From: a virus | Lineage: Duplodnaviria > Caudoviricetes | Direction: 5' to 3' (one strand) | Virus record (IMG/VR): IMGVR_UViG_3300021978_000181 | Span: 1-50,403 of that record | DNA length: 50,403 nucleotides | In this document: in pieces, positions 1-50,403 of the stretch | Layout of the letters: every line of letters begins with the position of its first letter | Numbering within the stretch: the first letter of the stretch is position 1 | Translations under genes and position numbers: made by a program | Notes under the pieces: model-generated | Databases searched by the model: none | What the model was told of the DNA's origin: nothing | Seen by the model: the letters and a program-made list of their open reading frames with translations, nothing else

Positions 1-1308
1 TCAGCCCGCCTCCGACTGCTCGTCGTCGTCGCTCTTACCAACTGGTAAGCCGCCAGTCACTACAACTAGGCCGGACCCCGAAACCGTGTTCGGTGCGAAC
101 AGGCTGCGCTCACAGAGCGAGTCGAGGCGCCTCAGGATCGCATCCGTCGCCAGCATCGCGTTCTGAAGGTAGTCGGGGTCGAAGCTCTCGTAGAAGTCCT
201 CCGTCGTCCTGTGGTGCGGATCCGTGTGGCCGAGCCAGGCGGAACGCTCCTCGCGCTCGACCTTGATGCCGTCCACGCGCCGGACCCGCGTCGCCATGAA
301 GTGGCGGAAGGTGTAGCTGGTCATCGGGCACGACACACCGGCAGCGGTGGCGATTTTTGCCAGCGTTCGGTTGTCGATGCGCTTCACCGGGTAGCCCGCA
401 TAGACGATCGGGCGGTCGAGGTTCCAGTGGATGAGCCAGCCGCGCAGATTGTCCGTGAGCCGGATAGTGGGGCGCACCTTCTTGTTCTGGACGCGGCCGG
501 GCGGGTTCAGGTGCACGAGCGCGCGCTGGAAGTCGGTCTGCGTCTTCACCGAATACTGCAGGACCGCCTCGGGTCGCGCCCACGTGTTGAGTTCCATGAT
601 CGCAAAGCGGAACACGTGCTCGTCGGCTATTGCGTCGAGGAATGCGGCCATCTCCGCATCGGTGGGGATCTCGCTGCGAGGCTGTGACCGGGGGAGCCCG
701 GTGATGCGCGTTACCTCGGCCTCGTTGTCGTTGATGTATGGCGCGGCATCCAGGAGCCTTGCGGTGCGCTCGCGGCCCATCGCGTCTCGCACGAGGCGGT
801 CCTTGGCGGCGAAGCGGCAGCCTGCCTTGATCGAGCTGAGGTAGGTGGAGATCGTCTTGCACGTCAGCTGGTGCTTGTCCCGGCACCACTCCATGAACCC
901 TGCCTGCCGGGCAATACCGAAGTCGGCTACGACGGGGTCGTAGCCCGCTTCGCGCGACTGCTTCAGATATTGCCGCACCAACTTGAACGCGCGCTTGGCG
1001 GCGTTCTTTGAGCGGATGTTGTCGGCGTGGTGCTCAAAATAGAATTTCTCCACCGAGCGCAGCAAGACGTTCTTCGGATCGAGCGGCGCCTCAGGCGGGT
1101 GCGCGAGCGCCAGGTCGACCAGGAACTCCTTGGCCTTCTCTAAGTCGCGTTGGCCGGTTGTCTTGCGCCGAGTGCGCCGTTTCGCTTCGTCGTACCAGTA
1201 GTAGAAGACGAAGTCGGAGCCAGTCTCTCGCCCGAGCCAGAACCCGCGATATTCGAATAGCCGCTGGGCGCTTCTGGTGGACTGTTGAGCGGTTCGTTCC
1301 CTGCGCAT
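1..1308 (-). CDS. int: Tyrosine recombinase / phage integrase
   Basis: Catalytic-type motifs WARPEAVL (R), QNKKVRP (K), YTFRH, LGH, TTEDFY (Y); N-terminal arm-binding-like region. Confidence 0.9.
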   Translation of the reverse strand: MRRERTAQQSTRSAQRLFEYRGFWLGRETGSDFVFYYWYDEAKRRTRRKTTGQRDLEKAKEFLVDLALAHPPEAPLDPKNVLLRSVEKFYFEHHADNIRSKNAAKRAFKLVRQYLKQSREAGYDPVVADFGIARQAGFMEWCRDKHQLTCKTISTYLSSIKAGCRFAAKDRLVRDAMGRERTARLLDAAPYINDNEAEVTRITGLPRSQPRSEIPTDAEMAAFLDAIADEHVFRFAIMELNTWARPEAVLQYSVKTQTDFQRALVHLNPPGRVQNKKVRPTIRLTDNLRGWLIHWNLDRPIVYAGYPVKRIDNRTLAKIATAAGVSCPMTSYTFRHFMATRVRRVDGIKVEREERSAWLGHTDPHHRTTEDFYESFDPDYLQNAMLATDAILRRLDSLCERSLFAPNTVSGSGLVVVTGGLPVGKSDDDEQSEAG

Positions 1309-1508
1309 GGCTGTTTCTCTTGCCGCCTGAAATATGCCGAAATGTGCTCGCGCGTATAGCGCGGGCCCTTGCGTGTCGGTATCCAGCCGATCTCGCCACG
1401 CTGGCGCGCATGGCGCAACTCACGATCAGCGAGATGCTTACCGTACTGCTCGTAGACCTCCTCCTCTGTGAGAAGGTCGTCCGGCGCGATCATCTGGGCT
1501 TCACCCAT
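1140..1508 (-). CDS. xis: Excisionase-like DNA-binding protein overlapping the 5' end of int
   Basis: LLTEEEV...LRHARQRGEIGWIPTRKGPRYTREHISAYF resembles MerR/HTH_17 excisionases; lies directly upstream of int. Confidence 0.65.
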   Translation of the reverse strand: MGEAQMIAPDDLLTEEEVYEQYGKHLADRELRHARQRGEIGWIPTRKGPRYTREHISAYFRRQEKQPCAGNEPLNSPPEAPSGYSNIAGSGSGERLAPTSSSTTGTTKRNGALGARQPANAT

Positions 1509-1752
1509 CCGTCCTCCTTGGCTCGATCTTGAGCTCTGCCATAAGCTTGCGCACGCCTGCCACGGCGTTGTCGGTGGCTCGCCTGCACCCTGGTGTTGCC
1601 GGGTACGTCACGCGCCGCCGGCGGCCGTCCGTCGTCGTGATCCGCGCAAACGGATGCTTCCCGCCGTAGCCGAACTCCACGGCGACGGGATACCGCTCCA
1701 GCTCGGTGCGGACGGCATCGGCGATCTCTGTTTGTCGGGAGGCCATAGTCAT
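1501..1752 (-). CDS. HicA-like small protein
   Basis: GGKHP...VTYPATPGCRRATDN matches the HicA/dsRBD-like G-x-H and TPSD-x-R-x3-N pattern. Confidence 0.5.
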   Translation of the reverse strand: MTMASRQTEIADAVRTELERYPVAVEFGYGGKHPFARITTTDGRRRRVTYPATPGCRRATDNAVAGVRKLMAELKIEPRRTDG

Positions 1753-2444
1753 TTCCCTCCGCCACCAATTCTCTCAAGGAGACGCGCCTTGGCGCTCGGC
1801 CTCGATCTTGGGCTGGTGCCTGGGGCGGCGCGCGGAACAGCCGGGCGCGTGAGCGCCGCACCAGTCGGCCAACCGTTCCTGATGCGCGCGCGCAAGGTGT
1901 TCTCGGCCATGCCAACCTCTCGGGCCCATTGCGTCAGCGTCATTGTCCGGCCGTTGTGGGTTAGAAGCACGTTATCTGAGCGATTGTTCTGTTGCTCGAT
2001 CGGCGTCGCCCAACGACAGTTGCCGGGCTCATAATTGCCATTCGTGTCGTTGCGCTCGATGCTGTGCTTTGGGCTGGGCCTCGGCCCCATATCAGCGAAA
2101 AAGTTCGCAAAGTCGCGCCACCTGTCGCAGACCTTTATCCCGCGGCCGCCATAGCGACGATAGAACTTAACTCGCGGATCGGAGCATCGACGGAGCATGC
2201 TCTCCCAGCATGTCCACTCAGGCGAGCGCGACATTCCGTGAGTGGTTCGCAGTTCTCTGAGCCGCGCTCGCATTGTGCAGCCGCACGATTTGATGCTCCC
2301 GCTGCGCAGGTCGATACCTCGCGCAATTCGCTCAGCGCCGCATTCGCAACGACATCTCCAAGCCGCCGCCCCCCTCACGTTTTCAACCCGCTCGACGACG
2401 GTGAGGCTGTGGAATTTTTGCCCAGCTATGTTTTTCGCCGTCAT
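1749..2444 (-). CDS. HNH-type homing endonuclease
   Basis: WRCRCECG, KSCGC, HGMS, YGGRGIKVCDRW, SIERNDTNGNYEPGNCRWAT; start set at the ATGA overlap 2441-2444. Confidence 0.85.
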   Translation of the reverse strand: MTAKNIAGQKFHSLTVVERVENVRGAAAWRCRCECGAERIARGIDLRSGSIKSCGCTMRARLRELRTTHGMSRSPEWTCWESMLRRCSDPRVKFYRRYGGRGIKVCDRWRDFANFFADMGPRPSPKHSIERNDTNGNYEPGNCRWATPIEQQNNRSDNVLLTHNGRTMTLTQWAREVGMAENTLRARIRNGWPTGAALTRPAVPRAAPGTSPRSRPSAKARLLERIGGGGK

Positions 2445-2884
2445 CGAGCACCCATGGTTCTGTGGGCGGTGACAATGGCCGTCATCGCGGAGCCGTCCTT
2501 GGGGGCCGACCAGAGCGCGGAGGCGAGCTCTTGAACATCCGCAACGCCCCACGAGCGGAACAAAGAAACCTCGCCGCGGCCACCCGCCCTTTCGACCGCG
2601 TCATGACACGTCCTGCATAGCGGCACGGCCCACCGGTCTGTGGCGCGGCGGCCAACGGATCGCTCAGCGCGCGCGGCCCCGGATTTCAAGTGATGAGGAT
2701 CATTCGGGCCTGCGCGTCCGCAGCCACAGCAGATTGTCTTGCGAATGGCGTCGAGGTGCTTTTCGTCGTTCCCCGGGCGCCGCTGCTGCGCAGACCTGCG
2801 ATCGCGCTTCGCGGCCTCGCGCTCTGCGAGCGTCGGGCGAAAGTTCGGTTGCCCGTAGCCGGGCGGGATGAGGCGCGTTGCCAT
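2441..2884 (-). CDS. DUF968/Ref-like zinc-binding HNH nuclease
   Basis: CCGCG...DPHH...D...VPLCRTCH. Confidence 0.7.
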   Translation of the reverse strand: MATRLIPPGYGQPNFRPTLAEREAAKRDRRSAQQRRPGNDEKHLDAIRKTICCGCGRAGPNDPHHLKSGAARAERSVGRRATDRWAVPLCRTCHDAVERAGGRGEVSLFRSWGVADVQELASALWSAPKDGSAMTAIVTAHRTMGAR

Positions 2885-3135
2885 CAGCGTACCCCGTCAA
2901 TGCGCGTGCCCGGAAACTCCCGCAACAGCGCCGACAAGTGAGGCGCTTCGCGGTCCAATCGCGCGATCTCGCGCACGAGCTCGTGCTTGCGCTCCAGCCA
3001 CCCCAGCGTCAGTGCAGCCTGCTGGAGCGCTGCGTACATCTCCGGCCCCGGGGCGCCATCTCCTGTTGCGATGTAGTCGAGGTAGCCCTCAACGGCTTCG
3101 CGCTGCTCTGTGATGGTGAAGGGAGGGATGGTCAT
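2884..3135 (-). CDS. Hypothetical protein
   Basis: MTIPPF... start coupled to upstream stop (ATGA). Confidence 0.6.
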   Translation of the reverse strand: MTIPPFTITEQREAVEGYLDYIATGDGAPGPEMYAALQQAALTLGWLERKHELVREIARLDREAPHLSALLREFPGTRIDGVR

Positions 3136-3362
3136 GCGCCGTCCCTTTCGTAAATCGCCTGCCGCAGGTAGACGCACAGATCGAGCGCTTCCGCGTAGGC
3201 GTCCTTGAGTGCGTCGCGGCCGTTGTGGGGCTGCAGCGGCGTGCCGTACCGCTCGCGGCCAACGCCGTCGCGCTCTTGCATATCCGCGAGCACGAGATCC
3301 CAGCAAGACGGGCGATCGTTGGGGATGGGGGCTGGCTGGTCGATGCTGGTCTTGATGCTCAT
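3132..3362 (-). CDS. Small all-alpha MazG/dNTP-pyrophosphatase-like protein
   Basis: ERDGVGRERYGTPL...DAYAEALDLCVYL, an acidic E-x-x-D helix pattern. Confidence 0.45.
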   Translation of the reverse strand: MSIKTSIDQPAPIPNDRPSCWDLVLADMQERDGVGRERYGTPLQPHNGRDALKDAYAEALDLCVYLRQAIYERDGA

Positions 3363-3589
3363 GCCGCCGCATCTCCCTTGCTCTCATCCTCCGCAGGCGC
3401 CAGCCCCTTGATCGGTTTCGTGTCGAATGGCGGCGGCTCGGCGACGATCTCGGCGACGATGATTTTCGCCTCGCCGTTCTTGCCGTCTACGACGACGCGA
3501 TCTCCGACTGAGAATGGCTCGCCGTCGTTGTGGTAGGTGTAGCGGCGACCGCCGGGGGTGAATTCGCAGGCTAGGTATTGGCGTGTCAT
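3359..3589 (-). CDS. Hypothetical phage protein
   Basis: MTRQYLACEF...RYTY...VGDRVVV; ATGA overlaps on both sides. Confidence 0.65.
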   Translation of the reverse strand: MTRQYLACEFTPGGRRYTYHNDGEPFSVGDRVVVDGKNGEAKIIVAEIVAEPPPFDTKPIKGLAPAEDESKGDAAA

Positions 3590-4125
3590 GGGGTTGTTGC
3601 CTCCTCTTTGGCTGGCTGGGGTGTTCCGGCAAGGCCGTCGCGCCAGCATGAGTCGTCGGGCCGACGATCGCATCTGCCGTCAGCAAGGCGCACGTGCCCG
3701 CACTCGCAGATGGTGCGGCGCGGTTCGTCGAGAAACTTGACGATGCGACGATGGCTCATCGCTCTGCGGAACCGGTAAATGTCGACCTTCTCCGCATCCG
3801 CCTCGTGATCCTCGATAGCGGCGAGCAGAGCGTCTCGATCGACCACGCAAGAGAACTTGTCGTCCTTTGAACTTGTGATGGTCGCTGGGAGGTCGACGCG
3901 GATGATCTCAAATTCAGGGCTGTATGCGTGTTCGCGGTCCGAAAGTGCGGCAATGGGGTGGCTGATGGTGATGCGCGTGCCGGGAGAAAGCGCCAGCCTG
4001 AGGCGCCCGCAGTTAAAGGTTGCGGATCGCAGCCCGAGGCCAGATACGCGCTTGCGGAAGTCGTCGCGCTGCTCGCACCCGCTGCGGAGCGGGCATCCCG
4101 TGCACGGTTTGAGATAGACGCTCAT
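3586..4125 (-). CDS. Hypothetical Cys-rich protein
   Basis: Coupled ORF with CxxC and CxCGH motifs. Confidence 0.6.
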   Translation of the reverse strand: MSVYLKPCTGCPLRSGCEQRDDFRKRVSGLGLRSATFNCGRLRLALSPGTRITISHPIAALSDREHAYSPEFEIIRVDLPATITSSKDDKFSCVVDRDALLAAIEDHEADAEKVDIYRFRRAMSHRRIVKFLDEPRRTICECGHVRLADGRCDRRPDDSCWRDGLAGTPQPAKEEATTP

Positions 4126-4697
4126 GCTGCCCTCGCTGCTGCTTCTTGCGCCTTGCGCGCCTTGTACGCGGCAATCAAATCATCGACCTTGATGCCCGTG
4201 ATCGCTTCGATTTCCTCGAAAACTGCGTGCTCAATCTCGCGAAATTTCACCTCGTCGACGTCGACCTGATTGAGCGATCTCGCGATGAACACGCGCATGG
4301 CGGGCTCGCCATCAATGCGGCCTTCGCGGATGAATGGATGCTCGCCCTTGACCCTGAGGCGCGTCAGCATGTTGTCGACGAACTCCATGATGCGCTGCTG
4401 CATCTTCAGGTCGGTCGAGAGCGGTACGTCGATTTTTTCGCACCACCCGACACGGCAAAGCAGGAACGCGCGCAGCACCTCTGGATCACCGTCCGGGTTC
4501 GGGTCGGCGCCATGTGGCCAGTGGTCAACGACGTCGGCCAAAACGCCGAACAGCAGATTGTGCGTCTGCGGCAAGCGGGGCACCGGCACGTTGACGCTCA
4601 GCGGCCGGCGCTCGGGGATTTTCCTGATTTCCGCTTCCGCCTCAGCGTCGGCGGGCAGGACGGCGCGCCCCACGCGGATGCCCTTGAATTTAGGCAC
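4122..4697 (-). CDS. DUF1367/NinB-like protein
   Basis: THNLLFGVL...EVLRAFLLCRVGW...RSLNQVDVDEVKF. Confidence 0.5.
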   Translation of the reverse strand: MPKFKGIRVGRAVLPADAEAEAEIRKIPERRPLSVNVPVPRLPQTHNLLFGVLADVVDHWPHGADPNPDGDPEVLRAFLLCRVGWCEKIDVPLSTDLKMQQRIMEFVDNMLTRLRVKGEHPFIREGRIDGEPAMRVFIARSLNQVDVDEVKFREIEHAVFEEIEAITGIKVDDLIAAYKARKAQEAAARAA

Positions 4698-5010
4698 TTG
4701 CCATCTCCATCAGCCTCACCACCAACCCCCGCGCATGCGCCCAGCGTTGATGTTCTGCCTCTGTGTGCCGCCGTGATTTCTGGTCCCGCAGCAGTGCCAA
4801 CAGGTTTGTCAGCTCGATCTTCATGTCGGTGGAGATCGTCATCTCCGGCGCAGGTAGAAGCCGCTCAAGGCGTGCGCGCAGCTGCGGCTCGGTTCCGCGC
4901 TCGATCAGGTCTTGCGTGTGCACCTCCCACGCATCCAGCAATCGGTTGATCGGGTCGAAGCGCTCGACGTTCGGTTCGTCGATGCGGCGGGCTGCGGCTG
5001 AGCGTGTCAC
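4690..5010 (-). CDS. Hypothetical protein
   Basis: Tightly packed ORF in the early-left operon. Confidence 0.55.
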   Translation of the reverse strand: MTRSAAARRIDEPNVERFDPINRLLDAWEVHTQDLIERGTEPQLRARLERLLPAPEMTISTDMKIELTNLLALLRDQKSRRHTEAEHQRWAHARGLVVRLMEMASA

Positions 5011-5429
5011 TTCCCACCCCCTTTCGCTGGGGCGGCGCGGGTTCTGCTGAGGTCGCTCTCTATGGCTTGGATGAGGGCGCGGAGACAGCAGTCGACGAAG
5101 GCGAGGCAGGATTCTCCGTCGAGGCCGCGATTGGGCTCAGTCGCTTTTTCCGTTCGCTCCAACAGCGATTTTAGGACGGAAACACCCGGCTCTTGTGTCG
5201 CATCGATCGTCGTTTCCGTTATGTGACGCGGCGTCGGCATGTAGTCGTGGCTGTCGTACATCTCCTCTGACGCATCCGGCGTAGGCTGCCCCCTGGCGTC
5301 TTCGCGCATTGCCTCTGCGACGCGGGCGTGGGCCCGCTTACAGGCTCGCCCTGCTGCGCTCGGATCAAGATCCTTGATTGCCTCATACACCCTGTGGGTG
5401 GCCTCGATCTCGGCATCGGTCCCAGTCAT
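5007..5429 (-). CDS. Hypothetical protein
   Basis: Coupled ORF (overlapping start/stop codons). Confidence 0.55.
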   Translation of the reverse strand: MTGTDAEIEATHRVYEAIKDLDPSAAGRACKRAHARVAEAMREDARGQPTPDASEEMYDSHDYMPTPRHITETTIDATQEPGVSVLKSLLERTEKATEPNRGLDGESCLAFVDCCLRALIQAIESDLSRTRAAPAKGGGK

Positions 5430-6595
5430 GCTGCATCTCCGTCGATGGGGTGGTCGAAGATCGAGCCCATGGGCGTTTCGGGCTCGGCGTCAGCCGGCGC
5501 GATCGTCTGCACGGGATCGACGTAGCTCGGGATCGGCCCGCGCGATTTCGCGAGGCGCTCCCCTGCAATGCGGACGTATTCGGGATTGATCTCAATCAGG
5601 ATGGAGTCGCGCTGTAGATACTCGGCGACAACCGCGACGGTGCCGGCGCCCCCAAAGGGATCGAGAACCGTGCCGTCAATAGGACACCCGGCCTTGATGC
5701 AGATCTCCGGCAGCGCCGGCGGGAAGGTGGCGAAGTGCGCCTCTGGGAATGGCGCCGTAGCAATCGTCCAAACCGAACGCTTGTTGCGCGACAGCGTCTC
5801 GTTGGCGACGTTGCCGGTTGACGTGCGCTTGCCGGGTTCCCCGCCGACGTAGGAGCCGCCACGGAAGCCGTTGGCGTTCCCCTTTTTGCCGATCTTGGTG
5901 TCCCATCGGTCCTGAAAGCCAATCTTGCGCCGGTCAGGTGAAGCATCGTTCTTGCGTTGGCGCACCTCGTCATCGCGCCGCGTGTATCCCTGGCCATAAG
6001 GGCTCGCCTGGCTCTCTGGCGAGTTTGGCCCTATGTATTCCGCCCGCTCTTTGATCGCTTCCGCATCGTAGAAATACCGCGCCGACTTGGTGAGCAGAAA
6101 CACGTACTCGTGCGCCTTGGTCGGTCGATCCTTTATGCTCTCCGGCATCGGGTTTGGCTTCGCCCAAACGATGTCGGCGCGCACCCACCAGCCGTCCTCC
6201 TGTAGCGCAATGGCGAGGCGGTGCGGGGCCATGCAGAGGTCTTTGGGCTTCAGCGGCCCGCCAATCGTAGAGAACGGCTTGTCGCGGAACGCGCGATCAT
6301 CGTTGCCCTTGAGCTTGGTATCGTGGGCAGAGCGCCCGTTCACGGAGGCGGCGTAGCAATCGCCGTAGTTAAGCCAGACGGTGCCGTCCTTCCTGAGAAC
6401 GCGGCGGACCTCGCGAAAAACGGCAACCAACCGCTCAATGTGTTCGTCGAGGGTGGGCTCAAGGCCGATCTGCCCCTCTGCGTCGTAGTCCCGCAGCCCC
6501 CAATACGGTGGACTGGTCACGACGCAGTGGACGGACTCGTCGGGCAGGCACCCAAGCCCCGCCATCACATCGCAATTGAGGATGCGCACGGTCAT
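5426..6595 (-). CDS. Beta-class N4-cytosine/N6-adenine DNA methyltransferase
   Basis: Motif IV TSPPY precedes motif I VLDPFGGAGT; WAKPNPMPES and HFATFP also present. Confidence 0.92.
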   Translation of the reverse strand: MTVRILNCDVMAGLGCLPDESVHCVVTSPPYWGLRDYDAEGQIGLEPTLDEHIERLVAVFREVRRVLRKDGTVWLNYGDCYAASVNGRSAHDTKLKGNDDRAFRDKPFSTIGGPLKPKDLCMAPHRLAIALQEDGWWVRADIVWAKPNPMPESIKDRPTKAHEYVFLLTKSARYFYDAEAIKERAEYIGPNSPESQASPYGQGYTRRDDEVRQRKNDASPDRRKIGFQDRWDTKIGKKGNANGFRGGSYVGGEPGKRTSTGNVANETLSRNKRSVWTIATAPFPEAHFATFPPALPEICIKAGCPIDGTVLDPFGGAGTVAVVAEYLQRDSILIEINPEYVRIAGERLAKSRGPIPSYVDPVQTIAPADAEPETPMGSIFDHPIDGDAA

Positions 6596-7275
6596 CTTGG
6601 CGCCTCGTGCAGGTGCGCCCAGCAATATCGGCCTTGGGCGATGTTCTGGATCGTTCCGCGATGAACCCCGAACTCCGCAGCCAGATCCTTTTGCATCTCG
6701 CCGGCTGCGAGGCGCCTGATAATCTCGCGGCCCTGCTCATCAGTGAGCTTGCGGGACGCCTCGCTGATCTTCGCGCCCCACGTGATCTCCCGGCCAACCA
6801 TCTGCTGACGCATCCGATCCCGCCGAGCGTCGGTCCAGCGTCGTGTCTTGCTTTGGGCGCCGATCTTGCGCTTCGTTTCGGCGCTGTGCTTGCGGCCGAT
6901 CCATGCTGTCCGGATCCGCGCGAGGCCCTCTGCCGACAGGTCGCGCACGCCGTCGCCCCCGGAGGTGCCGTTTGTCAGGGGCCAGCCCTGACGCTTCGCG
7001 TGCGCGATCCAGTAGCGCTCTGCCTCCTGCCAAGGCCACGCGCCCTCGATCTCCTCCAGAACAACAACCCTCGGCTCCAGGCCCTTCGCTTTGAGGCCCT
7101 GTATCCAGCTTGCGCGATGGCAGCGTGACTTATCGTTTAGGTGGCCGCAAACACGTGCCCGCAACTTCGTCGTCTTTCCGACATATCGAATGTCGTTAGT
7201 CTCGGGATCCACGAGGCCGTAGATGTAAACGCGCGGCGAGAGCGCCGGCGTTTCGAATGAGGCGTCGAGGCTCAT
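6592..7275 (-). CDS. GIY-YIG homing endonuclease with NUMOD3 repeats and C-terminal HTH
   Basis: YIYGL...RYVGKT...R...E...N; GRKHSAETKRKIG; QKDLAAEFGVHRGTI. Confidence 0.85.
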   Translation of the reverse strand: MSLDASFETPALSPRVYIYGLVDPETNDIRYVGKTTKLRARVCGHLNDKSRCHRASWIQGLKAKGLEPRVVVLEEIEGAWPWQEAERYWIAHAKRQGWPLTNGTSGGDGVRDLSAEGLARIRTAWIGRKHSAETKRKIGAQSKTRRWTDARRDRMRQQMVGREITWGAKISEASRKLTDEQGREIIRRLAAGEMQKDLAAEFGVHRGTIQNIAQGRYCWAHLHEAPR

Positions 7276-7589
7276 GCCGCCACCTCGATCGCCCTCGGCT
7301 CAGAAAGGAACCTTTCGAGGCGCATCACATAGTCGGCCTCCTCTCGGTCCATGCGCTCGCCGTCACGAAGGACAGCAACGACGCCAGCGAGGCGAACGGA
7401 GAACATTGGCAATTCGTCGCTGTCATCGACGCGCGATTGTTCGTGTGCCAGCCCCCGCGCGACCAAGTTACGCCACACCTCGGCGGCTGACGGCCCCGCA
7501 ATGTATTTGTTGCGATACCCAACCTTGCGATTGGTCAGGCCCAAGGCATGGCGCATCATGTGGCGCTCTCGGTCGGTGAGGGCGGTCAT
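7272..7589 (-). CDS. Hypothetical phage protein
   Basis: MRHALGL...YRNKY...WRNLVARGLA; coupled ORF. Confidence 0.65.
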   Translation of the reverse strand: MTALTDRERHMMRHALGLTNRKVGYRNKYIAGPSAAEVWRNLVARGLAHEQSRVDDSDELPMFSVRLAGVVAVLRDGERMDREEADYVMRLERFLSEPRAIEVAA

Positions 7590-7951
7590 GGGGCAAGCCC
7601 CTCCTGACTAACAACGGTTGCTGCGCGCGTGCGCCAGCATCCGTCGAGACGATCAAGGATGCGCTCGAGCTCCTCGCGGGCGGCATCCGAATTGCCGGCC
7701 TTCAAGAGGCTGCGGGCCCGCGCGAGATCGTTGATCTCGTCCTCTTGAAGCGGGTTGGCCCTGGCCTCCTCAAGCTCGTCTTCAAGCTCGTCTGCCTCGT
7801 CCCGGAGGCGGTCGATTGTCTTTTGGGCCTGCTTGTTCGCCTCGATCAGCGCGTCGTGCGCCTTGGTGATGTTGGCGAGCTTCGCCTTCAGGTCGGCGAT
7901 CTCTTGCGCCGCATCGACGTCTGGTGCGCGTGGGGCTGTCGTGCCCTGCAT
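7586..7951 (-). CDS. Hypothetical coiled-coil protein
   Basis: Heptad-rich sequence; upstream GGGGAG RBS. Confidence 0.6.
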   Translation of the reverse strand: MQGTTAPRAPDVDAAQEIADLKAKLANITKAHDALIEANKQAQKTIDRLRDEADELEDELEEARANPLQEDEINDLARARSLLKAGNSDAAREELERILDRLDGCWRTRAATVVSQEGLAP

Positions 7952-7996
7952 GGGTATCTCCCCCGGTTGATACGCAGCACGCGGTTGGCGGTCGCC

Positions 7997-9115
7997 CTAC
8001 TTCCTAAGCATGGGCATGATGATCTGGCGGTACGCCGGAAGCTCTTTTGACCAGAGCAGCGTTGGATGGCCGGGCCCGGCCGACTGAACCTCAATCGGAA
8101 CGTCGGGCCAGAGCTTGAGCATTTGCGTGAGATAGGCGGCGTTCATGCCGAGCTCGTCACCGCGCTCGTGCACGTCGGCATCGACGATCTCGTTCGCTTC
8201 CTCGTGACCCTTGGTTCCGGCGATGACACTGAGGCCGGACAGGCCCGGGACCAGCCCGACGGCCGGCGTCTTCTGGTTAGCGCCCGTGCAGACGATGATT
8301 GCGCGCTCGACGGCCTCCGACAGCCCGTCGCGTCGCACCGTCATCAGTGCGCCGTTCGGCTCCGGCATCACGCGGCGATAGGCGGGATACTTGCCCTCAA
8401 GGATGCCTGTCGACAGCTCGGCGTCGGCGCCCCTCAGGACAACCCGCGCGTCTCCGATCGTGAGCGTCGCGTCTCCGTCGACGTTGCCCAGGATGGCGAT
8501 CATCTCATTGACCGCCGCTGCCGGGATGGTGACGGCGAAAGCGTCCTCCAGCCCTGCCGGCGCCGCCATCTCGCGATATGCGAGGCGGTGGTCGTCGGTT
8601 GCGACAGCGGCGATCAGAAGCTCCCCGCGCTCGACCGTGTGCAGGTAGACGCCGCGGTGATACCAGTGTGTTGCAGAGTTCGCGGTTGCCGGGACGGTTG
8701 CCTCAAGAATGGACTTCAGGTCGGCCGCAGGCACATCGAAGGTAAGCCCCTCGCCGACTTCCGCGACCGGGAACGTGTCGACCGGCAACGTGCTGAGCCG
8801 GTAAACGGAGCGACCGGCGGTGAGGGTTGCGATTGATCCGCCGAGCTCAATAGTAGCCGAGACCTGCTTCGGCAGCCGTCGCGTCAGGCCGTGCAGAATA
8901 TCGCCCGGCAGCGCGATGGAGCCCTCAGCCTGCACATCCGCCGACGCTGAGGCCTCAGCCTCCATGTCGATGCACGTGGCGCGAACCGTCACCCTGCCCG
9001 CGCTTGCGTCGACGCGGACGTGCTGCAGTATCGGCATCGTGGTGCGCGGCAGGATGCAGCCCTTGACGGCTCCAACGATGCGGGCAAGCTCGCCGGCGTC
9101 GAGTGAGAATTTCAC
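7997..9115 (-). CDS. dnaN: DNA polymerase III beta sliding clamp
   Basis: 372 aa; TTMPIL, GVYLH, VATDDHRLA, GKYPAYRRVMP, GMNAAYL, IIMPM. Confidence 0.92.
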   Translation of the reverse strand: MKFSLDAGELARIVGAVKGCILPRTTMPILQHVRVDASAGRVTVRATCIDMEAEASASADVQAEGSIALPGDILHGLTRRLPKQVSATIELGGSIATLTAGRSVYRLSTLPVDTFPVAEVGEGLTFDVPAADLKSILEATVPATANSATHWYHRGVYLHTVERGELLIAAVATDDHRLAYREMAAPAGLEDAFAVTIPAAAVNEMIAILGNVDGDATLTIGDARVVLRGADAELSTGILEGKYPAYRRVMPEPNGALMTVRRDGLSEAVERAIIVCTGANQKTPAVGLVPGLSGLSVIAGTKGHEEANEIVDADVHERGDELGMNAAYLTQMLKLWPDVPIEVQSAGPGHPTLLWSKELPAYRQIIMPMLRK

Positions 9116-9213
9116 CGCTTACCCCTCCGTTCGTTCAGATAGCCAATGACCGGGAGCACGGCGATCACCGTGGTGATGATGGCCAGCGCTGCCGCAGCAA
9201 GAGCCTCAAGCAT
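9112..9213 (-). CDS. 33-aa single-TM peptide (not in ORF track)
   Basis: MLEALAAAALAIITTVIAVLPVIGYLNERRGKR fills the recT-dnaN gap; its stop overlaps the dnaN GTG. Confidence 0.55.
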   Translation of the reverse strand: MLEALAAAALAIITTVIAVLPVIGYLNERRGKR

Positions 9214-10219
9214 CGTCGCCTCCGAGAATGGCCTCGGCCGTCGCGCGATTGGCCGCGCTGAGCCGCGCAATCATGTCGGCGTTGCTCTCGCGGAACTCCG
9301 CAAGCTCCTGCTCGCTGCAAAGGTAGCCGCGCTCCTCGCGTAGCTTTTCGAGAAACCCGTCTTGGTCGACGAGTTGATCGTCGGCCTCAGGCTCCAGATC
9401 GGGAACATCGAGTGACGCGGCCTCGGGTTTTGCGGCCTGCTGCTCCCGCTCGGGAACGGCGGTGAGGTCGGGGATTTCAAGGGCCGCCTTGCGCGGCGCC
9501 AGCGTCACGACGTTATCGCGGGTGCCGAAGTCGGCGTGCTCGTCGTCGCGCGCGATCATGCGCTCAAGCTGAGGCACACTCGGCACCGTCTTGATGCCGC
9601 GACGAACCACAGTCTTGCGCCACGCTTCGGTCCAAAACTTTTTCCACATCGGGCCGTTTTGGGCGCGCGAGATCGACTTAACCGTGTCGATCTGCTTCTC
9701 GTCCATGACCTCGCGATGCAGAATGACGCCGCCCTGCTTGAATACAGCATAGGCACCGATGGGCTTGCCGCGGTCAGTGCCGAGCGGGGCAGGCTTGTGC
9801 TCGATGCGCGGCTCATCGCCTTGGTGCCAGACGAACTCGTCGCCGGCGTAAACGACCTGCGCGTCGACGATCATGTCGCAAAGCTCGCGCGCGCGCTTCC
9901 TGATGCCGTAGAGCATCGGGTTCCACTGCGCCACCAAGCAGCCCTTGTCTTTGTCCTTGAACCACGTAATGACGCCCTCGCGGCCGTCGGGCTGCAGGCC
10001 ATCCTCGGCGGCCTTGGTGACGGCGGCGTGCAGCGAGCGCCGGTCACAGCGCAGCAGGTCGGGGTTGTTCTTAACCGCGATAATGGCAGTGTTGACGAAC
10101 TTCTCGCGGCTGATGTGCGGCGGCAGGATCGCGGCGAGTTCGTCACCGCGGGCCGTGATCTCCCCGCGGAATCCATCGAAGGGCGACGCGGCCGGCGCAT
10201 CTTTGACCTCAGGCTGCAC
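9206..10219 (-). CDS. recT: RecT-family single-strand annealing protein
   Basis: NPDLLRCDRRSL...GLQPDG...VVYAGDEF...GAYAV...WRKTVVRR. Confidence 0.9.
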   Translation of the reverse strand: MQPEVKDAPAASPFDGFRGEITARGDELAAILPPHISREKFVNTAIIAVKNNPDLLRCDRRSLHAAVTKAAEDGLQPDGREGVITWFKDKDKGCLVAQWNPMLYGIRKRARELCDMIVDAQVVYAGDEFVWHQGDEPRIEHKPAPLGTDRGKPIGAYAVFKQGGVILHREVMDEKQIDTVKSISRAQNGPMWKKFWTEAWRKTVVRRGIKTVPSVPQLERMIARDDEHADFGTRDNVVTLAPRKAALEIPDLTAVPEREQQAAKPEAASLDVPDLEPEADDQLVDQDGFLEKLREERGYLCSEQELAEFRESNADMIARLSAANRATAEAILGGDDA

Positions 10220-11213
10220 GACGATCCTCCCTGACCTCGACGCCCGGGATGTTCGTTGCGCCCTTGTGCAGGCGCGTCTCGGCCTTCACGAGCCTGTCGA
10301 TCACGGCCTTGACGTCGGGGTGTTCGGCGTAGTGATCGAGCGCCCTGCGGTAGTTGGTGATGATCGGTTCCCAATAGGACCTCAGACCGCCTCTACTGCC
10401 GAAGCCGCCGCCGACGTTCACCTTGACGGGCTCGGGTGTCGGCTCTGGTGGCAACTCCGGCTCAGGCGTCGTGAGCGCCTGGATGGGATCGGTCTCCATC
10501 AGCTTCTGGCGCTGCGCCTCGTTCTCGCGCTGCGCGGCTTCGCGGGCGCGGCGCTCGTTTGCGGCCTTCTCCTCGGCCTCGCGGCGCAGCCGCGCTTCCT
10601 CGGCGCGTGCCCAGCGGCCCCAATAGTCCCGCAGCCGGTCGGCGGCGGTCTTTACGGCCGCGCGGAAGCGGAACTTGTCGTCGATCTCCTTGGCCTTCTT
10701 GTTGATCGGACTTTTCTCAAGCTCGAACATCGCGTCGGCGCGCTTCTTGAGGTCGAGCAGCTGCTTTTGCAGGTTGCGGGCGATGTTGCTCTCGCGCTCA
10801 TCGCTGGCCGCATTGCCCTTGGCGAGCATCGCCTCGGCCTGCGCCTGCTTATCCTCGATCTCGGCGAGCAATGCTTCGAAAGGATCGCTCGGCATATTCG
10901 AGTTCCGCGGCGCCTCGGGCTCGGCGGCGGGCGTGCCCTGGTCCGGCCACTCGCCGGTTTTGAACGCCTCCATCGCAGCTTCTTTTGTGACCGGGTTCTT
11001 GGCGAGCCACGTCCACTGGTCTTGCGGATCGCGCATCTCGTTGCCGACGCGGCACACGAGCTCGCCGTCCTTGTGCCAGATCACCGCCGGCACCCACGGG
11101 CCGTCGCGGTGCAGCTTGCGTCGGAAATACCCGCACTGAGGGTGTCCGTCATGGATCGGCGGCTTCTTGCCCGCGAGCGCGTCCTGCCACCACGTGAGAT
11201 CGTTTAATTGCAT
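10209..11213 (-). CDS. Phage protein with coiled-coil (Gp157-like C-terminus)
   Basis: PQCGYFR...WVPAVIW N-domain, long coiled coil, IPGVEV end. Confidence 0.6.
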   Translation of the reverse strand: MQLNDLTWWQDALAGKKPPIHDGHPQCGYFRRKLHRDGPWVPAVIWHKDGELVCRVGNEMRDPQDQWTWLAKNPVTKEAAMEAFKTGEWPDQGTPAAEPEAPRNSNMPSDPFEALLAEIEDKQAQAEAMLAKGNAASDERESNIARNLQKQLLDLKKRADAMFELEKSPINKKAKEIDDKFRFRAAVKTAADRLRDYWGRWARAEEARLRREAEEKAANERRAREAAQRENEAQRQKLMETDPIQALTTPEPELPPEPTPEPVKVNVGGGFGSRGGLRSYWEPIITNYRRALDHYAEHPDVKAVIDRLVKAETRLHKGATNIPGVEVREDRRAA

Positions 11214-11230
11214 CTCGTCCCTTCCTTTCC

Positions 11231-11335
11231 CCCCAATGGGGTGCCGTCTCTCCGGCTGTCACGCCGTTGCGCCGACGTTCCGATGGGGTTCTCTCCGCAT
11301 GAAAAAGGCGCTGCAGATCACCCCACGAACCCCGC
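11231..11335 (-). ncRNA. Candidate structured RNA element in the early-left transcript
   Basis: Intergenic; stems GGGGUUC/GAACCCC, ACGUCG/CGGCGU, GCCG-GAGAGA-CGGC. Confidence 0.4.
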
Positions 11336-11353
11336 CCACCTTCTCGTGCGCCC

Positions 11354-11608
11354 CTAAGGGCACGTCTCCTGCCGCGCCTTCACGCGCTCGATCTGGAATT
11401 GCAGAAGCTCCAGCGCCGTCCCGGCGCCGTGCGTCTCGGTTGTGGTCTCGACCCAATGGCGCAATTCGAGTGCGGCCCGGGTGCGTGAACGGTTCGGCGC
11501 GAACGACCGCACGTAGCGGGCGATGGCCGAGGCGTCCCTGAGCACTGGCTGCGCCAATCGGAGGGCTGGCCTTGCCAAACGGGCGCGCATGTCGACGACG
11601 TTGCTCAT
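11354..11608 (-). CDS. Hypothetical protein
   Basis: MSNVVDMR... coupled start. Confidence 0.55.
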   Translation of the reverse strand: MSNVVDMRARLARPALRLAQPVLRDASAIARYVRSFAPNRSRTRAALELRHWVETTTETHGAGTALELLQFQIERVKARQETCP

Positions 11609-11826
11609 TGCGACCAGCTTTCTTTGAGTTTGCGCGCCGCATCCTCGCGGCTGGCGGCCAGCTGATGCGCCTCGGCAGCGGCGTCGTAGGCCATCGCGTT
11701 CGGAATGGTTGGATTGCCGAGGTAGCGCTTCAGGCGCTGCCGCGCGCGCCGCTTGGCGGCTTTGGTGCCGCGCACGAAGGCGTCGAGGAAATCGTCGCGG
11801 CGGGTCGCGAGGCGAGACGGCTTCAT
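11605..11826 (-). CDS. Hypothetical basic protein
   Basis: ATGA-coupled ORF. Confidence 0.55.
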   Translation of the reverse strand: MKPSRLATRRDDFLDAFVRGTKAAKRRARQRLKRYLGNPTIPNAMAYDAAAEAHQLAASREDAARKLKESWSQ

Positions 11827-12008
11827 AGCTGCACCTCGCCGCGTCGAATGTTCTGCGCGTCGGCGCGCCCGCGGAAATAGACGTCGATGAAGGCGAGGGC
11901 CATCTCATCGTTGAGATCGGCCCACGCGGGGAGGCCGGGCTCACTGCGCCGCGTCTCCTCGTAGGTCTCTTTGATCGCCAGTAGCTCGCGGCTCATCTGC
12001 ACCTTCAT
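11823..12008 (-). CDS. Hypothetical protein
   Basis: MKVQMSRELL... ATGA-coupled. Confidence 0.55.
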   Translation of the reverse strand: MKVQMSRELLAIKETYEETRRSEPGLPAWADLNDEMALAFIDVYFRGRADAQNIRRGEVQL

Positions 12009-12433
12009 GCGATGCACTCCTCGATCTGAAACGCGACCGCAGCCCGCTCCTGCCGGCACAGGCGCATCAGCATGTGGTGGTACGGGAAGCTGTAGGCCGG
12101 GTGATGCGGGTTGGTTTGTGCGAGCCGACGTAGACGCTGGTCGGCGCGCGCCAGTCGTTCAGCGACGCGCTCGCGGCCGTAGATGGACGTGTCGGCAATC
12201 TCGGCGCTCGAAAGAAAACCGCAGCGGCCGAGATCGCGAGCGCGGCGGGTTGCGATGGCGTCAGCGAACTCGGCGAGGAATTTCCGGTAGCCTTCGCGCC
12301 AAGTGGCGCCGCCGGCGAGCGCTTCGGCGTAGAGGGTGTGACGCTTCCAATCGAGCCGGGCGGCGCGGTAGCCGGCCATGAACAGATCTGTGCTCTGCTG
12401 AGGCGGTGCGGCCCGCTCGATCGTTTGAAGCAT
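12005..12433 (-). CDS. Hypothetical protein, first gene of the pL operon
   Basis: MLQTIER... downstream of pL; start uncertain (12433 or 12379). Confidence 0.5.
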   Translation of the reverse strand: MLQTIERAAPPQQSTDLFMAGYRAARLDWKRHTLYAEALAGGATWREGYRKFLAEFADAIATRRARDLGRCGFLSSAEIADTSIYGRERVAERLARADQRLRRLAQTNPHHPAYSFPYHHMLMRLCRQERAAVAFQIEECIA

Positions 12434-12529
12434 CCCCGGTCTCGCTCTGGTTGGGCGACGGGGCTGCCGCAATTACCTTTGCCCCGTCGCCGTCTTGACC
12501 CCGCTAAGCGCTGCATCAGCGCAGAACCA

Positions 12530-12610
12530 GAGATAGTCGGGTTTTCCCGATTGGTCAACACAAAAATCGGGTTTTTCCGATTTCTGCAGCACGCCATCGG
12601 GTTGGCCCGA
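12530..12610 (-). promoter_or_regulatory. pL promoter and OL1-3 operators
   Basis: TTGACC-17nt-TATCTC on minus strand; TCGGGT-N4-CCGA sites at 12537, 12567 and 12597. Confidence 0.8.
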
Positions 12611-12620
12611 CCGGAAGGGG

Positions 12621-13220
12621 CTACCGTTCGCCGCGTTTGATCCAGATTATCGGTGCGATTTCAGCAAGCTCGACGTCATCGACGTCGGGCACCCCCGGCT
12701 TGTATGAGCGAAGCCGGTATCTACCTCTGCGCGAGCCGCGTTCGAGGATCTTCACGAACCGCATCCCGTCGTGGGTGCGGCCCACGCAGTCCTTGCCGAT
12801 GAGGTTGTCCGCGTGGCGGGGGTCTGCGAGCCGGCAGAACACCTCGTCGCCGTCACGGTAGGCCGGCGCCATGGCGTTGCCCTCGACGCGGTAGCAGGCC
12901 ACGTCGGGTGCGCCCAGCTCAAACGATGATTCCCCGCTGCCCGGCCGCGCAACGTGCCACGTCTCGTCGCCGTCAATTGCGCCGACGGTGGGCACGCGAA
13001 CGGTGAACCTGTCGTCGCCCTCCAGCAGGAACGCCGCCGGCACGCCAAGGGCATCGGCGAACGCGAGGAAGTTGTCGATGCGCGGGTTTGAGTCGTTCTT
13101 CAGGGTTTCGCTGAGCCAGCCGGGGTTCTTGCCAGCACGAAGGGAGATTTCCTTCATGGTGACACCTCTGGACTTGAGGTCTTCAATCCGGGCAATTGCC
13201 CGCGCTCGCCAGCCATTCAT
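12621..13220 (-). CDS. cI: CI-like repressor (HTH plus S24 peptidase-like domain)
   Basis: N-terminal HTH (MKEISLRAGKNPGWLSETL), S24-like VEGNAMAP...FVKIL; divergent from cro; flanked by operators. Confidence 0.88.
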   Translation of the reverse strand: MNGWRARAIARIEDLKSRGVTMKEISLRAGKNPGWLSETLKNDSNPRIDNFLAFADALGVPAAFLLEGDDRFTVRVPTVGAIDGDETWHVARPGSGESSFELGAPDVACYRVEGNAMAPAYRDGDEVFCRLADPRHADNLIGKDCVGRTHDGMRFVKILERGSRRGRYRLRSYKPGVPDVDDVELAEIAPIIWIKRGER

Positions 13221-13247
13221 GTCTCCCGAATTACAGGGCTAGATGGC

Positions 13248-13304
13248 TCGGGTCTATCCGATCGGGTATTACCGCTTGCATAATCGGATAAACCCGATTA
13301 ACAT
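13248..13304 (+). promoter_or_regulatory. OR operators and pR promoter
   Basis: Operator copies at 13248, 13262 and 13284; TTGCAT(13276)-17nt-TAACAT(13299). Confidence 0.8.
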
Positions 13305-13313
13305 CTTGGAGCC

Positions 13314-13517
13314 ATGGATGCAACTGCACCTCTTATCGAAGAAATCGACGCCTTCCTTGGCAGAACGGGGATGGCGGACACAACGTTCGGTCAAAAGGCC
13401 GTTCGCGATTGGCGGTTACTGGAGCGCCTCCGTCGCGGGGGGAGCGTGACGCTCAAGACTGCGCACAAGCTGCGCGAGTTCATGCGTGAGTACGAGGGGG
13501 CAAGAAAGGTTGCGTGA
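13314..13517 (+). CDS. cro: Cro-like repressor
   Basis: LIEEIDAFLGRTGMADTTFGQKAVRDWRLLERLRRG; 67 aa, divergent from cI. Confidence 0.8.
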   Translation: MDATAPLIEEIDAFLGRTGMADTTFGQKAVRDWRLLERLRRGGSVTLKTAHKLREFMREYEGARKVA

Positions 13518-13854
13518 TCGGCACGGTTCGCAATCGGTCTGCATTACTGACTTCCTCCGCAAAAACTTTTTCCAGTGTGTGTCACCCAAGCGTCACCGTC
13601 TACCCGTTGTCGTCGCAACTGAGTTTTTCTCGTTCGCTTCGTCCGTACCCGTTGCGTCTGCGTCACGCCGAAGGCGGCGGATGGCTCATGCGTGCGTGGG
13701 CCTCCCGACACCTTCGGGTGTCCGACTGACTCGGCTGCATTGCTGCGCACCGGGTCTGTCGTAGCCCTCCTTGGGCGTTTCCTCTCTAGACTTGGGCTGC
13801 CCGGCTCACGCTTGGCAGCCCTCTTTCCCGGGGAGGATGGGGGAATAGGGGTTG

Positions 13855-14415
13855 ATGCTACGAGAGGCGGCCACATCGCTCTTTGGCCCATCCCGCGCAA
13901 GCGTGCGCCGGGCCGTTGCCGCCTATCTCAACGACATGAAGGAATACATCTCCGACGCGGCCGTCCCGCGCGAGCAGGTGGTCGAGGGCTACAAGGACGG
14001 GTGCAAGAGGTATGGCTGGCCGCGCATCAGCACTGCGCGGCTTTTTGCTGAGCTCGACGCACTCGGGTGCCCAGCATTCGAGGGCATCCGCATTCCTGCG
14101 CACGGAGGCGCACCCGCGCCGACGCCAGCGCTGCCACCTCAGGCCCCGATCATCGTGCCGCCGCAGCCGAAGCACGAGCCGCGGCCTGTCATGCGCACGC
14201 TGCGCGACGATGCGCTCGTCGACCTGCTGTCGCGCCTGGAGCGCGGCGAGACGATCCCGTCACAAGACGCGCTGTGCGCGGCTTGGCGCCGCTCGCGCTC
14301 GACAGTCTCCGAATGGCTGACCGCGTGGGAGCGGCGGGGCTTGATCCCGCCGCGGCAGCGCGACGGCCGCTGCAATGTCATCCACATGCGCCAACGGAGG
14401 GCGGCAGCCGCATGA
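13855..14415 (+). CDS. Putative DNA-binding protein with C-terminal winged HTH
   Basis: PSQDALCAAWRRSRSTVSEWLTAWERRG; occupies the cII-like position. Confidence 0.6.
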   Translation: MLREAATSLFGPSRASVRRAVAAYLNDMKEYISDAAVPREQVVEGYKDGCKRYGWPRISTARLFAELDALGCPAFEGIRIPAHGGAPAPTPALPPQAPIIVPPQPKHEPRPVMRTLRDDALVDLLSRLERGETIPSQDALCAAWRRSRSTVSEWLTAWERRGLIPPRQRDGRCNVIHMRQRRAAAA

Positions 14416-14708
14416 TCACACCCCTGCAGAGGCGCGCGATGGTTTTCATCGAGGCAGAGATCGCCCGCACAGGCGGTGTTGCGCCGACGATCTGTGAGAT
14501 TGCCGCCAACCTCAAGACGGCAAGCAAGGGCAACGTGCACCGCCTCATCAAAGGGCTTGAGGAGCGCGGGTTCATTCGCCGGGCGCCGGGTCGTGCGCGC
14601 GGCATCGAGGTGATCCGGCCGGTGAGCCGATTGGAGGTGCACCGGTTCAACCCTGAAACGAAGGAGGTCGAAGCTGTGACCGAGAAAGAAAAGAGCCTGG
14701 CGAGTTAG
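14412..14708 (+). CDS. LexA DNA-binding-domain-only protein
   Basis: TPLQ...PTICEIA...[30 protein letters not shown] closely resembles the alphaproteobacterial LexA N-domain; 98 aa, no peptidase domain. Confidence 0.85.
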   Translation: [98 protein letters not shown]

Positions 14709-14799
14709 GGGCTCACCAGGCTCTGCGATCTGTCATCTGCCTCGGGACCGCTGACACCAGTCGAGAGGCTCATTTATGCGCAGCATGCTGCGCTTCCAA
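14685..14799 (-). ncRNA. Candidate oop-like antisense RNA with its own promoter and terminator
   Basis: Minus-strand TTGGAA-17-TAAATG (14799-14771); 13-bp hairpin 14692-14724 followed by a U-tract on the minus strand. Confidence 0.55.
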
Positions 14800-14890
14800 G
14801 CGAGGGTTTTATGCCACGAACGAACCAAGTCCGCAACCTAGATGTTGCGGCAGTTTCCACATCCCACCACCAGACCGTGAGTGCGCGCCC

Positions 14891-16333
14891 ATGATGTTGC
14901 AGGGCGCACCAGATACGCAACTCGATGACGGTTTTGCGCCGCTTCGCGAGCCGCCTCACAACATCGAGGCCGAACAGGCGCTCCTCGGGTGCGTGCTGAT
15001 CAACAACGCGTCGATGGACCGCGTTGGGGGCTTGGAGCCGCACCACCTCTTTGACCCGCTGCATCAGCAGATTTTCGAGGTCGCACGCAAACTGATCAGC
15101 ACGGGGCGCCGCGCGACGCCGATCACGCTCAAGACGTTCTTTGACGGTGCGCCTCCTATCCGCAGCGACCTCACGGTGCCTCAGTATCTCGGGTCACTGG
15201 CGGGCAATGCGACGACGATCATCAACGTGGCGGACTACGCGCGGTTGATCCGCGACCTCGCCACGCGCCGCGCCCTCATCCTCATCGGCAGCGATGTTGT
15301 CAACGACGCCTTCGATGCGGACCTGCACATCGCACCGGACGAACAAATCGCGGAAGCAGAAAAGCGTCTCTCGGAACTGGCGGTACGGTCGGACGATGAT
15401 CGGGCCTGCGGCTTCGACGTCGCACTCACCGAGGCCATCGAGTACGCCAACGAGGCCTACCAGCGGAAGGGGCACCTCGCCGGCCTGTCGACCGGCCTGG
15501 AGGATCTCGACGCGAAGCTCGGCGGGCTCGCAAAGACTGACCTCGTGATCCTCGCTGGGCGCCCGTCGATGGGTAAGACGGCGCTTGCCACGCACATCGC
15601 ATGGTCGACCGCGAAGGACGGCCTGCCGGTGCTGTTCTACTCGCTCGAAATGGACCGCTCGCAGATCGCCATGCGGATTGCGGCGAGCGAGATCGAGGTC
15701 GGCAGCGAGAAGCTGCGCCGCGGCATGGTGAGCGAGGATGAAATTCGCGCACTCGTGACGCGCGCCGAGGATATCGGGCGCTGCCCGCTTCACATCGACG
15801 ACCGCGGCGGCATCTCGATGGGGCAGCTTGCCGCCCGCGCGCGGCGCGCGGCGCGCAAGACCGGCGCCGAACTGATGGTCGTCGACTACATCCAGCTCCT
15901 CTCCGGCAGCAAGCGCGCGCGTGACGGCCGCGTGCAGGAGGTGACCGAGATCACCACGGGGCTCAAGGCCCTGGCCAAGGAGCTGCAGATCCCGGTCATC
16001 GCTCTGTCGCAGCTGTCGCGCGGCCCGGAGGGACGTCCCGATAAGCGCCCGCAGCTCTCCGACCTCAGAGAGAGCGGCTCGATCGAGCAGGACGCCGACG
16101 TCGTGATGTTTGTCTACCGCGACGAATACTACGTCGAGCGCCGCAAGCCAGACCCTTCGGACATGGAGAAGATGGCCGAGTGGGAGCGCGACATGCGTAG
16201 CGCCGCCGGCAAGGCCGAGGTGATCATCGGCAAGCAGCGCCACGGCCCCACAGGCGTGGTCCCGCTGGCCTTTGACGGCGCGCTGACGCGGTTCTCTGAC
16301 ATGGCTCCTGAGTATCGGGAGGCGCGACGATGA
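14891..16333 (+). CDS. dnaB: Replicative DNA helicase
   Basis: PPHNIEAEQALLG, AGRPSMGKT, VVDYIQL, LSQLSR, DLRESGSIEQDAD, KQRHGPTG. Confidence 0.97.
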   Translation: MMLQGAPDTQLDDGFAPLREPPHNIEAEQALLGCVLINNASMDRVGGLEPHHLFDPLHQQIFEVARKLISTGRRATPITLKTFFDGAPPIRSDLTVPQYLGSLAGNATTIINVADYARLIRDLATRRALILIGSDVVNDAFDADLHIAPDEQIAEAEKRLSELAVRSDDDRACGFDVALTEAIEYANEAYQRKGHLAGLSTGLEDLDAKLGGLAKTDLVILAGRPSMGKTALATHIAWSTAKDGLPVLFYSLEMDRSQIAMRIAASEIEVGSEKLRRGMVSEDEIRALVTRAEDIGRCPLHIDDRGGISMGQLAARARRAARKTGAELMVVDYIQLLSGSKRARDGRVQEVTEITTGLKALAKELQIPVIALSQLSRGPEGRPDKRPQLSDLRESGSIEQDADVVMFVYRDEYYVERRKPDPSDMEKMAEWERDMRSAAGKAEVIIGKQRHGPTGVVPLAFDGALTRFSDMAPEYREARR

Positions 16334-17526
16334 CCGGCTTCGGACACAACAGCGGGTACACGCTGGACGATCTCGACGGGAAGCCGGGAGACTGGATCGC
16401 TCTGTCGCGTCGGGTGCGCGAGCATCCGATTGTCGGGCTCGCCAACCCCGTGAAGCCAGCCGACCACAGCAGGGGTTCATGTAGCCGCTTTGAGGCGTGG
16501 TTCGACCTCCTCTGTCTTGCGCAGTGGAGGCCGTCGCGCATCAACAACAAAGGTCAGGTGATCACCCTCGATGTGGGCCAACTCATGGGTGCGCTACCCT
16601 TCCTCGCTGACCGCTGGAATTGGACGGTTGCGACGGTGCGCTGGTATCTGGCCACGCTGGAGCGCGAACAGATGATCTCTCGCGCGCCACCGAAGGTCGC
16701 GACTTCCAACAGCCAGAACAGCAGGCAACCAACAAACAAATGCAACGTCATAACCATCGAGAATTACAGCAAATATCAATTGCTGTCTGATGCCGTAGAC
16801 GCTTACGTACAGCAGGCAAAGCGACAGGCGAGCGACAGCCGAGCAACAGCCGAACAGCAGGCCAACGACAGCAATTTAACAAGTAAACAACCTAACAATA
16901 ATACTCCCCCCTACCCCCCTCCGGGGGGCGAGCCCGAGCCTTCGGCTGGCAGGAAGCGCAAGCGTGGCCTGACGGCAGCGCAGATCAACCTCACCGATGA
17001 GGCGGTTCGCCTCTGGAACGCCACAGCGCAAGCGCTCGGCCTTTCGCGGGTGCAGGCCGTCACCGATGCGCGGCGCGCTCGCCTCGTCAAGCGGCTCGAT
17101 GACATCGGGGGGCTTGATCGATTTGCGCTGGCGCTGTCTGCGATCGAGCGCGTCCCGTTCCTGATGGGCAAGGTTCCCCCGAGGCCGGGGCAGGCGCCGT
17201 TCAAGCTCGACATCGACCGGCTGATGCAAACCGACGGCAACCTCGGCGACGTGCTGGCGAAACTGATCGACAAGGCGGGGGACGAGACGGAACTGATCGG
17301 GCCAAACGGCAAGCGGTGGGGTTGGTGGCGCGACAAGGAAGACGACCTGCGCGCCCTCTCGGTCGACTATTGGCGCCAGCTCGACGAAACGCAAAAGCCG
17401 AACGGGACATGGCCGTGGTGGGTGATGGGCGCTCCTCCTGGGCACGACGAGTGCATCATGCCCGACGAGCTCGTCGCCGAGCGCGGATACGTCGAGATCT
17501 ACAAGGGGAAAATCAGCCATGCGTGA
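16330..17526 (+). CDS. Phage replication initiator (O-like)
   Basis: SRFEAWFDLL...GQL...LADRWNW wHTH; contains repeats and an AT-rich tract; adjacent to dnaB. Confidence 0.7.
   Translation: MTGFGHNSGYTLDDLDGKPGDWIALSRRVREHPIVGLANPVKPADHSRGSCSRFEAWFDLLCLAQWRPSRINNKGQVITLDVGQLMGALPFLADRWNWTVATVRWYLATLEREQMISRAPPKVATSNSQNSRQPTNKCNVITIENYSKYQLLSDAVDAYVQQAKRQASDSRATAEQQANDSNLTSKQPNNNTPPYPPPGGEPEPSAGRKRKRGLTAAQINLTDEAVRLWNATAQALGLSRVQAVTDARRARLVKRLDDIGGLDRFALALSAIERVPFLMGKVPPRPGQAPFKLDIDRLMQTDGNLGDVLAKLIDKAGDETELIGPNGKRWGWWRDKEDDLRALSVDYWRQLDETQKPNGTWPWWVMGAPPGHDECIMPDELVAERGYVEIYKGKISHA
16809..16903 (+). repeat. Putative replication origin: 11-bp-period iterons plus AT-rich tract
   Basis: GCGACAGGCGA/GCGACAGCCGA/GCAACAGCCGA/ACAGCAGGCCA/ACGACAGCAAT, then A-rich 16873-16903. 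Confidence 0.6.
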
Positions 17527-18112
17527 CACCTTTGATCGCCTCTTGGTTAGCGGGGAGGCGCTGCTGATCGACGTCATCGAGGATGCGTTTGATCGGGTTG
17601 CGCCTGAGAAGGGCTGCGAGTCTCCGATCGAGGAAGCGTTCGCCGTCGCCGCTGCCGCGCTGTGTGCGACTAGGTATTGCGGCGAGGTGGACTACGTCCC
17701 CGCATTTGGCCTGACGCACAAGGAACTCATTGCGCGGACTGGCGACGGGAAGTTCAGAGCCTGGATTGCCCCTCAGGTGCACGTCTGCGGCTACCGGGTG
17801 GATTTTATGGTTGCGCACCTAAGCGGGCTTTCCGGCTTCGGCGGCATCGTCGTTGAGCTTGACGGGCATGAGTTCCATGAGCGCACGAAGAAGCAGGCGG
17901 CGCGCGACAAGGCCAAGGATCGGCATCTGCAAGACATGGGCTTCAAGGTGTTCCGCTTCACCGGATCTGAGGTTTGGGCGGACGCGTTTGGGTGCGCGGA
18001 CGACGTACTCGGCCACGCGCTGTCGATGGCCATCGATGCAGACTACGCGCGGCACCTGATCCGCGAGGGGGACATCAACGGGGCAACGAGGGCACTTAGC
18101 TGGCCACACTGA
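17519..18112 (+). CDS. DUF559/Vsr-like endonuclease
   Basis: ESPIE...YRVDF...VELDGHEFHER...RD...VFRFTGSEV. Confidence 0.85.
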   Translation: MRDTFDRLLVSGEALLIDVIEDAFDRVAPEKGCESPIEEAFAVAAAALCATRYCGEVDYVPAFGLTHKELIARTGDGKFRAWIAPQVHVCGYRVDFMVAHLSGLSGFGGIVVELDGHEFHERTKKQAARDKAKDRHLQDMGFKVFRFTGSEVWADAFGCADDVLGHALSMAIDADYARHLIREGDINGATRALSWPH

Positions 18113-18125
18113 GGGGGACAACGGA

Positions 18126-18680
18126 ATGCAACACACCATCGAGAAGCATCGCAGCGTCGACGTACACCACGTCATCACCGCGGCAAGCGAGGTCATGAAG
18201 GTTTCGAAGGCGGACCTGCGCGGCGACCGCCGGGCGCGGCCGATCACCGAGGCGCGCCACACGGCAATCACGGTCGCGCGGATGCTGACCGGGCGCTCAC
18301 TGATGGCGCTATCGAGGGACTTCAACGTCGCCGACCACACCGTCATCCGCTATGCGATCAACATCACCGAGGAGAGGGTTGCGACGCGCCCTGACATCGC
18401 GCTGGCCATGGTCGAGATCGAGGCGAAGGCACGCGCGCTTGCCGGCGCGCCGCCGGCGCCGGTCGCGGTGAGTGTTGAGCGGGTCCGCGCCGAGGTCGAG
18501 GCGGTAGCAGAGGTGGCGAAAGCGGCCGAGGCTGCGGAGAACCCGCTCAATGAGGACCAGCGCCGCGAGTTCGTGCGCCTGGTTCACAAAGGCTGGACGC
18601 CGAAGGGGTTGGCCAAGCGCTACGACCTGCCCTTGGATTTCACGCGGATCGAATACGAGGCTGCGCGCGCAGCTGCGTGA
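18126..18680 (+). CDS. DnaA C-terminal (domain IV) HTH protein
   Basis: DLRGDRRARPITEARHTAITVARMLTGRSL...F...DHTVIRYA. Confidence 0.8.
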   Translation: MQHTIEKHRSVDVHHVITAASEVMKVSKADLRGDRRARPITEARHTAITVARMLTGRSLMALSRDFNVADHTVIRYAINITEERVATRPDIALAMVEIEAKARALAGAPPAPVAVSVERVRAEVEAVAEVAKAAEAAENPLNEDQRREFVRLVHKGWTPKGLAKRYDLPLDFTRIEYEAARAAA

Positions 18681-18691
18681 GGAGGGGTTGC

Positions 18692-19687
18692 ATGGCGGCG
18701 AAAAAGAAAATCGGTCCCGAGGAGCGCGCGGAACGCCGAAAGCGGGCAATCCGCAACCGGATGAACCGCGCGCTCGGCGACCTCGGCGTCGACGTGACCA
18801 GCGTGCCGGCGAGCGACCGCGAGGCGATCGACCTTGCGGACCAGAACGTGCGCAAGCTGCGCAGCATCGCTGACAAGATGAACGTTCGCCGATCGCCGAG
18901 CGACCCCACCGAGGAGCGCGTGCGCCACGCCGGCGTCGATCCGCGCGCGATCGAGGTTCAGGTCGACCAGCCGCGGGCGCACAAGTTCGACTGGATCATC
19001 GACAGCATTCAAGAAAAGCTCTCCGCACGACAGTACCAGGCGGCAGAGCGGCTTCGCGACCGACACGAGGCCATGCAGGCCAAGAGCGCTGTCGCCTCCC
19101 TGGACGGTGCCTCGACCGCTTCTGACCCATCGGGGCGCTTACCGATCACCGAGGCACAGGAGATCGCTGCGCGTGAATTCGCGTGGGTGACGGATCGGAT
19201 TGAGCCGATCTTCATGGCCGCGCTCGATGCGTTCGTTCTGGAGAAGCCGCCCGAGGGTGCGGATCGCTGCCTGACCATCGCCGAGTACGGCACCAAGGTC
19301 AGCAAGATCGCCGGCGAGAACCAGGGCCGCGCCGCCGGCGTGGTTGCGATCAAGCTGGCCTGCGCCCGCCTGGCGGCGCTGTGGTGGGCCTACGACAGCG
19401 AGCAGCGCGAGCAGTGCGCACGCACCGACCGGCTGATGCGGTCTGAGATCGGACGCCGCGCCGCCGCGCAGGGGTGGATTTGCGCGCTCCATGACTGGTG
19501 CAGAAAAGCTGGCCGCCTGCCTGCAACGCAAGGGGAGATGGATACTATCCGCGCCATTCACAACGAGACAGCGATGCGCCTCAGGAAGGCGAGCCAGTTG
19601 GACGTTGATCGCCACACAGGGCGCAACAACCGCCTCGTGGCAAAAGCGCTCATGGACGATGCGTGCGGTCGAGTGAGGGTGGCATGA
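18692..19687 (+). CDS. Hypothetical protein in the Q/late-regulator position
   Basis: RBS GAGGAGG; LSARQYQAAERLR motif; function inferred from position only. Confidence 0.5.
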   Translation: MAAKKKIGPEERAERRKRAIRNRMNRALGDLGVDVTSVPASDREAIDLADQNVRKLRSIADKMNVRRSPSDPTEERVRHAGVDPRAIEVQVDQPRAHKFDWIIDSIQEKLSARQYQAAERLRDRHEAMQAKSAVASLDGASTASDPSGRLPITEAQEIAAREFAWVTDRIEPIFMAALDAFVLEKPPEGADRCLTIAEYGTKVSKIAGENQGRAAGVVAIKLACARLAALWWAYDSEQREQCARTDRLMRSEIGRRAAAQGWICALHDWCRKAGRLPATQGEMDTIRAIHNETAMRLRKASQLDVDRHTGRNNRLVAKALMDDACGRVRVA

Positions 19688-20196
19688 TGAAGCCGCAAGA
19701 CCTGACTCTCCAGCGGCTGCGCGCGGAGTTCATATACGACCCTGAGACGGGGGAGTTTCGCCGCAGGCGCTTCCCTTGGGGGCCCAGCGATCACGTTCCT
19801 GCGGGTTATGTGCGCCCCGACGGGTATGTGAGCATTGAGATCGGCCACCGGCCGTACCTCGCGCACGTGCTCGCTTGGTTCTACGTGAACGGCGAGTGGC
19901 CAAGCACAAGCCTCGATCACAAAAACGGCACCAGGGACGATAACCGCATCGCCAACCTGCGGCCCGCCACGCAAACGCAGAACAACGGAAATTCAAAGCT
20001 TAGCGGAAGCAACACGTCGGGCGCCAAGGGCGTGACCTGGGACAAGTGGTCGGGAAGGTGGATGGCCCAAATCAGCTTTGCTGGGCGACGGCGCAATTTG
20101 GGTCGATATCGCACCGTCGAGGCGGCGCATGCAGCATACGCTGACGCAGCGCGGAAGCTGTTCGGGGAGTTTGCGAGGCCGGAGAAGCGGCCGTGA
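19684..20196 (+). CDS. HNH endonuclease with AP2 domain
   Basis: AHVLAW...DHKNGTRDDNRIANLR; NTSGAKGV...WMAQI...LGRY...AA...GEFA. Confidence 0.9.
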   Translation: MMKPQDLTLQRLRAEFIYDPETGEFRRRRFPWGPSDHVPAGYVRPDGYVSIEIGHRPYLAHVLAWFYVNGEWPSTSLDHKNGTRDDNRIANLRPATQTQNNGNSKLSGSNTSGAKGVTWDKWSGRWMAQISFAGRRRNLGRYRTVEAAHAAYADAARKLFGEFARPEKRP

Positions 20197-20213
20197 TCTA
20201 GGAGGGCAATACA

Positions 20214-20438
20214 ATGCAGATCGCAAAGGACGGCGTGGTTGCGTGCATGGTGGTGTTCGTATGGTTCGTCGTGATGTCGTTGGTGGTGACGTTCGGGGTC
20301 GTCGACTACGGCCTCCCGGGCAAGATCATCGGGCTCGGCTCGCTGGCCGCGCTGGTTTTCCTGGCTGTACGGCTCAGCCGGCACGGAAAAGCCCCGGCAT
20401 CGACGCGCGACACCGGGGCTCAGGATGTTCCCTTTTAG
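20214..20438 (+). CDS. Small two-TM membrane protein
   Basis: RBS AGGAGG; two hydrophobic segments. Confidence 0.6.
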   Translation: MQIAKDGVVACMVVFVWFVVMSLVVTFGVVDYGLPGKIIGLGSLAALVFLAVRLSRHGKAPASTRDTGAQDVPF

Positions 20439-20441
20439 GGG

Positions 20442-21509
20442 TTAGGCGAACTTCATCACCTTTCGGCGCCCAACGGTTCGGAGTTGCACCGAGCCGTTGG
20501 CAACCCACTCTTTGGACCATTCGGAGAAGCGGGAGGGCGAGACACCGTAGTGATTCGCCGCCTGCTCCTGGCTGTCGAAGCTTCGGCCAGTTGCTGCCCG
20601 AAGCATGAGATCCGAGAGGATCTCGTCACGGTCCATGCTACGCTTCGAGCCATTCGGACCCTTCGGCGTCGGCGGGTGCGGACGCTTCGGGGTCGATACT
20701 CCACCGTTCTTCGGACCCTTCGACACATCGGGCCCGAATGCTTCGAGCGCTTCAGCCACCTCCGATGCTTCGATTTCAGGGAACGAGGTTTGGGCTCGAT
20801 CCGCTTCCGAAGCGTCCTTGGCGACCGTCCGGCGCTTCGGAGAGAACGCAAAGCCGAAGCTGACCAGCGCTGCGAGCTCGAAGATAGTCGCGTAGGTGAA
20901 CGGTTCGAGCAGCAACAGCATGTGCTTGATGGCGTCCCTGCCGTAGCCGGTGAGCAGCGACAGCAGTTCGGCCATCTTGTCGGCGTTCGCCCCGACGGGC
21001 TTCGTATGCCCGGCCTTGTTGAGCGCCGCGAGGTTGCCTGCGACTGCATCCTCGTACACCTTGACGGTGGCTTCCAGGCCAACACACCGCTTGCCGCGCC
21101 CGGAGGCGCATTCGGCGGCCATCTTGGCCCGGGCCCCGTCCAGCATCTCCTGATTGGCGGCGAGCCGCTTCTTCAGGTCTGCACGGAGTTCGTTGACGTC
21201 GCCAGCGATGGCCGAGGCCTCCGCTGCGATGGTCGTCTGCTTGCCGACCGACGTGTAGAGCACGCCCCAGGTCGCTACCGTTGCCACGACAGCAAAGCCG
21301 AGGGCAGAGCCCCAGCACCGCGAGCGCAGCGCGTTGACGACCGAGTGGGCCGTGAGAATTTGAACGGCCATGAGAACGGGGATGAGTCCGTGCTCAAGCT
21401 GCCATTCGTTCGTGCGGATGGCGTCCTGCAGCAGGATTACGAGGGCGCCGGTTGCAGCAAGCCCGCCGGCCACTAGCGCGGCGAACTTGCCCGTGGTAGT
21501 CGAGTCCAT
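20442..21509 (-). CDS. Multi-TM, coiled-coil, C-terminal winged-HTH protein (moron)
   Basis: Three N-terminal TMs, ECASGRGKRC coiled-coil hairpin, a fourth TM, then an HTH; RBS AAAGGA. Confidence 0.7.
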   Translation of the reverse strand: MDSTTTGKFAALVAGGLAATGALVILLQDAIRTNEWQLEHGLIPVLMAVQILTAHSVVNALRSRCWGSALGFAVVATVATWGVLYTSVGKQTTIAAEASAIAGDVNELRADLKKRLAANQEMLDGARAKMAAECASGRGKRCVGLEATVKVYEDAVAGNLAALNKAGHTKPVGANADKMAELLSLLTGYGRDAIKHMLLLLEPFTYATIFELAALVSFGFAFSPKRRTVAKDASEADRAQTSFPEIEASEVAEALEAFGPDVSKGPKNGGVSTPKRPHPPTPKGPNGSKRSMDRDEILSDLMLRAATGRSFDSQEQAANHYGVSPSRFSEWSKEWVANGSVQLRTVGRRKVMKFA

Positions 21510-21595
21510 GTGGTGTTCCTTTCGTAGCTGATCGGGATTTCACAATGGGTCGGGGCTGTTCGCGCAGCGCCCGACCTGACTATAAGATAGCACGA

Positions 21596-21645
21596 ATGGA
21601 CATTTTGTCCATGCTGTTTCGAACCGCTATTGACATTTTGCGGAT
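21596..21645. promoter_or_regulatory. Palindromic operator(s) in a divergent promoter region
   Basis: ATGGACA-TTT-TGTCCAT (21596-21612); partial copy ATTGACATTTTGCGGAT (21629-21645) contains TTGACA. Confidence 0.55.
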
Positions 21646-21666
21646 TATTCTGGCAAGACGTTGCGT

Positions 21667-21870
21667 ATGCGCAACGCTCCAAATGGACTGGACCGGCTGA
21701 GGCGCCTGCTGGGTTCGCAGGCTAGGGTGGCCGAGGCGCTCGACCTGACTGAGAAGCAGGTCTCGCGCATCGCGACGGGCAAGAGCCCGGTGCCCCCCTA
21801 CATGGTCGCCATAGCCGAACTGCTGGAGGCCTTGCCCCCAAAGGATTGGCCGGACAGGTGGCAGAGATGA
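21667..21870 (+). CDS. Small XRE-family HTH regulator
   Basis: LRRLLGSQARVAEALDLTEKQVSRIATGKSPVP. Confidence 0.8.
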   Translation: MRNAPNGLDRLRRLLGSQARVAEALDLTEKQVSRIATGKSPVPPYMVAIAELLEALPPKDWPDRWQR

Positions 21871-22253
21871 AACGAGCAGCGGCAGCGCTTGTCCTGGCTA
21901 TGATGCAGGGGTGCGCCCAGCCGCAGCCGGTCGAGAGCGTAGAGGAGATATCGGCCAAGATTGATGCGCAATGGGCGAAGGCAGCGCGACCGGCGCCGTC
22001 AAAGGCCGAGTTGGAGGCCGAGAGGCATACCCGCGAACGGGAGAAAAAGCTTAATAGCTGCCGCTCTAGTGGGCAGGCGCTGATCGGCATGACCCGCAAA
22101 AAATTGAAAGCAAAGTGCGGCCTGGCATACCCCATCAACCGGACCACGACGGCGCGCGGTGTCCGTGAGCAGTGGGTTTACGGATACCCAGGGGTCGGCA
22201 CTCTGCTCACGGTCTATCTGGTGGACGGCGTTGTGACTGCGGTGCAGGACTAG
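21867..22253 (+). CDS. Lipoprotein with SmpA/BLIP-like (DUF2845-like) C-domain
   Basis: Signal peptide ending MQGC; IGMT...INRTTT...EQWVY...DGVVTAVQ. Confidence 0.65.
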   Translation: MKRAAAALVLAMMQGCAQPQPVESVEEISAKIDAQWAKAARPAPSKAELEAERHTREREKKLNSCRSSGQALIGMTRKKLKAKCGLAYPINRTTTARGVREQWVYGYPGVGTLLTVYLVDGVVTAVQD

Positions 22254-22370
22254 TGGTCTACGTCGAGGATGGGGTGGTGACGGCGGTGCAAGACCGATAA
22301 ACGCTGAGGTTTTTGCGAGGGGGTGCAGAAACCTGTTTCACGGTCATATAGAGGATTGAGGGGTGTAGCT

Positions 22371-22688
22371 ATGACGATGCTGAGGGACCGCCTCGACTTT
22401 GTGCTCAGTGACCGCCCAGCCGATACGGTCGACCAGATTGAGAAGGCCATACAAGATGCAGCCAGCGCGGCGAGGGTGTCGACGGAGCAAATATCTGTGC
22501 GTGGGGTCAGCGAGATCATCTTCGGCCTCGCAGCTGGCGGCCTTGATCGCGGCGACTTGAGGCAGGTCATGGAAAGCTTGCCGCTTGTGTCGGCGAGGCT
22601 GGAACGCCACTTTGGTGCGACGCCGCGCGAGATGTTGGCGCGTGGGGTGGTTTCGCGCAACGAATTGATTGAGGCGCTGACGGGGTAG
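22371..22688 (+). CDS. Hypothetical protein
   Basis: RBS GAGGGG upstream of MTMLRD. Confidence 0.55.
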   Translation: MTMLRDRLDFVLSDRPADTVDQIEKAIQDAASAARVSTEQISVRGVSEIIFGLAAGGLDRGDLRQVMESLPLVSARLERHFGATPREMLARGVVSRNELIEALTG

Positions 22689-22694
22689 CGGGAG

Positions 22695-22883
22695 ATGGTG
22701 GGGGAATACGTTTGCGAGATTCATGGCCGGCGCGTTCTGGATGCGCCGCCCGAATGCCCGCACTGCGAGCCGTTGCCAAGCGCGACACTGCTCCGCGACG
22801 CCGCTGCCGAAAGCGGCGGAGTGTTTCGCGAGATAATCCGCAACGCCGTTGCTGGCGCCATCCCTGCGTCCCGAAAGGAATAG
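22695..22883 (+). CDS. Hypothetical small protein with CxxH/CxxC
   Basis: Short ORF following the previous gene. Confidence 0.4.
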   Translation: MVGEYVCEIHGRRVLDAPPECPHCEPLPSATLLRDAAAESGGVFREIIRNAVAGAIPASRKE

Positions 22884-22977
22884 CGACCGTGCCGTGTCCA
22901 AAATGTGGAAAACTTCTGCTAGGCACGCGGCCGCAAATCAGACACCTTTCAGGCAGGGTCAGAAATTGCCTCTAACG

Positions 22978-23004
22978 AGCCGCCTCCGGGCGGCTTTTGC
23001 ATTT
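22978..23004 (+). terminator. Intrinsic terminator/attenuator at the start of the late leader
   Basis: AGCCGCC-TCCG-GGCGGCT followed by TTTGCATTT. Confidence 0.7.
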
Positions 23005-23027
23005 CAGGCTCACCCAATTTCAGAACA

Positions 23028-23321
23028 GCTGCCCGGCCCGCTCGCAAGACGGCAGGCCGATCACCTTCAAAGCCTCAGGCCTTTTCCAAAAGCGGCAAAG
23101 CCTGATCAGCGGCCGGGTGGCACCCTTTCAACGGTAGCGTTGCCGAGTAGTCGGGTTTCGTGTGCGCACACCTCGATGGTTGAACGATTCATCCCGAGGG
23201 TACGCCCGGTCGATCCTAGGGGCTGGCCGGGCCTCTGAAGCGAACACCCTGGATACCGCCCCTCGGCGGTAAGCCTCAATGCCAGGGCTGCCATCGATGC
23301 CGACTACTTCGCAACGCGACT
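23028..23321 (+). ncRNA. Candidate two-domain structured RNA in the late leader
   Basis: Long-range helices 23028-23042/23108-23121 and 23137-23154/23300-23317 with nested stems. Confidence 0.55.
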
Positions 23322-23336
23322 GACCGGAGGCCTGCG

Positions 23337-23543
23337 ATGATCCTCAACGTCTCAAAGCGCCGCGGCCGCGCTCTCACGCTGGCCGGCAAGGCCGGGCTGG
23401 CATCGCTGCCGCTCTACGACCGCGAGCGCCGCGCACTCGTCATGGGCGGCCACGCTCAGCCCACAGAGGCAGATCGCGCCCGCATCGCAAGGGCAGAGGC
23501 CAAGCGGGCACGCAAGGCAGAGAAGCAGGCGAGGCTGGCATGA
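23337..23543 (+). CDS. Hypothetical basic protein
   Basis: RBS GGAGG; ends AEAKRARKAEK. Confidence 0.6.
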   Translation: MILNVSKRRGRALTLAGKAGLASLPLYDRERRALVMGGHAQPTEADRARIARAEAKRARKAEKQARLA

Positions 23544-23635
23544 ACGGATCGGACGCAATCCTGCTGATGCTATTCGCAGCAGCGGCGCTCGCGGGGACCG
23601 TGCGGGCCGAGCAGATCGCGGGGTTGTTCCAGTGA
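23540..23635 (+). CDS. 31-aa hydrophobic peptide (not in ORF track)
   Basis: MNGSDAILLMLFAAAALAGTVRAEQIAGLFQ; ATGA and GTGA coupling on both sides. Confidence 0.5.
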   Translation: MNGSDAILLMLFAAAALAGTVRAEQIAGLFQ

Positions 23636-24279
23636 CGGCCATCGTCGTGCAGTTCGGCGGGCATACCCGCCCGCTGCCGCCAAAGGCCCTGCTCGACGAC
23701 GTGCCCGGGAAGTTCATCGCCGCCCCCGAGTTGTCGGACTGGTTCCGTGCCGTGTTCATCGAGGAAGGCGGGCCACTCTACAACACAGAGCACGAGCACC
23801 TGCAGGCGGCGTCCATCGGGGCGCTCTGGACAACGGCAGGCAACTCGCGCCACGGCCGCAGCATCATCGGCCAGGCAGAGTTGGGCGAGCCGAGGGGCAT
23901 GGGTAAGTGGGCGCGAGCCCGTAGCCGGCAGCAGATCGTCGAGTGGTTCGGTGAGGAGCCGGACTTCATCATGACGATAGGTGCACACTACGCCGCCGAG
24001 TGCAGCGACATCGAGTTCTGCGCCCTCATCGAGCATGAGCTGATGCACATGGGGCAGGCCATCGACATGTTCGGGGCGCCGAAGTTCACCAAGAGCGGCA
24101 GGCCGGTGTTCTCGATGCGCGGCCATGACGTTGAGGAATTCGTCGGTGTCGTCGCCCGCTATGGCGCCACTGCAACCGGAACCGCTGCGCTCGTTGAGGC
24201 AGCAAACAAGGGACCAGAGATAGGGTCGGTTCGCATCGCTCAGGCGTGCGGAACATGCCAAGAACGGCGCGTTGCCTAG
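23632..24279 (+). CDS. Putative phage metallopeptidase
   Basis: ALIEHELMH (HExxH) and HDVEEF...VVARYG. Confidence 0.85.
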   Translation: MTAIVVQFGGHTRPLPPKALLDDVPGKFIAAPELSDWFRAVFIEEGGPLYNTEHEHLQAASIGALWTTAGNSRHGRSIIGQAELGEPRGMGKWARARSRQQIVEWFGEEPDFIMTIGAHYAAECSDIEFCALIEHELMHMGQAIDMFGAPKFTKSGRPVFSMRGHDVEEFVGVVARYGATATGTAALVEAANKGPEIGSVRIAQACGTCQERRVA

Positions 24280-24302
24280 ACAAGACCCTTCCTGACGATT
24301 GA

Positions 24303-24797
24303 ATGGCAAAGGGAAAACTTCCAGAGGAAGCAAAAGCATACGTCGTTCGGGCGCTCGCGTGCTTTACCGATGCCTCTGAAATTCTGGAGGTCATCAGGAA
24401 GGATTACGGCGTTGAGATTGCCCGGCAATCGGTTGAGACGTATGACCCCACGAAGGCTGCCGGCGCCAAGCTTTCGAAGCAGTGGCGCGATCTGTTCGAA
24501 AGAACCCGCCAAGCGTTCATTGAGGATATCGATGGGATCGGCCTCGCGCACAAGGCGGTGCGGCTGCGCACATTGGAGCGCATGCGGGCCAAGGCCGAGA
24601 AGCAAGGCAACGTCGCGCTCGTGGTGCAGATCACGGTCGAGGCCGAGAAGATCGTCGGCGAGATCTACACGAACAAGCGCCAGCTGACCGGGGCGAACGG
24701 CAAGCCCTTGTTCCCGCCGAAGCCGATCACAGACGACATGAACCCGGCTGATGCCGCCGAGGCCTATGCAGCAAGCCGAGAAGCCCTCGACAACTGA
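24303..24797 (+). CDS. terS: Terminase small subunit (DUF2280 family)
   Basis: VVRALACF...YDPTKAAGAKLSKQW...FERTR; directly upstream of terL. Confidence 0.8.
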   Translation: MAKGKLPEEAKAYVVRALACFTDASEILEVIRKDYGVEIARQSVETYDPTKAAGAKLSKQWRDLFERTRQAFIEDIDGIGLAHKAVRLRTLERMRAKAEKQGNVALVVQITVEAEKIVGEIYTNKRQLTGANGKPLFPPKPITDDMNPADAAEAYAASREALDN

Positions 24798-26424
24798 GCT
24801 GCAATGGCCGCCGAACTACATCCGGGTTTGGAAGTGGCGGCAGCAGCAACTTGAAAGGTTCGCTCGCGACCCTGCGCACGTGATCGGTGCCAAGGAGTAT
24901 TACCGCACGCGCCCGATAGAGTTCATTGGGGACTGGTGCGACACCTACGATCCGCGCAACGCTGGAGGCGATCTGCCGGCCCGGTTGCCGTTCGTGCTGT
25001 TCCCAAAGCAGCGCGAGCTCGTCACGTTCCTGATGGCCTGTCTCGACGACGAGGGGTCGGGGCTCGTCGAGAAGTGTCGAGACATGGGGGCGACGTGGCT
25101 TTGCTGCGCATTCTCGATTTGGCTGTGGCTGTTCTGGCCAGGCGTCGCCATCGGGTGGGGCTCGCGCAAAGAGCAACTTGTCGACAAGATCGGAGATCCC
25201 GACAGCATCTTTCAGAAGATGCGCGTGCTGCTCTTGGGGTTGCCGAAGGTCTTTTGGCCCGCGGGGCTCAGCCCCAAGGACCACATGACCTACATGAAGT
25301 TCATCAATCCGGAGAATGACGCGACGATCACGGGGGAGGCGGGCGACAACATCGGTCGCGGTGGCCGCAAGCGCATCTACTTCAAGGACGAAAGCGCGCA
25401 CTATGAGCGGCCGGAACTGATCGAGGCGGCGCTTTCGGAAAACACGCGGGTGCAGATCGACATCTCGTCGGTCAATGGCATCGGCAACGTGTTCCACCGT
25501 CGGCGGGAAAGCGGCGTGGAGTGGCGGCCGGGCGCGACGATCAACAAGATCGCTGCCAACGTGTTCGTCATGGACTGGCGCGACCACCCGATGAAAAACC
25601 AGGCGTGGTACGATGCGCGCCACGAGAAGTTTAAGAACGAGGGCCTGCTTCACGTCTTTGCGCAAGAGGTCGACCGCAACTATGCGGCCTCGGTTGAGGG
25701 CGTCATCATCCCGGCCGAGTGGGTGCAGTCGGCGATCGACGCGGATAAGAAGCTGCGCTTTACCGATGACGGCGCCTGGATGGCCTCGCTCGATGTTGCT
25801 GACGGCGGGCTCGACAGCAATGCGCTATCCAAGCGCAAGGGCGTGATCCTGAAATACCTTGAGGAGTGGGGCGAGGTCGACACCGGGCAGACCACGCGCC
25901 GCGCTGTTGCGGCCTGCAATGAGCCGATGACCCTGCAGTATGACTGTATCGGCGTAGGCGCCGGCGTGAAGTCCGAGGCGAACCGGCTGAAGGCGGATCC
26001 CGAGACGGCGGCCAAGGTGAAGCACATCCGCTTCGTTCCATGGAATGCGGGCGCGGCCGTGATGAACCCTGATGACCGCATCATCAAGGGCGATAGGCAG
26101 TCGCCGCTCAACAAGGACTTTTTCGGGAACTTCAAGGCTCAGGCTTGGTGGTCAGGGCGGCGTCGGTTTGAGAAGACGCACCGGGCTGTAACCGAGGGCG
26201 TCCGCTATCCCGCGCACGAACTCATCAGCCTGCCGTCCGATTTGCCGCTCCTGCACAAGCTCGTCAAAGAGCTGAGCCAGCCGACGCGAGACTATGACGG
26301 GCGGATGCGCCTGATCGTCAACAAGACACCGGAGGGCACACGGTCGCCGAACCTGGCCGACTGCGTGATCTCAAACTACTTCCCCGCAAAGGCTGGCGCA
26401 CTGCCGCTAGAGGATTGGGTGTGA
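24751..26424 (+). CDS. terL: Terminase large subunit
   Basis: Walker A-like EKCRDMGATW, Walker B YFKDESAH, nuclease LDVADGG...D...SPNLAD; start may be 24766. Confidence 0.92.
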   Translation: MPPRPMQQAEKPSTTELQWPPNYIRVWKWRQQQLERFARDPAHVIGAKEYYRTRPIEFIGDWCDTYDPRNAGGDLPARLPFVLFPKQRELVTFLMACLDDEGSGLVEKCRDMGATWLCCAFSIWLWLFWPGVAIGWGSRKEQLVDKIGDPDSIFQKMRVLLLGLPKVFWPAGLSPKDHMTYMKFINPENDATITGEAGDNIGRGGRKRIYFKDESAHYERPELIEAALSENTRVQIDISSVNGIGNVFHRRRESGVEWRPGATINKIAANVFVMDWRDHPMKNQAWYDARHEKFKNEGLLHVFAQEVDRNYAASVEGVIIPAEWVQSAIDADKKLRFTDDGAWMASLDVADGGLDSNALSKRKGVILKYLEEWGEVDTGQTTRRAVAACNEPMTLQYDCIGVGAGVKSEANRLKADPETAAKVKHIRFVPWNAGAAVMNPDDRIIKGDRQSPLNKDFFGNFKAQAWWSGRRRFEKTHRAVTEGVRYPAHELISLPSDLPLLHKLVKELSQPTRDYDGRMRLIVNKTPEGTRSPNLADCVISNYFPAKAGALPLEDWV

Positions 26425-27935
26425 TGAAGACATTCGACACGCTCACAAACCTCGTGGCCAATCTCGGCGCGGGCAACGCCAAGACGCTGGCCGACAGCTT
26501 CGGCATGCGCTCGATCTCCGACCAGGAGCTTGAGGCCATGTACCGCGGCGACTGGATTAGCCGCAAGATCGTCGACCTTCCCGTCACCGACATGCTGCGC
26601 CCATGGCGCGCGTGGCAGGCGGAAAACGAGCAGATCGAGGGGATCGAGGACGCCGAGAGGCGGCACAAGGTTCGGCAAAAGCTGGCACTCGCCAAGGCGT
26701 GGGGGCGCCTCTACGGCGGCGCAGGCATGCTCATCGGGGCCGACACGTCGTCACCCGACAAAGAGCTGCGGGTGGAGAGCATCAAGCAGGGCGGGCTGCG
26801 CTACCTTACGGTGCTGCCGCGGCGCATGCTGCAGGTCCACGATATGGACTACGACCCGGAGTCGCCGTTCTTTGGCGAGCCGCAGTATTACTCGCTCTAC
26901 ACGCGCGCCGGCACCAGCATTCGAATTCACCCCTCGCGGGTGCTGCGGTTCATCGGCGTTCCGCGACCTGACATCGACCTCAATCCAGATGGATGGGGCG
27001 ATAGCGTCCTGCAGGTCGTCTACGATGCAATCCATCATGCGGGTCTGACGTCGGGCGCCATTGCCGAGCTCGTGCATGAGGCGAAGGTCGATGTGATCCG
27101 CATGCATGAGTTGGGCGACAAGCTCGCGACGTCAGACGGAACGTCTCTCGTCACCAAGCGGTTTCAGGCCGCAAACATGCTCAAGAGCATCAACAACATG
27201 CTCTTGCTCGACAAGGAAGACGAGTGGGACAGGAAGCAGACGAGCTTCCAGGGCCTCTCCGACGTGCTGGTGAACTACCTGCAGATCGTCGCCGGCGCCG
27301 CCGACATCCCGGCAACGCGACTGCTCGGAACGGCACCGAAGGGCATGAACGCCACTGGCGACAGTGACATCCGCAACTATTACGACATGCTCGATGGGCA
27401 GCGCGAGGATACGCTGCGCCCCAAGCTGGAATTCCTTGACGAGATCCTCTGGCGCGATGCGATCGGCATGGTGCCCAAGGACGCCTATTTCACCTTCAAC
27501 CCGCTGTGGCAGATGACGGCCAAAGAGAAGGCCGACCTTGCCAAGACCAAGGCGGAGACCACGCAGATCTACGCAAACTCAGGCCTCATCCCCGATGAGC
27601 CGTTGGCGCATGGCGTGACCAACATGCTGATCGAGGACGAGACCTATCCGGGCCTTGAGGCCGAAATCGAAAAGTACCTCGCGTCGGGCGGTCCTCTGGT
27701 TCCTGAGGAGGAGGAAGTCGATCCCGATGCTGACGTTCAACCTTCCGAAGATGACCCGGAAGGGGACACGGAAGCGGTCGATCGTATTGCGCCCCATCGA
27801 TCCCTCACCGGCCCTGGATACGGATCTGCTCGTCATTCTGAACTCGCTCGTCAGATCGGTGATGAACTGGACGCGCGCAAACGTCGTGCCGGTTATCAGC
27901 GTAGAGCGGGAGGGTTTCCACGCCGAGGGGCGTGA
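26424..27935 (+). CDS. Portal protein (DUF1073 family)
   Basis: YRGDWISRKIVD, RLYGGA, IHPSR, WGDSVL, DIPATRLLG, SDIRNYYD, FNPLWQ. Confidence 0.9.
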   Translation: MKTFDTLTNLVANLGAGNAKTLADSFGMRSISDQELEAMYRGDWISRKIVDLPVTDMLRPWRAWQAENEQIEGIEDAERRHKVRQKLALAKAWGRLYGGAGMLIGADTSSPDKELRVESIKQGGLRYLTVLPRRMLQVHDMDYDPESPFFGEPQYYSLYTRAGTSIRIHPSRVLRFIGVPRPDIDLNPDGWGDSVLQVVYDAIHHAGLTSGAIAELVHEAKVDVIRMHELGDKLATSDGTSLVTKRFQAANMLKSINNMLLLDKEDEWDRKQTSFQGLSDVLVNYLQIVAGAADIPATRLLGTAPKGMNATGDSDIRNYYDMLDGQREDTLRPKLEFLDEILWRDAIGMVPKDAYFTFNPLWQMTAKEKADLAKTKAETTQIYANSGLIPDEPLAHGVTNMLIEDETYPGLEAEIEKYLASGGPLVPEEEEVDPDADVQPSEDDPEGDTEAVDRIAPHRSLTGPGYGSARHSELARQIGDELDARKRRAGYQRRAGGFPRRGA

Positions 27936-29394
27936 CGTCCCGGCTGCGATCGATGCTCAAAACATAGGATTTTCCTATGTTTCCGACGACGCCGGCGAAA
28001 ATGCCCGCGCTATCATTGAGGAACTGAGGCGGCAAGCCGAGATCGCAGCCGCCGCGGCCGAGCAGCGCGCGCGCCAGGCGCTCACGCGCGAGGCGGGGCG
28101 CCACACACAGAAGTGGGTCGCATCGATCAAGGCTGGAACGCAGATCGACGTGTCGAGGCTGCTGAGCGATGACGATCTCGTCGAGTACCTGTCGCTGCGC
28201 AGCGAGGAATTCGTCGGGCTCATCAAGAACCTCACGGAGGATATGACCTACCGGATCAACCGGGAGGTGCTGGGCTCGATATTCGAGGGCCGCTCGAATG
28301 CCGACGTCGCCAAGGCGCTGCAGGAGATCGAGGGGATCGGGCGCAACCGGGCGCGGCTCATCGCGCGCGATCAGGCCTCAAAGCACAACGCGGCAATGAA
28401 CCAGCTTCGCCAGCAACAGGCGGGCGTAACCCATTATCGCTGGGCTACGATCCTCGACGGGCGCGAGCGCGAGACGCACCGGGACAACGACGGCCGGGTG
28501 TTCAAGTGGGACGACCCGCCAACGGTTACGGGGCACCCGGGAGACGAGATCAACTGCCGGTGCAGGGCGTTGGCTGTGCTGGCAGATGAGGACAGGATAC
28601 CCGACGAGCCGGAGCTTTTGGGTGGCACCACTGAGGTCGGGCCCGTTGATCCGGTTGTTCCGCCGCTTCCTCCAAACTCTCTTGCGGAGTGGAACGGGGG
28701 CATATCTTCGAGCCTTCGCGAGGCGGCCCAATCCCGCGGGGTTACGGCTGAGGCGCTTGTCGCTCAGCTTGATGACAAGCTGGCTCGCCTGACCGAGTCT
28801 TCGGCGCCATGGATGCGGGTCGGGCCTTATGAGCTAGAGAAAATATTGTCCGAGGGTCGCCTCAGGAATCAATTCGAGACGAATACGAGCAAGGGGTTTC
28901 TTGATCGGGATTTGCGCCTTAAGCACGAGCGCGGCTACCTGGGAGCCCCCGCCAGCATGGCTCGGGCGGATCATCCAAAGTATGGGTATTTGTCGGCCGA
29001 CCCAAACGGCGTGCACGGCACTGTTGAGCACTATGGCGACATCGCCGTCCGGTTCAGGCCGTCGGTGCGTTCTCGGACGACATTTACAGGGGACGACAGT
29101 TTGTCCGGACTTGCCGACAGGTACAATCCGAGCCCGCTTAATGCTCCGTCGGTGCGGTCCCTTGCGTTGCGGCGACATGTTCCCAACCTGAATCGAAACA
29201 TCAGGGATCTTCTGGGGGCGGGGTCCGTCGACGATCTCCCTCAGGTGTTTGGTGTGCCGTATGTTGAGGCGCAGTTTTGGGGCAGCCTAAACGTCCCCGA
29301 TATTGAGGAGGTTGTGTTTCATAGGTCGCCAGCGAGGCGACTTCGGCGCCAACTGGAGACCCTTGGGATCCCGTTTAGAGTTGCCTCAGATTGA
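27727..29394 (+). CDS. MuF/SPP1-gp7 head morphogenesis protein with C-terminal DUF3626-like domain
   Basis: RARLIARDQ, W...DGRER..H, HPGDEINCRC, then NQFETNTS...YGYL...YGD...RTTFTGDDS...YVEAQ. Confidence 0.85.
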   Translation: MLTFNLPKMTRKGTRKRSIVLRPIDPSPALDTDLLVILNSLVRSVMNWTRANVVPVISVEREGFHAEGRDVPAAIDAQNIGFSYVSDDAGENARAIIEELRRQAEIAAAAAEQRARQALTREAGRHTQKWVASIKAGTQIDVSRLLSDDDLVEYLSLRSEEFVGLIKNLTEDMTYRINREVLGSIFEGRSNADVAKALQEIEGIGRNRARLIARDQASKHNAAMNQLRQQQAGVTHYRWATILDGRERETHRDNDGRVFKWDDPPTVTGHPGDEINCRCRALAVLADEDRIPDEPELLGGTTEVGPVDPVVPPLPPNSLAEWNGGISSSLREAAQSRGVTAEALVAQLDDKLARLTESSAPWMRVGPYELEKILSEGRLRNQFETNTSKGFLDRDLRLKHERGYLGAPASMARADHPKYGYLSADPNGVHGTVEHYGDIAVRFRPSVRSRTTFTGDDSLSGLADRYNPSPLNAPSVRSLALRRHVPNLNRNIRDLLGAGSVDDLPQVFGVPYVEAQFWGSLNVPDIEEVVFHRSPARRLRRQLETLGIPFRVASD

Positions 29395-29407
29395 GGATGG
29401 ATAATCC

Positions 29408-29623
29408 ATGAAGGTGGTCGCGCAGGTGGGCAGCACATTCCTTGTCGCTACGGGCGGCACGGGCTCTAACGCGAGCGGCCGAATGGTCGACCTTGCGTCA
29501 GGAAAGGTTTACGGCGAGGTGGCGCTTGCATCCTTGGCGCTAAAAGGCGCCTGGGAGGAAGTCACAGACCATGAAGGTGCTGACGCTGCCTTGGCGCTCG
29601 CCCGAAAGGCGTCCACTAGGTAA
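29408..29623 (+). CDS. Small protein, candidate immunity protein for the MuF C-terminal domain
   Basis: Immediately downstream of the MuF extension and before a terminator. Confidence 0.5.
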   Translation: MKVVAQVGSTFLVATGGTGSNASGRMVDLASGKVYGEVALASLALKGAWEEVTDHEGADAALALARKASTR

Positions 29624-29652
29624 CGCAGCCGCGCCCAACTCTTGCAGCAATA

Positions 29653-29680
29653 GCCCCGCCACCGAGCGGGGTTTTTCTTT
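29653..29680 (+). terminator. Intrinsic terminator
   Basis: CCCCGC-CACCGA-GCGGGG followed by TTTTTCTTT. Confidence 0.75.
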
Positions 29681-29695
29681 GAAAGGATCACCGCC

Positions 29696-30202
29696 ATGGG
29701 CCTTACCGCCAAATTCACCGCCGCGATCTACGCCAGGCTGACCGGGTCGCCCGACTTCGGCAACAGCAGGTTTGAATATCCGGGTCAGGCTGGCGTAGAC
29801 ATTTCGAACGGCACTGGCGACAACCAGGCCGATCTGCTGTTCGTCGACACCCGCACGATTGCCGCGTCATCCAACGATGACCTCGATCTCGCCGGCGGCT
29901 CGCTTTCTGACCCGCTCGGCAATGCGCTCACCTTCGCAACCGTCAAGGCCATTCTCGTGAAGGCTGCAGCCGGCAACACGAACGATGTTGTCGTGGGCGG
30001 CGAGGATTCCGCAGCATTCGTCGGCCCGTTTGGGGGCACGGACGAGACGATTTCCATTCCGCCGGGCGGCTCGTGCCTGCTGACTGCGCCGGTTGATGGC
30101 TGGGCCGTGACCGCTACGGCGGCCGACATTCTGCGCATCGCCAACAGCGCGGGCGGCACGGGCGTCGACTACGACATCATGATCGTGGGCACCAGCGCCT
30201 AA
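29696..30202 (+). CDS. Putative virion structural protein (beta-rich)
   Basis: RBS AAGGA; G/A/T/D-rich; NGTGDNQAD...DLDL...DPLG. Confidence 0.6.
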   Translation: MGLTAKFTAAIYARLTGSPDFGNSRFEYPGQAGVDISNGTGDNQADLLFVDTRTIAASSNDDLDLAGGSLSDPLGNALTFATVKAILVKAAAGNTNDVVVGGEDSAAFVGPFGGTDETISIPPGGSCLLTAPVDGWAVTATAADILRIANSAGGTGVDYDIMIVGTSA

Positions 30203-30209
30203 TAGGCCG

Positions 30210-30353
30210 ATGCCTGACACCGCAGAAGTCGAAACGCGGCCCAACGGCTTGCTTGTCACGATTGACGTGTTCGGGCTGCCTTGGGTGTCCCGTGACGGCG
30301 GGCGGACCTGGGAAGCGCCGCGGCCGGATGAGCTGATCGGGAGGGTGGCATGA
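30210..30353 (+). CDS. 47-aa peptide with Asp-box motif (not in ORF track)
   Basis: MPDTAEV...WVSRDGGRTWEAP...; stop overlaps the next ATG. Confidence 0.4.
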   Translation: MPDTAEVETRPNGLLVTIDVFGLPWVSRDGGRTWEAPRPDELIGRVA

Positions 30354-30472
30354 GCGCATGGCGTGAATTCATGGCCGGCTTCTCTCGTGGCTGGGCCAAG
30401 TCAAGGCCTTGGCGGCCACTCGCTGCTGTCGTCTCGGCGGTTCGGCGCTGGCTCGGTCGGGCGTCGAGCTAG
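30350..30472 (+). CDS. 40-aa cationic Trp/Arg-rich peptide (not in ORF track)
   Basis: RBS GGAGGG; MSAWREFMAGFSRGWAKSRPWRPLAAVVSAVRRWLGRASS. Confidence 0.45.
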   Translation: MSAWREFMAGFSRGWAKSRPWRPLAAVVSAVRRWLGRASS

Positions 30473-30475
30473 CCC

Positions 30476-32119
30476 ATGCCCACAATCTGCGCCGAGGCGC
30501 GCCCGGAGAAAGCTCGCCGGGTGATGGTCCTGCATGCCGACGAGCAGACGCAAGAGCGCCTGCGGGTGTGGGCGACAGATCGCGGGTTCGATCTCGGCTG
30601 GAATTACGACGGATGGCCGATCGATCCGCAGTGGTTCCGCTTCCACGTCACGCTGCTCGCCACCAAGAACGAGGTCGAGATCGAGGATCGCTGGCAGCCC
30701 GTCGGGCCGGTGATGGTGAGCCCGGCGGGCTTCGCGGTGCTGGGTGCTGACCGCCGGGTGCCGGTCCTTGCCCTGGAGCAGAACGCCAAGCTGACCGCCA
30801 TGCGGCAGTTCTTCATCGAGACGTTCGGGGCCGAGCCGACATTCGACGAGTACATCCCGCATATCTCGCTTTCCTACAAATGGGACGGCGTGCCGGACCT
30901 GTCGCAGATGGAGCCGCCGCCGTTCGATCTGACGTTTGACGCCCTTGTCGTGGCGCTGCTCGACGACAAGCCGGCGAAGCCCAAAGACGCCGCCATGGAG
31001 ACCCTGCCGATGCTCTTTGCCGACACGCTGGAGATCACCGGCACGCGCCGCTCCAAGGATGGATATCTCGTCGCCGACTGCCGCGCCGCGCGCTCCGGCA
31101 TTCAGCAGTACGCCGGCGCAGAGGTAGGACGGCCGGACCTGCAGACGGTCCACGTCTATCGCCCGCCTGAGGAAGTCTTCAAGGCGGACAGCCTCGCCAG
31201 CTACGGCCACAAGCCCGTGACGCTCGATCATCCGATGGAGGGCGTCACGGCGGACAACTGGAAGCAGATCGCAGTCGGCAACGTCGGGGGTGACGTGGTG
31301 CGCGATGGGGGCTTTGTGCGCGTCCCCCTCATCGTGATGGACGCTCAAGCCATCGCCGCGGTCGAGAACGGAAAGCGCGAGCTGTCCATGGGCTACGAGT
31401 GCCGCCTCGAATTCGTCGACGGCGTGACGCCTGAGGGCGAAAGCTACCAGGCCGTGCAGCGCGACATCCGCATCAATCACGCGGCCATCGTTGAGCGCGG
31501 CCGCGCAGGTCCACAGTGCCGCATCGGGGACAAGGGCAAGCCCGATGACCGTGAGCGTCAGCCCGTCACCAAGGGAAATGACACCATGAACCTCCGCAAG
31601 ATTGTGGTGGACGGTCTGACGATCGAAACCACCGACCAGGGCATCGAGGCGATCAACAAGCTCAATGCCCAGATCGCCGACAATGACAAGGCCGTCGCCG
31701 ACGCCAAGAAGGCGCTGGAGGACGCGACCGAGGGCGTCAAGAAGCTCAAGGCGGACCACGCCAAGGAACTCGACGAACTCAAGAAGCAGATCCCGACGGC
31801 CGATCAGCTTGAGGAGATGCTCGGCAAGCGCGGCGATCTCGTGGACGCTGCCAAGAAGCTGCTGCCCGACTACGACTGCAAGGGCAAGGCAGCGGCGGAC
31901 ATCCGCAAGGCCTGTGTCGAGAAGCATCTCGGCGACGCGGCGGTAAAGGATCGCTCCGACGACTACATCGCCGCGCAGTTCGATGCGCTGGTGAGCTTCG
32001 CCGCCAACGGCAGCGGCTCGGTCGATCCGGTGCGCGATGCGCTCAAGGGTGGCGTCGTCAAGCCGAGCGACGCGCGCGCCAAGCACCTCGCCGATCAGGC
32101 AAAGGCCTGGATGGCCTAA
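30476..32119 (+). CDS. Acb1-like 2H phosphodiesterase fused to DUF2213 prohead protease/scaffold
   Basis: FHVTL (H57) and DEYIPHISLSY (H129); DUF2213 ARSGIQQY, PVTLDHP, ELSMGY, INHAAIVERGRAG; coiled-coil scaffold tail. Confidence 0.85.
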   Translation: MPTICAEARPEKARRVMVLHADEQTQERLRVWATDRGFDLGWNYDGWPIDPQWFRFHVTLLATKNEVEIEDRWQPVGPVMVSPAGFAVLGADRRVPVLALEQNAKLTAMRQFFIETFGAEPTFDEYIPHISLSYKWDGVPDLSQMEPPPFDLTFDALVVALLDDKPAKPKDAAMETLPMLFADTLEITGTRRSKDGYLVADCRAARSGIQQYAGAEVGRPDLQTVHVYRPPEEVFKADSLASYGHKPVTLDHPMEGVTADNWKQIAVGNVGGDVVRDGGFVRVPLIVMDAQAIAAVENGKRELSMGYECRLEFVDGVTPEGESYQAVQRDIRINHAAIVERGRAGPQCRIGDKGKPDDRERQPVTKGNDTMNLRKIVVDGLTIETTDQGIEAINKLNAQIADNDKAVADAKKALEDATEGVKKLKADHAKELDELKKQIPTADQLEEMLGKRGDLVDAAKKLLPDYDCKGKAAADIRKACVEKHLGDAAVKDRSDDYIAAQFDALVSFAANGSGSVDPVRDALKGGVVKPSDARAKHLADQAKAWMA

Positions 32120-32164
32120 CGGCCGTCAGGCATTCCCCGCAACTCATCCAGGAGACACTGAGCC

Positions 32165-32884
32165 ATGAGCGTTCAGCCCAATTACAACGCGACCCTCGAC
32201 GAAGGCTATGAGGGGCAGATCGCCGACACGCGCCTTTCGGACGTCGTGTCCCGCGTCTGCGAGCCGGCCTCGATCGGGTTCGGCAAGGCCGTGATCCGCG
32301 GCACCGATCCCAAGCAGGTCAAGCTCGGTGCCGCCGGCGAGTTCATCGGCATCACCGTGCGCGACATCGCGCTGCCCGCCGCCAACTCCGACGTCTACAC
32401 GCAGTATGACAACGTGGGCGTCATGGTGAAGGGCTCGATGTTCGTGACCGCTGCTGCTGCGGTGACGTTCGGCGACCCCGTGTACCGCACGCCCACCGGC
32501 ACGCTCACCAACGTTCCCGGCACGCGCACCGCCACGTTCGGCACGCCCGTCGGTGACGGCAACGGCACGCTGAGCGCCATCGTCGTCGACGCCACCACGC
32601 CGCCGAAGGCCGGCACCTACACGGTGCACTTCTTCGAGGCCGAAACCGACCTCGGCGACTTCGAGGTCATCCGCGACGCCGATGGTGCTGTGGTCGGCGT
32701 CGGCAAGGTCGGCACCGCCTTCGACAACGGCGGCCTCGGCTTCACCATCGGCGACAGCTCCACCGATTGGGCGCTCGGGACCACCATCCCGATCACCGTC
32801 GTGGGGGGCAACACGCTGATCGAGGGCGCTACCTGGGAGCAGTCTGCCTCTCAGAACGCCATCGCCAAGATCCGCCTCAACTAA
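32165..32884 (+). CDS. Head decoration/cement protein with inserted domain
   Basis: IGFGKAV...GITVR...VGVMVKGSMFV...GDPVY; directly upstream of the capsid gene. Confidence 0.75.
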   Translation: MSVQPNYNATLDEGYEGQIADTRLSDVVSRVCEPASIGFGKAVIRGTDPKQVKLGAAGEFIGITVRDIALPAANSDVYTQYDNVGVMVKGSMFVTAAAAVTFGDPVYRTPTGTLTNVPGTRTATFGTPVGDGNGTLSAIVVDATTPPKAGTYTVHFFEAETDLGDFEVIRDADGAVVGVGKVGTAFDNGGLGFTIGDSSTDWALGTTIPITVVGGNTLIEGATWEQSASQNAIAKIRLN

Positions 32885-32930
32885 ATCCGCCGAGCACACC
32901 GTTAGGCGCTGACAGAAAGGACTTCACGCC

Positions 32931-33881
32931 ATGCTGAATAACCAGCAGCTCAACGACGCTCAGGCGGCTTTGGGCTTTCTCATCTCCCAGACCGCGCACA
33001 TCGAGAGCCAGGTCTGGGAAAAGAAGTATCCCGACATCACCTACCCGCAGTTCGTGCCGGTCGACAACTCGGCGCACCCGTGGGCGAAGTCGGTCACGTA
33101 CTATTCGAGCGACAAGGCCGGCAAGGCGGACCTGCTGCACCACCGCGGCCAGGACTTCCCGCTGGTCAGCGTCAATCGGACCAAGCACGAGACCGAGGTC
33201 ACGATGGGTGGCATCGGTTACGACTACGACCTTGAGGAGATCAACCAGGCGCGCATGCTTGGCATCAACCTCACGGCCGATGAGGCATCGGCTGCTCGCC
33301 GCGCCTACGAGGAGTATTGCGAGCAGGTCGCCTACACGGGCGACGATCGCGTCGGGTTCACCGGTCTGCTCAACAACGCCTCGGTCTCGGCCGCCTCCGT
33401 GGCCGATCCTGACGATGAGGGCGTCGACACGACCTGGGAAACCAAGTCGGCAGACTACATCCTCACCGACATCAACGCCGCGATCACCGGCATCTGGACG
33501 GCATCCAAGACAGTCGAGCTTTCCGACACGATCTTGCTGCCGCTCACCTCGCTGGCGCTGATCAACAACAAGCGGCTCGACACGTCGCTTGAGACGACGG
33601 TGCTGGATTACGTGAAGCGCACCAACATCTACACGATGCAGACGGGGCAGCCGATCAAGATCATGGGCCTGCGTCAGCTGGAGACGGCCGGCGAGAGCAG
33701 CGCCAAGCGCATGGTCACCTACAAGCGCGACCCGGAAGTCGTGAAGATGCACATTCCGAAGCCGCTGGAGTTCCTGCCGCCGCAGCAGCAGCTCCTGCGC
33801 TTCATCGTGCCGGGCATTTTCCGTCTCGGCGGCGTCGACATCCGCCGCCCGGGCGCCGTTCGCTACTCCGACGGCATCTAA
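32931..33881 (+). CDS. Major capsid protein (DUF2184 family)
   Basis: FLISQTAHIE...Y...GLLN...RMVTY...GGVDIRRP. Confidence 0.9.
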   Translation: MLNNQQLNDAQAALGFLISQTAHIESQVWEKKYPDITYPQFVPVDNSAHPWAKSVTYYSSDKAGKADLLHHRGQDFPLVSVNRTKHETEVTMGGIGYDYDLEEINQARMLGINLTADEASAARRAYEEYCEQVAYTGDDRVGFTGLLNNASVSAASVADPDDEGVDTTWETKSADYILTDINAAITGIWTASKTVELSDTILLPLTSLALINNKRLDTSLETTVLDYVKRTNIYTMQTGQPIKIMGLRQLETAGESSAKRMVTYKRDPEVVKMHIPKPLEFLPPQQQLLRFIVPGIFRLGGVDIRRPGAVRYSDGI

Positions 33882-33956
33882 GGCCAACCGAGACGGGCAA
33901 CTTTTCGGAAACACCGAAAGGTTGCCCCTCGATCATCGCAACAGGAGACCGAACGC

Positions 33957-34289
33957 ATGCAGATCATCAACAAGGCCAAGGGGCCGCGCATCATGCCCGA
34001 CGGCACCGAGACCGTGCCGGGCGCCATCGCCTCCGTGGCGGATGAGCTTTGGGAGAAGTGGAAGGTGGGCAACAAGGTGGTGCAGGGCTGGCTCAAGTCC
34101 GGCGCGATCGAGGAGGTCGCGGGCTCGGTTGTGGTTGCGCCGATCGTTGCCGCCGATGCTGCCAAGTCCGGCATCGTTGCGGCCGTGAGCGCCGCCAGCA
34201 AGCCGCCGGCCGCAAAGACCGCCGAGGCGAAGCCGGAGCCCAAGCCCGACGAAAAGCCGAAGGCGGCGACCAAGAAGGCCAACGCCTGA
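33957..34289 (+). CDS. Hypothetical virion-associated protein
   Basis: RBS AGGAG; K/A/P-rich tail; follows the capsid gene. Confidence 0.65.
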   Translation: MQIINKAKGPRIMPDGTETVPGAIASVADELWEKWKVGNKVVQGWLKSGAIEEVAGSVVVAPIVAADAAKSGIVAAVSAASKPPAAKTAEAKPEPKPDEKPKAATKKANA

Positions 34290-34657
34290 TGAGCTACGAC
34301 GTCCCGTCCGCTGCCGACTTCAAAGAGCGTCATCCGACGTTCGCCTCGGTGGCGGACGCGACGGTGACGTTGATGCTCGCCGAGGCCTCGCGATCTGTTT
34401 CGACCGAGTGGAGCGAGGCGGACTATGGCGATGCCATCCTGTACTTGGCAGCCCATCTGATCGCCGAGGAGCAATCCGGCGGCGGTCTCAAGGCGGCCTC
34501 CAAGGTCGGCCCCATCGCCAGCGTGAAGGCTGACACCGTGTCGATCAGCTACGCCAAGGCCACATCTGAGGGTGACGCCAGCCTCAACGCCACGATCTAC
34601 GGCCGACGCTTCCTTGCGCTGCGCCGCCGCAATTCTCCCGGGGTTCTCGTCGTATGA
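34289..34657 (+). CDS. Head-tail adaptor (DUF4054)
   Basis: FKERHPTF...YLAAHL...VSISY...TIYGRRFLALRR. Confidence 0.8.
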   Translation: MSYDVPSAADFKERHPTFASVADATVTLMLAEASRSVSTEWSEADYGDAILYLAAHLIAEEQSGGGLKAASKVGPIASVKADTVSISYAKATSEGDASLNATIYGRRFLALRRRNSPGVLVV

Positions 34658-35022
34658 CGCTGCTTGCCGAGATCGGCGAGGCGCTGCGCGATGCGTTCTC
34701 CGATGACGTCTTCACGCCGGCAGCCCTACACGTCGGGACCGCCACCATCGGCGAGTTCGGTGAGACCACGATGACGTGGGTTGACCACGACGGCGCCGGC
34801 TTCATCTCGCGATGGGATGCAGAGACCATGGCGGCCCGTGGCTACGACGCGAACACCGCCAAGGTGGTGCTGGTGCAGTCGACCACGCTGCCCAAGCCCA
34901 AGCTGGGCGATGAGGTGACGGCAACGCGGCCGATCACGCTGGAAACGGAGCGCTACCGCGTCACCGACGTGTCGAGCGATCCGGCTGATGCGACGTGGCA
35001 GGTGGCGGGGGTGAAGCTCTGA
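34654..35022 (+). CDS. Head closure protein
   Basis: Position; C-terminal DPADATW. Confidence 0.7.
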   Translation: MTLLAEIGEALRDAFSDDVFTPAALHVGTATIGEFGETTMTWVDHDGAGFISRWDAETMAARGYDANTAKVVLVQSTTLPKPKLGDEVTATRPITLETERYRVTDVSSDPADATWQVAGVKL

Positions 35023-35474
35023 TGGCGCCCCCGAAATTCACCAACGTGCGCCAGCTCAATGAGAAGCTCGGCCGCATCAGCAATCGCACGCGCGATGAGG
35101 TCAAGCGCGCACTGCGCCGGGGCGCGTTGGCGATCGAGAACACGGCTGTGGAGGGCATCATCAGCCCGCCCAAGACGGGGCGCGTCTACAAGTCGAAGCA
35201 CCGCAAGGGCGCTACGCACCAGGCCTCGGCGCCGGGTGAGTACCCGGCGGCAGACAGCGGCGAGCTGCACCAGTCGATCACGCACACGGATGCCTCGGGT
35301 GGCGATCGTCTGCGCTACGAGATCGGAACCAACACGCCGCACGGCACCTACCTTGAGCTCGGCACATCCAAGATGGCGCCGCGCCCGTTCATGGGGCCGT
35401 CCTACGACAAGAACGAGGGCAAGGTGAAGGGCGACGTCCGTGCTGCTGTCCGCCGCGGAGCGCGCTCGCGCTGA
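35022..35474 (+). CDS. HK97 gp10-like neck/tail completion protein
   Basis: HQASAPGEYPAADSGEL...LELGTSKMAPRPFM. Confidence 0.85.
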   Translation: MAPPKFTNVRQLNEKLGRISNRTRDEVKRALRRGALAIENTAVEGIISPPKTGRVYKSKHRKGATHQASAPGEYPAADSGELHQSITHTDASGGDRLRYEIGTNTPHGTYLELGTSKMAPRPFMGPSYDKNEGKVKGDVRAAVRRGARSR

Positions 35475-35671
35475 TGGTCGCCTTTCGCTTCGACCGCGAA
35501 TTCCGCCATTGGGTGCGCAAGGCGCGGGCCAACTGTGTCCTATGCAAGGCAATGCACCTGATCATCTACCGGCCGGGGACGACCGAGGTTGACGAGGAAA
35601 CGGCCGCTGCCGCCGCTCAGGCGGGGGTAGGAGCGCCGCTTGAGAATTTCGGGGGGCAAGGCACCCCATGA
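35474..35671 (+). CDS. Hypothetical protein
   Basis: Coupled small ORF. Confidence 0.5.
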   Translation: MVAFRFDREFRHWVRKARANCVLCKAMHLIIYRPGTTEVDEETAAAAAQAGVGAPLENFGGQGTP

Positions 35672-36075
35672 GCAAGGACGCCACGCTCGCGCTCTATAAG
35701 GCCGTCCGCGCCGCCTTGATCGCAGACGCCGAGATCGCCTCGCATGTCGGCACGCGGGTGAGCACCGATTGGGGCGCCAGCCTGGAGCCGCCTTGCATCC
35801 GGCTTTCGTCCCGGGTCGTTCGCCAGTTTGAGGACGACTGCGGCGATGGCTCGGAATACGCGATCAACGTGCATGTGTTCGCGCAGGAGAGCGGGCCGGT
35901 GATTTCACAGCAGATCGCCGCCCGCGTGCGCGAGGTGCTGCAGGACAATGAGCTTGCCGTCGACGGGGCCGACCTGTGGTGGTTCGACTACGACAACACG
36001 CTGCCGTCACAAGACCCCGATGACCCGACTTTGAGAATGGCCGTTGTTGCGTTCCGGGCCGTTACGACCACCTGA
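35668..36075 (+). CDS. Tail terminator (DUF3168)
   Basis: AVRAALIAD...V...P...DC...HVF...AARVREVL. Confidence 0.8.
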   Translation: MSKDATLALYKAVRAALIADAEIASHVGTRVSTDWGASLEPPCIRLSSRVVRQFEDDCGDGSEYAINVHVFAQESGPVISQQIAARVREVLQDNELAVDGADLWWFDYDNTLPSQDPDDPTLRMAVVAFRAVTTT

Positions 36076-36092
36076 GCTAGGAGAACGCCGCC

Positions 36093-36539
36093 ATGGCCAA
36101 GCCGACGACTGGAACCATCTCGAAACTGCAGATCCTCGTAGGCGACGGGGGCAGCCCCGAAACCTTCGCGATCACGTGCGGCCTTACCACCAAGGGTGTG
36201 CAGCGCACGGCGCAAACCAACTCGACCCCGGTGCCCGACTGCGCCGATGAGGACGCGCCGGCTTATGAGGAGAAGGCCGTCAACACACTGTCGGTGACCA
36301 TCTCCGGCTCCGGTGTTTGGGCGGCTGAGAACCATGGCGTGTTCATGGACTGGTTCTATTCCGGTCTGGAGAAGAACGTGAAGGTGCGCCACCTCAACGC
36401 CGCGCCTGGGACGCCTGAGTACGAGGAAGGCCCCGCCCTACTCACGCAGCTCAACAACGCGGTGAACCGCGGTGAGAAAATCTCGGCCGACATCACCATT
36501 GAAATGAGCGCCATGCCGACGCTGGTGAACGCCGCCTGA
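36093..36539 (+). CDS. Major tail tube protein
   Basis: GDGGSPETF...CGLTTK...PDCAD...SVTISGSG (GTA/TP901-like). Confidence 0.85.
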   Translation: MAKPTTGTISKLQILVGDGGSPETFAITCGLTTKGVQRTAQTNSTPVPDCADEDAPAYEEKAVNTLSVTISGSGVWAAENHGVFMDWFYSGLEKNVKVRHLNAAPGTPEYEEGPALLTQLNNAVNRGEKISADITIEMSAMPTLVNAA

Positions 36540-37021
36540 TGACCAACCTCAAGGCCGAGGCAACGACCGAGTGGGCGGATGGGACTTACACCTTCCGCCT
36601 GCCGGTCGATCAGGTGCTTGAGCTTGAAGCCAAGTGCGATGCGCCGATCACCGTCATCGGCTATCGCCTGGACTCCGGCACCTACTCGCTCAAGGACGTG
36701 CGCGAGACGATCCGGCTCGGCCTGATCGGCGGCGGAAAGACGCCGGTCGAGGCGGTGAAGCTGGTTAAGCAGTACGTCGATGCCCGCCCCATCGCAGAAA
36801 GCTGGCCCATTGCTCGCGTCGTCGTGGGGGCGGCGCTGTACGGGTTTTCCGAGGCACCCCTCGGCGAGGGCGATGATGAGGGAAAACCGCAGGCGGCGCC
36901 GACGGAGGACAGCCAAAGCGCCTCGACGCCGCCACCGTCTACGCCAATGCCGCACTCATACCGTCCCTCTCGGTTGAGAGCCTTGGTCGAATCTCGCTTT
37001 GGCAATACGCAGCAGCCGTAA
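36539..37021 (+). CDS. Tail assembly chaperone (gpG-like; GTA gp10-like)
   Basis: WADGTYTFRL...ELE...ETIRLGLIGGG. Confidence 0.85.
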   Translation: MTNLKAEATTEWADGTYTFRLPVDQVLELEAKCDAPITVIGYRLDSGTYSLKDVRETIRLGLIGGGKTPVEAVKLVKQYVDARPIAESWPIARVVVGAALYGFSEAPLGEGDDEGKPQAAPTEDSQSASTPPPSTPMPHSYRPSRLRALVESRFGNTQQP

Positions 37022-37131
37022 GCGGCTGGAACCAAGCCCACAAGACGGAAGACGACGCCCCGCCGGCCATGTCCGATGCGGAGTTCGATGAGATCGCGAG
37101 CATGCCATGGCCTCAGAAGTCGAACGCCTGA
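36880..37131 (+). other. -1 programmed frameshift site and gpT-like extension
   Basis: G GGA AAA at 36880-36886; -1 frame open to TGA 37129-37131, encoding ...SLWQYAAAVSGWNQAH...MSDAEFDE. Confidence 0.8.
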
Positions 37132-39302
37132 TCGTTGCGCTCGATGCGAACATCGAGCCGTACCGGCGCAAGCTGCGCCAGTCGCAGGCGGAGACCAACA
37201 CCCGCCTGCGCGGTGTCGAGCAGCGCTATGGCGCGGCCACGGCGAAGATCGGCAAGCAGTCCGACGTCATGGGCAGCAAGATGACCCGCGCCTTTCGGGG
37301 TGCGGCGACGTCGGCCACGCTCATCCACGGCCCGCTGTCGGGCATTGGCTCGCGCGTGACGGCGATCTCCGGCTCGATCAGCCGCGGCAACGTGGCGTGG
37401 GCCGGCTTTGCCGTGGTGCTCGGCGGCGTCACCTACACGGCCTACCAGGCGCTTGAGGCGTTTCAGAAGTTCGAAACGCAATCGCTCGTGCTGGAGCAGG
37501 TCCTGCGCGCCACCGGTACGGCATCAGGCAAGACGGCTGAGGACCTGGAGCGGCTGGCACAGTCGATCGCGCTCAACACGCTGGCGTCGACCGAGGGTGT
37601 GCGCGCAGCCGCCGCGCAGCTTCTCACGTTCCGCTCGATCTCCGGCGAGGCCTTCGACCGCACCTTGAGCCTTGCGCAGGATCTCGCGGCTGTCGGGTTC
37701 GGCTCTATTCAGCAGGCCTCCGTGCAGCTCGGCAAGGCGCTTGAAGACCCGGTGCAGGGCCTCGCATCCCTTCGCCGCGTCGGTGTCTCGTTCTCGGAAT
37801 CGCAAAAGCAGGTCATCAAGTCTCTGCTCGAAACCGGCAAGACGGCAGCGGCGCAGGAGAAGATCCTCGACGCCATCGAGAAGCAGGTCGGCGGCGCGGG
37901 CGCCTCGGCGGCCGGCGGGCTTGCCGGTGCCTACGACACGCTTTCGCAAGCCACCGACAACCTGCTCGTGAAGTGGGGCGAGCAGATCGCAGAGGCGATC
38001 AACCTCAAGGCCTCGATCCTCGGCGTGGCGGATGCCTTCAAGGCCCTGCAGGATGCCACGACGACTACGGACCCCTCGCAGGAGCGCCTCAACGAGATCA
38101 ATGAGAAGGTCGCGCGGTTGCGCGCGCTGATCCCGAACTCCGGCCGCGCGCGTGTTGCGATGGAGCAGGAACTACGCGAGCTGCTCGCCGAGCGCGCCAC
38201 GCTGCAGATCTATCTCATCGGCTTGCAGGCGAAAGAGGAGGCGGCCGCCCGGAAGGGCGTGGAGGCGCAGAAGCAACTGGACCGCGAGCGGGCCGAGGGC
38301 GTCCGCGACGTACTCAGGGAGGAGGAGAAAAAGTCCGGCATCCTCAAGATCCAGCGCCGCATCATCGAGCAGCTCGGAAAGGCTGGCGTCGACGCCGAAA
38401 GCGCAATCGGGAAGGAGATCGTAAACACGATCCATGCCATCGAGCGCGCCGATCTTGCGCTAAAGAACCGCCTCGCCACGCAGGCGCAGCTTGCCGAAAC
38501 GCAGGCGCAGATCGACAGCCTCGGCCGCAGCGATCAGGAGGCCGCCTATAGGTTAGCGCTCGAAGGCCGATTGAACGAGGCGCGCGCCGCCGGCATCGAG
38601 CTGACCAAAGAGGACATCGCGCTGATCGAGCAGCAGACGGCCGCCATCACCAAGGCGGAGGCCGAGCGCGAGGCCCTGTTCAAGGCCTATGAGGAAGTCG
38701 CAAGCCAGAGCAAGGAAACCCTCGGCCAGTTCATCAAGGACATGAAGGACGGCACCAGCGCAACCGAGGCGCTGGGCAACGCGCTGGACGGCATCGCCAA
38801 CAAGCTCATCGACATGGCGACCAACGATCTCGTGGAGATCGCGCTCGGCGGGATTACGGGGCGTGGTGGCAACCCCACGAGCGGCGGTTTCGGCGCAGCG
38901 GTTGGCGAGATCTTGGGCCTCGCCGGCGGCGGCATGGTGCAAGGGCCAGGAACCGGAACCTCAGACAGCATCCCGGCCCGCCTCTCTGATGGCGAGTACG
39001 TCGTCAATGCGGATGCGACACGCAAGTACCAACCCCTCTTGGAGGCAATCAATGCGGGCAAGGTGCCGGGCTTTGCCGCCGGTGGACCGGTCAACGTGCC
39101 CAACGTCTCAATTCCTGCCGTGGCGACACCGTCGCAGCCGGTCAGCGTGACGGTTGCCCCGGTCTTCAATGTCGAGAATGGCACTCCCGAGGGCGTCGAC
39201 AAGATGCAATCGGAGGTGACGCCGAGGATCCGCCAGATCGTGCAGACCGAGGTGGTGCAACTGTTTGAGCGCAAGTCGCGCTTTGCCAAGACGGGCATCT
39301 GA
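37107..39302 (+). CDS. Tail tape measure protein
   Basis: 731 aa, helical and Ala-rich; QLGKALEDP, GPGTGTSDSIPARLSDGEYV. Confidence 0.9.
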   Translation: MASEVERLIVALDANIEPYRRKLRQSQAETNTRLRGVEQRYGAATAKIGKQSDVMGSKMTRAFRGAATSATLIHGPLSGIGSRVTAISGSISRGNVAWAGFAVVLGGVTYTAYQALEAFQKFETQSLVLEQVLRATGTASGKTAEDLERLAQSIALNTLASTEGVRAAAAQLLTFRSISGEAFDRTLSLAQDLAAVGFGSIQQASVQLGKALEDPVQGLASLRRVGVSFSESQKQVIKSLLETGKTAAAQEKILDAIEKQVGGAGASAAGGLAGAYDTLSQATDNLLVKWGEQIAEAINLKASILGVADAFKALQDATTTTDPSQERLNEINEKVARLRALIPNSGRARVAMEQELRELLAERATLQIYLIGLQAKEEAAARKGVEAQKQLDRERAEGVRDVLREEEKKSGILKIQRRIIEQLGKAGVDAESAIGKEIVNTIHAIERADLALKNRLATQAQLAETQAQIDSLGRSDQEAAYRLALEGRLNEARAAGIELTKEDIALIEQQTAAITKAEAEREALFKAYEEVASQSKETLGQFIKDMKDGTSATEALGNALDGIANKLIDMATNDLVEIALGGITGRGGNPTSGGFGAAVGEILGLAGGGMVQGPGTGTSDSIPARLSDGEYVVNADATRKYQPLLEAINAGKVPGFAAGGPVNVPNVSIPAVATPSQPVSVTVAPVFNVENGTPEGVDKMQSEVTPRIRQIVQTEVVQLFERKSRFAKTGI

Positions 39303-39955
39303 TGGCGCTATCGTTCCCCAGGGCCTTCCCGCTGGATGGCTGCTTCACAGACGATTGCACGTTCGACCTCGACCGCCCGCAGAGCCACAGCCCCACCGGT
39401 GGCGGCTCGCCGGACGTCGCCGAGATCGGCCCGCCGCTTTGGGTCGGAGAATGGCGCACGCGCCCGCTGTCGCGCGCCGAGTATGCCGAGTGGGATGCCT
39501 GGCTGACGTCGCTGCGCGGCGGGCTAAGGCTGTTCAAGGGCCGCCCTAACAGGCAGCGCTGGCCGCTCGCCTACCCGCGCGGGTTCGCCGGCCTCACGGT
39601 CGATAGCAATCCGTTCTCAGGCTCCGGCAACCTCGACAGCATCGGGGCGGGTCGTGACACGGTGACGATCGGCGACCTGCCGGCGAGCTTCGTTCTTGCG
39701 GCTGGCGACTGGTTCTCGATCCCGGGCGCCTCGCGGCAGCACCTTCACAGGATTGTCGAGGGGGGCACCGCATCGGGGCTAGGCGTCGTCACCGTGACCT
39801 GCGAGCCGATCATACGGCCCGGCATCACAGCTGACATCGCCGTGCTGCTCGATGCCCCCTATTGCGAGATGAACATGCCGGAGCGGCACAGGGCCATCCG
39901 TCATCCGGTGAAGGGCGGGCAGATCAGCTTCAAAGGCCAACAGGTCCTCATCTGA
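39302..39955 (+). CDS. Distal tail protein
   Basis: Position after tape measure; W...AWLTSLRGG. Confidence 0.7.
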   Translation: MALSFPRAFPLDGCFTDDCTFDLDRPQSHSPTGGGSPDVAEIGPPLWVGEWRTRPLSRAEYAEWDAWLTSLRGGLRLFKGRPNRQRWPLAYPRGFAGLTVDSNPFSGSGNLDSIGAGRDTVTIGDLPASFVLAAGDWFSIPGASRQHLHRIVEGGTASGLGVVTVTCEPIIRPGITADIAVLLDAPYCEMNMPERHRAIRHPVKGGQISFKGQQVLI

Positions 39956-40542
39956 TGCTGACGCTCCCCTCGCAAGTCATCGACCTGCTGAACAGCGGGC
40001 GCTTCTCGCTGCGCTGGCTGGTGCGGTTCGATCTGGACGGCGGGGCGGAGGGGCTGTGGAACGATACCTATGCGGTCGAGGTGGATAGCGTCACGTACAA
40101 TCCGACTGCCGGGAATATGACGCTGGATGCGCTCGACGTGTCCTCAGCGCTTGACGCCGATCAGCTTCGCATCACGCTTTCGGGGTTGCAGCCGTCGATC
40201 ACGAGCATCCTTGGCGGTGTCGACTGGCACCAGCGGCCGGTGACGGTCTACCTGGCGTTCCTGACCGATGCCGGCGCCATCCTGCATTACATTCCGCGGT
40301 TTTCCGGGTTCCTCGACAGCCTCGTCATTCAGGACAGCGCGGACGGGCTGGCGACGATCGAGGCCATGATCGAGAGCAACAACCGCGAGCTCAACCGCTC
40401 CAGCGGCCGGGTGCGGTCGGATGCCGATCAGCGCTCCGTGTCGTCCGGGGACGGGTTCTTCAAATACGCAACCGCGGCAAATACCGATGTCGAAATCGCC
40501 TGGGGCCGCAAGGGGCCACAGTATCCTGTCCGCCCCAAATAG
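39955..40542 (+). CDS. Tail tip/hub protein (DUF2163-like)
   Basis: ITLSG...FSGFLD...RSDADQ...GDGFF...WG. Confidence 0.7.
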   Translation: MLTLPSQVIDLLNSGRFSLRWLVRFDLDGGAEGLWNDTYAVEVDSVTYNPTAGNMTLDALDVSSALDADQLRITLSGLQPSITSILGGVDWHQRPVTVYLAFLTDAGAILHYIPRFSGFLDSLVIQDSADGLATIEAMIESNNRELNRSSGRVRSDADQRSVSSGDGFFKYATAANTDVEIAWGRKGPQYPVRPK

Positions 40543-40951
40543 GCGCACCCGCCCCGCCGATTGGCCCAAGCGCCTGCGCGGCGTGATCGCGCGCCACCGG
40601 GCGGCGCCGTTCGCTTGGGGCGACAGCGACTGCGCCATGCTGTTCGCCGAAGCCGTCGAGGCCATGACCGGATACAACCCGATTGCCGACGGCGGGACCT
40701 ACACGACGCGCATAGGGGCCTTGCGAGGGCTCAAGAAGCTCGGATTTGACAGCGTGCTCGATCTTGTCGCGGCTAGGTTTGTCGAGATCCCGCCGGCGCA
40801 CGCGATGCGGGGCGATCTGGGGTTCGTCGCCGAGGTCGACCCACTGTCAAGCCCGGCCGTGATTGACGGGGCGGTGGCGCATTCCAAGCGCGATGATGTG
40901 GGGCACGTTCTTGTCCCGCGCGGTCATATCGTTAGGGCCTTCGCCGTCTAA
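40487..40951 (+). CDS. NlpC/P60-like tail protein (DUF6950-like)
   Basis: DWPKRL...PFAWGDSDC...AVEAMTG...RGD; start uncertain. Confidence 0.7.
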   Translation: MSKSPGAARGHSILSAPNRRTRPADWPKRLRGVIARHRAAPFAWGDSDCAMLFAEAVEAMTGYNPIADGGTYTTRIGALRGLKKLGFDSVLDLVAARFVEIPPAHAMRGDLGFVAEVDPLSSPAVIDGAVAHSKRDDVGHVLVPRGHIVRAFAV

Positions 40952-43476
40952 TGGGGTTCATCGTCCCGGCCATCGCGGCCGCGATCGGCCTCGGCACGGT
41001 CGGAACCGCAGTCCTGCAGATCGGGGCCGCAATCGGTCTCGGCTTCCTTGCTCGCAAGCTGGCGCCGAAGCCGAAGGCCGCCGCATCTGCGGCGCGCGAG
41101 CGCGGGCGGCTGCTGCAGCTTGAGATCGACACCAACGCGGCCCGCAAGGTCATCTTCGGGCGCGCCGCAACGGCCGGCAGTCTCGTCTACTGGCAGACTA
41201 CGGGGACCGACAACCGGCTCCTGCAGATGGTCATCGCGATCGCGGACCATGAATGCGAGGGGTTGGTCGAGCTTTGGGTCGACGGCAAGCTGAGGGAGTG
41301 GAATTCCGAGACGGGCGTGGTCGCCGGCTATGACGGCAAGCTCAAGGTCCGGTTTTACAACGGGACCGCCGACCAGACCGTCGACACGGCCGTGCGTGAC
41401 GCCTCGGGCGGACGCTGGACGGACGACGAGACGGGCGCCAACGTCTGCTATGCCGTCGTCGAGGCCACCGCCGATGATGCGGTGTTCCCCGGCGGCATTC
41501 CGCAGATCGTCTTCGTGGTCGATGGGGCCAAGCTCTACGACCCGCGCCTCGACGATACGGTCGGCGGCGACGGCGATCACCGGTGGGACGATCAGTCGAC
41601 GTGGGAGTTTTCGGACAACTCGGCCGTAGCGATCTACAACGTATTGCGTGGGTTCTCGGCCGGCGGAAAGCATCTGCTCGGCCTGAATGCTCCTGCAGAC
41701 GCGGTGCGGTTATCGGACTTCGAGGCCGCAGCCAACGCCTGCGATGAGGATGTGGGGCTCGGCGGGGGCGGCACGGAAAAGCGCTACCGCTGCGGGTACG
41801 TTGCGGAGGTCTCGGGACTTCCTAACCGCGAGACGCTTGAGGCCCTGATCGCCTCCATGGCCGGCGACGTGATCTGCTCCGGCGGCATTTACCGCATCAT
41901 GGCGGGCGTTGCGCGGTCACCCGTTGCCACGCTCACCGACGACGACTTGATCATCGACGAGCCGTGGTCGTCGGAGCCGCGCCGGCCGCGCAGCGAGCTG
42001 ACCAACGCCGTAATGGGGTCGTTTGCCGACCCGGAGCGGTCATACAACATTGTCCCCCTGCCGCCGCGCACGTCGAGCGCTGACGAGGCGACGGACGGCG
42101 GTATAAGGCTCGCGCAGGCACTCGACCTGCCGGCGGTGACGTCGCGCACGCAAGGCCAGCGGATCATGGAGATCGCCCGCAAGAGGGCACGACGTCAGAT
42201 TCGGGCGCGGGGCACGCTCAGGGCGCGGTGGTTCGCGCTGGAGCCGGGCGATTGGGTGACATTCACGTCGACGCGGCGCGGCTATGACGGGGTGGTGTTC
42301 GAGATCGACAGTGCGCGGGCCGAGCCGACGCTGAAGTCGACCGTCTCCCTGTCGGAGACCGACGACGGCATTGACGATTGGAATGGAGCAGAGGACGAGC
42401 TCGACGACGAGACGGCCTCGGACCTCGCGGCGGCGGGGCCGACGCTCAACTCGGTTTCGGGGTTCAATCTGACGGCCATCACGGTTGCGGGCGACGGCGA
42501 TGCGCAGATGCCGGGCCTGCGCGCGACGTGGACGGCGATCACCGATCCCACCGTCGTGGCGATCCGCATCGAGTACCGCAAGCAGGGCGACACGGTGGCG
42601 CTGGAGCGACGCGTTGAGGACCCGTCTGCCGGGCAATACAGCTGGATCGAGGGTATTCAGGGCGGGCTTGTCTACGAGGCGCGCGCGATCCCCGTCACGC
42701 AGCCGCAGCGCAGTGTCGAGTGGACAAGCTGGGATGCGGCCGGCGGCAACACGGCGACACTGAAGGTTGACGCCGCAGTTGCCTCTGAGGTGGCGCCGGA
42801 GAGCATCGGAGCGGACGAACTCGACGCGCAGACACTGTTTGAGCTGCGCCTGGCGACGGCGATTGCCTCGGTTCAGGGCTCGGTTGCCGAACAGCTGGGG
42901 GCGGCGTTTGGTTGGGCGCAGGACGTCGGCGAGGCGGCGCTTTCGGCCCTTGTGGACGGACAGAACAACAGCGCGCAGATCCTCACCGAGCGCACGGAGA
43001 GGGTCACGGCAACCTCGGCGCTCGCGCAGCAGATCACGACGGCGATCACTGCCATCAACGGCAACACGGCCTCGATTTCGGAGATCATCGAGAGCGTCGA
43101 TGGCCTGAGCGCACAATGGGGCGTGGCCATCAACATCAACGGCGAGGTAGTGGGACTCGTTCGCTTGGATGGCGACGCCGATGCATCACAGTTCACCGTG
43201 GTGGCAAACAAGTTCTCGATCGCCCATCCCGACGTTGGGGGAGGGACGCCGGTTCCGGTGTTCACCGTTGGTGACGTCGGCGGGGAGACCAAGGCCTATA
43301 TCGCCGGCGAGTTGATTGCGGACGCGATTACCGCAGGCGACGTGAGCGTTGAGACGTTGTCGGCGATCTCGGCCAACCTCGGCGAGGTGACGGCCGGGCT
43401 CCTGAGATCCGACGATAACCTGTTCCGCATCGACCTCGACAACAAGACCATTGTGATCGAGACGTCTGACGAATGA
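40951..43476 (+). CDS. Central tail tip/host specificity protein (gpJ-like)
   Basis: GAKLYDPR...W...N, RYRCG, LEPGD, C-terminal FTVVANKF...LSAISANLG. Confidence 0.85.
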   Translation: MGFIVPAIAAAIGLGTVGTAVLQIGAAIGLGFLARKLAPKPKAAASAARERGRLLQLEIDTNAARKVIFGRAATAGSLVYWQTTGTDNRLLQMVIAIADHECEGLVELWVDGKLREWNSETGVVAGYDGKLKVRFYNGTADQTVDTAVRDASGGRWTDDETGANVCYAVVEATADDAVFPGGIPQIVFVVDGAKLYDPRLDDTVGGDGDHRWDDQSTWEFSDNSAVAIYNVLRGFSAGGKHLLGLNAPADAVRLSDFEAAANACDEDVGLGGGGTEKRYRCGYVAEVSGLPNRETLEALIASMAGDVICSGGIYRIMAGVARSPVATLTDDDLIIDEPWSSEPRRPRSELTNAVMGSFADPERSYNIVPLPPRTSSADEATDGGIRLAQALDLPAVTSRTQGQRIMEIARKRARRQIRARGTLRARWFALEPGDWVTFTSTRRGYDGVVFEIDSARAEPTLKSTVSLSETDDGIDDWNGAEDELDDETASDLAAAGPTLNSVSGFNLTAITVAGDGDAQMPGLRATWTAITDPTVVAIRIEYRKQGDTVALERRVEDPSAGQYSWIEGIQGGLVYEARAIPVTQPQRSVEWTSWDAAGGNTATLKVDAAVASEVAPESIGADELDAQTLFELRLATAIASVQGSVAEQLGAAFGWAQDVGEAALSALVDGQNNSAQILTERTERVTATSALAQQITTAITAINGNTASISEIIESVDGLSAQWGVAININGEVVGLVRLDGDADASQFTVVANKFSIAHPDVGGGTPVPVFTVGDVGGETKAYIAGELIADAITAGDVSVETLSAISANLGEVTAGLLRSDDNLFRIDLDNKTIVIETSDE

Positions 43477-43931
43477 CGACGCTGCGCTTCAAGGCTGACG
43501 GGTCCGACGGTCGCGTCGCGATATACACGGGCGCAGACGATGACCCGTTCGACGAGCCGCTCGACAACCTGTCGCGCGTCTTGTTCCACTCGGAGCTGCT
43601 CTATCCCGCAATCATCAGCGAGCAGTCCGGCACGCTCAACCTGCCGTCCCGGGGGGCGAACTCGGAAACGGTCGCGTCGCATACTCTTTTCGCGCACGGC
43701 CAATCGGGGACGCCTCTCGTCATTGGCTACGCCACGCTAGACAGCACTCGGGTGCCCCTGGCGGGATCGGTGCCGGTCCAGTTCAATGCTCGTGGGTGGG
43801 CGCGCTGGATCGCCCTTGGCGCCGACGGGACAAACGTCAAAATGGCCGAGAGCTGTTTCACGCAACTTGGCAGCGGCTTTGGGGGCATCAGCGTTCCGTG
43901 GGTCGCATACGTCTTGGATGTGACAATCTGA
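43473..43931 (+). CDS. Tail tip-associated protein
   Basis: Coupled to the gpJ-like gene; VLFHSEL. Confidence 0.6.
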   Translation: MTTLRFKADGSDGRVAIYTGADDDPFDEPLDNLSRVLFHSELLYPAIISEQSGTLNLPSRGANSETVASHTLFAHGQSGTPLVIGYATLDSTRVPLAGSVPVQFNARGWARWIALGADGTNVKMAESCFTQLGSGFGGISVPWVAYVLDVTI

Positions 43932-44224
43932 TGCCAACCGAACGCCTCTACATCGACACCCTGACGTTTCGGGCGGGCCCCTTCGATTCCACCAAGCGCT
44001 ACCTCCGGGCCGGCGCCTCGGCGTCCACCTTCCCGCTTGTCCGCGGCAAGACGGTCAACGTGAGCCTGGTGAACCAAGGCAGCTACATCATCGTTGCCCT
44101 TCGCTATGGCGTCGCCGGGTACACAAGGACCACCAACTACAGCGTCGGCGGAACGACGCCGGGATCGAGCGTTCCGGTGAATGGTGGAAGCTTCAACGCA
44201 AACTATTCGCTCGTCACGACCTGA
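43931..44224 (+). CDS. Hypothetical tail-region protein
   Basis: TGATG-coupled, beta-rich ORF. Confidence 0.55.
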   Translation: MPTERLYIDTLTFRAGPFDSTKRYLRAGASASTFPLVRGKTVNVSLVNQGSYIIVALRYGVAGYTRTTNYSVGGTTPGSSVPVNGGSFNANYSLVTT

Positions 44225-44228
44225 CCCG

Positions 44229-50403: not shown

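Follow-up and report, generated by a model that had tools for sequence, protein, structure and literature searches.

The locus described here raises the question of why a tailed phage should encode a relative of the phosphodiesterase Acb1 in one reading frame with proteins of head assembly. The window, that is, the whole stretch of DNA analysed, is the IMG/VR record IMGVR_UViG_3300021978_000181, a provirus of Caudoviricetes taken whole (50,403 nucleotides). Its ORF at 30476..32119 (plus strand, as are all features given below) encodes 547 aa, in which an N-terminal Acb1-like 2H domain (aa ~9-164), a complete DUF2213 protease-like domain and a helical scaffold tail follow one another in a single frame. 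The ORF, its paired His motifs and the complete in-frame DUF2213 domain had been noticed in a preliminary description of the DNA, and all are present as claimed, according to the ORF and motif coordinates and the Pfam match. The full-length AF2 model predicts flexible linkers at each of the two domain junctions. The first of them, which links the 2H domain to the protease-like one (aa 165-184, 30968..31027), has a pLDDT below 50 in this model, and contains a semi-conserved K-x-K-D-A-A stretch in the alignments. On balance, we lean towards the reading that the ORF encodes a three-part head-assembly polyprotein, carrying the Acb1-family 2H domain as a capsid-interior cargo that would degrade cyclic-oligonucleotide signals.

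The 2H domain occupies aa 1-164 (30476..30967), with a folded core at about residues 13-161, as identified by Pfam, profile, hhalign, AF2 and Foldseek. The first catalytic motif, F-H57-V-T, is located at 30641..30652 (H57 codon 30644-30646), and the second, P-H129-I-S-L-S-Y, at 30857..30877 (H129 codon 30860-30862), within GAEPTFDEYIPHISLSY. Both histidines are invariant in the 18 rows of alignment A1. In A3, an alignment of 115 stand-alone relatives of the 2H domain used as a profile, H129 likewise never varies and H57 is nearly invariant. The isolated N-terminal part matches Pfam Acb1 PF23474 (E 6.3e-6), 2_5_RNA_ligase2 (E 4.6e-5) and PHROG 755 (E 3.9e-8), and a search of 1.84 billion proteins gave 229 representative relatives of it at E≤0.001; the His motifs are therefore not a chance pattern. 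With 26.4 bits, the isolated domain misses the Pfam Acb1 gathering cut-off of 27 bits by 0.6 bit, and the full protein scores 23.0 bits. PF23474 is matched at E≤0.001 by 110 of the 115 stand-alone relatives, and many close homologues exist as stand-alone proteins of 150-180 aa. Searched with the A3 profile, the PDB returned Acb1 of phage FBB1 (7t26, E 3.8e-10) and 9q2g (E 5.8e-7), and the hhalign comparison of A3 with T4 gp57B gave 97.5% and E 5.7e-12, with both motifs aligned. The PHISLSY motif of H129 falls on PHITLSY in both FBB1 Acb1 and T4 gp57B. At the sequence level, the N-domain is thus homologous to characterised Acb1 proteins, and we infer that it may be an active enzyme.

The structural models agree with this assignment. 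In the AF2 prediction (pLDDT 92.5, pTM 0.84), the N-domain adopts a 2H alpha+beta fold, and all seven Foldseek matches in the PDB at E≤0.001 are 2H enzymes (7/7), headed by Acb1 7t26/7t27 (TM 0.72, normalised to the target) and the BCSR5 phosphodiesterase. LigT (5ldm, E 3.8e-4) and the plant cyclic phosphodiesterase 1jh6 (E 8.7e-4) come next after Acb1. Among the predicted viral protein structures in BFVD, 29 matches were found at E≤0.001, of which the named top ones are Acb1. The proposal of an Acb1-like N-domain is therefore borne out: the nearest characterised relatives are Acb1 enzymes by both sequence profile and fold, and in the suggested comparison with Acb1 and LigT, a 2H fold was modelled and Acb1 ranks before LigT.

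The central portion (aa 185-345, 31028..31510) is a beta-rich DUF2213 domain and a putative head maturation protease. The Pfam DUF2213 match covers aa 192-353 and profile positions 3-167 of 167 (E 4.9e-57), while the PHROG 530 'head maturation protease' match spans aa 177-545 (E 4.9e-106). Three residues, H252 (31229), S304 (31385) and H335 (31478), are invariant across 41 sequences and may constitute a catalytic triad. Foldseek yielded a weak match of the DUF2213 model to T4 gp21 (5jbl; E 0.014, prob 0.89, TM 0.39), and the hhalign comparison of the DUF2213 profile A4 with T4 gp21 gave 0.28%, which is no support. The solved homologue 9b40_G and Pam3 gp5 were labelled as scaffold proteins by their depositors. 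The term protease is accordingly putative for DUF2213, combining the PHROG naming, the invariant His/Ser/His residues and one weak fold match.

The C-terminal portion constitutes a nested in-frame scaffold gene (31586..32119, M371 to A547) with a beta hairpin and long helices; in the full-length AF2 model, the strands span residues 374-385 and the helices 387-546. A Shine-Dalgarno-like AAGGGA (31571..31576) is located 9 nt upstream of ATG 31586. M371 is Met in 15/15 fusion rows of A1, and all six DNA loci spanning the region have the equivalent ATG with an SD-like purine-rich motif 8-10 nt upstream (6/6). The scaffold part is thus probably also made alone from this conserved start, its separate product being a prediction from sequence. 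The preliminary description had proposed two internal starts, of which the one at 31586 proved to be conserved and the other did not. The second candidate, for a protease-only form, consists of GGAG 30997-31000 and ATG 31010 (M179) (30997..31012). The aligned codon is ATG in just 3/7 loci, and the GGAG was found in the window only among these seven; ATG 31010 was rejected as a conserved start.

The fusion ORF is embedded in a head-gene module. It is located between the portal and MuF genes on one side and the major capsid protein on the other, in a synteny shared by L001, L064-L066 and Pam3. Upstream are the portal protein (Phage_portal_3, 26415..27935), which is devoid of a 2H domain, and a MuF-like minor head protein with a C-terminal DUF3626 domain (27655..29394). 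The MuF-like protein is possibly a second head cargo; a PDB sequence search with its C-terminal domain returned no match. Downstream are a cement protein of the E217 gp24 / Pam3 gp6 type (32165..32884) and the major capsid protein (32931..33881). The entire 50.4-kb record contains a single 2H match (n=1).

A further 14 proteins of 536-558 aa have the same fusion in a single reading frame, and it is kept as one ORF in loci L001 and L064-L068. The survey of DUF2213 proteins suggested in the preliminary description found the 2H fusion in 25 of the 120 best-matching relatives among the matches listed; the other 95 lack a 2H domain, although some of them could be miscalled starts. In a second lineage, a separate clade with 99* support, the 2H domain is inserted between the protease and the scaffold. 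Both architectures place the 2H domain on the protease-bearing product, and it is absent from the nested scaffold product. The HxT...HxS/T catalytic pair is intact in 6/6 protease-fusion loci and 31/33 fusion proteins. Scanning of genome contigs found no relatives of the fusion, so its taxonomic range rests on the source names of the protein matches, which place the fusion in Hyphomicrobium and unfused forms in Sinorhizobium, Brevundimonas, Phenylobacterium, Methylocystis and Pseudomonas. A tblastn search of cultured phages with the N-domain found seven records; in each of them the gene stands alone, with no fusion to a protease.

The protease is not the only head protein with this domain. Within TerL-portal-MuF-DUF2213-cement-MCP modules, the 2H domain is on the portal C-terminus at 21 distinct loci; since the related head-module loci were chosen through their 2H motifs, this number is no measure of the domain's frequency in such modules. 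Loci with both portal and protease ORFs carry exactly one 2H copy in 25/25 cases, never at both sites, and the HxT...HxS/T pair is intact in 24/24 portal fusions. A second portal family, phrog_113, likewise bears the domain, and long 2H proteins adjoin a third portal type. For ten further long 2H proteins, Pfam and PHROG searches gave no family for the acidic helical tails. Cultured phages with the 2H domain under 'portal protein' features include P. syringae phiPSA1, Rhizobium RHEph04-06, Sinorhizobium HMSP1-Susan and Pam3. In the solved sequence of the Pam3 portal, the 2H match covers residues 502-590 (E 6.3e-5), and the virion structure of this phage has been solved.

Given that sister modules have an intact 2H domain on the portal, what the modules have in common is the interior of the capsid or the cluster of head genes rather than the protease, and the alternation between portal and protease points to a capsid-interior cargo slot more than to a protease-specific link. 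The earlier idea that the phage ties the enzyme to a head protein therefore stands as far as the in-frame DUF2213 fusion is concerned, while its protease specificity is weakened by the portal fusions and the single copy per module. The portal remains part of the virion, and a portal-fused 2H domain would consequently be ejected only if cleaved off. The portal fusions thus back a location in the capsid interior, and not necessarily injection.

In the mechanism that we propose for the capsid cargo, the long product alone would contain the 2H domain, separated by flexible linkers from DUF2213 (~185-345) and the scaffold (~374-547). The scaffold domain, common to both products, would bring the long product into the procapsid, and a maturation cleavage in the linker could release the phosphodiesterase. 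The role of the 2H domain would be the hydrolysis of the cyclic-oligonucleotide immune signals of CBASS and possibly of other systems. It could be at work ahead of assembly in the cell that makes the phage, in the following host once it has been ejected there along with the DNA, or on both occasions. We infer the enzymatic activity and its substrate, as well as capsid incorporation, cleavage and ejection. Given that CBASS fires late in infection, according to a preprint (Hobbs & Kranzusch 2026), action in the producing cell would fit at least as well as injection.

A late site of action also underlies an alternative that we consider doubtful, although it is compatible with the capsid-cargo explanation. 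In this alternative, the reason for joining the 2H domain to the prohead protease is that the latter triggers CBASS; each trigger molecule would bring its antidote to the same place and time, the late infected cell, and encapsidation would be incidental. A 2023 preprint by Richmond-Buccola et al. is said to link virion-assembly proteins, including the prohead protease, to the evasion of type I CBASS. The placement of the 2H domain on the protease-bearing product in both architectures, and not on the nested scaffold, agrees with such a role. The capacity of prohead proteases to trigger CBASS, a premise that the preliminary description had adopted, is now published: as stated in the preprint, these enzymes cut the CD-NTase activation loop and thus activate CBASS late, and T4 requires acb1/acb2 to mask the protease-triggered CBASS (Hobbs & Kranzusch 2026). 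However, the intact 2H domains on the portals of the 21 sister loci and of many cultured phages, on the phrog_113 portals and beside the third portal type argue against a link to the protease itself. The protease-only product from 31010 is unsupported, and the protease activity of DUF2213 is putative in light of the gp21 comparisons, which also weigh against this alternative.

The capsid-cargo reading further assumes that the substrate is a cyclic-oligonucleotide signal. Alternatively, the 2H domain could act on RNA, either by healing the ends cut by anticodon nucleases, as a 2',3'-cyclic phosphodiesterase, or as a Usb1-like RNase on host RNA. In the fold search, LigT and the plant cyclic phosphodiesterase rank next, 2_5_RNA_ligase2 is among the Pfam matches, and PHROG 755 and many GenBank records name the family 'RNA ligase'. 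An RNase is also one of the two options given for the MuF- and portal-fused 2H domains in the main text of Iyer et al. 2017 (PMC5512222), but the same text states that an association of these 2H versions with RNA ligases never occurs. Among the head-module genes here, no homologue of an RNA ligase was noticed, and the Acb1 enzymes are nearer than LigT by sequence profile and fold; we therefore regard an RNA substrate as unlikely. A still less probable explanation, to which we give very little weight, is that the 2H domain is enzymatically meaningless and serves assembly, as a pro-domain keeping the protease inactive or as a filler of the procapsid core. The domain is always joined to assembly proteins in these fusions and its catalysis is a prediction, which would suit an assembly role, but the His motifs are kept in the portal fusions, the protease-fusion loci and nearly all fusion proteins at the counts given above, over 30-80% sequence divergence, and the abundance of close stand-alone homologues also argues against it.

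Comparison with known systems sets the fusion apart in several respects. The Acb1 enzymes (T4 gp57B; FBB1, 7T26/7T27; BCSR5 phosphodiesterase, 9Q2G/9Q2Y) share the 2H fold and the aligned HxT/S motifs with the window domain, for which the expected chemistry would be the hydrolysis of 3'-5' cyclic oligonucleotide signals. While Acb1 is free-standing with about 145-165 aa (T4 57B, 152 aa), the window domain forms the N-terminus of a 547-aa protein and is encoded in a late structural operon. A literature search on the BCSR5 phosphodiesterase found nothing. Nested protease/scaffold genes are known from lambda (C/Nu3) and Mu (I/Z). One frame there yields a long product with the protease and, from an internal start, a shorter one made of the C-terminal part, as predicted for the window. 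The C-terminal part common to both directs the long form to the procapsid, as we propose here. In contrast to these genes, the long product of the window also carries an enzymatic domain that has nothing to do with assembly. T4 gene 21 has an annotated internal start (gp21'), comparable to the nested start described here. The T4 internal proteins have a short capsid-targeting peptide that is cleaved by gp21, whereas the targeting proposed for the window protein would occur through covalent fusion to the protease-scaffold. In T4T, ipI, an annotated internal head protein, adjoins 57B. The T4 internal head proteins and Alt, which are packaged in the capsid and injected along with the DNA, are a proposed analogy only, as anti-defence or host-modifying proteins carried in the head. 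Alt is described in the main text of Iyer et al. 2017 (PMC5512222).

The closest precedent is provided by the same paper (Iyer et al. 2017, PMC5512222), whose main text predicts that MuF- and portal-fused 2H domains are packaged as effectors and may break down nucleotide signals. In the window ORF, an effector domain is likewise linked covalently to a head protein of the capsid interior, and the Pam3 portal gp3 (PDB 8HDS) shows the same domain family on a capsid-interior protein in the same module type. In contrast to the portal and MuF fusions in that text, the attachment in the window is on the protease/scaffold, N-terminal or, in the other clade, between both. In the main text of PMC5512222, 'DUF2213' does not occur, and 'prohead' appears in the references only. 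A literature search on fusions of Acb1 to head proteins, in openly readable text, found only the 2H-portal and 2H-MuF fusions of 2017. These fusions were therefore already predicted, and the protease/scaffold attachment is a variant of them, as far as the main text of that paper goes.

More tentatively, the capsid-cargo reading may extend beyond this provirus, with Acb1-type phosphodiesterases as widespread internal head proteins that are loaded into the procapsid by fusion, freed by the protease and ejected with the DNA, pre-arming the phage against cyclic-nucleotide immunity. The domain would be attached to whichever core component is available, namely the portal C-terminus, the protease N-terminus or the protease-scaffold junction, and the defences met before phage gene expression would be CBASS and possibly type III CRISPR or Thoeris. 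As portal-fused versions exist in cultured phages, including Pam3 with its solved virion, the question is directly testable.

To our knowledge, the known anti-CBASS enzymes are soluble and separately encoded. Our analysis describes an Acb1 relative built into the head-assembly machinery, in an arrangement that recurs: the attachment points are interchangeable, and each head module has a single copy. The triggering of CBASS by prohead proteases, as reported in 2026, makes the fusion topical, and if the domain is active in the producing cell, its fusion to a protease-like protein would be a natural experiment on this reported trigger. If it is packaged, the phage DNA could arrive together with an enzyme that degrades the signals, and our understanding of when CBASS and other defences based on cyclic nucleotides act would change.

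The fusion gene lies in a 50,403-bp provirus, a complete IMG/VR record, in which a plus-strand ORF (30476..32119) encodes 547 aa. Both 2H motifs were found where the preliminary description had placed them (H57 in FHVT and H129 in PHISLSY), ahead of a complete DUF2213 domain at aa 192-353 (Pfam, profile positions 3-167 of 167, E = 4.9e-57) and a PHROG 530 match spanning aa 177-545 (E = 4.9e-106). The gene sits within a standard head module, which runs from the large terminase (24751-26424) and the portal (26415-27935) through a MuF-like minor head protein (27655-29394, plus strand) and small ORFs to the fusion gene, followed by the cement protein (32165-32884) and the major capsid protein (32931-33881).

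Other features of the record were also observed. In the MuF-like protein, Phage_Mu_F (aa 201-305) is followed by a C-terminal extension of ~250 aa that matches DUF3626 (Pfam, 27.1 bits; cut-off 27) and PHROG 8314 and has DUF3626 clusters as its Atlas neighbours; it is possibly a second capsid-carried cargo domain in the same head module. Between the MuF and fusion genes, 29696-30202 (plus strand) encodes a protein of 168 aa assigned to PHROG 22694, a family of unknown function; this protein in three other loci (L004, L016 and L045) lies downstream of the capsid gene, a difference in placement that points to a mobile module member. An sRNA match to suhB/mmgR (Rfam RF00519, 50.2 bits; gathering score 41) occurs at 13757-13836 on the plus strand. 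This family is alphaproteobacterial, and the match would then fit the likely host range; alternatively, it may mark host flank or a phage-borne copy.

The N-terminal domain alone (P0002, aa 1-177) matches Pfam Acb1 at E = 6.3e-6 (26.4 bits, 0.6 bit below the curated cut-off), as well as 2_5_RNA_ligase2 (Pfam, 4.6e-5) and PHROG 755 (3.9e-8). An exhaustive phmmer search retrieved 229 representative relatives (E<=0.001), 135 of them with E<=1e-10; the majority of the relatives are stand-alone proteins of 145-180 aa. In the alignment A3, composed of P0002 and 114 stand-alone relatives, PF23474 is matched by 110 of the 115 sequences at E<=0.001 and PF13563 by 30. The A3 profile matches the solved phage FBB1 Acb1 (7t26; E = 3.8e-10) and a second deposited Acb1 (9q2g; 5.8e-7), and hhalign aligns T4 gp57B to it over 120 columns (probability 97.5%, E = 5.7e-12), pairing FHVT with IHST and PHISLSY with PHITLSY. 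The AlphaFold2 model based on A3 is confident (pLDDT 92.5, pTM 0.84). Foldseek found seven PDB matches at E<=0.001, headed by Acb1 (7t26 and 7t27) and continuing with the Burkholderia phage BCSR5 phosphodiesterase (three chains), E. coli LigT and a plant cyclic phosphodiesterase; among 29 matches at E<=0.001 to the predicted viral structures of BFVD, the named top ones are annotated Acb1. By sequence profile and by Foldseek the nearest characterised proteins are Acb1 enzymes, as the preliminary description had anticipated, and the sequence and structural evidence together establish the fold and family of the domain as an Acb1-family 2H phosphoesterase. Its enzymatic activity and substrate we infer.

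The fusion is genuine: it is conserved, and it recurs. Among longer proteins, a search returned 14 more of 536-558 aa with the same domain order, whose N-domains are 52-81% identical to that of the window, and H57 and H129 are invariant across the fusion alignment A1. In an HMM survey of DUF2213 proteins covering the best 120 of 1,652 relatives (E<=1e-10), 25 carry the N-terminal 2H fusion and 95 do not. In a FastTree phylogeny built from 127 rows of the protease-like domain, proteins with the N-terminal fusion fall in several places rather than together, the fusion state requiring 7 changes, at least 2 of them forced by well-supported branches; this implies repeated gain or loss, or miscalled starts in some unfused rows. 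A separate well-supported clade (P0035, P0040 and P0048) has the 2H domain inserted between the protease domain and the scaffold.

Using the two 2H motifs as seeds, we scanned viral and metagenome contigs and obtained 130 loci, of which 103 were left once identical 2H-bearing ORFs were dropped (L069, an end-cut copy of L006, escaped this filter). The architecture of the window occurs in 6 of the 103; in 21, the 2H domain lies at the portal C-terminus within the same head module (terminase, portal, MuF, DUF2213 protease/scaffold, cement and capsid); the other 76 have different contexts, mostly small stand-alone genes. All 25 loci with both ORFs present carry exactly one 2H copy, on either the portal or the protease ORF, and the catalytic residues are intact in every portal-fused (24/24, duplicates included) and protease-fused (6/6) ORF. 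Moreover, a portal of a different family (phrog_113; L060, 4495-6606) ends in a 2H domain (PHROG 755, E = 5.8e-24), and 2H domains head long proteins with an acidic helical tail (L022, 5728-7008; L024, 1164-2135), two such proteins lying immediately upstream of a third portal type (phrog_12). The domain is thus linked to head genes in several head-module types that are unrelated to one another. Many long 2H proteins (P0030, P0032, P0034, P0050 and similar) share an MLST(I/L)xAAP-like N-terminus, and basic K-S-x-R-R-P motifs recur between their acidic helical stretches; these motifs could be processing sites or targeting signals.

In cultured phages the portal-type domain lies within features annotated 'portal protein': it occurs in phages of Synechococcus, Aminobacter and Pseudanabaena (Pam3), in the Pseudomonas syringae phages phiPSA1 and MR15, in Rhizobium RHEph04-06 and others, and in Sinorhizobium HMSP1-Susan. 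It reaches gene 57B of phage T4T by tblastn (E = 6e-5). In T4T, 57B (acb1, 490-948) is directly upstream of ipI (1022-1309), which encodes an internal head protein packaged into the capsid; this adjacency may echo the head association of the 2H fusions or be a coincidence. In the Pam3 genome, the portal gene (2272-4137) encodes a terminal Acb1-like 2H domain at residues ~480-621 with both His motifs, as do portal genes of phiPSA1, RHEph04-06, HMSP1-Susan and others. Residues 502-590 of the deposited portal sequence (8hds) match the A3 profile (E = 6.3e-5), with LHVT and SHISLS; the available text of the Pam3 structure paper leaves the 2H domain unmentioned, and 'phosphoesterase' appears in it 0 times.

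The full-length model (pLDDT 74.5) comprises three folded parts, with linkers of low confidence between them (aa 165-184 and 350-373). Two internal starts had been suggested, and their candidate signals are present: GGAG (30997-31000) before ATG 31010 (M179) and AAGGGA (31571-31576) before ATG 31586 (M371). The latter start proved to be conserved. A Met at the end of the second linker directly precedes the conserved scaffold opening in 15/15 fusion rows of A1. In 6/6 DNA loci reaching this point, AAGGGA, GGAG or AAGGA lies 8-10 nt before its ATG, even though the neighbouring residues vary. This is the pattern typical of a nested scaffold gene. No such conservation holds for the protease-only start: ATG occupies the aligned codon in 3 of 7 loci, and the Shine-Dalgarno-like motif occurs in the window but in none of the other aligned loci. 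Two products are therefore likely, one being the complete 2H-protease-scaffold protein and the other the scaffold by itself. Since both fusion architectures place the 2H domain before the nested start, it would be confined to the long product.

The DUF2213 domain is a putative protease. The PHROG 530 name 'head maturation protease', the invariance of H252/S304/H335 in 41 sequences and a weak Foldseek match to T4 gp21 (E = 0.014) speak for an active protease; on the opposing or neutral side, hhalign of the DUF2213 profile against T4 gp21 was negative, and depositors name its homologues scaffold proteins (9b40_G, E = 1.8e-18; Pam3 gp5).

The 2H domain thus has three attachment points: the C-terminal end of the portal, the N-terminal end of a protein that its C-terminal scaffold domain should take into the procapsid, and the protease-scaffold junction. 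All three should put the enzyme inside the assembling head. Such a placement agrees with Iyer et al. 2017 (PMC5512222), who predicted that 2H domains on portal or MuF proteins act as packaged effectors and may break down nucleotides involved in defence; we therefore favour a capsid cargo. The long product would co-assemble into the procapsid through its scaffold domain, maturation cleavage within the flexible linker would release a globular ~18-kDa enzyme, and this enzyme would hydrolyse cyclic-oligonucleotide signals. A bolder alternative is that the enzyme is ejected into the next cell; a portal-fused copy would be ejected only if cleaved off, so the portal fusions speak for a position in the interior, not for injection. 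The other possible site of action is the producing cell, in line with the idea in the preliminary description that the enzyme is tied to a potential trigger of immunity. A cytoplasmic pool of the fusion could matter there, because, according to a preprint (Hobbs & Kranzusch 2026), CBASS is activated late, by prohead-protease cleavage of the CD-NTase.

Acb1 itself is already known, and a computational prediction of 2H fusion to portal and MuF dates from 2017. A literature search limited to the main text of non-subscription papers found no account of a 2H domain on a DUF2213 protease/scaffold, in two positions, of the mutual exclusivity of protease and portal fusions, of explicit homology between head-borne 2H domains and characterised Acb1, or of a conserved nested scaffold start. 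The fusion is of direct relevance to the new protease-trigger model of CBASS, and the presence of the portal version in cultured phages makes the question testable.
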